Of a DNA stretch of 64,000 bases, positions 1 to 64,000 are shown piece after piece. Below the pieces are notes generated by a model, which did no database searches, was not told the DNA's origin, and saw only the letters and a program-made list of their open reading frames with translations. Position 1 is the stretch's first letter. Each line of letters begins with the position of its first letter. The stretch lies in the NCBI RefSeq assembly GCF_006345805.1, contig NC_043003.1, positions 744,001-808,000 on the forward strand, written 5' to 3'. A program made the translations under genes and the position numbers. The stretch is from Octopus sinensis. Taxonomy: Eukaryota.

Positions 1-190
1 CAGTGGCACATAAAAGCACCCACTACACTCTCAGAGTGGTTGGCGTTAGGAAGGGCATCCAGCTGTAGAAACTCTGCCAGATCTGATTGGAGTCTGGTGC
101 AGCCATCTGGTTCGCCAGCCCTCAGTCAAATTATCCAACCCATGCTAGCATGGAAAGCGGACGTTAAATGATGATAATAGGATAATGATG
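1..190 (+). mobile_element. 3' UTR/tail fragment of the RTE-type LINE family
   Basis: Similar to 55930-56118 (gtggcacataaaagcacccactacactc...ccaacccatgctagcatggaaagcggacgttaaatgatgat); ends in a (GAT)n-like tail. Confidence 0.8.
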
Positions 191-292
191 ATACATATAT
201 ATATATATTTATATATATACATACATATATACATATATATATATATACATATATATACATATATATATATATACATATATATACATATATAC

Positions 293-369
<77 letters not shown>

Positions 370-520
370 TATATATATATACATATATACATATATACAT
401 ATATAACATATATATATATATACATATATATACATATATATATATATATATACATATATACATATATATATATACATATATACATATATACATATATATA
501 CATATATATATATATATACA
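191..520. repeat. (TA)n/(TATACA)n microsatellite
   Basis: Directly visible; source of the IY/YI ORFs in the track. Confidence 0.95.
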
Positions 521-528
521 TGAAGGGC

Positions 529-678
529 GTTGGCGTTAGGAAGGGCATCCAGCCGTAGAAACACTGCCAGATTTGACTGGGCCTGATGAAGCCTTCTGGC
601 TTCACAGACCCCAGTAGAACCGTCCAACCCATGCTAGCATGGAAAACGGACGCTAAATGATGATGATGATGATGATGA
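529..678 (+). mobile_element. Severely 5'-truncated copy of the young RTE LINE 3' end, inside a TA tract
   Basis: By eye identical to 55968-56118, including the (GAT)n tail. Confidence 0.85.
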
Positions 679-718
679 TACATATATATATACATATATA
701 CATATATATATATATATA

Positions 719-882
719 AGACGGGCTTCTTTCAGCTTCTATCTACCAAATCCACTCACAAGGCTTTAGTCACCCCGAGGCTATAGTAGAAGACACTTGC
801 CCTAGATGCCAAACAGTGGGACTGAACCTGGAACCATGTGGTTGGTAAGCAAGCTACTTACCACACAGCCACTCCTGTGCCT
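719..882 (-). mobile_element. tRNA-derived SINE family A, head portion
   Basis: Reverse strand reads ggcacaggagtggctgtgtggtaagtagc...ggttcagtcccac, with A/B-box-like motifs; many copies in the window. Confidence 0.75.
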
Positions 883-1034
883 ATTACAATAAACATAACT
901 GGAATCTAAACTGTTGGATTCTAGCAAGAAACAGTAGCATTAACCACACACACACACATACACACACACAAACACACATACACACACACAAACACACATA
1001 CACATACACACACACATACACATACACACACACT

Positions 1035-1200
1035 TGACTTATAATTGGTGATGTCGTGATCTGGTGTTAAGTCGTTATTGTAACGACTCTTTGGCCTCGT
1101 TTCAATTTGGCTTTTGAAGGATTTCACTTCCATTGCTAATTCACTTGGGAAAAACACATTACACCAAACTCTTCTATCGTCCTTCTCCTTAAGAATCTGA
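1035..1200 (-). pseudogene. Possible degenerate GIY-YIG endonuclease fragment of a Penelope-like element
   Basis: EVKSFKSQIETRPKSRYNNDLTPDHDITNYKS resembles the YIGxTExxFKxRYNNH motif; similarity judged by eye only. Confidence 0.3.
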
Positions 1201-1317
1201 AGACTTTGGCATATTGAAGAAATCAATGCTGCTATAGTTGAGATTCTAAAACGCTACTTGGGACCCAGAGAAAATGGTAACCTGATCTTAAGCACTCTCA
1301 TACACTGAAGTGAACCA

Positions 1318-1582
1318 TGCCATCACCATCATCATCATCATCACCACCACCACTATCATTATTGTCATCATCATCATCACCATCATTATCATCATCGTCA
1401 TCATCATCGTCATCATCATCACCACCATCATTATTGTCATCATCATCATCACCATCATCACACCACCACCATCATTGTCATCATCATCATCACCATCATC
1501 ATCATCGTCATCATCATCACCATCGTCATCATCATCATCATCATCACCACCATCATTATCGTTGTCATCATCGTCATCATCA
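1318..1582. repeat. Imperfect (CAT)n trinucleotide repeat
   Basis: Directly visible. Confidence 0.95.
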
Positions 1583-1845
1583 GGTGTCATCTGTTCTCAG
1601 AAAGTTCAATATTGAGGATCTGCATCTGCCCTTTTTTCTCTGCCATTCTTACACATTCACCGTCATACAACAGTTTCAGTCCATTTCTTGATGTCATCAA
1701 ACCAGTTTGTTCTAGTTCAATGCTTCTCCACCAGGGTCCATATGGCCCCTTTGGTGGCGTCCACATAAGATTTTCCTATTCAAATTTAAGTACACTTCTA
1801 CAATACACAAAACATTTTAACAATTTTCTTTTTTAATATTTCATA

Positions 1846-2021
1846 TGAAAAAAGCACCCACAACACTCACGGAGTGGTTGGCATTAGGAAGGGCATCCAG
1901 CTGTAGAAACACTGCCAGATCAGACTGGAGCCTGGTGCAGCCTCCTGGCTTCCCAGACCCCGGTCGAACCGTCCAACCCATGCTAGCGCGGAAAACGGAC
2001 ATTAAACGATGATGATGATGA
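1846..2021 (+). mobile_element. RTE LINE 3' UTR/tail fragment, apparently inside an older hAT-like MITE (about 1718-2150)
   Basis: aaaaagcacccacaacactcacggagtggttggcattaggaagggcatccag...(GAT)n tail; flanks resemble the 42511-42736 element. Confidence 0.7.
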
Positions 2022-2330
2022 TATAATTTCTCATAATATCTAATTCTAAAAATATAAAAGGGTTTCCCAAACATCAAATAGCAATGAGGGTCCATCCAAA
2101 TAAAATAGAAAAAAGAGGGCCATGGGGAAAAAAATGGTTGAGTCTTCCTCTTCAGCGTTTGCCATTTATCTTTCCTTCTGGCAAAAGGTTTTGTAAACCT
2201 TCTGCTCTCTGTAACCAAAGTACTTAAGCTTGCTTTGCTTAGTTTTATAGAAATGGTCTTTTGGTATTTGTTAGCACTTGGTTAGTTTTCATGTTTTGTT
2301 CAAGATATTCTTAAGTCTTCGATGTTCCTT

Positions 2331-2725
2331 TATTCTTTTATTTGTTTCAGTCACCCGACTGTAGCCATGCTGGAGCACTGCCTTTTGTCAAAGAAACCGA
2401 CCCCAGGACTTATTCTTTGTAAGCCTAGTACTTAGTCTATTGGTGTCTTTTGCCAAACTGCTAGGTTATGGGGATGTAAACACACCGACACTGGTTGTCA
2501 AGCAATGGTGGTGGGGACATACTCACTCACACCACACACACACACACACATATATATACATATATAATGGGCTTCTTTCAGTTTCTGTCTACCAAATCCA
2601 CTCACAATGCTTTGCTCAGCCCAAAGCTATAGTAGAAGACACTTGCCCGAGGTGCCACGCAATGGGACTGAACCTGGAACCATGTGGTTGGGAAGCAAGC
2701 TTCTTACCACACAGCCACACGCTAA
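2331..2725 (-). mobile_element. tRNA-derived SINE family A, near full length
   Basis: Colinear with 24171-24562, 35952-36382 and 61915-62354; internal (CA)/(TA) tract. Confidence 0.8.
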
Positions 2726-4203
2726 TGTAGGACGATCTCCAAGAAGGCAAGGTCTGCTTGATTGGGGCTGACCTGGTACTAAAGAACAAACTCATGGCTT
2801 CTTTACCAAACTTCAACTCAGCGATGGTTGTCTGAAGAATTGGTGTAAAAAGCAGCAAGGCATGAAAAGCAAACCAGAAATTGTTACAAAATAAACAAAC
2901 ATCTTCATTAAACCAATGAAGGCATGAAAGTTAGTGATTAGGGTATTACACTCATAATTGAAAGATCATTGTTTCAATTCCCAGATCAGGCAGTGCTTTA
3001 TGTTTTTAAGCAAAACTCTTCATTCCATGTTGCTCCAGTCTGCTCAGCTGCAAAAGAGTCCCCATGCAATCAACTGGTGTCCTGTTCAAGGGGAATGTTC
3101 AAGGGATCTCAGTCACTTCAATGCCATAGAAATTGAGTAACTGGCTCTGTGAACCCAAGGACTCACCACAGAGGTTTCAAGGAGTCACCTTCATTAAACT
3201 CTGACTCAAGTAATTAAGCTCAAATCCCACTGAGTCAAGTTTGCCTTTCATCTTCCCTTCAGGAGTCGATAAAATAAAGTAGCAGTTAAATACAGGGGTT
3301 GATATAACCAACACCCACCCTTCAGTTTTCTGGTCTTGTGACTATTACTGAGTTATCAAGGAAGCTTCAGTGTGTCTGTGTGTCTCCCCAACACTGCTTG
3401 ACAACCATTGTTGGAGTGTTTACATCCCTATAACCTAGCAGTTTGGTAAAAGAGACTGACAGAATCAATAAACACCCTCCCCTCAATTTGCTGGTCTTGT
3501 AACTATTACTGAATCATTAAAGAAACTTCTACAGAATGGTTTCTCCCTCCTAGAAATAGATGGTAAATTTAACCGAAATCCTACTTTAAGCATTAGGAAA
3601 AAGAAGGGACTCATTGAATAACATATTTCTGGGTATCCCAAGACAGGATGGTCCTGGTTGGGTGGAATATGATTTTTTTCAGTGCCAGTCTGATAAGGTC
3701 CTAGAAGATTAGAGGACGACCTGACACTCAACAACAACTGTTATTAAATTTATATGTTATCATACTACTACTACTACTAGTATTGTTTCTAACACACCAC
3801 AACCACTACTATTATCATCACCGCTATTACCACCACCTCTTCCACAACTTCTACCACCATCACCACTCCTGTCACCATCACAAATACTACCTCAAATACA
3901 CTTGCTACTACTAACACCACCACCACCACCACCACCACCACTACTACTACTAATACTACTACTACTAAATGACAATTGCAACCACAATACCAAGCTACTA
4001 CTACTACCACCACCACTGCTACTCTAATCACAATCAATCAATCAATAGCAATCACCACCAGTACTGCTGCTGCTGCTGCTGCTATATCAACAGGGGAAAC
4101 GAGATCAATAATCAATAAACTACTATTGCTAAAACCACTACATCAACAACTGCTGCTGCTACAGTAACTACCACTATTACTGCTGCTGCTGCTACTACTA
4201 CTA

Positions 4204-4240
<37 letters not shown>

Positions 4241-4899
4241 CACTATTATTTACTATTGGCAAATGAAACAGCCTCTTTGTGGTTGCTTGACCTGCTAGAA
4301 ATAGCAGCTAAAGTCTCTCTGATATAAAAAAAAAAAGAGTGAAAGGCATGCAATGGCTAACATGGTTCTGGATGCATGGCACTTGATTAATAGTTGGAAT
4401 GGTCATGGCCAGAATGTCTTTGTTGGTTAGAGGTCTGCTAAAGCAAGGCTGACCAATTTGTAGGTAAACAATGGTTACCATTACAATTCAACATATGGAC
4501 CAGGACACATGCTTGTGGGGGATGTATGTATTAACCCTCAGTACATGACTGGTATTTTATTACCTTCAGATGGACGAAAGACTAAGTCAGCTAGAGTAGG
4601 ATTTGAACTTGGGATTTAAAGAACCATGACCATTTAGTGTCTGTTTTCCATGAATTGGAGAGTTTGACAGGAACTGGGAAGGCCAAGGGCTGCCCCAAGG
4701 TTCCCTTGTCTATTTTGGCAGGGTTTCTACAGCTGGATGCCCTTCCTAATGCCAGCCACTTTACAAAGTGTGCTGGGTACTTTTAACGCGGGACCAGCAC
4801 TGACAGGGTTCTCAAGTACCATGCAAGACAAAAAGGGTAAAACATCTTCACAGGGAGGCGGGGTGGCTTTGTGCCAGTCAAGAGATTAAAAATATAGAG

Positions 4900-5176
4900 C
4901 AGTGGTTCCCAAAGTGGGTGGTATTACCCCCCTGGGGGTGGGGGAAAGTTCCAAGGGGGCGTTGAAGAAAAGTTGGATGATAATGGGGGGAGGGAGTCAT
5001 GTAAAAAACAACAAAATAATGGGTTTATTAGGTTAAGTTTTCTTTGGGAAAACCAGTTGCTTTGAATTTGCTCCAGAAAGAGGTCTCTGTTTGTGATGGT
5101 TAGTTGGGGTGGGGTCGCTAGAAATGTGGCCTAGGTTTCAAGGGGGTGGCAGCCTGAAAAAGTTTGGAAACTACTG
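4900..5176. mobile_element. hAT-like MITE
   Basis: TIRs cagtggttcccaaa / tttggaaactactg; 8-bp TSD atatagag (4892-4899) / gtatagag (5177-5184). Confidence 0.8.
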
Positions 5177-5391
5177 GTATAGAGAGACAGAGGTAGGTGC
5201 TCAGCTGTAAATACACGGATTAACCAAGTTGAATAAGAAGGGAGAGTAAGTTGGAGAGTAAGATAAGGAAAACATTAGTGAGAAAGGTGATGACAAAGAT
5301 GTGTTGGGATGTGCCCTTGGGGGATATTTACATGGCATTTTGAGCAATGCTCTGCTAACTCCGTGATTCAATACCATAATATATTATCTTA

Positions 5392-5605
5392 GAAGGCGGC
5401 AAGCTGGCAGAAATGTTAGCATGCTGGGCAAAATGCTTAGCGGTATTTCGTCTATCTTTATGTTCTGAGTTCAAATTCCGCTCGGGTTGACTTTGCCTTT
5501 CATCCTTTCGGGGTTGATAAATTAAGTACCAGTTGCATACTAGGGCCAATCTAATCAACTCCCCCCCCCACCAAATCTCAGGCCTTGTGTCTGTAGTAGA
5601 AAAGT
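5392..5605 (+). mobile_element. SINE family B (tRNA-like head; central gcctttcatcctttcggggttgataaattaagtacc core resembles the Meta domain)
   Basis: Related copies near 23975-24150, 24638-24855, 39535-39735, 39820-40030 and 48885-49085. Confidence 0.7.
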
Positions 5606-6218
5606 AGAAATGAAGGACACATTGAATACTACAGTTTCATATAGACTATGCCCTGAGAAAATCAGAGGGTTGGAATTTCTTTAATTAAAAGCCTGCTCAA
5701 TCAGGGCTGGCTTGGGCTACATACCAACAACAGTAACAACTGCTATTAAAATATACCAATCCCTTTCACTACATGCTCCAGTCCAACCCATGACAGCATG
5801 TAAAAAGGAATGATAAACCTCCATGCTATCATTTGACAACTGGTGTTGGTTTGTTTATGTCCCTATAACTTAGCAGTTCAGCAAAAGGGAACAATAGAAT
5901 TAGTACCAGACTTTAAATAGATAAAAATAGCATAAAAATAACCCTAGAGTTGTTTTATTTAAATAAATCCTTCAAGGCAGTGCTCCAGAATGGTCATGGT
6001 CCAGTGATTGAAACTAGTAAAAGGACACAAACAGAATCGGTTCTACTTCTACGATGATCGGCAGCAAATGTTTTCCATCTCTAATCCTCCTGAGATTAGC
6101 TAAGCAGGCTCTCACAGATCTGTTGCAGATAAAGCACAGATCCCTTGACATACCTCACAACCCTCCCAACTGGCTTCGTCCGTGGCTGCTGCATAGCTTA
6201 AAGATAGCACACACACAC

Positions 6219-6261
<43 letters not shown>

Positions 6262-6480
6262 TTAGAGGACAGCATGCATCATAACCAAAAGTAATGTCTA
6301 CAGAAGGACAACCAGGAATGCAAAGAATGCTTCTATGCATGCCATGTTCTACAAGTTCCTTTGTCTTGCAAAGGGCAGCTAGGACTTCCACCAACTTTGC
6401 ACATTTGGCCAAAATGGTTTTGAAAATATTCCTGCAACAGATAAACCCATAGCATTTCCTTACTTCAAAACCTGCACCAC

Positions 6481-6873
<393 letters not shown>

Positions 6874-6925
6874 TCACATGCACACACACACACATACATG
6901 ACCTAATTGCTTCAAAGCCAACAGT

Positions 6926-6974
<49 letters not shown>

Positions 6975-7728
6975 TTGGTTCAATGGATTTTCTACGACTG
7001 GGATGCCTCTCCTGTCACCAACTCTTATAGTCACCTCTTACAACAGACATGGAGACGCATTCACAAAGACCATTGGAGATCTACACCAGTAAAAAATGGC
7101 ATTATTTGTGAAGAGAAAAGTTGTATGTTATTGTGAGAAAAGTCCTTGAAGTTTTGGACGAAGTTCTCTTTGGGTGGAACGGATGCAGTGAAGAACAACA
7201 GAAAATGGTAATGAATAAGTTTCTGTAGTAACACAGGACAGGAGTATTTGAGGAAGAGAATCAGTTTGAGGGGGGGGGTGAGAAAGGGCAAGGTTGAAAG
7301 ATTGATAGAGAAGAAGATTGTGATGGAAAAGGAGAGTTAAAATAGGAAGGAGAGGAAGGGTTTATTGGTGAGTTGGAAGGGAGAGTATTTTGTTTTCATT
7401 TTTGGGGAGCCCACTGACCCCAGAAAACAGCTTATCAATAGCATTGTCTTCACATCTGGCATTCTGTCATTCTGTCAGCTACAAGGAGAAGGGTTTCCAG
7501 TTGATCAGCTTCAAGGAAAAGCCGGCTCATGAAATTAATGGGAAGGAGGGTCAATTAATTAGTTTTAATTATAATTTTATTTAACATATTCCGCTCTCAG
7601 ATTCACACACTTATTGCAGCGGGCCTTCAATGTTTCTAAGCCCTGTAGAAGAACTCAGAAGCTTGGGCCTCCAACCAGGCTCTCACAATACACTTAAACC
7701 CGGGAACTTTTCAGCCCTTGCCTCGTAT

Positions 7729-8031
7729 ATCATCATCGTCGTTTAACGTTCATTTTCCATGCTAGCATGGGTTGGACGGGTCGACCGGGGTCTGGGAAGC
7801 CAGGAGGCTGCACCAGGCTCCAATCTGATCTGGCGAGGTTTCTACAGCTGGATGCCCTTCCTAACACCAACCACTCCGTGAGTGTAGTGGGTGCTTTTTA
7901 CGTGCCACCGGCACAGGTGCCAGGGGAGGCTGACAACGGCCACGATCGGTTGGTGTTTTTTATGTGCCACTGGCACAGAAGCCAGTCAAGGTGGTGCTGG
8001 CATCGGCCACATGTGGATGGTGCTTTTTACG
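7729..8031 (-). mobile_element. RTE LINE 3' UTR fragment with repeated gtgccggtggcac modules
   Basis: Similar to the reverse complement of 55800-56110. Confidence 0.75.
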
Positions 8032-8062
<31 letters not shown>

Positions 8063-8114
8063 TATTCGAGACAAAACCACTATTTTGCAAAACAAACAAG
8101 GAAAGACTTAATCA

Positions 8115-8149
<35 letters not shown>

Positions 8150-8165
8150 TGTGTGTGTGTACTCA

Positions 8166-8369
8166 TGAGAGGGTGCTGAAAAGTTCCTGGTTTGGGGTCA
8201 AAGAAAATAAAAAGAGGATCAGTTAATTAGGATTTTATTCAACATATTCCCCTCTTAGACTCACACACTTATTGCAGTGGTCCTTCAGTTTTGACTAAAC
8301 TATGCAAAAGAACTCCAACCAGGCCTTTGGTGAAACTCCTAAAGCCAGGAACTTCTCAGCACCACCTCA
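8166..8369. mobile_element. Mariner-like MITE
   Basis: TIRs tgagagggtgctgaaaagttcctgg / ccaggaacttctcagcaccacctca; sister copies at 9427-9646 and, partially, 7560-7727. Confidence 0.75.
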
Positions 8370-8376
8370 TATATAT

Positions 8377-8409
<33 letters not shown>

Positions 8410-8699
8410 TAAATATTCAATAATTATAAACATAATTATAATCAGGGGTCAGCTAATTGCTTCACCATGCACCGAATTTAGAAATAGAGTTAAAATGCTT
8501 TTTCTGCTACAATAGAGAAGGTTATATTAACGTACCGAACTACTTGGTAAAATTATTAATTATTAATCAATTAATTGATTAATGAATTAATTAATTTTAC
8601 TCTTTTATTATTATTATTGCAGCGTGCAATTGTTTTCGTTCCAGCACACGATCTCAGATCAAATCACTTGCTATGCGAGTACATCTCCGTAATTATTAT

Positions 8700-9179
8700 T
8701 ATTTATATATATATATATATACACATATACATATATATATACATATACATATATATATATACATATACATATATATATATACATATACATATATATATAC
8801 ATATACATATATATATACATATACATATATATATATATACATATACATATATATATACATATACATATATATATACATATACATATATATATATACATAT
8901 ACATATATATATATACATATACATATATATATATACATATACATATATATATATACATATACATATATATATATACATATACATTATATATATACATATA
9001 CATATATACATATACATATATACATATACTATATATATATATACATATACATATATATATACATATACATATATAATACATATACATATATATACATATA
9101 CATATATATATACATATACATATATATATACAATATATATAATACATATATATATACATATACATATATATATATATAC

Positions 9180-9225
<46 letters not shown>

Positions 9226-9364
9226 CACATATACATATACATATATAATATATCATCATCATCATCATCATCGTTTAACATGATGATGATGATGATGATA
9301 TACTATATAATACTATCATATATATATACATATACATATATATATACATATCATATATATATAC

Positions 9365-9418
<54 letters not shown>

Positions 9419-9420
9419 TA
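8700..9420. repeat. Long (TA)n/(TACATA)n compound microsatellite
   Basis: Directly visible. Confidence 0.95.
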
Positions 9421-9426
9421 CACACA

Positions 9427-9646
9427 CAAGGGTGGTGCTGAAAAGTTTTGGGTTTTAGGTAAAAGAAAATAGAGGAGGATCAGTTAATTATGATTTTACT
9501 GACCCTATTCCTCTCTCAGATTCACATACTTATTGCAGTGGCCCTTCAGTTTTTCCTAAGCCCTGTAAAAGAACTCAGAACGCTGGGCCTCCAGCCAGGC
9601 GTTTTGCGATACTTTTAAAGCTACCAACTTTTCAGCACCCCCCTTG
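9427..9646. mobile_element. Mariner-like MITE, same family as 8166-8369
   Basis: Termini caagggtggtgctgaaaagtt / aacttttcagcaccccccttg; colinear interior. Confidence 0.75.
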
Positions 9647-9658
9647 CATACATATGTG

Positions 9659-9698
<40 letters not shown>

Positions 9699-9882
9699 TG
9701 TTCCACCATCACTACTAAACAACTGGCGTCAGTTTGTTTATGTCCCTGTAACTGAGTGGTTCAACAAAAGATATGAATAGAATAAGCACCAGACTTTAAA
9801 ATAAGTCCTGGAATCAATTTGTTTGATGAAAACTCCTTCAAAGCAGTGCTCCAGCATGGCTCCTGTCCAACGAGTAAAAGAA

Positions 9883-9914
<32 letters not shown>

Positions 9915-10386
9915 ACAAGGACCATGCTTATATACAGATAGTGGACCGTGAGCTAATAGCTTGCATGTTCTCATTGAATACAGAGGTAAACAATTTCATG
10001 GTAAAAAACATGTGGCTACACATGGCGTATGCACACATGTGGGCACCAACATGCACTGACATGCAAATGTATACAAAGCCAACATGTTCAGCCTTGCTTT
10101 CTTCCTCCCTCTCCTGGTCACTTTTATTCTCTCTCTCCCTCCCCCTCTTTCTCCCTTTTTCTCTCTCTCCACCTCCAGCGCACCCCTTGCTCTGTTTTAC
10201 CTTCTCTTCCTTTCAGCCTCAGTATATATATATAATGGAGAAATTGCACGAAATGTATAAATGGATGATGAGTAAAGCGCCGGTACAGTTTCGATTCCCT
10301 GTTGTTATCCGTAGATTTATTGCAGGGACTTCGAAGTGGAGGTTGGGGTAACAGTATTAATAAAATAGGAGATGGAATGTGTAATA

Positions 10387-10453
10387 GACTTTATTGGGTA
10401 CAACACATGTTTCTACCTGTTCTGGGTCTCTTCAGGTACATCAATAAAAAGTC
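10387..10453 (-). ncRNA. Minimal type I hammerhead ribozyme-like motif (Penelope-like element remnant)
   Basis: Minus strand: ttattg-a-tgtac CTGAAGA gacc-cagaaca-ggta GAAAC atgt GTT gtac-c-caataa; extended stem I; one mismatch at the base of stem II; module 10234-10517 is flanked by (TA)n. Confidence 0.65.
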
Positions 10454-10511
10454 TCGCTAGAGATTTTCTGATTCGGTTTTACGTACCGCTATATGTCCAT
10501 CAACTTATATG

Positions 10512-10601
<90 letters not shown>

Positions 10602-11147
10602 ATACATATATTTTTATAAAAGTACTTTCTATAGTATTTCCAAAGTGCAAATCCCAAGTTAGGCGAACAGATTGTAAAATAAGTTATTTATAATTATATA
10701 TACACACACACACACACATATATGTAATACATATACGCACATGCATATCTTTCTCTCAAATATATATATATATACATACACACACAAATATAGATATAAT
10801 TCCTTCAAGAAATCCCGGATAAATTTCCTACACGCAGATATGTCTGCATAAACAAAAGCTCTCAACTCGAGTTGGCAATGGTGTCTGATTCCTGATATGA
10901 ATGGCTCTGCCAGGTGGTGCTATTAAGTTAGACATGGCCAGGGTCAATGCTGGCCGAAGCCTATCAAAGTATCAAAGTATCCATATGTGCACATAGATAC
11001 ATCACTTATATGCACACATACATACGCATTATATATATATAATGTATGTATGTATGTACAAGGACATAAACATATATAGACACACATATATAAAGATATA
11101 TACACACACACATATATAAACATACTCACACACATATACATACATAG

Positions 11148-11515
11148 TCGTGGCCAATGCCAGTGCCATCTGACTGGCACTCATAGCGGTTGCATGTAAA
11201 AAGCACCACCTGACTGTTGGGCCTCATGGTGGCAGTGACCAAGACCTTTGGCAATATACTGTGCTCGTGTTGACCTGTCAAGCCAAGTGATACCGTGGCC
11301 GATGCCAGTGTTAGGTCAATGGCACCTGTGCCAGTGGCATGTAAAAAGCACCCACTACACCCTCGAAGTGGTTGGCATCAGGAAGGGCACCCAGCCATAG
11401 AAACCTTGCCAAAACAGATTGGAACCTGATGCAGCCACCTGGCTTACAAGTTTCCAGTCAAACCGTCCAACCCATGCCAACATGGAAAGCTAAATGTGAA
11501 ATGACGGGTGATGAT
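11148..11515 (+). mobile_element. Diverged RTE LINE 3' UTR fragment
   Basis: gtgccagtggcatgtaaaaagcacccactacac...ccaacccatgccaacatggaaagc. Confidence 0.7.
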
Positions 11516-11651
11516 ACTCACACACAGAGAGAGGAATAAACGATGAAGGCTCATCGAATAAAACAAACCACCAACACATAATCATAAAAGCCATTAATAC
11601 GAGACAAACAGAACAAGGAGTGAAACACGAGCTACGACAATAATATTATCA

Positions 11652-11705
<54 letters not shown>

Positions 11706-14194
11706 CTCTTTCCTCTTGTTTCCTGTCTTGTGCCCCCAACAACCAAACAGACAACAATAGCCCATAACTCAGCCTCTTTCGACCTCATCACATTCTTCAC
11801 ATCTTCATGCAACTGCATAGTTGACTTCCTCCTTGCTGTTATGTCTAGTGTAATCATTCTCACAGCCTCTCCTCCCTCCCTCCCTCCCTCTCTCTCTCTC
11901 TCTGAGAACCAAACAGATAATGGCAGCCAAAGCCGCTGCTTCTTTCTTCTTTCTTCTTTCTTCTTCTTCTTCTTCTTCTTCCTCCAGTGCTGCTATTTAA
12001 CCAGCCGTCACTGCTGCTAGGTTGTGCAGATGTGTATGCACTTCAATGCAACTTTTCTATCTCTCCTTCTGCAACAAACGCATCTCCCTTTCTCTCTCCA
12101 TCACAATTGCTCTCCATTTCTCTCTCTCTCTGCTGATATTTCCCTCCTTCCCTCTCACTCATTCTTGTCTTTCTCACTTTCTCTTTCTCTCTCTAGCTTT
12201 TTAGTTTTCTTTCTCCCCCTCTCTCTCTCACTTTCCCCCTAACACTTTCCTTCTCTCTCCCTCTCTCATTCTCTCTTTCCTTCACTTCTCCATTTCCCTC
12301 CCTCCCTCTCTCCTCATCACTTATTCTTCCAAAATATTTCCTTTCTTAATCATTCTTTCCCCCCCCCACCACCACCACACCATTTTTACTCCCTCCCTCC
12401 CTCATATTTCTCTCTTAATCTCTCTTAATTCTTTCCTTTTTTTCTTTATGCTCTGCTACTACCATCCACTCCCCCCCACCTCGCCCTCCCCACTCTCTCC
12501 CACTCTCCCTCTCTCCGCACTCAATCCTCCTCTCCTGTGCTGCTGGCTTCAAATATTCCATTCGGCAAACTACTTGTTCGATCCAGCGAACTGCTTGCTT
12601 CTCACCTCCATTCCTCACTGCAAACATTCCAACTGATGACGACGACGACGATCAGGATGTTGTTGATGATGATGCTGATGATGATGCTGATGATGGTCGA
12701 TTGTGTCGATATTCACGATGATGATGATGATGTTTATTTTGATGACAACGATGACGACGATGATGATGATGACTGTGATGATGGTTGATGACATTAATGA
12801 TGACGATGATGATGGTGGTGGTGGTAATGGTGAGGATGGTAATGATGATGATGATGACTATAATGATGACGATGATGATGATGATGCAGATGATGGTGGT
12901 GATGAGTAGTTTCATGTCAGTAGTGGTTGTGTTAGCGAGTGCTTTAAAGATGGTGGAGAGTGGACTTACATTGTTGCTCCTGTTGTTGTTGTTTAACCCC
13001 AGGCCGGACTTGACTGAACAAACCTATGATCATAAGACATTCTCACCATGACCATCAACACATTCATAGTAGAAATATACCTTGGACTACATCATCCAAT
13101 ATCTTCCTTTCTTTTCTCAAGACAATAAAGTAAGATTTGAGGGATATTGAGCTGTTATTTCTAGCGGGTGCAGTAACTACATTAGATACAGCTTGGTATC
13201 TTGTTGTTCAGTATCGTTTTTGTTTAGCCCTAGGTCATCCCTGATCAAGCAGGTCTATGATCCACCAGCTTTAACCATTACAACTCTTCTTGAGTTATCT
13301 AAGACTACTTTGTGTATCCTTCCTATTTTAAAGGAAAAACAGTGGAAGGAGGTGTCATTTGAGGATGATTTGGCTGCTATTTCTCGGTTGATTGACCACA
13401 TTGAAGCAACCAGTTATTTACAGTGCTGGCTAATTATGATGGCGGTTTGGCTGCTATTTCTAGCTGGTGAGGCAACCACATTGAAGCAACCAGTTATTCA
13501 TAGTGCTGGCTGGCTTCGATAGTGATTTGATGGTGAATTGTCTGCTATTTCTAGTTGATCAAGTCACCACATTGATGGTGATGTTAATGGTATACATAAC
13601 GATATCTTTATTATTAGCAATGGTGATGCTGCTGTCGATGATTACGGGGGGGGGTGTCAACGTTGTTGGTGACAACGGCCAGAATGGTAGAATTATTAAT
13701 GAAGGACACAACAGTAACGCTGCTGCTGCTGCTATCTCGTAGTGTTACTATTGGTGACTATGAGAATGGTGGTGGCATTTCTGCTCATGCCAAATATTCA
13801 TTGGTAGCAATGGTAGTGATGACAATGGCAGTGTTGATAACAGACATGCCACCCGGGGGGGGGGGATGATTATAATAATGTTGGTGATAGAATCAATGTA
13901 TACAGATACACAACAGCAGCAGCAGCAGTTTGTATTTTTTTGTTTGTTTGTCTTTTTAGGAGAGAGTCTCTTACAAGATGGTGACGAATCGCATAAACGC
14001 CATCAGTGGCAAGAAAGAATAGGAATGTGTGGTGTTCATACATTTCTATATCAATCCATTTGGCAGAATAATGGAAAATTGGTTCCAACTGTGGCCATGC
14101 TGGGGTACCACCTTGAAGGGCTTTAGTTAAATTGACCACAGAACTTAATGTTCTTTTTTTTCTATTAGATGTCTTATTTATTCAATTCTTTGAC

Positions 14195-14768
14195 AGGTGT
14201 TATTTTCCGTTCCGCAGGGTGTCCGACAATCACCTTGCTCACCAAGCAAGCTTGATGGGGTTGCCAGTTTAGTCGCTGATGACCTGATCATGCAACAGGT
14301 TGTACTGGGTTACATGTTACCAGTAGCACTCAATAGCGACCTGACAGAACTACCGTGTAGTCAACGGCCAATTCAACAAGTACCTTGTTGCGATGAAGTG
14401 CCTGTGTGCTCCAATGACCCAGAGAGCTCTGCTGGAGGGAGAGAAATATTCAGGCAGGTCTTACCAGGCCAGACAGGTCGAAGGGTAGGAGACAGACAAA
14501 ACCTTAACGGCAACAAATCAAAACGTCGGCAGCAGGGCATGGATTTAGTTTTTGGCAGGACCTAACAGATCAGATTCCTGGCTTTGAACTAGCAGGATGT
14601 CATCCAGAGAACCTTGAATACAAGACAACCAATGAGACCCTAATATTCCTAGTTAGATGGAAACTGCGGGATCACGTGGAGCAGTACCCTGTGACTCCTA
14701 TAGCATGCACAACCGAAACCCCATGAATAGGAGCGTCCTATGGGAAGACTTAGATGAGATGATGAGAT
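14195..14768 (+). mobile_element. Non-autonomous RTE-related element (RTE-like 5' UTR plus short-repeat tail)
   Basis: gtgtgctccaatgacccagagagctctgctgg...ccaggccagacaggtcgaagggtaggagacagacaaa resembles RTE 5' UTRs as I recall them; ends in gatgagatgatgaga; no RT coding in between. Confidence 0.45.
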
Positions 14769-15760
14769 TTATTCAATTGGATGTTTTTTGTCAAACCACT
14801 ATGTTATAGGGATGTAAACAAACCAATACCGTTTGTCAAATGGTGGTAGAGTGGGTACAAATACAGAGACATCAGCATCATTCACTGTCCCTTTTCCATG
14901 CTGGCATGGGTTGGATGGTTTGACAGGATCCAAAGAGTCAAAGGGCTGGGCCAAGCTCTAGTGTCTGCTTTCACAGGGTTTCTACTGCTGGATGCCCTTC
15001 CCAAACACTAATCATTTCACAGAGTGAACTGGGGCACTTTTTTCATGGTGTTAACACTGGTGAACTCGCCAAATACTCATAAGGCCCCCTTCAACTGAAG
15101 GGCTTCCACACAGCAGAGGGGGACTAAACCCAGGTAGATCTTCCTTTAGAAAACTGACATCAAATACCAGAGACACTGGAAGAGGACTGTATAGGTGTTG
15201 TTCTGTATTTATCCGTCAAATGTAAATAATGTAAATAATGTACAGTAGTTTTATTAAATATAAGTTATATTGCATTGTACAGGTGCACACATGGTTGTGT
15301 GGTTAAGAAGTTTGCTTCCCAGCCACATGGTTCTGGGTTCAGTTCCACTGCATGATACCTTGGGAAAGTGTCTTCCTACTATGGTCCTGCATCAACCAAA
15401 GCCTTGTGAATGGAATTGATAGAGGGAGACTTGCAAGTTGCAATGAAAGAACTTTTGACAACCAAAAACTGTTTCATCAAATTAAACAAACAATTGATTA
15501 GTTAACTGGATATTTAACCATTTGACTAAGAATAAAGGAGTGGAATTGAGTCAGTGTGTCATCATCATCATCATCATCATTGTTTAACGTCCGCTTTCCA
15601 TGCTAGCATGGGTTGGACGATTTTGACTGAGGGTTGGTGAACCAGACGGCCGCACCAGGCTCCAATCTTGATCTGGCAGAGTTTCTACAGCGTGTGTTAA
15701 TTATATTGGTTAGTTTGTTAATTATATTGACTCTCCTTAGACACAACAAAATTTCTTTTC

Positions 15761-15961
15761 AACACCTTTCAATGCCGTGTATGCTAGAAAGCTTGCAAAT
15801 CTAAGGGAGGCCTCAAAAGACATTTTAAGATCCACAAAGAACAGAACTTCACTGCAGTTCTTGCTGGTCCAAACCAGCCGTGCAATCTATGTGGGTGTCT
15901 TTCCAATACATTGTCTGGTTTAAAAAGCCACATCAGTCGCCATGATGAATCTAAGGTGTAA
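15761..15961 (+). pseudogene. Two C2H2 zinc fingers, probably the C-terminus of an RTE-type LINE ORF
   Basis: FQCRVC*KACKSKGGLKRHFKIH...PCNLCGCLSNTLSGLKSHISRH...*; one in-frame stop; a short 3' segment follows. Confidence 0.6.
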
Positions 15962-16416
15962 GTAGAAGAAGGGGTCAGACTCTGCAGAAGGAGTAGACAA
16001 CCACTGTGTGTGTGTGTGTGTTTATATCTACTTGTCTTGACATTACGTGATGGTTGTAAATAAGTATCACCATCATACAAGCAGTGTCGTTCATTTCAAA
16101 ATTCTGCAAAAACATGTCCAACCATGGAGGAGGGGGGGGATATTACCTTACTTGGAAACAGGTGAGGGTTGGTGACTGGAAAGGTATCCAGCTGTAGAAA
16201 ATGTACCTCAATAAATACCCTCTGACCCATGCAAGCATGGAAAAGTGAGCATTAACATGATGACAACAATGATGATGAGGATGATGATGAGGTGGATGAA
16301 GTAATCCTCCAATTCAATGGGGGAGATATTGTGCTGGTCGGCCAAATGATAGGATTGGAGATGAAAAGAAAATCCAGAATTTCTGGAGACTTGGATTGTG
16401 TCAGTTAAGGACACAG

Positions 16417-16648
16417 TTAACCCTTTCGATACCAACCTGGCTGAAAGCACCTCTGCCTCTGTAGTACAAATGTCTTGTTTTCAAAAGTTCTGCATCAAAA
16501 TCTTCCACCAAACCTTAGTCACAATTTATGTTCCTAACATTAGCTTAATGATAATTTAAGTTATTTTACTAAATTCTTTGTTCTATTTAAAATTAATTGA
16601 AAGAAACTCACAACATCTCAACAGAAATAATGGTAACAGAATGGTTAA
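16417..16648. mobile_element. piggyBac-like (TTAA) MITE
   Basis: ttaa-ccctttcgatacca ... tggtaacagaatgg-ttaa; inverted sister copy at 53495-53764 and partial copy at about 48531-48710. Confidence 0.8.
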
Positions 16649-17330
16649 AAGAGATAATTCAGAATGAAAGTAATTGAGACATCTGCGTAGGGTGGAAGTG
16701 CTGTCAACTAAGGTTTCCCTATTGAGTTTACGCCTGCTCTATACTTTCATATAAGGTGCTGCAAACATGCTTGAAAGAAGAGCTGTTCTCTGCGCGTGCA
16801 CACACTCACACACACACACATGTACACAAACAAATGCAGACACATGCAATACACCTATGCACTTATACACGCATCTTCTCATTATGCCGTGTTCACTGTT
16901 CCTACATTTGAAGTCAGCTGAACTTTGAAGAATCATGCTTGCCACCACAGACTCTATTTCTTTGTCAGCTGAAGGATATACCTGGATCCTTATCCGTCCA
17001 TGTAGCTCCCTACCTGTCTGTCTATCCATCTCTGTATGTATCTATCTATTTCTTTCTCTAAGTAAAGAGGGAATCATCATTCAGATGCCGCCATCATCAT
17101 CGTCATCATCATTGTCATCATCATCATCACAATCATCTCCCACAGCCACCTGCTGCTCTAGTGATAGCCAACACTTGATTAACTTACAACAACATACCTG
17201 ACATTCCCAAGAAGTGTCAGAAACACAAAATATCTTTACTGATATCCATTTTCATTGTCACTGCCCTTTTAAATCTTATATACATACATACATATATATA
17301 TATACATACATACATACATATATATATATG

Positions 17331-17456
<126 letters not shown>

Positions 17457-17481
17457 CATATAATATATATACATACATATA

Positions 17482-17553
<72 letters not shown>

Positions 17554-17556
17554 ATG

Positions 17557-17590
<34 letters not shown>

Positions 17591-18938
17591 GACATAAATA
17601 CATACACACACACACACTTTATGTGTGTATATATACATATAAATATATACATACATATACATATATATGTGTATGTATATATGGAGTGTGTGTGTGTGTC
17701 ACTGGAACTCTTGCTCACTATTAAGTAGAACAAAGCCAGGCATTCTTTTATGTGCGAGTGTGTGTGTGTGCGCGTGCGAAGAGATAGATAGATAGAGAGA
17801 AGCAGGCAGAGTAGCTGAGTGCTGTCACAAGGTTTACTGAACGTAATGTGCAAGGTAAACTTGTATATCCTTCATAAAATAACAGCCATATGTTTAATTT
17901 ACATTATATACAATATTTACAAGTGGACCAGAAAATTTGAGAGAGAGAGAGAAAGTGGCAGATATAGGAGAGAAGTGTGTTAGTAGAACACACTAAATAT
18001 AATTTCGACTAAGAGTGTACGATTATGTTTAAATTGATATAGTTATGGTGTTTATCTTTCCTGATTTAATTCTGTCTTTGTCTGTGTTGGCACATTGTGC
18101 CATAGGTAAGTGTGGTTTGGTGAAATAGTTGAGATGCCAGAGCAGGAAGCGGGGGAAATTAGAAGAAAAGAAAAACCAAAAAGGAAACCCTTCGTCTTCC
18201 GTTGTCAGACAAAACATTTCCCTCCAATTGGCACTGGATGATGCCAATTTAGATAGGAATGGATAAGTGGAGAGATAACCAGAGTGGAATGAAGTGGAGG
18301 AGCCAAACGAACTGCCTGAAAGAAGGAAAGGACAAGACGCGGGGGGGGGGGAATCAGAAAGGTGGGCAGGAAACATTAAGATGTATAAAGGGACTCGTTA
18401 CCAGTTCCCTCCGATTAAGATATATGTTTAATTAGTCAGGAAGGGATTTGAGAGTGAGAACATTTTTAATGTTTTGCACCCTAAGAATGACAGACATAAA
18501 GGATTTTAAATGGGAAAGAAGAGTGTTCATATAAGAAATAAGGTAACAGAAGAAAGGGGGTTGAAAGCAGCAGCCGTTTAGGAGAGAAATAAGGAAATGT
18601 TACGATGTACGGAATTGTTGAATTTGGAATGAGAGTGGGACAGTAAAATCTACGGGATTTGGGGGGGGGGAAACAAAGCAGCCAGGGGTGGGTTGGGGAG
18701 CTGCCAACGACTGAAGTTAGCTGAAGCATGGTTGGTGAGGTAATTAATGAGATAAATACAAGGAAAACAATTAGGGTCATTAGGGATAGTTGGTGAGACG
18801 TTGAAAGCAGGCCGAGAGATGGGTTCTGCGCTAGACCAACACTTAAACAGCGTAGAAGTGGGTGATATGACATGTCTGATGCAGAAATAATGTTAATAAA
18901 TGGATGTAATGAGAAAGACAATGAGGTGAAAATGTAGA

Positions 18939-19307
18939 GGTCACAGACTGATGGTCACAAACAGATTGTCATAGACTTATGGACACAAACCAATGGTCAC
19001 AAACTAATGGACACAGACTGAGGGACACAGACTGAGGGACACAAACCGATGGTCACAGACTGATGGACACAAACTAATGGACACAGACTGAGGGACACAG
19101 ACTGATGGTCACAGACTGATGGTCATAGACTTATGGACACAAACCGAAGGTCACAGACCGATGGACACAAACTGATGGACACAAACTGACAGACACAGAC
19201 TGATGGACACAAACCGATGGTCATAGACTGATGGACACAAACTGACGGTTGCAGACTGATGGTCATAGACTTATGGACACAAACCGATGGTCACAGACTG
19301 ATGGACA
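18939..19307. repeat. 14-bp minisatellite (consensus about gacacagactgatg), roughly 26 diverged units
   Basis: Directly visible tandem units with t/a and g/a variants. Confidence 0.9.
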
Positions 19308-20760
19308 AATTTTGAAACTTCTTGTGATCTTATGAAATTTAGTACAGAATAGATTTAAAATAGTTTATATACTGTTTTTTTCTTTTTTCTAGATGGCTAT
19401 ACAATCAGAGCCTCACCTAACCATATGCTTTGGTGGGGGGTGGGGATTTCAATGCTCAAATCTGTCCATATTATGCCACAATGGTAACAAATTAAGAATC
19501 TACTCAAGCACCAAAGTCTTTGAATGTGATCCTTGTCTTTTTCTCCCCATATACTGTTTTGCTCAAGAAGATGAAGACAACAAAGAAGATGACGAAAAAG
19601 ATGATGAAGAAGAAATGGATAAGGTGATTCTAGAAAGATTGAAGAATAATAAATGAAAGGCACTGAATTAGTAGAACTGACATTTTTTCTCTGTTTTCTG
19701 TTGAAACCAAAGATTGAAAGAAATCGGTGCCAAGTTCTTTAGAACCAAAAAATACAATAGATAGAATCCGTGTGACATGCTTACCAAGAAATGAGTGAGG
19801 TGAGACTGACGGCAGAATAGAGGAATCAATATGATGTTCTGTTAAATGGTTCTTCTGTGGAGAGAAAGAAACAACCGTATTAAAAGCAAATAAATAAATA
19901 TTGAAATAAATAAGTAAATAAAAATGTCACCATTGTTTCCAAAAATTCTAGCATGGTGGGTGGGAAGGAGGAGGACCTCCAAGATAATTACATTTTGTGG
20001 TTTTGTCTTTTTAGATTTTCTTTATTTTTTTTCTTGTACTTTTGTGCTCAATTGTTTTATTGTTTTTTCTTTGAGAATTGTCAACGATTTTTGTTTTTTA
20101 TTCTTATTTATGTTGTGCTGCTGGCTGTGAGTGATGGAGATTAAAGTCAAAGAATTCACATTGTGAAAGATTATTATATGAGTGAGTGAGTGAGTGTGTG
20201 TGAGTGTGTGTGAGAGAGAGACAGAGAGAAAGAGAGAGAAAAAGAGAGAGAAAGAGAGAAAAAGTGAGAGAGAGAGTGTAAGAGTGCGAGAGAGGATGTG
20301 TGTGTGTGTGTGTGTGCATGAGAGACAGAGAGAAAGAGAGAGAAAAAGTGAGAGAGAGAGTGTAAGAGTGTGAGAGAGGGTGTGTGTGTGTGTGTGTATG
20401 TGTGTGCGTTTGTGCATGAGAGGGAGAGAGAAAGAGAGAGAGAGAAAAAGTGAGAGAGAGAGGGGGTGTGTGTGTGAAAGAGAGAGAAAGAGAAAGAGAG
20501 AGAGAGAGAGAAAAAAAGAGAGAGAAAGAGAAAAAAGCGAGAGAAAGAGAGAGAGTGTAAGAGTGCGAGAGAGGGTGTGTGTGTGTGTGTGTGTGTGTGG
20601 AGAGAGAGAGAGAGAGTGAGTGTAAGTGTGCGAGAGAGGGTGTATGTGTGAGTGTGTGTGTGTGTGAGTGTGTGTGTGTGTGTGTGTGGAGAGAGAGAGA
20701 GAGAGTGAGTGTAAGTGTGCGAGAGAGAGTGTGTGTGTGTGTGTGTATGAGTGTATCTGA

Positions 20761-21248
20761 ACAGGAAGACAAAGGTTGAAGTCTTTAAGGTCTCTTGTCC
20801 CCTCTATTCTGCTCAATAGTTGTGAGAATTGGACATTGTCCAGGGTCCTTAGGAGTCACCTGAACTCTTTTGGAACCAGGACACTTTGCAAGATTATGAA
20901 ATGGCCATTGATTGGATTTTGTATCCAGCCAAAGACTCCATGCAGAAACTGGAATGCATCCTGTTGTTTGTACCATGTGGTTAGCGGCAGTTCAGACTAT
21001 TTGTCCATGTTGCTTGATTTCGCGAGTCGGACCCTGCTTATTGTGTTCCCCTTCAATGAGGATCTGTTTCGGCTGACAGCTTGTGCTAGTAGACCACATG
21101 CCACATGGTTGCGGCAGATGGAGAGGTATCTTGCAGAGATGGGGACTGACTTGGACTCTGCTCAATGGATCACTAGGGAGGACTCAGCGATATACTGACA
21201 AATGGGGAATGCACCAACATGCTGCAATGGTGTGAATGCCATACCTCA

Positions 21249-21250
<2 letters not shown>
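20761..21250 (+). pseudogene. Degenerate 3' fragment of an RTE-clade LINE ORF
   Basis: RSLVPSILLNSCENWTLSRVLRSHLNSFGTRTLCKIM...RPHATWLRQMERYL is typical of the post-RT RTE region; frameshifted. Confidence 0.7.
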
Positions 21251-21293
<43 letters not shown>

Positions 21294-21692
21294 TATATAT
21301 ATATATATCAGAGACAAGTTAAAAATAATGGTCATTACATATAATTTCTTTATTAGAGCAAATGTGGCTCACAGTCGTTTCCAGTGGTCCTCATGTGTAC
21401 ATTACTGATAGGTTTACTCAATTGGTCTATTGATCAACTGGGGAAAATTGAATGACCTAAGAAAATCAATACTAGTTTCATGGCATTATATATATATGTA
21501 TATATTTTTTTTTTTTTACGGAGTTTCTTGTCATGAAAGAAATGTTTCGATGCTTTGTTTATAATGATCAAAGGTTTGTTTTGGTCTTAAGTTCACTCCT
21601 TCCATTAAGTCGACATTACACATCCAGCGGATCATATATATACATACATATATATAAATATATATACATATATATATATACATACATATATA

Positions 21693-22045
21693 TGATGGCC
21701 ATCCACTCGTGACCGAGGAAGACCATTGCCAACCTTCAGGAACATTGTGCGCTCTAGGACTAACTTATATTTTGCATTTGAGGCTCCATTGGTGGCTAAT
21801 GAGCCCTGCTCTTGACAAGCATACACGACTGCAAACATTGCAGACCAAGCTTTCCCCATTCACTATACGAGCCCTGCGCTTTTGTGCAGCTCACTTAAGT
21901 TCTTCATGCTGGATATGTGCTCTCTCAAAAGTGTCGATCCCCTCCTTAACCTGCTTCCTCCATCTGTGGCGATGACAGGCATTGTTCTCCCAGTCAGTGT
22001 CCTGCATATCACAGGCCTTTAATAAGGACTTGACACAGTTCTTAA
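21693..22045 (-). pseudogene. Degenerate 3' end of an RTE/BovB-like LINE with a C-terminal zinc finger
   Basis: [46 protein letters not shown]...LVCNVCSRVCLSRAGLISH. Confidence 0.75.
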
Positions 22046-22411
22046 ATCGCAGCCTTGGTTTCTTCACATACATACATACATGTACATACACACATATACA
22101 TACACACACACGCACACGCACATACACACACACATACATACACACACACACATAATAGATATAGCATCTCCTTTTATCTGCTGGTGCCATGTAAAAAGCA
22201 CCCGGTCCACTCTGTAAAGTGGTTGGCATTAGAAAGGGCATCCAGCTGTGGAAACTATGCTGAAGCCAACATTGGGAGCTTGGTGCAGTCCCCTGGCCAA
22301 TCCATGCCAGCACAGAAGAAGGATGTTAACACCCACACATCAAGCACCAATGGGAGGGACAAACACAGACACACACAGATATATACATATGTATGTGTAT
22401 ATATACATATG

Positions 22412-22455
<44 letters not shown>

Positions 22456-22466
<11 letters not shown>

Positions 22467-22850
22467 ACACATACATAGCTATATATGTACATATATATAT
22501 TTACATACATATATATCATGATGACGATGATCATACATACATACATACATATACACTTCATTAAAATGCATAGTACACTACCGCTGGTATTCGAGTCCCT
22601 TTTCTTTCCACCTTTTCACATTTATGGGCTTACTCTGTTATATATATATAATATATTATATATATATATACACATACACACATACATAGCTATATATGTA
22701 CATATATATATTTACATACATATATATCATGATGACGATGATCATACATACATACATACATATACACTTCATTAAAATGCATAGTACACTACCGCTGGTA
22801 TTCGAGTCCCTTTTCTTTCCACCTTGTTTCACATTTATGGGCTTACTCTG

Positions 22851-22870
<20 letters not shown>
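22456..22870. repeat. Near-perfect tandem duplication, period about 211 bp, bounded by (TA)n
   Basis: Block atagctatatatgtac...tagtacactaccgctggtattcgagtccc...gggcttactctgtta occurs twice; matching ORF starts at 22485 and 22696. Confidence 0.9.
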
Positions 22871-22882
<12 letters not shown>

Positions 22883-23909
22883 TTCTCTCCTTGTTTCTCT
22901 CCTTTTTTTTGTGTCCCTTTCTGTAGAAGAGCGTATACTATTCCTGAGCGTTATACTAATACATCTGTTTGTTTTGTACACCACCTGTCTTCGTCTTTTG
23001 TTTTTTTCGTAGACTCTCCCTATATATATATATATACGCATACACACACGCACATACATATGTGCTTCTTTCAGTCTCTGTAGATGTATAACAAATTTAT
23101 TGTACATAAATTTTAACTGCAAAATCTTATATGAACCCCTAAGGGTCATATGTACCCTGGTTGAAAAGCCACAGGTTTAAACCATAATATGCAATGGTAT
23201 TATATATCAGTGTGGGGTTTCTCCCCCAACCTTCACACTCATCATCATTTTTGATGATGTGGTAAACCACCAGGCTCATCAGACTTAATTTCCACTCAGC
23301 TAAGACACTCAGAAATTGTTTCCGTAACCCGAGGCGTTTCTTTCCATTTTGTATTCCAAGAACAACAACAGCAACAACTGCCAAAAATACAACAAAAACC
23401 ATTACAAAGCCACCACCTTCCTTTATTGGTACGAATCTCTTGGATAAGAAAGTGTTAGATATTCTTAAAAGGAAGGTCAGTCAAAGATGCAAATTGATCA
23501 TAGGTCTGCTTGGTCAGGGTTGACCCGGGGCTAAACAATAATAGCAACCATAGATGCTGTGCTGCTGCCAGATGTAATAAAAATGGACCTTGCCAATATA
23601 TAAAACTATTTAAGTATTTTCTAATCTGGCAATGTTGTTAGTTATTTACACACACACACACACACACACACCTACATTCTTACACACACACTCACATGTA
23701 CGTTCATTCCAAACAATCCATTCACACACACACAAACAATATCTTTCATTTCAAACAATAGAACCTCAATGCCTACAGACACCAATTGTGACCTTTCACT
23801 CAAACAGTTAAAAACAAATAATGGCCTGCCATTGCCATTGCTATTATCATTATTATTATTATCATTATTATTATCATTATTATTATCATTATTATTATCA
23901 TTATTATTA

Positions 23910-23976
<67 letters not shown>

Positions 23977-24170
23977 GGCAGTGAGCGGACAGAATCATCA
24001 GCTGCTGGGTGAAATGCTTAGCAGTATTTTGTTTGCCTTTCATCCATTTGGAGTTGATTAAATAAGTACCAGTTATGTACTGGCGTCGATGTAATCGACT
24101 TAATCTGTTCTCCCAAATTTGAGGCCTTGTGCTTCCAGTAGAAAGAATCATCATCATTATTATTATTATT

Positions 24171-24562
24171 ACTCTTTTACTCTTTTACTTGTTTCAGTCA
24201 TTTGACTGCGGCCATGCTGGAGCACCGCCTTTAGTCGAACAAATCGACCTCGGGACTTATTCTTTGTAAGCCCAGTACTTATTCTATTAGTCTCTTTTGC
24301 CGAACCGCTAAGTGACGGGGACGTAAACACACCAGCATCGGTTGTCAGGCAATGTTAGGGGGACAAACACACACACACACATATACATATATATACATAT
24401 ATACGACAGGCTTCTTTCAGTTTCCGTCTACCAAATCCACTCACAAGGCATTGGTCGGCCCGGGGCTATAGCAGAAGACACTTGCCCAGGATGCCACACA
24501 GTGGGACTGAACACAGAACCATGTGGTTGGTTAGCAAGCTACTTACCACACAGCCACTCCTG
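24171..24562 (-). mobile_element. tRNA-derived SINE family A, full length
   Basis: Head with A/B-like boxes on the minus strand; tail of (agagtaaa) repeats. Confidence 0.85.
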
Positions 24563-24637
24563 TTATATATAATATTATATATAACAATATATATAATAAT
24601 ATATATAATAATATATATAATAATAATTATTATTATT

Positions 24638-24855
24638 AAGGTGGCAAGCTGACAGAATCGTTGGCACGCTGGGCGAAATGCTTAGCAGTATTTCATCTGC
24701 CACTATGTTCTGAGTTCAAATTCTGCTGAGGTCGACTTTGCCTTTCATCCTTTCGAAGTTGATAAATTAAGTACCAGTTGAATACTGGAGTTGATGTAAT
24801 CGATTTACCCCGTCCCACGAACTTGCTGGCCTTGTGCCAAAATTTGAAACCATTA
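24638..24855 (+). mobile_element. SINE family B
   Basis: Colinear with 5392-5605. Confidence 0.75.
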
Positions 24856-25364
24856 TTATTAATATTGCATTTTTTTCTTTTTTAAATTCTGGTACTTGTT
24901 CTATTAGTCTTTTTTTCTGAACACAGGGATGTAAACAAACCAACACTGCTTGTCAGGCACTGGGGGAGAGGACTCACTCATACACAAAGACACACACACA
25001 TATACATACACACACACACACTCAATAAGGTTGCGCAGATTCTGTCTACCACATCCTCTCTCAAGGCATGGGTTGACTCAGGGATGTAGCAGAAGGCACA
25101 TGCCCAAGGTGCCTCATTATGGAACTAAATTTGAAACTACAGGTAAGTGTGCTTGTCCCCAACTGCTTATCAACTGGTGTTGGTCTGTTTACCTCCCTAT
25201 AACCTAGCAGTTTAACAAAAGAGATTGATGGAACTGATTTGTTTGACTAAAAAACCTTTCAAGGCCATGCTGCAGCATGGCCACGGTCCAATGATTGAAA
25301 CGAGCAAAAGTTAAAAATTACATGGGTAAATATTACATATACCCTATCTATAATCTTATTATAT

Positions 25365-25422
<58 letters not shown>

Positions 25423-25430
25423 ACTTATAA

Positions 25431-25823
25431 TAGGCACAGGAATGGCTGTGTGGTAAGTAGCTTACTTACCAACCACATACTTCTGGGTTCAGTCCCACTG
25501 TTTGGCATCTTGGGGAAGTGTCTTCTACTATAGCCTTGGGCTGACCAAAGCCTTGACAGCAGATTTGGTAGATAGAAACTGAAAGAAGCCCATCGTATAT
25601 ATATGTGTGTATATGTGTGTGTGTCTATGTTTGTCCCCCCCCCCCACCATTGCTTGACAACTGATGTTGGTGTGTTTACATACCCGTAACTCAGGAGTTC
25701 GGCAAAAGAGATCGATAGAATAAGTACTAGGCTTACGAAGAATAAGTCCTGGGGTCGATTTGTTCAACTAAAAGGCGGTGCTCCAGCATGGCTGCAGTCA
25801 AATGACTGAAGCAAGTAAAAGAG
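25431..25823 (+). mobile_element. tRNA-derived SINE family A
   Basis: ggcacaggaatggctgtgtggtaagtagc...gggttcagtcccac...gaagcaagtaaaagag. Confidence 0.85.
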
Positions 25824-26108
25824 TATATATTATTATTATGATATAATATATTATTATATGCGATATATTTATTATGTAATAAATAGATAACAGATGAATC
25901 TAGTTATTCCTCTGTGATTGTGTTTCCATCTGTCTCTGAACATGTAGAAAATGAACCACATGCAGCAGCCAGAAATGCAGTCAGGCTTAGACGCACACAT
26001 TCACACGCTCAACATACACATGTTGCACAAGCACATGGATTCACATGAGAAACACACATGTAAGCAGACATACATAGAGGCATATGCACACTCACACTTA
26101 TATATATG

Positions 26109-26143
<35 letters not shown>

Positions 26144-26295
26144 GACACACACAAACAGGCATACACACATACACACTCACATATGCACACATGTATATAC
26201 ACACATATGTAGACTCATACACAAGCACACACATGCACAAGCACACACACACACACACATATATACAAGTACACACAAGCACACACACAAGCACT

Positions 26296-26349
<54 letters not shown>

Positions 26350-28556
26350 CAACCACACAAAAGCACACACACACACATACACACATATATATACAAGCAC
26401 ACACACACACACACAAACCTCCTTGCTTCAGAAGCCAAAGGAACATTCCGGCGGCCATATGTTATTACTAAACCAACAACAGTGGTCAGGTTCGGTAATT
26501 GTAGCTGTTACCTTTTTTCATGTTGTTTCTATTGTTTGCTTGTTTTTTTTTGACTTGTTCGGTTTTTTTTTTCATCCCCCCCTCCCTCCCTTTAAATATG
26601 TGAATGGCTGGAGGGAGGGGGGTAAGTCTATAGTTAGCAGTTTCAAAAAGTAGAGGAATTTCAGTGTTCTCAAAAAGCAATAGAATAATTGGTAAATCTA
26701 TGTTATTTCATATCAGATACTACTACTACTACTACTAGGAATAATAATAATAATAATAACAACAACAACAATAAAAGTAAAAGCAATAATAATAAAAAGG
26801 AAAGAAAAAACGGTTGAAATATATATGTATATATAGTTCTTGCAATGAAATGAATGTTTGGGAAAATATAGATTGCAAATATTAATAGTAAATAGGTATC
26901 TGTATGAAAAAGGGAACTGGAAGAAGAAAACAAAGAAGACCTGCTGGAGGATGATGTTTTGATGTTGTAAGGTGAAAAAAAAAAAAAAATTAAAGAAACC
27001 AAATAAAAACATTAAAAAAATGTGGAAGAACTTTTATGTATAGAAAACAAGGAGCAGTGAAAGAAAAGGGAGATTGAGCCAGAAACAGGTGAGTGAGGGA
27101 GGGTCATCGAGAGAATAATGTTTTACTAGAAGCTCTTACATCCACAATCATTTCTACTTTCACTATCAGCTCCATTTTTCTGTATCACAACTAGAAATAG
27201 ATGTGCAAGCAATAACAGCCGGCTGCATCCCTTTCGCTACCATTAATATTATTGTTGTTGTAGCCACTGCAGTTTCACCTGCTATAATGGAAAACGTACC
27301 CCCACCCTCGACAAGTGCGACTGTGAGGCAATGAGGGAGTCATTGCAGGATTACTTGACCTCCTTGAAATAACAGCCATCTACCTATTTATAAGTCTGGT
27401 CTTTATTGCTGAACTGTTGAGTTATGAGGATATAAACAAACCAACACTGGTTGTCAAGTGGTGGGTGGGAGTGACAAACAAAGACACATAAAAACAATGG
27501 GCTTGCACACAGTTTCCATCTACCAAATCCACTCACAAGGCATTGGTTGGCCCAAGGTGCCCCAAAGTGGAACTGAACCTCAAATCACATAGTTGAAAAC
27601 TGAGCTTCTTAACCTTACAGCCAGGAAAAAAAATTATTATTTTGTTCATCTCCGTCACCATAGTGATGTTATTATTGTTTCCTATTGAACGACCCCAGTC
27701 AATTCAAGCAGACATTTGTTTATCATAGAAATAGAAAACTGGTCAATTAGCTGACTGCTAGCAACCATGGCCATCACAACAGACACACTTTACTGGCTGT
27801 TACAGTGTTATTTTCAGACCAGATTGTTCAGTGTCTTCTGTCCTGAGTATTGATTGTATCAAGATACAGCAGTGGTGGAGGAGGGTGGGGAGGGGTATCT
27901 AGGTGTATGCCATCCAATGCATTCTGGGATAACCTTTGAGGTTTTTGAGTGATCACAGCAAAATCAAGCAAAGTGAATTCTCAAAATAGTTTATGGTAAA
28001 TGTTCTGATATCTGAGATTGCTAATGAAATAGATATTGCCCTAGATTTATAATTTCATCTTTAATATAAGCAGCAAAACCTTGTATTACCCTATCCAGGA
28101 TTAGAATCCCAATGAAGAACAATTGCACAATTCCAAGGTATGGTATGATAAACCAAGAAACTAACTAGTTTAACAATTTGAGAATGAAGACCAATTTAGA
28201 AAATCAAGACCACAAGATGTAAACGATTCACAAGCAACAAGCATATCAAACATATATTCCCATCATCAGCTGCCTTACAGAAATCGCTATGGTTTTGACA
28301 CCTGGGCAGTATGATTCAATCACCCTTTCTCTAATTTTTTACTTGTTTTAGTCATTGCCCCATACTGGGGCATCCCTTTGAAGTGTTTTAGTTGAACAAG
28401 TCAATCCCCACTTCCAAGTACTTGTATTTTAAGTCTGATACTTGCTAAAGGTCTCTTTCAGTGAACAGCTAAGTCACACGAATGTAAACAAATAAAGACC
28501 AGTTGTCAAATGGAGTTAGAGTGATAAACAGAGACATGACATAAAGGCTCAGACAC

Positions 28557-28587
<31 letters not shown>

Positions 28588-28965
28588 CACACACACACAT
28601 GTGAAGACTGAAGTGTATGGCATTACATTTACTCTATGGTTTACAATTGTTTCAACATGCAGGTGACCAATCAAACACTATGTCAATAGACGTGAATGTT
28701 TACAACAATTTATTCACGTGTATTATGCATATTACTTCGAAGTCCCAGCAGTCATTTGATCATAAAAATGTAATATAAATATAAATATTATTTTGTTTGA
28801 ATTATAAGTGAGATAGTAAGATTGCACACACACATACACACACATGTACTCACAGATAGACGTGTACGCAAGAGAAATGATAACATATAAATACAGATGG
28901 ACAGATAGGAATGATATGTATACAGATTTATATGAAATATAAACATTATATAAAGGTATGGATCT

Positions 28966-28997
<32 letters not shown>

Positions 28998-30550
28998 ATC
29001 TATATATATATATATATATATATGGCCATCAATATAGAGAGATAAGTGAGATATGAATGAAACTAAGTGCAAATTTGTAGGTTGATAAATGCATCAAGAG
29101 ATGAGTAGATAAACTGATGGACTGACTAAAAGATTGTAGAAGAATAAGGACGAAGGAAAGAAGCTGCTATGTTGAATGAGAGAAAAAAGGAAATGCTTGG
29201 GGGGTGGGATTGGCCTGACTGACTGAGAGGCAAGCAAACATGGAAGGGAGAGAAAAGAGAGAGGAGGAGAAAAGAGACATATTTATTCAATGGATTATCT
29301 CTTAGTAATATTAACATCAATGTTTACTGACTTCCATAACAATTTATTTAGAAACCAAACAAACTGCTCTTCCTTCCCATCAAACCATGAGGAGGAGCGA
29401 GAGTTTTATGTTATCACTTGTGTTCTTTATCCCATCGTGGAATCACTGCATGAGGTGAATGAAAGTAACAGCTGCTTATAAAGATGTCAGTCCACTCAAA
29501 TCATAACAGTCCTGCCATTTAAATAACAGTAATTTCAGTTTATTTAACAATTAGAGTTGTTAGTCCAGAGGTGGGTGGTACATTGGGCTGATGAGACGCA
29601 ACAATGCTGGAACACAGGTTGTCCCCGATTCCCTTATACTAATGAAGAGAATGCGTTATGAACAGACACTTGTCATAAAGGAGATGCTGCTCTCCTGTGA
29701 CAAAACACAGCTGTGATGAATATATTAGCATTTGAATCTTCTGGAACATTAAGAACGAATGTGGTGGTCTTTGTAACTCTTGGAATTTAATACTTTTTGA
29801 GAACATTGAAGAAAAGTCATCAATGGCCTCTGCCCCACAAGAGATGAAGGGATTGAGAAAATCTGTTTATCACCACATCTTGGTTTTTCAATGCATTTAG
29901 CTGAGTATATTTTATTGCAGGCATTCAGGATCAGGTCTCAGGCTGGAGGATAAAGGTTCCTGATGTCTTTGAAAAGGCTTTGAAAAGGGAAAGGTTGTGT
30001 GCGTTGCCCTTTTCTCTGAGAACACAGTTGTGTATTAAATATATTCCTTTCTTTTTGAAACATTGGCTTTTAAGACTTGTTAAAACATGTCTGTATTATC
30101 CTGAAGAGGATAAAGAGGACATGAAACAGAACAGAAGGAGGACATGAAGCAGAAGAGGAAGAGGACATGAAGAAGGTTTATGTCACCTTGAAGAAAACAG
30201 GATGCTAATAAAAAATAAAAAATAGAGATGGAATAAAGGATAAAAGAAAAAAAAGCAAGAAAATTTGAAAAAAGAACAGGAAAAATGTTAGGCAAAGAAG
30301 AAGAGGAAGGAATCCAGAGGAATGGATAATCAGGAGAAAGAAGAGAAGAAGAGGAAGAGAGATGATAAGAGAAGTAGAAAGTGAAGCAAGAAGAGCAACA
30401 ATGACAAGAAGATTTATGAGAGAAAGTAAAAGGAGAGAGATTGAGGAGAAGAAGAAATATTAGGAGAGAGTCAATGAGCAGAAGAGAGAGTCTTTATGCT
30501 GTGAGGTGGTAACATTGGATTCTGTGTTGGGTCTCATCTTGGGTTTGCTT

Positions 30551-30898
30551 TAGAAGGAGGAGGAGGAGGAGGAGGAGAAGAAGAAGGGAAGAAGAAGAAG
30601 AAGAAGAAGAAGAAGAAGAAGGTAAGAAGAAGAAGGGAAGAAGAAGAAGGGAAGAAGAAGAAGAAGAAGAAGAAGGGAAGAAGAAGAAGAAGGGAAGAAG
30701 AAGAAGAAGGGAAGAAGAAGAAGAAGGGAAGAAGAAGAAGAAGGGAAGAAGAAGAAGAAGAAGAAGGGAAGAAGAAGAAGAAGGGAAGAAGAAGAAGAAG
30801 AAGGGAAGAAGAAGAAGTAGAAGGGAAGAAGAAGAAGAAGAAGAAAGAAGAAGAAGAAGGGAAGAAGAAGAAGAAGAAGAAGAAGAAGAAGAAGAAGA
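30551..30898. repeat. (GAA)n-based polypurine tract with GGG interruptions
   Basis: About 350 bp, almost purely purine on the + strand. Confidence 0.95.
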
Positions 30899-31359
30899 TT
30901 GAAATGTCTTCAATCACTAAATGGTTTATATAAGATTCAGAAGTAGAGTAGCGGTGGGAGGAGGGAGGGATAGAAAGGGTGGGAGGAAATGGAAATGGTG
31001 GTGGTGGTGGTTGAGAGCCAGGAGGAAAGATGGTGATGGTGGTATTGGTGGCGATGGAAGAGAGGGGGGGAAGGCAGGACAATATGGAGATGGTGGTGGT
31101 GGTGGTGGTGTGATTATTGTTCTTATTGTTCTTTTGGTGTTGTTATTGTTGAATGGCCCCAGGTCAGCCTTGATTAAGTAAACCTATGTGATCAAATAAA
31201 TTCCATCCAAGACCATCCCATGTTATTTACTATGTGCTGAAGAAACCAGGACTATATTACCCAGGGTATTCTTTCCTATAAAGGTGGGAGTATGTGTAAT
31301 GTGTGGGAAATTTGACTGCTATTTCTAGCAAGATAAATGATAATGTATTGTAGCGCTCC

Positions 31360-31727
31360 ACCGGTTACGACGACGAGGGTTCCAGTTGATCCGATCAACG
31401 GAACAGCCAGCTCGTGAAATTAACATGCAAGTGGCTGAGTACTCCACAGACACGTGTACCCTTCACGTAGTTCTCAGAGAGATTCAGCATGACACAGTGT
31501 GTGACAAGGCTGGCCCCTTTGAAATATGGGGGGGCAACAGAAACAGGAAGAAAGAGTGAGAGAAAGTTGTGGTGAAATAATACAGCAGGGTTCGCCACCC
31601 CCCCTTGCCTGGAGCTTTTAGGTGGTTTCGCTCAATAAACACTCACAGCACCCGGTCTGGGAATTGAAACCGAGATTCTATGACTGTGAGTCCACTGCCC
31701 TAACCACTGGGCCATTGCACCTCCACT
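31360..31727 (-). mobile_element. tRNA-derived SINE family C
   Basis: Shares its body (ggttacgacgacgagggttccagttgatc...) with 49947-50237 and 53890-54087; tRNA-like head on the minus strand. Confidence 0.75.
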
Positions 31728-33363
31728 AATGATAAGAAGTGGGTTGGATGAGAGTGACTCATAAGGCAGGTGGCATTAGTTAACAGCATTCACGGTTAAT
31801 GTTTTGTTAGGCCATGGGCCACATGAGGCCCGTGGGCCGCAGTTTGGCCATGACTGATGTAGAAGCTCATTGTGGTTGCCTGGCAGTTGTGCTGATGGTA
31901 ACTGGTGGTTGTGATTCTGATGGTGTGCTGATATAGAGCCGGCAGTTTTGGCGCTGAGGGTTATGAAGTGGTAAGGAGTGCACCCAGGGAGAAGGAGGAG
32001 AAGAAGAAAGACAGAGAAAGACTGGAGGAAGAGACGAAGAGAAAGACGAGAAGATGGGAGCAGCCGGCGGGGGGGGGGGCAATTTGTATATTTATTTACA
32101 TTTGCTTTCCCAAAACAAGGATAAAGTTACCTTTCAAGGTCCTAAGCCCCTTTCCCTTGCCCTGCTCTCAACTTCCTTTCTTTCTTTTATTCCCCCAAAA
32201 CACTAACCCCCACCCCACCACCTTAACCAAGTAAGTGGTAGCGGGGGGGGGGGAGATTTTGTGTAACATCTTAGATCAAGGGTTAGGTGGGTGCAAGAGT
32301 AGTGGTGGTGGTGGTGGTGGTTGTGATTACTATGATAGTGTTGATGATGTTGGTGCTGAAAATGGTGGTGGTAAGGTGGTGGTATTGATGACATTCCTGT
32401 TGTTGTTATTGTTGCTGTTGGTGGTGGTGGTGGTGGTTGTATAAGAAGGAATTCCAATATAAGAAGGCAATGAAGAAGGTAAAGGATTATGGTGGGGGGA
32501 AGAAGGGGAAGAGAAGAAGAAGAAGAAGGGGAAGAAAGGGAAGAGGACAAGAAAGAAAACGAAAGAAGAAGAAAACCAAAAAAAAGAAGAAAACGAGAAA
32601 AAGAAGAAGAAAATACAAGAAAGAATAAGAAAAACGAGAAAGAAAATGAGGAAGAAAAGAAAGATGGAAACTGCTTAGAGTCAGGTTAGATGTAGGGTTG
32701 TTGTTGTTGTTGTTGTTGTTGTTATTGGTTGGGTGTGGAGGGGTGGTGGTGGTGGTGGTGGCAGTGTTTTGGTGTTCAGCTCCAGGCTGCTTAAGTGCAA
32801 CACCTTGATTTGAGAGCCAGGGTACAGACTGGAAAGGATGTTGTCAGTGGTGGTGGTGGTGGTCACGTTGGTGATGGTGGTGCCAGTGCTTATGATGATG
32901 ATGGTGGTGGTGATGATGAGGATAGATGCGGTGGTGGTGGTGGTGGTGTTAGTGGTGGCAAGAGCAGTGATGATGTTTATGATGGTGGTGATGATGATGG
33001 CGATGGTGCTGGTTGTTGTTTTCAGTGGTATTGTAGTGATGATGATTGTTATTGTGGTATGGAAGGAGGTGGTGGTGGTGGTGGTGGTAGTGTTGTTGTT
33101 GCCGCTGATGATGATGATGAGGATGATGGTAGTGTTGCTGGTGGCATTTGTTGTGATGGTGATGATGTTGGTGTGTATACCAACAGAGATTGATTTTGAA
33201 AGAAATGTCTTGGCTTTAAGTCTGCTCCTTTCTTCCCTTCCCCCCCTCCCACTCCACCCCAATCTGTCATCCATAGAAGTAGTCCCACCCATCACCATAG
33301 CCCTTGGGGAGGGAACTGGAAGGAGGAGGGGGCCTTGGGAGTGTTTGGGAGTGAAGAAAAAGC

Positions 33364-33398
<35 letters not shown>

Positions 33399-34360
33399 GA
33401 AAGGGAAGAAGCAAGCTAGAAAGAGAAAGAGGAGGAAAAGAGAGAGAAAGAGAGAAAGAAAGGAGAGAGAGGGTGAGGGGTGAAAAAGAGGGGAAGGAGT
33501 GAGAGAGAGAAGGGGAAGGAATGGGAGAGAGATGAGAAAAGAGAAGGAAAGGAGAGTAAGAGTGAGAGTTGGAAGAGAGAGAGAGGGGGAAAGAGGGAGA
33601 GAGAGAAAGATAGCAGGGGGCAAAGCAAGAGAGAAAGAGAGGAGGGAGAAGAAAGAGGGGCTGGGGATAGTGAATAGGTGAAAGGAGGAATGAGGAGAGA
33701 GAGAAAGAAGTGTAAATTGTTAATACGTCAAATGTATGTATAATATATACACTCATACATTTCTACAATTCCAAAGACACATACCAACCACAGAGATTAC
33801 AGTGTTAGAAAAAAGATATATACACCCACCTATAACATACAGACACATACACACTCACACATGTCTACAAATACGTGTAAACACATTTTTACAGAGACAT
33901 TGTGTCGATATATATTCATATTTGCATGTAAAAGACTCTTGCCCAAGATGGCGGACAGTAGGGTCAAACCTGGCCCCTCATAGTTTGTGAAACAAACTTC
34001 TTAACCACTATGCTCCCCCCACCAGCTCAAACTTACACATTCACTAGTTTGTAGACAGAGACACTACTTGTACACACACACACACATACATATATATATA
34101 CATATATAGACACACAAATATATTCTTTTACTTGTCATTTCACTGCGGCCATGCTGAAGCACCGCCTTTTAGTAGCTGAAGAAATCGACCCCAGGACTTA
34201 TTCTTTGTAAGCCTAGTACTTATTCTTTAGCCGAACCGCTAGCTTACGGGGATGTAAACACACCAACACCATTTGTCAAGTGATGTGGTGGGGGGGGGGT
34301 GAAACAGACACACAAAGATATACACACACACATACATATATATATATATAAATAAATATA

Positions 34361-34830
34361 TCATCATCATCATCATCATCATCGTTGTCGTTTAACGTCC
34401 GCTTTCCATGCTAGCATGGGTTGGACAAATGACTGAGGACTGGTGAACCAGATGGCTGCACCAAGCTTCAATTTTGATCTGGCAGAGTTTCTACAGCTGG
34501 ATGCCCTTCCTAATGCCAACCACTCAGAGAGTGTAGTGGGTGCTTTTACGGGCCAGTTAGGCGGTAATGGCAACGACCTCGATTGAATCTTTTACACATG
34601 CCACTGGCACAGGTGCCAGTAAGGCGATGCTGGTAACGATCACGCTTGGATGGTGTCTTTTACGTGCCACCGGCATGGAGGCCAGATAGCCGCTCCGGCA
34701 ACGATCACTCTCGGATGGTGCTCTTTAAGGCAATGCTGGTAACGATCACGCTCGAATGGTGCCTTTTAAGTGCCACTGGCACGGGAGCCAGTTAGCCGCT
34801 CTGTCAATTGTCACACTCGTATGGTGCTCT
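34361..34830 (-). mobile_element. RTE LINE 3' UTR fragment with expanded tandem modules
   Basis: (CAT)n tail, then repeated gtgccacyggcay...ggtaacgatcacgct...ggtgctct units. Confidence 0.75.
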
Positions 34831-35091
34831 TTGCATGGTTGGGAAGCAAGCTTCTTAGCACACAGCCCCACCTGCACCCATATATATATATATCGGTCAA
34901 CTCGTTCAATGAGTATGACCATCAGTGACAAATTATTTCTGTTTGTTCCCTTTTTTCTTTCAGTGACCACGGGACCCACAGTGGTATTTAAAACCACCAA
35001 ACGACTGGCATTTTTTGTTGCAGATGTGTCGTACATGCATACATACATTCACACATGCATGCATGCATACATGTACATATGTATATACATG

Positions 35092-35129
<38 letters not shown>

Positions 35130-35910
35130 CACACATGCATGTGCACATACATACATACAAACTTTCCAGAAGTTTATCATTTAAATATATATGAGCATGT
35201 CTAGATATGTGGCTATATGCATGAGAAGACATACATACAAATCTGCATATACATACATACATACATTCATACATACATACATACACACATACATACATAC
35301 AAATCTGCATATACATACATACACACACACACATGCATACATACATACATACATACATACATACATGCAAAAGTACCCTACTGATGTTGTTGAAATTCCA
35401 ATGAACGATCCTTGGATCTGGGTTAGAAACCGGCTCTTTCTCTATTGGCAAGAAATCTTGAAATAAAACTGAACAATCACATACATACACACATACAAAC
35501 AAACATCTACTGTTTTTGATGGCATAAAAGACGTCCGGGTGTATCAGACACACCCCAGTTTCAGCAGGGCATACTCAGGCAAAATAGATTTTAGTGCATC
35601 AAAGCTTATGGGAGGCCCATCTTTGCATATAGGACCTGTTGCTGTTATGCAAAAGTGTCGTAAGTCCAAAATGTAGCTTTTCCAGAAAATGAAAAAATAG
35701 TTTCACCATTCCATAGCAACACCGTTGTACTACGGTTTGACAATTTTTGATATCTTGGCATCTGAAGCAACTGGAGATACGATAGTCTGACCAAAAGAAC
35801 TGGATATGGCAAGGAAAAGTAAATATTTAAAAAACGCATTTGGCTAAATTTGGACATACAACAGTTTAACATATTAGCAATAATATATATATATATATAT
35901 ATATCATCAT

Positions 35911-35951
<41 letters not shown>

Positions 35952-35954
<3 letters not shown>

Positions 35955-36172
35955 TCTTTTACTCTTTTACTTGTTTCAGTCATTTAACTGTGGCTATGCT
36001 GGAGCACCGCTTTTAGTCGAGCAAATCAATCCCAGGACTTATTCTTTGTAAGCCTAGTACTTATTTTATCAGTCTCTTTGCTGAACCACTAAGTTAAGGG
36101 GACATAAACACACCAGCATTGGTTGTCAAGCGATGTTGGGGGAGAAGGACAAACACAGACACACAAACATAT

Positions 36173-36217
<45 letters not shown>

Positions 36218-36382
36218 TACGATGGGCTTCTTTCAGTTTCTGTCTACCAAATCCACTCACAAGGCTTTGGTTGGCCCAAGGCTATAGTAGAAAACACTTG
36301 CCAAGGTGCCACGTAGTGGGACTGAACCTGCAACCATGTGGTTTGTAAGCAAGCTACTTACCACACAGCCACTCCTACGCCT
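35952..36382 (-). mobile_element. tRNA-derived SINE family A, full length
   Basis: Colinear with 24171-24562. Confidence 0.85.
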
Positions 36383-37166
36383 ATAAAGCGTATATATATA
36401 TATATATATATATGCGAAAGCATATAGTTTAGTGGTTTAGAATGTTGCATTCATGATCTAGTGATTGTGAGTTCAATTCCTGAATTGAGTGGTACATTGT
36501 GTCCTTGAACAAAACACTGCATTTCACAACGTCCCAGTCCACTCGTCTGTAAATGGGTCTCCCTGTGATGGACTAGCCTTCCGATCAGGCCTGCTTCCAA
36601 TCAGGCCTAGCTTGCCTTCCGATGTTGGCCTGCTTGCCTAGTCAGTGGAGTGGCTTCATTTGAAAGCTAAAAACGAGGCGAAGTGTATTGTGATCAGTGA
36701 TGTATAGCAACAGCTGACAGTTTAGTCGACCATGTGGTATAAACAAACAAACATATATATATATATATATATACCCATGACTCATGATTGAAAATGCAGA
36801 GAGACAATACCAGGTTACATATAGACACACATATAGACAAGGATGCATAAATACACACATATATACACTCACGTTTGTTGAAGGAGAGACGTCTCAGAAT
36901 ACACACACTCACAGAAACGTGTGCATACATAAATACATACATAAATACAAACACACACACACACACACACAAATATATTCAGTCACGTTCGTAGGGACGG
37001 AATCACAATGCTTGAATACACGTAGAGACACAAACATGCATGCATACATAAATACATACATACACACGCATTTACTCATGTTTGTAGAGACAGGGAGAGA
37101 CAGGGAGAGAGAGAGAGACAGAATGTCAGAATACACACACACACACACACACACATTTGGTGGGGG

Positions 37167-37209
<43 letters not shown>

Positions 37210-37767
37210 CAGAATGCAGACGGCCCACCATTCCTAATAGTGAAAGACCTATAAATAACTGTGGAGCAGTTTATATAATCAATGGTACCTTGAGCGGAGA
37301 AGGTTGGTGGTGTGTGGGAGTTAAGGTGTAGAGGGAAGAATGTTGGAACGGAGAGGGAGAAAGAGAGAGAGAGAAAGAGAGAGACAGCAAGAGAAAAAGA
37401 GAAATACAGGGAGAGAGAGAGTGAGAGAATGAGGGGTGTGTTGGAACAGTGAGAGTTGAAACAGTTTAAGGAAGAAGAGAAAGAAGGCAAGAAAGAAAGA
37501 GAGAGAAGGTGAGAGAGAGAGAGAGAGATGGTGAGAGAGAGAAGGTGAGAGAGAGAGAGAAAGAGATGGTGAGAGAGAGAAGGTGAGAGAGAGAGAGAGA
37601 AAGAGATGGTGAGACTGTGTGTTGTATGATTAAGAAATTGAAAGAAGGTTGAAAGCTTGAGAGATGTGTTGAAACTGAGAAAGTAGAGAGAAAATGGAAA
37701 GATGAAAATTTTATACATACATACATACATGTATGTATGTATGTATATGTATACGTAAAACCCACAG

Positions 37768-37817
<50 letters not shown>

Positions 37818-38174
37818 TGAGAAAAATCAATATATTGATAAACTAGAAGTAAAGATGTCTTCCTTTTTAGCAGAAGTGGCCCACAGTATGAGTGAGAGAG
37901 TGTGTGTGTGTGTGTTTGGGGAACTTGCTGCTATACACGTCTGTGTGGTTAGCACTTTAGAAGTGTGTGTGTGCGCATACGGAGGAAAGGAATGTTTTTA
38001 AAGAATGTAGGAGTTGTGTATGTATGTGTGAAATTGTTTGTATATATGTTCATAAGTACGGTGTGTGTATATATAGAAATATATACACACACACGCACAC
38101 AAACAATCTGTATGCACGTGTATTTTTCAATCAATGTTTATGTGCAGTTTTTTTTAGAAAACTATAGTACACAA

Positions 38175-38222
<48 letters not shown>

Positions 38223-38225
<3 letters not shown>

Positions 38226-39114
38226 GGTGTGGTGAAAAATCTGTCGTCTAAATTACGCAAAGAGGAAAATAAGGCTGTCATCTCATTTTATCAGATATAT
38301 TTACAAAAATTACATAAAAACATCTTGAAATACTAAAGAGTAAATTTATTCAATAAAATCGCCATTGGCTTCAACCACGGCCTCCAGACGACTTTGGAAT
38401 CTCCTGCAGCTCTTCTGTTCGGTCTCCTTGTTTAAGTTGGTGAATGCTGCCATAATCCTTGCCTTCAGTTCATCTTTGGTGTTACAAGCAGTTTTGTTGG
38501 TCACATGTTCAACTGCACCCTACACATAATAATCAAGGGGGCTGTAGTTTGGGGACTTAGGTGGCCAGACGTTAGGGGTGGTGTGCTCACAGAAATTGTC
38601 TGACAGCCATGACTGGGTTCCCCTGCTTGTGTGGCATGGTGCAGAGTCCTGTTGCCAGAGATAGGGTCTTCCAACAACCAACCTCTTCACCCAGGGAAGC
38701 ACTACCTCCTCCTTGCACTTGATGTAGGCCTACATGTTGAGTCTGAGGCCATGTGGGAAGATGAATGGAGGTATAATGTTGCCATCACTAGTGATCACTC
38801 CGAACACCGTGATGTTGACTGGATGTTTGATTTTTATCACTCTCGGTGCATGTTTTGGGGACACAGCAAACCAATGGTTGTTCCTCCATATGTTCACCAT
38901 CTGTTCATATTGGAACTACCAGCACAAATGCCAAGCAGTACAGCTTGTCATTTCCACATTTCTGGCAGAATGAACTGCATCACGGTGCTGTTTTTCTCAC
39001 AGACGGTGCCCAACTGACCCTACTATACTGTGTAGTCAACAAAATCAAAAGTAAACAGTGCACATGTGCAAAATTAACAAAATAAAGTGGCAACAATTTA
39101 CCCATCGCACCCTG
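38223..39114 (-). mobile_element. Internally deleted Tc1/mariner element of the DD37D (maT) family
   Basis: TIR-like ends cagggtgtggtg / catcgcaccctg-ta; minus-strand WQQDSAPCHTS...WPPKSPNYSPLDYYV has 37 residues between the two Asp; stops present. Confidence 0.85.
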
Positions 39115-39740
39115 TACACACATGCTCACACACATATACATACACACATGCACACACATACAGACACAGCTATTTGCTTCATCAACATCATGACACAATT
39201 ATTGCTATCATTATCAGTGTTACAGTAAGAAATGTTTGTTTAAAGCAGAGCATTAGTCTTCAACTTTCTCGGGGCGGGGGGTTAGCTACTCAACAGGTTG
39301 GGGTATCATACCCGCAATAACAGCATTAAACGCCTACACTACCCAGCACCCCCACCCCACCCACTGCACTTTCAGCACAACACTCTTAGGTATGTAGATC
39401 TCTTCAGAAGTATCTCTGCAACTCTCATAAAACTTCTGCCTTCTAAAGCAGTTTAAGAATGTAGTCCATGTTCATCTACTACTACTACTACTACTAATAA
39501 TAATAATAATAATAATAACAACAATAATAATAATCCTTTCTACTATAGGTGCAAGGCCCGAAATTTAGTGGGAGGGGGACTAGACGATTACATCAATCCC
39601 AGTGTATCACTTGTACTTAATTTATCAATCCCAAAAGGATGGAAGGCAAATTTGAACCCAGAATGTAGCAACGGGCAAAATACCGCTAAGTATTTCGTCC
39701 AGCGTGCTAATGATTCTGCTAGCTCACTGCCTTAATAATG

Positions 39741-39771
<31 letters not shown>

Positions 39772-40114
39772 TGATAATAATAATAATAATAAGAAGAAGA
39801 ACAATAATAATAATGATGATGTTTTCAAACTTTGGCATTAGACCAGCAATTTTAGGGAAAGAGTAAGTTGATTCCATCAACCCCAGTATGCAACTGGTAT
39901 TCATTTTATCAACCCTGAAAAGATGAAAGGCAAAGTTGACCTCAGTGGATTTGAACCCAGGACGTGAAGATGGCTGAAATGCCACTAAACATTCTGTCCA
40001 GCGTGCTAATGGTTCTGCCGATTTGCTGCCTGATATAATGATAATGACAATGTTTTCTATTATAATCCTGGGCCAACCAAAGCCTTGTGATTGGATTTCG
40101 ATTGATGTAAAAAG

Positions 40115-40429
40115 CATAGGTTCTCAAAGTGGGTGCTACTGTCCCCTGGCGGGTACTGACACCTAAGGAGGGAGTGGGCTTCAGTAGAGAAAAAGGAGGT
40201 GTTGGGAGGAAGGCAGTGGATTGGGGGGACACTATGAATTTATTATAATATTATTACAGTATTGTATACAAATTATATAATATTATATTAACTATCAAAT
40301 GATTCATGGTATATATATAAACTAGTAAAATATAAAATATTTATTTATACATAAAAATAGGGGTGGGGGCGCTGAGGGTATTATGTGGCTATGAGGGAGG
40401 CGGTGGTCCCAAAAATTTGAGAACCTCTG
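40115..40429. mobile_element. hAT-like MITE inserted in a SINE
   Basis: Termini cataggttctcaaa / tttgagaacctctg; atgtaaa on both flanks; related to 4900-5176. Confidence 0.7.
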
Positions 40430-41249
40430 ATGTAAACTGAAAGAAGCCATTCATTATACGCACATATACATGTGTGTGATATCCTTGTTTTGACATCACA
40501 CACATATACATGTGTGTGATATCCTTGTCTTGACATCACTTGAGATGGCTGTAAATGAGTATTGCTGTCATAAAAGTGATGTTTGTTTGCAATCTTCTGT
40601 GGAAAAATATGTTCTGGCCTTGGGGAAATACTTTCATAGGAAACAGATGAGGTTTGGTGACAGAAAGGGCATCCAACCACAACAAGTCTGCTTCAACGAA
40701 TTCTGCCTGACCCATGCAAGCATAAAACATTCGGCATTAAAAGAATGATGATAATGATTTAAAAAATAATGACCAAATAATCAAAGCTTATCAACAGGAA
40801 AACAAATATATAAATGGACTTTTGCACAATTTCTGTCAACCAATTTCCATTCACAAAGCATTTGTTCAAAACTATAATAAAATATTTTGTAAGGTAGCTG
40901 GTATCAAGAAAGGCTTCCAGCCATAAAATCCCAGCCAAAACAGACAGTGAAGCCTAGTGCAGTCTTCTGCCAAGCCAGCCCCTGTCAGAACATCCAACCC
41001 ATAGAAAACGGATGTTCAATAATGATGATGAAGCAGTGTATAGTGAGATTGAACCTATTCTCATGTTCTTGAGTGCAGGATTCTTAACCATGCAACCACA
41101 CCTTTTGCTCCCTTGTCTGCCACCAGAGAGATGTTTGGAGTTTCCGTTGAATCCTTTGTTATAACTTTCCACAGTTACAATGAAAACTGAAACCAATTCC
41201 AGTTTAATATACTCTCTTCTCTTGACCTCCAAGTCCAGGTCACAACTTC

Positions 41250-41460
41250 TTGGCTTCCTTTGTTATAAAATTAGAATTGTCTGAAATTTCAAAATCAATA
41301 AAGAGTTGGTGCTTTGATTTTTGTTTTTGTCATGGCTTACAATATCTGGTCAATAACAGGCTGCCATCCTTCCAGCTGTGTTCACTGATATATTTCTATA
41401 CAATTGTTATGTCATCAATAATTCATGAACGTGTATGGGACAGGCTTGAATCTCTTGGCC
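41250..41460 (-). pseudogene. Very degenerate LINE reverse transcriptase fragment
   Basis: Minus strand RS*IIDDITIV...KHQLFIDFE resembles RSTIDHIF...LHQLFIDFEKAYD. Confidence 0.35.
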
Positions 41461-42510
41461 ATTGAATCTCTGTCCAAACCACTTCATGCTTGAATTCTTT
41501 GCAAATTAATTCATGCAAATAAGGCGTTACTCTGTTGGCTTTGTATGCTATGTTTCCATTATTAAATGGATGCTTAATAAAAAGACATTACCATCATCAC
41601 TGTCATCATCATTTAACGTCCACTTTTCCATGCTTGCATGGGTCAGATGGAATTGGTTGAGGCAGATTTTCTACAGTTGGATGCTCTTTCCTTTGGCCAA
41701 TTCTCACCTGTTTCCAAACATGATAATATTTCCCAGTGACCAGACCTGATTTCCCACAGTGGACTAACAATGGATGACATCCTTCGTACGATGGTAATGT
41801 TCATTTAGAACCATCATCAGATATCAAGAGAAGGGCACACACTCTTAGTCTGGGGCTATCGTTGTACTATAGCTCCTGGTTGGCCGCATAGAATAGAACC
41901 TGAGACCACATGGTTGGCCACACAGTCACACCTATACTTATTTCAACAGTAAAAAAAGCCATGTCAAGGAATCACAACATCTACAACATCAATGATTGGT
42001 AGGTTTTTTTTCATTATTATGTTTGTCAGATGCTGGAGATCTATGGTGAGTGCCAAAAATAAAAATAAAAAAAAAAGCAGATGTAAAATGACGATGATGA
42101 TAATGTGATAATACAGAGTACAGTGACCATGAAATATAGTTTGAGTGTTTGTCGGGTGGTGAGGTGGTGGAACCATGACAGTGTTGGGTGGAATGTGTTA
42201 TGTATTGGTTCCAAATCCATATACTCTGAGTTCTAATTCCACCAGGCCAACTTTGCTTTTCATCCCGTCATCATCAGCCCCTAGATATTATTGTCTTGAG
42301 TCCATAGGACAGTTCACCCAGTTTCCATGGGTAACCAAGATCCCAACATCCCCTCCTTCAACAGGATGCCAGTCCTCTGCAGAGTTTCTCATTTAGAGGA
42401 GAGTGGACTGGATTTAAGTGAAACAGTGTATTCTTCTCAAGAACACAACACACCACCTGCTCCAAGAAGCAAAACAATGATCTTGTACTTATGGGCTCAA
42501 CACTCTAGCC

Positions 42511-42736
42511 CAGAGGTTCCCAACAGGGGATCCACATGAGCTTTGGTGGGAGGAAGGCCAGATAGATTATACCTCGACAATAAACAAAATATGTTAACAA
42601 TTTGTCTATACAATTCTTGATAATATTTAATTATAAAAATATAAGATTTTTTAAACATAGCACGGCTCTGAGGGTCCATCTGAGTAGAACAGGAATCAAA
42701 GGGGCCTATAGGTTAAAAAATGGTGGAAAACCATTG
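42511..42736. mobile_element. hAT-like MITE
   Basis: Termini cagaggttcccaac / gtggaaaaccattg; degenerate 8-bp flanks ctctagcc / ttctaact. Confidence 0.6.
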
Positions 42737-42760
42737 TTCTAACTACAAGGTTATATGCAT

Positions 42761-45700
42761 TTAACCCATTGCCTGTCACGAGCCCCATTTGGGGATCTGC
42801 TAAAAAAAAGTCTCACTTCCGGCTGTTCGTTGTATTTAAAGTGAATTGCTTATGGACATTGCATTTGCAGAGGTGGGCTTAACAATATTTAGTCGTTAAA
42901 GTCTGTCCTTATTGGCTCTGGTTAATTCTAGAGGACATTTTATGTCATAAATCGCCATTTGTGAACTACAAAAATATTGACTGTTCTGAAAACGTATTTT
43001 GTTTTGTTTTTGCATTTCCCATTTATATCATTCGTTGATATTTCATTCACCTTCGCATTTCCCATTTATATCATTCGTTGATATTTCATTCACCTTCGCA
43101 TTTCCCATTTATATCATTCGTTGATATTTCATTCACCTTCGCATTTCCCATTTATATCATTCGTTGATATTTCATTCACCTTCGCATTTCCCATTTATAT
43201 CATTCGTTGATATTTCATTCACCTTCGCATTTCCCATTTATATCATTCGTTGATATTTCATTCACCTTCGCATTTCCCATTTATATCATTCGTTGATATT
43301 TCATTCACCTTCGCATTTCCCATTTATATCATTCGTTGATATTTCATTCACCTTCGCATTTCCCATTTATATCATTCGTTGATATTTCATTCACCTTCGC
43401 ATTTCCCATTTATATCATTCGTTGATATTTCATTCACCTTCGCATTTCCCATTTATATCATTCGTTGATATTTCATTCACCTTCGCATTTCCCATTTATA
43501 TCATTCGTTGATATTTCATTCACCTTCGCATTTCCCATTTATATCATTCGTTGATATTTCATTCACCTTCGCATTTCCCATTTATATCATTCGTGATATT
43601 TCATTCACCTTCGCATTTCCCATTTATATCATTCGTTGATATTTCATTCACCTTCGCATTTCCCATTATATCATTCGTTGATATTTCATTCACCTTCGCA
43701 TTTCCATTTATATCATTCGTTGATATTTCATTCACCTTCGCATTTCCCATTTATATCATTCGTTGATATTTCATTCACCTTCGCATTTCCCATTTATATC
43801 ATTCGTTGATATTTCATTCACCTTCGCATTTCCCATTTATATCATTCGTTGATATTTCATTCACCTTCGCATTTCCATTTATATCATTCGTTGATATTTC
43901 ATTCACCTTCGCATTTCCCATTTATATCATTCGTTGATATTTCATTCACCTTCGCATTTCCCATTTATATCATTCGTTGATATTTCATTCACCTTCGCAT
44001 TTCCCATTTATATCATTCGTTGATATTTCATTCACCTTCGCATTTCCCATTTATATCATTCGTTGATATTTCATTCACCTTCGCATTTCCCATTTATATC
44101 ATTCGTTGATATTTCATTCACCTTCGCATTTCCCATTTATATCATTCGTTGATATTTCATTCACCTTCGCATTTCCCATTTATATCATTCGTTGATATTT
44201 CATTCACCTTCGCATTTCCCATTTATATCATTCGTTGATATTTCATTCACCTTCGCATTTCCCATTTATATCATTCGTTGATATTTCATTCACCTTCGCA
44301 TTTCCCATTTATATCATTCGTTGATATTTCATTCACCTTCGCATTTCCCATTTATATCATTCGTTGATATTTCATTCACCTTCGCATTTCCCATTTATAT
44401 CATTCGTTGATATTTCATTCACCTTCGCATTTCCCATTTATATCATTCGTTGATATTTCATTCACCTTCGCATTTCCCATTTATATCATTCGTTGATATT
44501 TCATTCACCTTCGCATTTCCCATTTATATCATTCGTTGATATTTCATTCACCTTCGCATTTCCCATTTATATCATTCGTTGATATTTCATTCACCTTCGC
44601 ATTTCCCATTTATATCATTCGTTGATATTCATTCACCTTCGCATTTCCCATTTATATCATTCGTTGATATTTCATTCACCTTCGCATTTCCCATTTATAT
44701 CATTCGTTGATATTTCATTCACCTTCGCATTTCCCATTTATATCATTCGTTGATATTTCATTCACCTTCGCATTTCCATTTATATCATTCGTTGATATTT
44801 CATTCACCTTCGCATTTCCCATTTATATCATTCGTTGATATTTCATTCACCTTCGCATTTCCCATTTATATCATTCGTTGATATTTCATTCACCTTCGCA
44901 TTTCCATTTATATCATTCGTTGATATTTCATTCACCTTCGCATTTCCCATTTATATCATTCGTTGATATTTCATTCACCTTCGCATTTCCCATTTATCAT
45001 TCGTTGATATTTCATTCACCTTCGCATTTCCCATTTATATCATTCGTTGATATTTCATTCACCTTCGCATTTCCCATTTATATCATTCGTTGATATTTCA
45101 TTCACCTTCGCATTTCCCATTTATATCATTCGTTGATATTTCATTCACCTTCGCATTTCCCATTTATATCATTCGTTGATATTTCATTCACCTTCGCATT
45201 TCCCATTTATATCATTCGTTGATATTTCATTCACCTTCGCATTTCCCATTTATATCATTCGTTGATATTTCATTCACCTTCGCATTTCCCATTTATATCA
45301 TTCGTTGATATTTCATTCACCTTCGCATTTCCCATTATATCATTCGTTGATATTTCATTCACCTTCGCATTTCCCATTATATCATTCGTTGATATTTCAT
45401 TCACCTTCGCATTTCCCATTTATATCATTCGTTGATATTTCATTCACCTTCGCATTTCCCATTTATATCATTCGTTGATATTTCATTCACCTTCGCATTT
45501 CCCATTTATATCATTCGTTGATATTTCATTCACCTTCGCATTTCCCATTATATCATTCGTTGATATTTCATTCACCTTCGCATTTCCCATTTATATCATT
45601 CGTTGATATTTCATTCACCTTCGCATTTCCCATTTATATCATTCGTTGATATTTCATTCACCTTCGCATTTCCCATTTATATCATTCGTTGATATTTCAT

Positions 45701-46550
45701 TCACCTTCGCATTTCCCATTTATATCATTCGTTGATATTTCATTCACCTTCGCATTTCCCATTTATATCATTCGTTGATATTTCATTCACCTTCGCATTT
45801 CCCATTTATATCATTCGTTGATATTTCATTCACCTTCGCATTTCCCATTTATCATTCGTTGATATTTCATTCACCTTCGCATTTCCCATTTATATCATTC
45901 GTTGATATTTCATTCACCTTCGCATTTCCCATTTATATCATTCGTTGATATTTCATTCACCTTCGCATTTCCCATTTATATCATTCGTTGATATTTCATT
46001 CACCTTCGCATTTCCCATTATATCATTCGTTGATATTTCATTCACCTTCGCATTTCCCATTTATATCATTCGTTGATATTTCATTCACCTTCGCATTTCC
46101 CATTTATATCATTCGTTGATATTTCATTCACCTTCGCATTTCCCATTATATCATTCGTTGTTGATATTTCATTCACCTTCGCATTTCCCATTTATATCAT
46201 TCGTTGATATTTCATTCACCTTCGCATTTCCCATTTATATCATTCGTTGATATTTCATTCACCTTCGCATTTCCCATTTATATCATTCGTTGATATTTCA
46301 TTCACCTTCGCATTTGATTCTACAGTTTCAAAAAAAAAAAAAACTAAAATGTTTATTATTGCAATTGAATAGAAAAGGATAAATGTGTTTGTTTTTCAGT
46401 GATCCCCATTTGGGACTTTTCCAAAAATTTATAATTTCCAAAATAATTCATATATGAAGAAAATTTAAATACTATATATTATTCTAACTCCTAAGAAACC
46501 TGGCAAAGCCAAAAAATATGAGTAAAAAAATTTGACAGTTAACGGGTAAA
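42761..46550. mobile_element. Non-autonomous piggyBac-like element carrying a satellite array
   Basis: TTAA(42761)-cccattgcctgtca ... tgacagttaacggg-TAAA(46547), an 11/14 inverted match; subterminal inverted pair agccccatttggggatc (42781) / gatccccatttgggact (46401). Confidence 0.7.
43012..46315. repeat. 43-bp tandem satellite, about 77 copies
   Basis: Unit gcatttcccatttatatcattcgttgatatttcattcaccttc; differences are almost only 1-3 nt indels. Confidence 0.98.
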
Positions 46551-49500
46551 GGGCAACAGCAAAAATATAATAATTTCCAATCTCAGGTAGTGTACAGGTG
46601 GGGTTGTTATAGTGTTGGACAGATATCTTGTGATATCTGTTCCACCTCTATATATTCTAAATTCAAAATGCCATCTTATCATTACAAAATGGTAAATCTT
46701 TTGTCTAAAATTGCAGCCAAACAGATAATATCACCAATTTGCAAAATCAAAAGAAACATTGTTTCCTTGGTTTGATTGGAATGACCAACCACCACCAGGT
46801 GTCTCTCATCTTTGAAATGTATTTTTCATAGAATATTATTAATGCTGCAAACAATAAGCTCCATCTTTATCTTTTATTTTGCATCCAATTCTATAGAATC
46901 CTTCACAGGACATTTTCTTATTTACAAGAAATTCATCTTAGAGTTCAAAAGAAGTGTTTTGAGCTCAGACATTGCTTTTGGCTTTTCCCCTGCGTTTCGA
47001 TACGTTTTCCTTCTGGTAGCATTTCAAAGAGATGTTTGGAAGCTTTTGAAGTTGGAATTCTTTGATATCAACTGCAATTTTAGAGAAACTTTTCCCCGTT
47101 TGATGTTTATCTTCCATAGTGATCAACCTGTTTAGGCTTATTTGGATATATTTAGCTAGATTGCAGTGTATTGAGTCCCTGTTCATCATTTGCTTTCCTG
47201 ATCTACATCGGCCTCAGAATGGTGAGAAGCTTCCTTGTTTTTATCCATCAGGCTTCTTGAGCTGTTCCATCTTCCATCCAAAGAGACAAACTTTACAGCA
47301 ATGCTGGCACTGGTGGACCAATGTACATAAGAATTTTATTTTGAAAGCATAAAGTTAAGAACTAAGTATATGTGAATAAATATCAGCATCGTCCCCGTAA
47401 CTTAGTGGTTCGGCAAAAGAGACCGATAGAATAAGTACCAGGCTTCCAAAGAATAAGTCCTGGGGCCAATTTGCTCGACTAAAAGGTGGTGCTCCAGCAT
47501 GGCTACAGTCACATGACTGAAACAAGTAAAAGAGTAAAGAAAGTAAAGAGTATCATTAAAGCTCCCTTTTAAAATATGCTTACATAGGGGCAGATGAAAT
47601 TTGTTGAGGCAGGGTTTTCTATGGCCAGATGCCCTTCTTGTTAGGTGATATCTCCCATGGGCAGATATCATAAAATATCTTTTTTATCTTAGAATATTGT
47701 TTGTCTAGACTTTCATAAATTTCATAATTCCAAGGTGTTTGTTGTATACCTCAAAATATACCTCATTCTGAACAAGGTCCTAGGTAATATTCTCCTTGTC
47801 CACCAGGATGTTAAAACATTTGTCAAATTCTAACTTTATTTTATGGTGCTAAAGTTTCTTCCTGAATGACTTGAGCTCATTCATGTACAGCAGATGGCCA
47901 ACAAGCTAGTTTTTCTCACCTGCTAAACCTGAATTTCTTCTGTTATGTTTCTCAGTGGTATGAGCGCTAGACAGAAATATAGTGAGGCCAAGGATTCACT
48001 CTAGAAGATGGCTTAAACAACCATTGTCAATAATCTCTTTACTATTTTTATCATTATTCATTCCCTAAACAATGAAGAAATGAATAGAGGAGAGCAAGTT
48101 GCGGTGCAGGTAACCCATCAAGGAGAGAGCAGAAACCTTAAAAACTGATATTGTGTAGAGGGAAGTATTTGGTCCTGTTGAAGACAAATATCTTCCAGTT
48201 TCTGTCGCATGGTAAAATGTAGCCAGTCATCATCACCATCATCATCATCAAACATCCATTTTTCCATGCTGGCATGGGTTGGACATATTGACAAGAGTCA
48301 GGTGATTTGCAGAGTTGCATCAGACCCAAATGTCAGCTTTAGCATGGTTCCTGTGGCTGGATACCCTTCCTAAGGCCAACCGCTTTACAAAGTGTACTGG
48401 GTACTTTTCTTGTGACATCACACTAGTGACGTTGTCAAATAACTTGCAAGACAAAATAAAGAAATGAAAAGGACCCCTTGATATAATAAAAGAAGATCAG
48501 GTGTCTTGTTAGAGAGGAGATACCTGACTACCCTGTCTTGATTTCATGAGTTTTTAATTAAAATCTTCCACCAAACCTTAGTCACGATTTATGTTCCTAA
48601 CATTAGATTAATGATAACTAAGTTATGTTACTAAATTCTTTTTGTTATATTTAAAATTAATTGAAAGAACCTCGGAGTATCTCAACAGAAATACGGTAAT
48701 GAAAGGGTTACGAAAACAATCACACAACAACAAAGATAGACTTGCAGTTTATTCAATTGCTTTATGTGTCAGATGAGAGAAGCCCTGATAAGTGATGAGA
48801 TGCTATCAGCTGCACCCAAGTCATGAAGAGGATGATAATAGAATGATTATGAGAGAATGATATGCCTTAAATATTTCTGTCTCCGAAGGTAATGAGATGT
48901 TAGAATTGTTAGCATGCCAGGTGAGATGCTTAGTTTTACATTCTGAGTTTAAATGCCTTTGAGGCTGACTTTGCCCTTCATCCTTTTGGAGTCGATAAAA
49001 TAAGCGCCAGTCAAACACTGGGTTGATATGATCAACTTACCCCCTCCCCTGAAATTGCTGGCCTTGTGCCAAAATTTGAAACTGATATTTCTGTCACAGT
49101 TCCTCAGAGAACAAGCAGGTTTGCATAAACTATCAAAATCTTTCAAGTATCTCAGCTGCCCTCCAAATAATTATATCTCCTGAATTATTAAGCTCTATTA
49201 ATAGTCAGCTGCACTTTTTAGAAACTGCTACTAACTGTCTCTTCTTAATTATCAGTTCTCAGTAGGATGGTAAGCTGCACTTTTTGAAATGCATTCAGCT
49301 GCATCGCTGGAGGAGGTTTTCAACCACTTCACCAAAGACAGTATTTCATCAACGTCTATTTAGATGTATCTGTGTGCACACGACAGCGTGTAACGGAAAC
49401 CTAGCAACTGGACACCTCACCCACCCACCCACATCAAGAGTGTGATTACTATTAATAAAGTATATACATATATATACATATGTGCCTGTACCAAGTAAAA

Positions 49501-49946
49501 AGCACCCAGTACACTCGGTGAAGCGGTTGGTGTTATGAAGGGCATCCAGCTGTCGAAGCCAAACCAGGAGCAGACATTCGGACATGCCTCAGTCTTTTGT
49601 ATTGTCGGCTCCTGTTAAGCCATCCAACCATTGCTAGAATGGAAAATAGACATTAACCGATCATGTTAATGATTGTGTGTGTGTGTGTGTGAGAGAGAGA
49701 GTTATTTTTTAATCAATGCTCTTAGTTATACTAATCTGTAATAAATCTATGTGCCCCGCTTATAATTAAGGGGTTTCTTACTCAAAAGTCCTCTCTTTAG
49801 CTCAGGGGTCAGCAACAGGGTGGCCATGGACCTTTGCTAAAAGTTTTCCTAAAGTTTAATGTATTTCAATGTATTTAAGCAATTTAAGGCTTCTAGAAGG
49901 TCTTCTGTGTCATCAGGATTTGTTTAATACATATTGCCAACATTAT

Positions 49947-50237
49947 GAAGGCGTGTGGCTTAGTGGTTAGGGCGTTCAGCTCATGAATGTAAGGTCATGA
50001 GTTCAATTCCTGAGCAAAACAATTTATTTCATGTTGCTCCAGTCCACTCACCTGGCAAAAATGAGTAGTACCTGTATTTCAAAGGGCTGGCCTTGTTACA
50101 CACTGTGTCACGCTGAATCTCCCTGAGAACTACATTAAGGGTACACATGTCTGTGGAGTGCTCAGCCACTTGCCCGTTAACTTCACAAGCGAGCTGTTCC
50201 ATTGATTGTATCAGCTGGGACTCTCATCATCATAACC
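49947..50237 (+). mobile_element. tRNA-derived SINE family C inside an hAT-like MITE (about 49803-50274)
   Basis: gcgtgtggcttagtggttagggcg...gagttcaattcc head; outer termini caggggtcagcaac / ggttgagaaccacag. Confidence 0.7.
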
Positions 50238-51338
50238 CATAATGGGTCAATTGGACCCTGGTTGAGAACCACAGTTCTAACCCATGCTAATATGGAAAAT
50301 GGACATTAAATGGTGATAAGCTTATAACCTACAAAATCCAAACCAAAACACAGGAATGGAAGTGTGACAATTTCAAAGACTGGAGTTGATTTATAAAGGC
50401 TTATATCTTTCCTTTTTTTTTAATATAAATATTTGTTTTTATAGGCAGTTGAGTAAGACATGTGTACTCTAGAGCAAGTTTTCTCCAGCATGCTGCAGGT
50501 ATTATTAAACTGTTTAAACAGATACACCCCAGTGTAACAAATACCCAACTTTATATAATTCTCCAGAGTTAGTCTGGTTTATGATCTGCTAAAGTCTGTT
50601 GAATATCTCAAGAGAATTATTTGTTTGAGGATAAAGTTTCATATTTGAGTTGCCTTAGTTTTTCTGTCAGGTCGAAGGTTTGTATACAATCTTACAATAT
50701 TTCTGAATTAATGATTTTTATCTGTTATTTAGCACATGACCTCACGACATTATGTGAACTTTAACCCAGAGATTAGAAATTTAATTTATGAATTTCGGAG
50801 GTTTTTTTAGTCTCGGTGGAATGCAGCTTTTAAAGTTTTTGCATAGAGACTAATTAATGTACTAAAAATGTCTAAAATTACATAACGAGTGACGAGGTTT
50901 TTAGTCTGCAGCCTCATAATTTTGGGAGGAACTACATCCTCAACATTTTCTTTGTAGGTGAAGGCATGGCTGTGTGGTTAAGAAGCTCACTTTGTGATCA
51001 TTTAGTTTTTGGTTCAGTCCCACTGTGCGGCACCCCAGGCAAGTGTCTACCATTACAGCCCCAGGCCAACCAATGCCCTGTGAGTAGATTTGCTTGGCAG
51101 AAACTGTGTGGAAGCCCATTGCATTCATAATTTTCTTCATCAAGAATATTACTGACAGTAACTTCGAATTTTTTGCCAGTTAAGCCATCATCAGAAGCAG
51201 GCAGAAACTGGGTGAAATTTCAGAGCTGCTCTCAATGATACTCTTGTCTAATAAATGTGTACAAAAATGGAGAGTACCTCACCAAATTAATGTAAAAGTA
51301 TCTTTTTATTATAACTGAACATAGAAACAAACATTAAA

Positions 51339-51408
<70 letters not shown>

Positions 51409-51520
51409 TATAGTGTTTGTTTATATGTTCAATTGTAATAAAAAAACATACATACATATTTCGTTTTGGGATTTGGTTTTCAAGATTCTTTATGTGAGTT
51501 CATGTATTGAAGCATTTTCT

Positions 51521-51590
51521 GTTGTGTCTGGGGAGAGTCATTCTCTGGAGAGAAAGGCACTAAAAGAGAATGACTCTCCCCAGACACAAC
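51521..51590. repeat. Perfect 26-bp inverted repeat with an 18-nt loop, abutting (TA)n
   Basis: gttgtgtctggggagagtcattctct / agagaatgactctccccagacacaac. Confidence 0.92.
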
Positions 51591-51684
51591 TATATATATA
51601 TATATTATATATATATGCTTTCAGTGCAAATAGTTTTTTTTTTATTACGGCACCATGATTTACAATCCCGTAAATAATAATAAT

Positions 51685-51904
51685 GTATTTTTATATAAGC
51701 GTAAAGCTTACAGCGATCACCGTGCAATGATCAAGGAAAATAGTCTAATAAAGGGGCATATAAGCCCTTGACAGAAAAAAAGAAGACTTTCCTATCTGCA
51801 AGAAAGCCTTTTTTCTGTCAAGGGCTTATATGCCCCTTTATTAGACTATTTTCCTTGATCATTGCACGGTGATCGCTGTAAGCTTTGGGCTTATATAAAA
51901 ATAC
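51685..51904. repeat. Long fold-back palindrome, arms about 96 bp
   Basis: 51685-51780 is the reverse complement of 51809-51904 with two mismatches seen; right arm ends at a TA/TATG tract. Confidence 0.95.
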
Positions 51905-52524
51905 TATATATGTATGTATGTATGTGTGTATGTATGTATGTGTGTATATGTATGTATGTATGTATATGTATGTATGTATGTATGTGTGTATGTATCTGTA
52001 TTTTCCCCCACCACCATTTGACAACCAAAGTTGGTTTGTTTATATTCCTGTAACTTAACAGTTCAGCATAAGAGTCCGATAGACTAAGTACCAGACTTAA
52101 AAACAAGTCCTTGGATTGAATTGTTTGCCTAAACCTTTCAAGGCAGTGCTCCAGCATGGCTGCAGTTGAAAAACTGAAACAAATAAAAGATAAAAGACCA
52201 AGGGTTAGGGTGCTGCACCCATGATTACAAGACCCCTAGTTTGACCCCTAGATCAGAGTTGTATTCTTCATTTCCCATTGCTCCAGTTCAGTCAGCTGTA
52301 AGCAAATAGCCCTGCAAATGGACTAGCTACTTGTCCAGGGGTAATGTTGTGATCTCAGCCACTTCTATGCCATGGGAACTGGGCAACTGGTCCTATAAGC
52401 CCTAGGACTTGAGACAACAATGTCCAAAGATTGATGAGGATATGTCTCTTTAGGGTCTGAGTTCAAATGCCTTTTGTCTTTTCAGGGTTGATATGAAAGT
52501 TGATTGAAATGTCTATAGCCCCAC

Positions 52525-52800
52525 ACACCATTACACACAGATAGAGAGATCAAGGCTAATTGGCTAGATATTGTTGCCAAGAACCACTTTGAATACATCA
52601 TTACACATGGAAAGAGAGATCAATGCTAACATGCCAGATATTGTTGCCAAGAACCACTATGAAAAAAATACTTTCTAACTGTCATATCAATCCCTACAGA
52701 TATCAGTGTATCTCTGTGAAACAGTGGAACTCTCAAAATACAAAGATTTGGAAATAGAGATAACCCAAATGTGTAGCTTGAAGATAGAAAGAATCCCTAA
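52525..52800 (+). pseudogene. Degenerate restriction-like endonuclease region of an R4/Dong-clade LINE, with a roughly 70-bp internal duplication
   Basis: LHTDREIKANWLDIVAKNH, then EREINANMPDIVAKNH...ISIPTD...LSKYKDLEIEITQM, matching the HTDREIKANRPDIV...KYKDLEIE pattern. Confidence 0.7.
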
Positions 52801-53084
52801 AAGATGATTTAGGTATGGCCAAAAACATACATAAAAATACATAACCAAAACCCTAGGACTTTGATTGGCTTTGAATTGGCCTGAAGTTATAGCAGAAGGC
52901 ACTTACCCAAGGTGGCACACAGTGGGACTGAATCCCAAACCATGTGGTTGGGTAGCAATCATCTTAACCACACATCCACACACATCATTATTATCATAAA
53001 ACTGTTTAAGATGCAAATATTGTACCACAGCCATCATCAAGCTGAAATGTAGAACAGATAAATTTGTTATAAACTGTTTTCTCT

Positions 53085-53230
53085 TTATTGATAATATTTT
53101 CCTCCAAAGAAGTCTACTTCCTAGAAACGCTGGCTTCTGAATTTCACATATGAAAGGTTTACTTGGCACTTTTTCAAGTTTTCTATTTTCCAATGTTTCT
53201 ATAATTACAGACGACGTTTGTGCGTCCATA
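53085..53230 (-). pseudogene. Degenerate C-terminus of an R4/Dong-clade LINE ORF
   Basis: VIIETLENRKLEKVPSKPFICEIQKPAFLGSRLLWRKILSI resembles the EIQKxALLGTAHILRKxLS terminus. Confidence 0.5.
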
Positions 53231-53494
53231 TTTCTTTCACTTCTTTGCTATTTCTATTTCCCTGGATTTATATTTGGAGAAGGGGAGAGCTTGTGGCTTA
53301 GTGGTTAGGCTGTTGAACTCATAATTGTAAGATTGCGGTTTTGATTCCCAGACTGGGCAGTGCATTGTGTTCTTGAGCAAGACACTTCATTCCATGTTGC
53401 TCCAGTTCATTCAACTGTAAATGGATGTCAGTATTAGGTGGAAAGTTAGCCTTGGAATGGACCAGCATTCTGCTGCAGGGAATTGGGTGTAATC

Positions 53495-53764
53495 TTAACC
53501 CTTTTGTTACCATATTTCTGTTGAGATGCTCTGTGTTTCCTTCAATTAATTTTAAATAAAAAATAATAATAATAATGAAATTATTGTATATAGTGCTCAG
53601 GTGCACCACAACTAAATATAACAAAGAATTTCATAAGCTAGTTTTAGGAACATAAATTGTGACTAAGTTTTGGTGGCAGATTTTAATTCAAAACTTATGG
53701 AAACAAGACATTTGTACTACAGAGCCAAAAGCGGTTTCAGCCAGGTTGGTATTAAAAGGGTTAA
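53495..53764. mobile_element. piggyBac-like (TTAA) MITE inserted in a SINE
   Basis: ttaa-cccttttgttacca ... tggtattaaaaggg-ttaa; reverse complement of the 16417-16648 family. Confidence 0.85.
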
Positions 53765-54084
53765 TCTCTTAAATGCCATGTAAATCAGATTAATTTCCAG
53801 CCTTATGAGTCCTGGGGTGAATAACAGGCCAAAGAAGCGGATATATGGAGAGGAATTTCAACTTCCTTCACAGAGATGTTATTGTTTGTTGAGCAAGCTA
53901 CGGCCGGCATTTTGTCGGTCACAGTGATGAGGGATCCAGTCAATCCAACCAACAAAACATGCAAGTGGCTGAGCACTCCACAGACACATGGACTCCTAAT
54001 GTAGTTCCCAGAAGAGGTTCAGCATAATAAAGAATGTGACAGGCTGGCCCCTTTCAATTACAGGTTCCACTCATTTTTGCCAGG

Positions 54085-56118
54085 TGAGGTATCAAGCTGT
54101 TGGACCAGGTGATGAAGGTTACGGAGAGGGTCATAGCCCAACTAATTAGAGAGAGAGTTAGTTTAGATGAGATGCAGTTTGGGTTTGTGCCAGGGAAAAG
54201 TACTACTGATGCTATATTCCTGGTAAGGCAGCTGCAGGAGAAATACCTAGCCAAAGATAAGCCCCTGTACCTGGCTTTTGTTGACATGGAGAAAGCCTTC
54301 GACAGGGTCCCCCGATCCCTTATCTGGTGGGCAATGAGAAAACTAGGGATAGATGAATGGTTAGCGAGAGCTGTGCGGGCCATGTATAGGGACACTGCTA
54401 GTAGGGTGAGGGTTGGAAATGAGTACAGTGAAGAATTCCGGGTAGAGGTAGGGGTCCACCAAGGCTCAGTACTCAGCCCCCTCCTATTTATCATAGTCCT
54501 CCAGGCAATAACGGAGGAATTCAAGACAGGATGCCCTTGGGAGCTCCTCTATGCTGATGACCTTGCTCTAATTGCTGAGTCGCTATCAGAACTGGAGGAG
54601 AAGTTTCAGGTGTGGAAACAAGGATTAGAATCGAAGGGCCTCAGAGTCAATCTAGCTAAAACCAAAGTCGTAATCAGTAGGAAGGTAGACAAATCACAAA
54701 CACCTTCAGGTAGATGGCCCTGCTCGATCTGTAGAAAAGGTGTAGGTAGAAACTCTATAAGATGCACCAAGTGTAAGCTATGGACACATAAGAGATGCAG
54801 CAATGTCAAAGGAAGGCTAACTAGGAAGATGGTTTTTGTATGTGGCAGATGCTCAGGAACAATAAACACTGAAAATGCTCTGAGACCAACTTCCGTCACT
54901 TTCCAGGGAGAAACACTAGAAATAGTTGATAGTTTCCGTTACCTAGGTGACCAAGTCAGCAGCGGGGGTGGGTGTGCTGAAAGTGTAACTGCTAGAGTAA
55001 GAATAGCTTGGGCAAAGTTCAGAGAGCTCTTACCTCTGCTGGTGACAAAAGGCCTCTCGCACAGAGTGAAAGGCAGACTGTATGATGCGTGTGTACGAAC
55101 AGCCATGCTACATGGCAGTGAAACATGGGCCATGACTGCTGAGGATATGCGTAAGCTCGCTAGAAATGAAGCCAGTATGCTCCGGTGGATGTGTAATGCC
55201 GGTACTCACACTCGGCAGAGTGTAAGTACCTTGAGAGAAAAGCTGGACCTAAGAAGCATCAGTTGTGGTGTGCAAGAGAGACGTTTGCGCTGGTATGGTC
55301 ATGTGGCGAGAATGGATGAAGATAGTTGTGTGAAAAAGTGCCACACCCTAGCGGTTGAGGGAACCTGTGGAAGAGGCAGACCCAGGAAAACCTGGGACGA
55401 GGTGGTGAAGCACGACCTTCGAACTTTAGGTCTCACTGAGGAAATGACTAGAGACCGAGACCTCTGGAAGTGTGCTGTGCGCGAGAAGACCCGGCAGGAC
55501 AAGTGAGTCCACAACCCGTGGCCTTCTACATGGGATGGAGCCAGCCTACGTATGCATACCTTCCCTTCTTGGGACACAAAACTCTACTTGTGAAGACGTG
55601 TTGAGGCAAGTGAGGATCAGAATCGAAATCGATCAATGGAAATTGCGGATGTGCTACCAGTGCCGGTGGCATGTCGAAACTCTGCTTGTGAAGACCCATT
55701 GAGGCAAGTGAGGATCAGAATCGAAATCGATCAATGGAAATCGATCAATGGAAATTGCAGATGTGTTACCAGTGCCGGTGGCATGTAAGAGAACTTTCCG
55801 TTTCGCGACCGTTGCCAGCACCGCCCCGTTTCGTGTCCGTTGCCAGCCTCGCCTGGCCCTCGTGCCGGTGGCACATAAAAAGCACCATCCGTTCGTGGCC
55901 GTTTGCCAGCTCTGTCTGGCACCAGTGCGGGTGGCACGTAAAAAGCACCCACTACACTCACGGAGTGGTTGGCGTTAGGAAGGGCATCCAGCCGTAGAAA
56001 CACTGCCAGATTTGACTGGGCCTGATGAAGCCTTCTGGCTTCACAGACCCCAGTAGAACCGTCCAACCCATGCTAGCATGGAAAACGGACGCTAAATGAT
56101 GATGATGATGATGATGAT
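54085..56118 (+). mobile_element. 5'-truncated young RTE-clade LINE (RT, 3' UTR, (GAT)n tail) inserted into a family C SINE
   Basis: Starts mid-ORF at GIKLLDQVMK; SINE sequence stops at ttttgccaggtgag and resumes after the tail (gagttgatgggagcaacatgaaa). Confidence 0.92.
54100..55506 (+). CDS. Non-LTR retrotransposon reverse transcriptase (RTE clade), N-terminally truncated, with an internal PHD-type finger
   Basis: QFGFVPGKSTTDAIF, FVDMEKAFDRV, GVHQGSVLSPLLF, YADD (54550-54561), FRYLG, GRGRPRKTW; 468 codons without a stop. Confidence 0.92.
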   Translation: MDQVMKVTERVIAQLIRERVSLDEMQFGFVPGKSTTDAIFLVRQLQEKYLAKDKPLYLAFVDMEKAFDRVPRSLIWWAMRKLGIDEWLARAVRAMYRDTASRVRVGNEYSEEFRVEVGVHQGSVLSPLLFIIVLQAITEEFKTGCPWELLYADDLALIAESLSELEEKFQVWKQGLESKGLRVNLAKTKVVISRKVDKSQTPSGRWPCSICRKGVGRNSIRCTKCKLWTHKRCSNVKGRLTRKMVFVCGRCSGTINTENALRPTSVTFQGETLEIVDSFRYLGDQVSSGGGCAESVTARVRIAWAKFRELLPLLVTKGLSHRVKGRLYDACVRTAMLHGSETWAMTAEDMRKLARNEASMLRWMCNAGTHTRQSVSTLREKLDLRSISCGVQERRLRWYGHVARMDEDSCVKKCHTLAVEGTCGRGRPRKTWDEVVKHDLRTLGLTEEMTRDRDLWKCAVREKTRQDK

Positions 56119-57370
56119 GAGTTGATGGGAGCAACATGAAAAAAAGTGTCTTGCTCAAGGACACAGCACACCACTGGAAATTGAACCCCTGACCCTAGAA
56201 TTGTGAACCAAATACCCTAACCACTTAGCTACACACCTTAAATCATCATCAACATCATCGTTTAATGTCTGCTTTCCATGCTAGCAAGGGTCAGACGATT
56301 TTGACTGAGGGCTGGCGAACCAGATGGCTGCACCAGGCCCCAATCTGATCTGGCAGAGTTTCTACAGGTGGCTGCCCTTCCTAACGCTAACCACTCCGAG
56401 AGTGTAATCCAGAGTTAAAATGTGTAAAAAACATACAATATGTGCAGAGATAGTTCAATTCCTTGTAACCCACTCTTCTAGGTTAAATATGCCATTTCCT
56501 TTACCAAAACAAATGGTTATTATGGTTTGGATGAAGAGTTTGGAATTTCTAGAATGTTTCTAAACAATCAAATTCAGTTACACCCAGGCCCCAGTTTTCA
56601 TTCTAACCATTCCTGAACCCCTTCAATTTCATTCTTCAAATAAAATATGACATGTGTGTGTTTCAGTAAATTTTGAAGTTCAAGAATTTGTGGAAGTCTT
56701 TTTAAAGTAACCAGTTTTTTTTCATCCATTATTAATTAAACTGTTTTTGGAAACATAACAAATGGTTCCTACACGTAATTATGATGATGTAAGGTGTTTA
56801 ATTAAACATGATCATTTGCAAATGTGGGGCTTTGAGTCATAAAGCAAAAGGTGGTCTTGGGTGGGGAGGGTGTTATTAGAATAGTCTAGAGAACAAAATG
56901 AGAACATAAAATACACACACACACAAATCATCCTCATTTCTAATGTCCCCTTTTCCATGCTTGCAAGGATCAGATGGAATTTGTTGAGGCAGATTTCCTA
57001 CAACTGGATGCTCTTCCTGTTGCTAACTCTCACCTACTTCCAAATAAGGTAATATCTCCCCCATGACTAAACATGGTTTCACAGAATACTGGAAATGAAG
57101 GACACCACTTACATGACAGTGACACTCGTTTACAACTACTATCATGTGAAGTCAGGCAAGGAGACAGTAACACACACTTCTTGATAAAGAAATAGGCACA
57201 GGCGTGGCTATATGGTAAAGAAGCTTGCTTCCCAACCACATGGTTCCAGGTTCAGTCCCACTGGTGGCATCTTGGGCAAGTGTCTCTTGGGCAAGTGTCT
57301 TCTACTATAGCTTCAGGCCAACCAAAGCCTTGTGAGTGGATTTGATTGATGGAAAGTGAAAAAAGCTCAT

Positions 57371-57405
<35 letters not shown>

Positions 57406-57572
57406 GTACATTATATACAAAATTAAGAGGAATGACCACTAAGGTGGACTCCTAATATGCTAAATATAGATGTCAAATTGCCATTACCACGAAGAATGTG
57501 TTCTCAAGGAAAATTTCAGCAAAACACTAAAATGTAAAAATGAGCAAGACAAATGAAAATACAGGAAATAAA

Positions 57573-57658
57573 AAACGATTACCAATGTACCATGATTTCA
57601 CTTGTTAATATTTATGTATGTAAATATCTGCAAGATCATCAGCGTAGTCTGTCGTTTA
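57573..57658 (-). ncRNA. Degenerate hammerhead ribozyme-like motif
   Basis: Minus strand: aaacga..tacg CTGATGA t-cttg..atattta-cataca-taaatat..caag-t GAAAt catg GTA c..gtaatcgttt; lies in the TA-flanked module 57416-57693. Confidence 0.5.
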
Positions 57659-57721
57659 CAAAACACAATTTCCAGAACTAGACACAGAACGCTATATATA
57701 TATGGTATTAGCTGGTGTTTT

Positions 57722-57764
57722 CAAAGCGATGAATAGCTTTTTGCTGAAACCATGGTTCGCTTTG
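57722..57764 (+). ncRNA. Degenerate hammerhead ribozyme-like motif
   Basis: caaagc GATGA at-agc-ttttt-gct GAAAC catg GTT c gctttg; stem I caaagc/gctttg; the first two core bases (CT) are missing. Confidence 0.45.
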
Positions 57765-57972
57765 TTCTCTTACTTTAATATCATCTTATAATCATCTCAT
57801 AATAATTACTTTTATGACTCTTATTACTACCTCAATCCATCTAAATGTATATATTTGTCGTTACCTGTCATAAAAAGCCTTTCTTTATTTGCAATGTGCA
57901 TTTTCGTTGATTTTTCATATTTTACCCTTACATTTCCACGTGTATCTTTATTTTCTTTTTGTAACATATTTC

Positions 57973-58010
<38 letters not shown>

Positions 58011-58018
<8 letters not shown>

Positions 58019-58277
58019 AGGGATATTAGCCAACTGAATATGGCTAGGGACAGGGCAGGGTGGTGGGGGTGTCACTGTTGCATTTAGCCCCAGGCGAACA
58101 TCGTCACCAGATAGGCCGATGCCATCACGGCGTCCTCTATCTTGCAAGAGGACGCCGTGATGGCGTCGGCCTATCTGGTGACGTTGATGTTCGCCTGGGG
58201 CTAAATGCAACAGTGACACCCCCACCACCCTGCCCTGTCCCTAGCCATATTCTGTTGGCTAATATCCCTTATATTAT
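58011..58277. repeat. Long GC-rich fold-back palindrome, arms about 128 bp, 8-nt loop
   Basis: 58011-58138 versus 58147-58277: two substitutions and one 3-nt indel seen; left arm starts at (TA)n. Confidence 0.96.
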
Positions 58278-58311
58278 GGAGCAGTCACTGTCTATATCTC
58301 ATTTAGAGAAT

Positions 58312-58374
<63 letters not shown>

Positions 58375-60808
58375 TATATATGTTCATCATCGTCATTTAA
58401 CATCCGCTTTCTATGCTGTCATGGGTTGGACAGCTTGACTGAGGACTGGCAAGCCAGGAGGCTGTACCAAGCTCCAATCTGATAGGTAGATATGTATGTA
58501 TGTATTTGTATGCCTGTGTTTGTTGCCTTGCCATCGCTTGACAACCGATGTTGGTGTGTTTACATCCCAGAAACTTAACAGTTTGGTAAAAGAGACCGCT
58601 AGAGTAAGTACCAGGCTTACAAAGAATAAGTACCGGGGTCAATTTCTTTGACTAAAGGCGGTGCTCCAGCATGGCCACAGTCAAATGACTGAAACAAGTA
58701 AAAGTATCAACAACAAGTACAACAACAAAAGCCATAATAGTTCCACTGAGGATTAAGGACAAGAACGGTTAGCAGTGTCATTTGGCATTTGCAGTGTGGC
58801 GTTTTGGTAAGGAATTACCTGACATAATAGACAATGGAATGGAATTCTAGTCATTCACCACCATCCCCCATCATGCATTGCACCCCCCCTACAACTGTTG
58901 CTATCACCACCACCACCACCATAACTAGCACACTGCCACCAGCACCACCAGCACCACCACTACCACCACCATAACTAGCACATTGCCATTAGCACCACCA
59001 GCCCCAGTATCAGCATCACCACCACCACCATCACCATCACCACAACTAATACACTGCCACCTCCCTCCTCCCCACTTATTTCACCCTCACAAGCAAGTGG
59101 AAGAAAAGCTCTGCAAAGTTAATCAGCCTGCTAGACATAGCAGCCAAATCTTTCTGAAATCACAACCTACTGTCTTACAAAAATAAAAAAGGGATAATGT
59201 TATCCTGTGTTGGTTCCCTGCATGTAGAAAAAGAAACCAGGATGGTCATGGTTGGAATGGCTTCAATCACGGCTGACTTGGGGCTAAATAACAATAACAA
59301 CCGCCTCACCATCGCAATGTGAGCCTTAACCAGCACTTCTCCATGACTACCATCGCTATGGCAATGAAATAAATGCCAACAACTTTACTTCCCCCTTTAC
59401 TCACAAAATACCAACTCTACACCCCCCTCCACCACCACCGCCATTACCACCTCCATTAGCACCTCCAACACCACCACCTCCACCTTTAGCACTTTCATCA
59501 CCACCACCACCACCACCATTAACACCTCCATAAGTACCAATGCCACCTTTTATTGTTGCAAACATCATCCCCACCACCAAACACACAACCACATGCATAG
59601 AAATTCCTCAATGCTAACAGTTAGTAGTAACTCTCTCCATCCTCCTGCACCCCCCCTTCAATTCTATAACTATCAGTAGCACTATTTACACACACACACT
59701 CACTCACATACACACACACACACACACCCTCACTCACACACACACACACAAACCCTCATTCACACGCACACATACATACACCCTCACTCACCCCACCTCA
59801 AACCCTCAAACCCCTTCCCTGCATCCCTCCCTCCTGCTCGTGCACATATCCTGTTGCACAGCCAGCAACTACACCAGAAGGCAATCGTAAACTCAGTTAT
59901 ATTCCAATTCCTTTTTATTCGTGGTGCCATTACAAACATCGTTGCCACCAGTGACATCATCACCAACACTAAACCCTGCCACGAACACGACTTGTTGAAC
60001 AACAAAAATATCCTAAACACCAACAGCATGACTGCTAAGATGACAAAAAACTACCAGTTTCATATTTCGTGAAGAGATTAAGGATGTTGCACAAATTTGT
60101 AATTACCAAAAAAAAACAAACAAACTAAGATATACAAAAAGATACAGTCTTCTTCCATGAAATAAAGCCGGGTTTTCTATTAATTAAGAACAACATTTGG
60201 TAATGTATTTATGGATCTATGAAATTAAAAGTTAAAATGTTACGTCCTACAATCTGCCAGGCCAACAGATCAACACTAAAGACTTCCATGTAATGATTGC
60301 TACATGAAGGTTACATTAAAGAGGTGAGGTTTTGTATTGTCTTTCCCTGACATGTGATGGGATTAGGATTAAATATTAGTTTTGTGTCTTATCAGATCCT
60401 GGCCTTTGGATTATAGTTATCTATGTGAATTAATAAACTCCTGTAACTTACCCAACAACATCCTTCCCTTGTTCACTTCCTATCTACTGTTTTGTCATTC
60501 CCATTCTGCTGTTCAGCTCTGTCAGTCATCTCCTACTCTCCCTCCAAATTCAGTGTTCTCTAGCTCCACTTGATCACTCCTACCTTCTAAAATATGAGTG
60601 TAGTCATGTTGCTTCTCTATAGCAAGAAATTTATTCTGCTCTGGCCTTTTTCTTTCATAATTTTATCCATCTTTTGCACCTCATCTCTTAGCATAAAGTT
60701 GCCCCTAATAGTCTTACAAACTGCACATGCCGATGACATGAAAACAGCACCCAGGACATGCTGTAAAGGGGTTGGCATTAGGAAGAGCATCCAGCGATAA
60801 AACCATGT

Positions 60809-61027
60809 GGTAATGTCCTATTTTAACACTGTAAATTATTTGCACCACTGTACCATTTTCTGCATAAAAACTTAAACGTATACAATTTTTTTATTCTACC
60901 AATGTTTTGTTGCTTTTTTACTAGTAACATTTATTTTATGTATATTTTCAAGTTTTTTTTTATATTTATTTGACTGCATTTGTTTTAATGGCACAAATAA
61001 TTTACAATGTTAAAATAGGAAATTACC
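60809..61027. mobile_element. MITE with roughly 39-bp TIRs and a perfect 9-bp TSD (Mutator-like), inserted in a LINE 3' fragment
   Basis: ggtaatgtcctattttaacactgtaaattatttgcacca / tggcacaaataatttacaatgttaaaataggaaattacc; TSD aaaccatgt at 60800-60808 and 61028-61036. Confidence 0.88.
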
Positions 61028-61687
61028 AAACCATGTTAAGGCAGACATTGGAGCACAATGCAGTCCTTGGGCCAATCAGATCACGTCAAACCATCCAATC
61101 CATGCCAACATGGAACATGGACCTTAAAAGATGAGGATGATCATCTTGGATTTGAACTTTTGCCACAACACATGTTTATCATGAAATAATTAGGTCTCTG
61201 TCTTTTATCCCAAAACAACAGTCTCTATTCTTTGGCAGCTCGTTAGGGGAACTGTGCAAATACAGAACAAAGTTTTAACATTATGTATTGCCTACAACAG
61301 AATTGAACTCAAGACCTGGGAGTTTAATATCTTATAGACTTTATCCGTTTCTAAGCAACAGGATATTTCCCAGAGCCAGACATATTCTTCAAGAAAGACT
61401 AGAATTGATCATCGTATTTATTTACAACCATTACATGATGAGACTACACAGACACACACAATCTTTTGTGAGACAATGGATCTTGAAGCAGATAAAGCTA
61501 TAAATAATAATGAGTAAAGTCAGAGACTGTGTATGGGACTTGGACCGACCCACAGCTGTACACAAGACAGACACTATCATTGGGCCAGGCTGTTATTTAT
61601 AGCCTTAATCTACTTCAAGATACACTGTTCCAAAAAAGAATTATTTTTATGTTCTCTGAAAGTTTCTAAATTTTTATGATGTCAGCA

Positions 61688-61718
<31 letters not shown>

Positions 61719-61763
61719 TTTTCCTCCATCTTCCTTTTCTCTTGGACGTTCCTCCGTCTCCTG

Positions 61764-61796
61764 TTTCTGATGAAGAGCTTTGTTCAAAACATAAAA
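61764..61796 (+). ncRNA. Degenerate minimal hammerhead-like motif in a TA-flanked module
   Basis: ttt CTGATGA a-gagc-ttt-gttc aAAAC ata aaa; G>A changes fit CpG decay; related deleted copy at about 22900-23015. Confidence 0.45.
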
Positions 61797-61914
61797 TTAC
61801 CTTTCTTTCCTTCCCTGAGTGTCTTTTAATACTTTGCATGTAATACGTCCTCACGTTGTTGTTTTGTCTTCATTTTTTGAGGGGCATTTACTATATATAT
61901 ATATATATATATAT

Positions 61915-62161
61915 ACTCCTTTACTTGTTTCAGTCATTTGACTCTGGTCATGCTAGAGCACCGCCTTTAGTCAAAGAAATCGACCCCAGGACTTATTCTT
62001 TGTAAGCCTAGTACTTATTCTATCGGTCCCTTTTGCCGAACCACTAAGTGTTGGGATCGTAAACACACCAGCATCGGTTGTCAAGCGATCTTGGGGGACA
62101 AACACAGACACACATACATATATATATATACATACATACATACATACATACATACGTACAT

Positions 62162-62192
<31 letters not shown>

Positions 62193-62354
62193 TATATACG
62201 ACGGGCTTCTTTCAGTTTCCATCTACCAAATCCACTCACAAGGCTTTGGTCAGCCCGAAGCTATAGTAGAAGGCACTTGCCCAAGGTGCCATGCAGTAGG
62301 ACTGAACCCAGAACCATGTGGTTGGTAAGCAAGCTACTTACCACACAGCCACTC
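61915..62354 (-). mobile_element. tRNA-derived SINE family A, head-to-head with an older + strand copy (62355-62715)
   Basis: Colinear with 24171-24562; the second copy starts immediately afterwards in the opposite orientation. Confidence 0.85.
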
Positions 62355-63365
62355 AGGTGTGATCATGTGGTAAGAAGTTTGTTTTGCAACCATTGGTTCC
62401 AGGTTCAGTCCCACTGCATGGCACTTTGGGCAAGTGTCTTCAACTATAGCTTCGGGCCATCCAAAGCCTTTGTGAATGTATTTGGCAGATGGAAAACTGA
62501 AAGAAGCCAGTCGTGTGTGTGTGTGTGTTTCTCTTCCACCACTGCTTGACAGCTGATGTTGATGTGTTTATGTTCCTGCAACTTAGCAGTTCAGCAAAAG
62601 TGACCAACAGAATACCAAGTTTACAAAATAAAAGTACCGGAGTTGATTCATTGAAGTAACATTCATCAAGGCAGTGCTGCAGCATGGCCACAGTCAAATA
62701 ACTGAAACAAGAAAGACACATACACACCCACAATACGCTTCTTTAAGATTCTGTCTCCGAAACTCACTTCCAACACTTTGGCCAGTCTAGAATCCCCAAA
62801 CTGCTGTACAGTTGGAATGAAGAAATGAACCCGAGACCTCAAGGTTGGGAGGCAAGCTCCTTAACCACACAGCCAACCTATTCTTAGTGTATGTAAATAA
62901 ACTGACATTCACATTATTTGTTTATGTTAGAGAGAATGGATAAACTCTGGCGGCCAATTCCAGCTAAACATGACAATCTACCAATGTTTATACATCAATA
63001 AAAGTGTATTTCAGTTTATTTCAATAAATACTCAACTCAAATCTCTGATCTCTTCATCAGTTCAGCTTTTTATTTATATGAGTAACTTTTTTTCCCTTTT
63101 CTTTTTTTCCCTGCCATTCTTTATCGTGTGTTTGTGTGTATGTGTGTGTTTGTGTGTGAGTGTGTGTTTGTCTGTGTTAATTTATATGTGTATTATCAAC
63201 GTTTTTGTGGTGCTGTGTATATGTTATGAGATAAGTTAGTTAGGATAGGGAGATAGACAGAGTGGCAGATAATAGAGTGTTAAGTAGACAGACAGACAGA
63301 TAGATAGAGAGAGAGAGAGAGAGATAGGCATATAGATAGATAGGCAGATAGATAGATAGATAGAT

Positions 63366-63399
<34 letters not shown>

Positions 63400-63685
63400 G
63401 CATATAGATAGATGGATGGATGGATGGATGGATAGATAGATAGATAGATGGATGGATGGATAGATAGATAGATAGGCATATAGATAGATAGATAGATTGT
63501 GCGTGTGTAAGTGTGAAAAGTGAGAGAGAGTGGGAGGCAAGTGGTTGCAGAGTCAGAAATAATAGCCAAGATCTTAAAGCTAGATTTCAGTTAAACAATA
63601 CATATATATGTACACACACACACACACACACACACACTTACACACACCTATGTGTGTGTATTTAGATACACAAATACACACACAC

Positions 63686-63725
<40 letters not shown>

Positions 63726-64000
63726 GTTGCAAGGAATTTCAGAGTTGCAGAATTCCAGGCCAGCAGTCTAATGATAGCATTGCTAGAGATGGTGTGTGCA
63801 TTGGCAGAGAAGTGTGTGTGTGTGTGTGTGTAGATCTGTGTGGGTTGGTTGGCTCTCTTCAGTATATTAAAACAGCTGCTACGCAAACATTGACCCCCCT
63901 CCACTGCACATCAACCATCCACTCACCTGGCTGCAGGTTGTTAACTAAACTGACAGGTAAACATAGAAATGAAAGTAAAATCAGTCAGTAGCTACCCCCA

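What the first reader, a model, noticed from the sequence alone, without database searches (positions are those of the whole stretch)
42761..46550. Homogeneous 43-bp satellite amplified inside a piggyBac-like element
Seen: about 77 nearly identical 43-bp units are bracketed by about 250 bp and about 230 bp of unique sequence. That sequence ends in TTAA-CCC...GGG-TAAA with 14-bp imperfect TIRs and an asymmetric subterminal inverted pair. The array begins and ends with gcattt, suggesting a single internal 43-mer bounded by this microhomology was amplified. Known: piggyBac elements have TTAA targets, CCC/GGG ends and subterminal repeats, and MITE-seeded satellites are described elsewhere (e.g. 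Xenopus Xmix/Xstir). Inference: the array is much younger than the diverged TIRs, so this may be a satellite being born in, or spread by, a DNA transposon.
Basis: partly seen in the sequence, partly recalled or inferred. Interest (0 to 1): 0.72.

Follow-up and report, generated by a model that had tools for sequence, protein, structure and literature searches.

The report
Minisatellite hopping between dead transposon copies
A 43-base piece from the middle of a small, old jumping element is repeated 77 times here and in only two other copies of that element found in this animal genome, and it likely spread between neighbouring copies by DNA repair copying (gene conversion) rather than by the element jumping, which would be a very early snapshot of a new repeat seeding itself.

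Summary
Observation confirmed. The array (43012-46315, 77 units) lies inside a ~528-bp non-coding TTAA/CCC MITE with hundreds of copies, about 7% from consensus, which normally carry one unit between 6-bp GCATTT repeats. Only three arrays were found (77, 41, 9 units), at unrelated insertion sites: two 0.74 Mb apart on C7, one on unplaced C9042. With nearby single-unit copies they form a mosaic group: 0% different around the unit, 4% in the arms, 10% at the ends (unlinked copies 12-13%), with conflicting splits (5/5/2) that a tree does not give. Short-read contigs show the junction about 180-fold in organism A, near zero in B (one run shares this insertion site), and roughly tenfold more in C. 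So the array is real, but it was probably not carried by transposition. Best reading (0.6): one microhomology duplication, seeded into pre-existing local copies by ectopic gene conversion, then expanded in place. Rival: independent expansions (0.22). MITE-born satellites and conversion-based spread are both known, and the scan noted a similar LINE case elsewhere in this genome (e1-10333045). New variant of a known kind; interest 0.45.

The parts
42761..42764 (.). Left TTAA target-site copy
   Evidence: Sequence; TTAA at both ends of the family consensus
42765..42778 (+). Left 14-bp TIR
   Evidence: family ends listed
42783..42797 (+). Left subterminal quasi-palindromic repeat
   Evidence: present in consensus
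42765..43011 (+). Left arm of the ~528-bp MITE; mosaic with copies at C7:1.53, 1.95, 2.91 Mb and C9042
43012..46315 (+). 77 x 43-bp minisatellite, opened and closed by the 6-bp GCATTT direct repeat; each unit holds a 6-bp inverted repeat with a 5-nt loop
   Evidence: junction contig about 180x single-copy depth in run X1; weak folding equal to the consensus unit
46316..46546 (+). Right arm of the MITE
46401..46415 (-). Right subterminal repeat, about 130 bp from the end
   Evidence: present in consensus
46533..46546 (-). Right 14-bp TIR
46547..46550 (.). Right target-site copy, decayed to TAAA
   Evidence: private to this copy among the local six

Best explanation
The array is a minisatellite made from the single internal 43-bp segment of an old piggyBac-like MITE, and it likely arose once by a slip or repair between the two 6-bp GCATTT repeats, was likely copied into other already-inserted copies within a few megabases by ectopic gene conversion, and likely grew to 77, 41 and 9 units in place by slippage or unequal exchange. 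Shown: the element family, one unit in ordinary copies, three arrays at unrelated sites, mosaic sharing of derived bases among local copies, a centre-to-end identity gradient, decayed ends, and large differences in junction load between organisms. Inferred: single origin, conversion as the carrier of the array (about 250 bp of homology on each side would template synthesis-dependent repair), direction of transfer, and that C9042 lies near the C7 group.
For: Full dimer hits in only 3 places (52 candidates, 40 scored). Flanks beyond TTAA unrelated, so no segmental duplication. The five best hits to the centre are C7:0.79, 1.53, 1.95, 2.91 Mb and C9042 at 96-100%, the next at 90%; two control families with high local identity have genome-wide best hits instead. 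Four core copies: 0 of 522 differences in the centre, 83 of 1917 in the arms, 62 of 612 at the ends, against 12.3%, 11.9%, 13.1% for unlinked pairs; 87-bp invariant block over the unit, p = 0.010. Splits 5/5/2; tree simulation gives mean 0.35, maximum 4 in 3000 runs on the two minor splits, observed 7. L096 shares its left arm with the window but has a private right arm; L091 shares 4 derived bases at its right end only with L095, 90 kb away. Terminal 18-nt substitutions 17 of 197 in the local six against 132 of 2489 elsewhere. Genome-wide, 31 pairs under 3 Mb apart share 0.0108 derived bases per bp against 0.0037; 0 of 2000 permutations reach it. Run X2 (organism B) bridges the left insertion junction with 0 differences but has junction depth only 1-2x single copy; run X3 (B) has a contig that crosses the identical unit and leaves it without a second unit, at 3.6x single-copy depth.
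Against: PHI-like test for clustering of compatible sites not significant (p = 0.20, 24 sites), so discrete tracts are not formally resolved. The unit was already identical at 3-4 loci in organism B, so identity among arrays does not by itself show transfer of the array. Conversion shows homogenisation of the copies, not directly of the array. The four core copies were partly picked for unit identity, which inflates the invariant-block test. Some close pairs are not homogenised (8.7 kb, 40 kb and 44 kb apart: 2-4 shared bases). C9042 is unplaced and shows no colinearity with C7:0.54-1.63 Mb. X2 junction contig has half the single-copy depth and X3 lists none, so the shared insertion rests on one run.
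Confidence: 0.6

Rival explanations
1. Independent expansions: local copies were first homogenised by conversion, and the shared derived unit then expanded separately at three loci because it is intrinsically prone to slip.
For: Organism B holds about 3.6 copies of the identical single unit without arrays; 3 of the 4 copies with this exact unit carry arrays, while L095 and L096, which lack one derived base, do not; the region has other arrays of 36, 61 and 85 bp.
Against: The 6-bp microhomology is ancestral in the family, yet 0 of 84 non-local copies have a tandem second unit; derived and consensus units fold identically as DNA (-7.2 and -9.0 kcal/mol for three units); three separate first duplications with the same register would be needed.
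Confidence: 0.22
2. Xmix/Xstir-type ride: a young array-bearing MITE subfamily hopped locally with a piggyBac transposase, gap repair at donor sites scrambling the copies.
For: Separate TTAA insertions with arrays inside intact-looking elements; many piggyBac transposase remnants, some with open frames of about 460-490 residues; local clustering also fits local hopping (recalled property of piggyBac); win, L091 and L096 share 2 derived bases in the first 44 bp.
Against: Ends are as decayed as in the old family and 3 of 4 core copies have mutated terminal bases or target copies; identity falls from centre to ends; no density excess shown: 3 copies in 1.086 Mb contiguous; insertion junction shared with a nearly array-free organism; no transposase element with these exact ends in 30 loci.
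Confidence: 0.12
3. Assembly or polishing artefact: one array was misplaced or stretched, and similar copies were overwritten during polishing.
For: Within-array variants are nearly all homopolymer indels, typical of long-read consensus error; run X1 may be the assembled sample; array lengths per locus were not checked with long reads.
Against: Junction contig at depth 9017 against 49.6 single copy (about 180 per haploid genome; 124 junctions assembled); the central segment has 5.0x depth in X1 and 3.6x in X3, an independent organism; window-specific variants have their own single-copy contigs; polishing would not favour physical neighbours.
Confidence: 0.04

Closest known systems
Xmix (T2-A1 MITE) with Xstir repeats, Xenopus (passages of PMC6004289 and PMC9659126; the original Hikosaka papers seen only as citations)
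   Same: TTAA-target MITE whose internal segment is amplified into a tandem repeat
   Different: Xmix has AGGRR ends (Kolobok-type), here CCC ends; Xstir is a large family described as amplified and transposed with its TIRs, here three arrays in decayed, mosaic copies
Rsp-like spreading into 1.688 clusters, Drosophila simulans clade (PMC7403614; abstract, outline, Discussion part 1 of 2)
   Same: A rare repeat colonises pre-existing homologous landing sites on one chromosome through repair; interlocus conversion proposed; strong differences among close species
   Different: Landing sites there are another satellite and the hybrid junction is new; here they are single dispersed 528-bp MITE copies and the unit is the element's own segment
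Non-allelic gene conversion among Alu and LTR copies (PMC8230782; passages)
   Same: Neighbouring transposon copies share non-diagnostic mutations, more so when close
   Different: Range cited there is about 10 kb; here 0.07-2.1 Mb in a sparse family, and the tract apparently carries a tandem array
Tetris / TIR-220, Drosophila virilis (PMC4079207; abstract and outline)
   Same: kb-size satellite-like arrays grown from repeats inside a non-autonomous DNA transposon
   Different: Foldback element with tandem repeats already in its TIRs; here one central unit, no pre-existing tandem
piggyBac transposase element L241 in the same genome
   Same: TTAA flanks and TIRs matching the MITE consensus at 12 of 14 (left) and 11 of 14 (right), with the same left/right asymmetry
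   Different: No internal similarity to the MITE; CAC rather than CCC ends; transposase frame broken; a relative, not the parent

Membership tests
piggyBac superfamily (non-autonomous) | TTAA target-site duplication | tested here: met
   TTAA at both ends of the consensus of 42 copies and in most of the 47 listed ends; empty orthologous site not seen
piggyBac superfamily (non-autonomous) | 12-19 bp TIRs starting CCC (feature recalled) | tested here: met
   14-bp TIRs, 12 of 14 in consensus; 9 of the 11 transposase loci with paired ends also start CC
piggyBac superfamily (non-autonomous) | Asymmetric subterminal inverted repeats (feature recalled) | tested here: met
   15-bp pair about 18 bp and 130 bp from the ends, in window and consensus
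piggyBac superfamily (non-autonomous) | Autonomous partner with the same ends encoding DDE_Tnp_1_7 | tested here: inconclusive
   1 of 30 PF13843 loci has related inward-facing ends (17 of 22 each); shuffled loci gave any such hit in 4 of 600; none has identical ends or internal homology; 30 of 117 matches examined
piggyBac superfamily (non-autonomous) | Mobilisation and precise excision by a piggyBac transposase | not testable with these tools
   Needs an excision assay
T2-MITE / Kolobok (Xmix type) | Terminal AGGRR or RR motif (PMC6004289) | tested here: not met
   Ends are CCC
MITE | Short, non-coding, TIR-bounded, high copy, uniform length | tested here: met
   528-bp consensus; at least 363-372 candidates; no ORF of 110 aa in the element
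Satellite DNA in the strict sense | Long, abundant arrays detached from the parent element | tested here: not met
   Three arrays of 0.4-3.3 kb, all inside the MITE; minisatellite scale in this genome. Organism C may differ, context unknown
Interlocus gene conversion | Mosaic, non-tree-like sharing among paralogues | tested here: met
   Splits 5/5/2 against simulated maximum 4 on minor splits; proximity effect 0 of 2000 permutations
Interlocus gene conversion | Discrete tracts with breakpoints | tested here: inconclusive
   Visible in L096 and L091/L095; PHI-like p = 0.20
Interlocus gene conversion | Non-reciprocal change at an orthologous locus between species or alleles | not testable with these tools
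   No relative genome held; short contigs cannot phase loci

The most novel reading that the evidence does not exclude
Dead MITE copies up to 2 Mb apart form a standing gene-conversion network, about a hundred times the range cited for Alu, and a newborn minisatellite is using it as its only dispersal route: caught at three loci in organism A, absent at the same homogenised loci in B, and amplified about tenfold further in C. The three organisms would be successive frames of satellite birth without transposition.
Probability: 0.4. Interest if true: 0.62.

Novelty: new variant of a known kind. Interest (0 to 1): 0.45.

Why it matters
How a new tandem repeat gets from its birthplace to a second and third locus is usually inferred after the fact from large families. 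Here the whole family is three arrays, the unamplified ancestral state survives in hundreds of sibling elements, and close organisms differ from about zero to over a thousand units, so transposition, conversion and independent expansion make different predictions that a few orthologous loci can settle. It also warns that divergence-based ages of MITE copies can be distorted by megabase-range conversion. No function for the host is suggested.

Tried and rejected
Segmental duplication: rejected, flanks unrelated. General local homogenisation of all repeats at this chromosome end: two families tested were simply young genome-wide; old families were not tested this way. Array-driven conversion as the sole cause: not needed, an array-free pair on C24 835 kb apart shares 19 derived bases in 421 with divergent ends. 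New secondary structure in the derived unit: none. Subtelomeric position: no telomere repeat tract in the first or last 10 kb of C7, so 'near the contig end' is all that is shown. Direct autonomous parent: not found in 30 of 117 PF13843 matches, nor among the 8 L241-type loci scanned for ends. Placing C9042 as a haplotig of C7:0.54-1.63 Mb: no colinearity. Host gene: no convincing ORF nearby except an RT remnant; introns not examined. No RNA holder listed. PHI-like test negative. Sequence look-up in earlier scan notes: nothing.

Full report
Observation. The window holds 77.1 copies of a 43-bp unit at 43012-46315. 63 of 77 units are identical and the 14 others differ only by small indels in short runs. 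The array opens and closes on GCATTT. It is flanked by 247 and 231 bp that end in TTAA-CCC and GGG-TAAA, with 14-bp TIRs (11 of 14) and an asymmetric subterminal pair. The genome is a 2.7-Gb animal assembly; 'likely octopus' comes from other scan notes and recall, and was not tested.

The element. Both arms hit hundreds of places (363 and 372 candidates, 40 scored each) and co-occur about 45 bp apart. From 47 near-full copies (26 partial rows under 430 bp were dropped; L095 was added back by hand), the 42 non-local ones give a 528-bp consensus with TTAA at both ends and 7.4% mean substitution. These copies were chosen as best hits, so the family is probably older than that figure. The consensus already has the GCATTT-unit-GCATTT arrangement and two of the three TIR mismatches. 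Of 84 non-local copies, 81 give one unit hit, 2 none, and 1 a second hit 1.2 kb away. One of 30 piggyBac transposase loci examined (of 117 matches) has related ends with the same asymmetry, but no internal homology. Ends are CCC, not the AGGRR of T2-MITEs (PMC6004289, passages). I file it as a piggyBac-like MITE; the parent was not found.

The arrays. A dimer query found full matches in three places only: the window, C7:1.53 Mb (41 units) and C9042 (9 units); 40 of 52 candidates were scored. All three lie inside the MITE, at the same register, with the same unit; a single-unit copy at C7:1.95 Mb has that unit too. Sequence outside the TTAA sites is unrelated.

Not a young transposing subfamily. 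The closest relatives of the window copy are physical neighbours at C7:1.44, 1.53, 1.95 and 2.91 Mb plus C9042; in the contiguous 1.086 Mb read (C7:544,001-1,630,000) all 3 family copies belong to this group. Two other families with high local identity proved young genome-wide. Among four core copies, pair differences are 0 of 522 in the centre, 83 of 1917 in the arms and 62 of 612 at the ends, against 12-13% throughout for unlinked pairs. The three possible splits are supported by 5, 5 and 2 sites, mostly rare in the family; a tree simulation with family site rates put at most 4 sites on the two minor splits in 3000 runs. L096 resembles the window in its left arm and is private in its right; L091 shares its right end with L095, 90 kb away. 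Terminal bases are as decayed as elsewhere (17 of 197 against 132 of 2489; the latter is lowered by BLAST end trimming). Against this reading: a PHI-like test was not significant (p = 0.20), the core four were partly chosen for unit identity, and three pairs under 50 kb apart elsewhere are not homogenised. Even so, 31 pairs under 3 Mb share three times more derived bases than expected (0 of 2000 permutations), and an array-free pair on C24 shows the same shared-middle, divergent-end pattern, so local conversion looks like a general feature of the family and does not need the array.

Reads. Four of 24 listed runs were laid on the left flank, left arm and first junction; all are short-read contigs and depths are rough. 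In X1 (organism A, possibly the assembled sample) the junction contig has depth 9017 against 49.6 for unique flank, about 180 junctions against 124 assembled, and the central segment has 5.0x depth, so array and homogenisation are in the raw data. In organism B the junction bins are 27-38 against 20.5 (X2) and 0-42 against 64 (X3, about 80% read). X3 has a contig that crosses the identical unit and leaves after GCATTT, at 3.6x depth, which I read as 3-4 homogenised single-unit loci. X2 bridges the left insertion junction with no difference, at half depth; X3 lists no such contig. In X8 (organism C) summed junction depth is 6746-12929 against 4.5, about 8-11 times the X1 load when scaled on the MITE arm; summed depths are not copy numbers, and where these arrays sit is unknown. 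Flanks show 0 differences over about 300 bp in all runs, so the order of A, B and C is not established, and gain in A+C cannot be told from loss in B. Per-locus array length and the right junction were not checked on reads.

Mechanism. Most likely (0.6): one duplication between the GCATTT repeats, transfer of a short array into already-inserted neighbours by homology-templated repair, then growth in place. Independent expansion of a previously homogenised unit remains open (0.22); transposition with gap repair is less likely (0.12); artefact is unlikely (0.04).

Literature. MITE-born repeats are known: Xstir and miDNA4 (PMC9659126, passages; PMC6004289, passages) and Tetris TIR-220 (PMC4079207, abstract and outline). 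Repair-mediated spread into homologous landing sites is proposed for Rsp-like (PMC7403614, abstract and first part of Discussion). Alu conversion is cited as acting within about 10 kb (PMC8230782, passages). A recent octopus repeat annotation has no 'satellite' or 'gene conversion' mention in its main text (PMC13282606, term passages); its supplements and repeat library were not read and may list this MITE. Seven full-text searches (listings only) showed no report of this element or of an array moving between MITE copies by conversion; subscription papers are not covered. An unreviewed scan note proposes the same route for a LINE-end repeat elsewhere in this genome (e1-10333045); I had stated my reading before seeing it and did not test that case.

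Verdict. Real, well-defined, new variant of a known kind. Interest 0.45.

Noticed in passing
window 42511-42736: Short element just left of the MITE with imperfect ~14-bp inverted ends and a 5-of-8 flanking repeat with central TA; looks like a hAT/Charlie-type MITE (label recalled); its middle is very high copy in reads.
   Followed up: no
window 54088-55506 (+): 472-aa open frame with RVT_1 (E 7e-30) and a weak PHD-like match below cut-off; likely an RTE-type LINE 3' part.
   Followed up: partly
G000:C7:1291344-1295038, 1607837-1609081, 1284717-1284968: Other homogeneous arrays in the same region: 85 bp x 43.6, 61 bp x 20.4, 36 bp x 7. Origin not examined.
   Followed up: no
G000:C7:1360577-1361350 (approx.): About four tandem 184-bp units matching a dispersed repeat at C7:1076402, 1246186 and 1394081 at 94-97%: another transposon piece tandemly amplified.
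   Followed up: no
L249 and L250 (C24, 835 kb apart): Array-free MITE pair sharing 19 derived bases in 421 with divergent right ends; a second candidate conversion pair.
   Followed up: partly
L241:825-3306 and L283: 2.48-kb piggyBac elements with broken transposase frames and CAC-starting TIRs related to this MITE's ends.
   Followed up: partly
L095 (C7:1438691-1439139): 5'-truncated MITE copy with a 27-bp insertion just before the unit, partly converted.
   Followed up: partly
window 18939-19307: Degenerate 14-bp-based minisatellite, about 370 bp.
   Followed up: no
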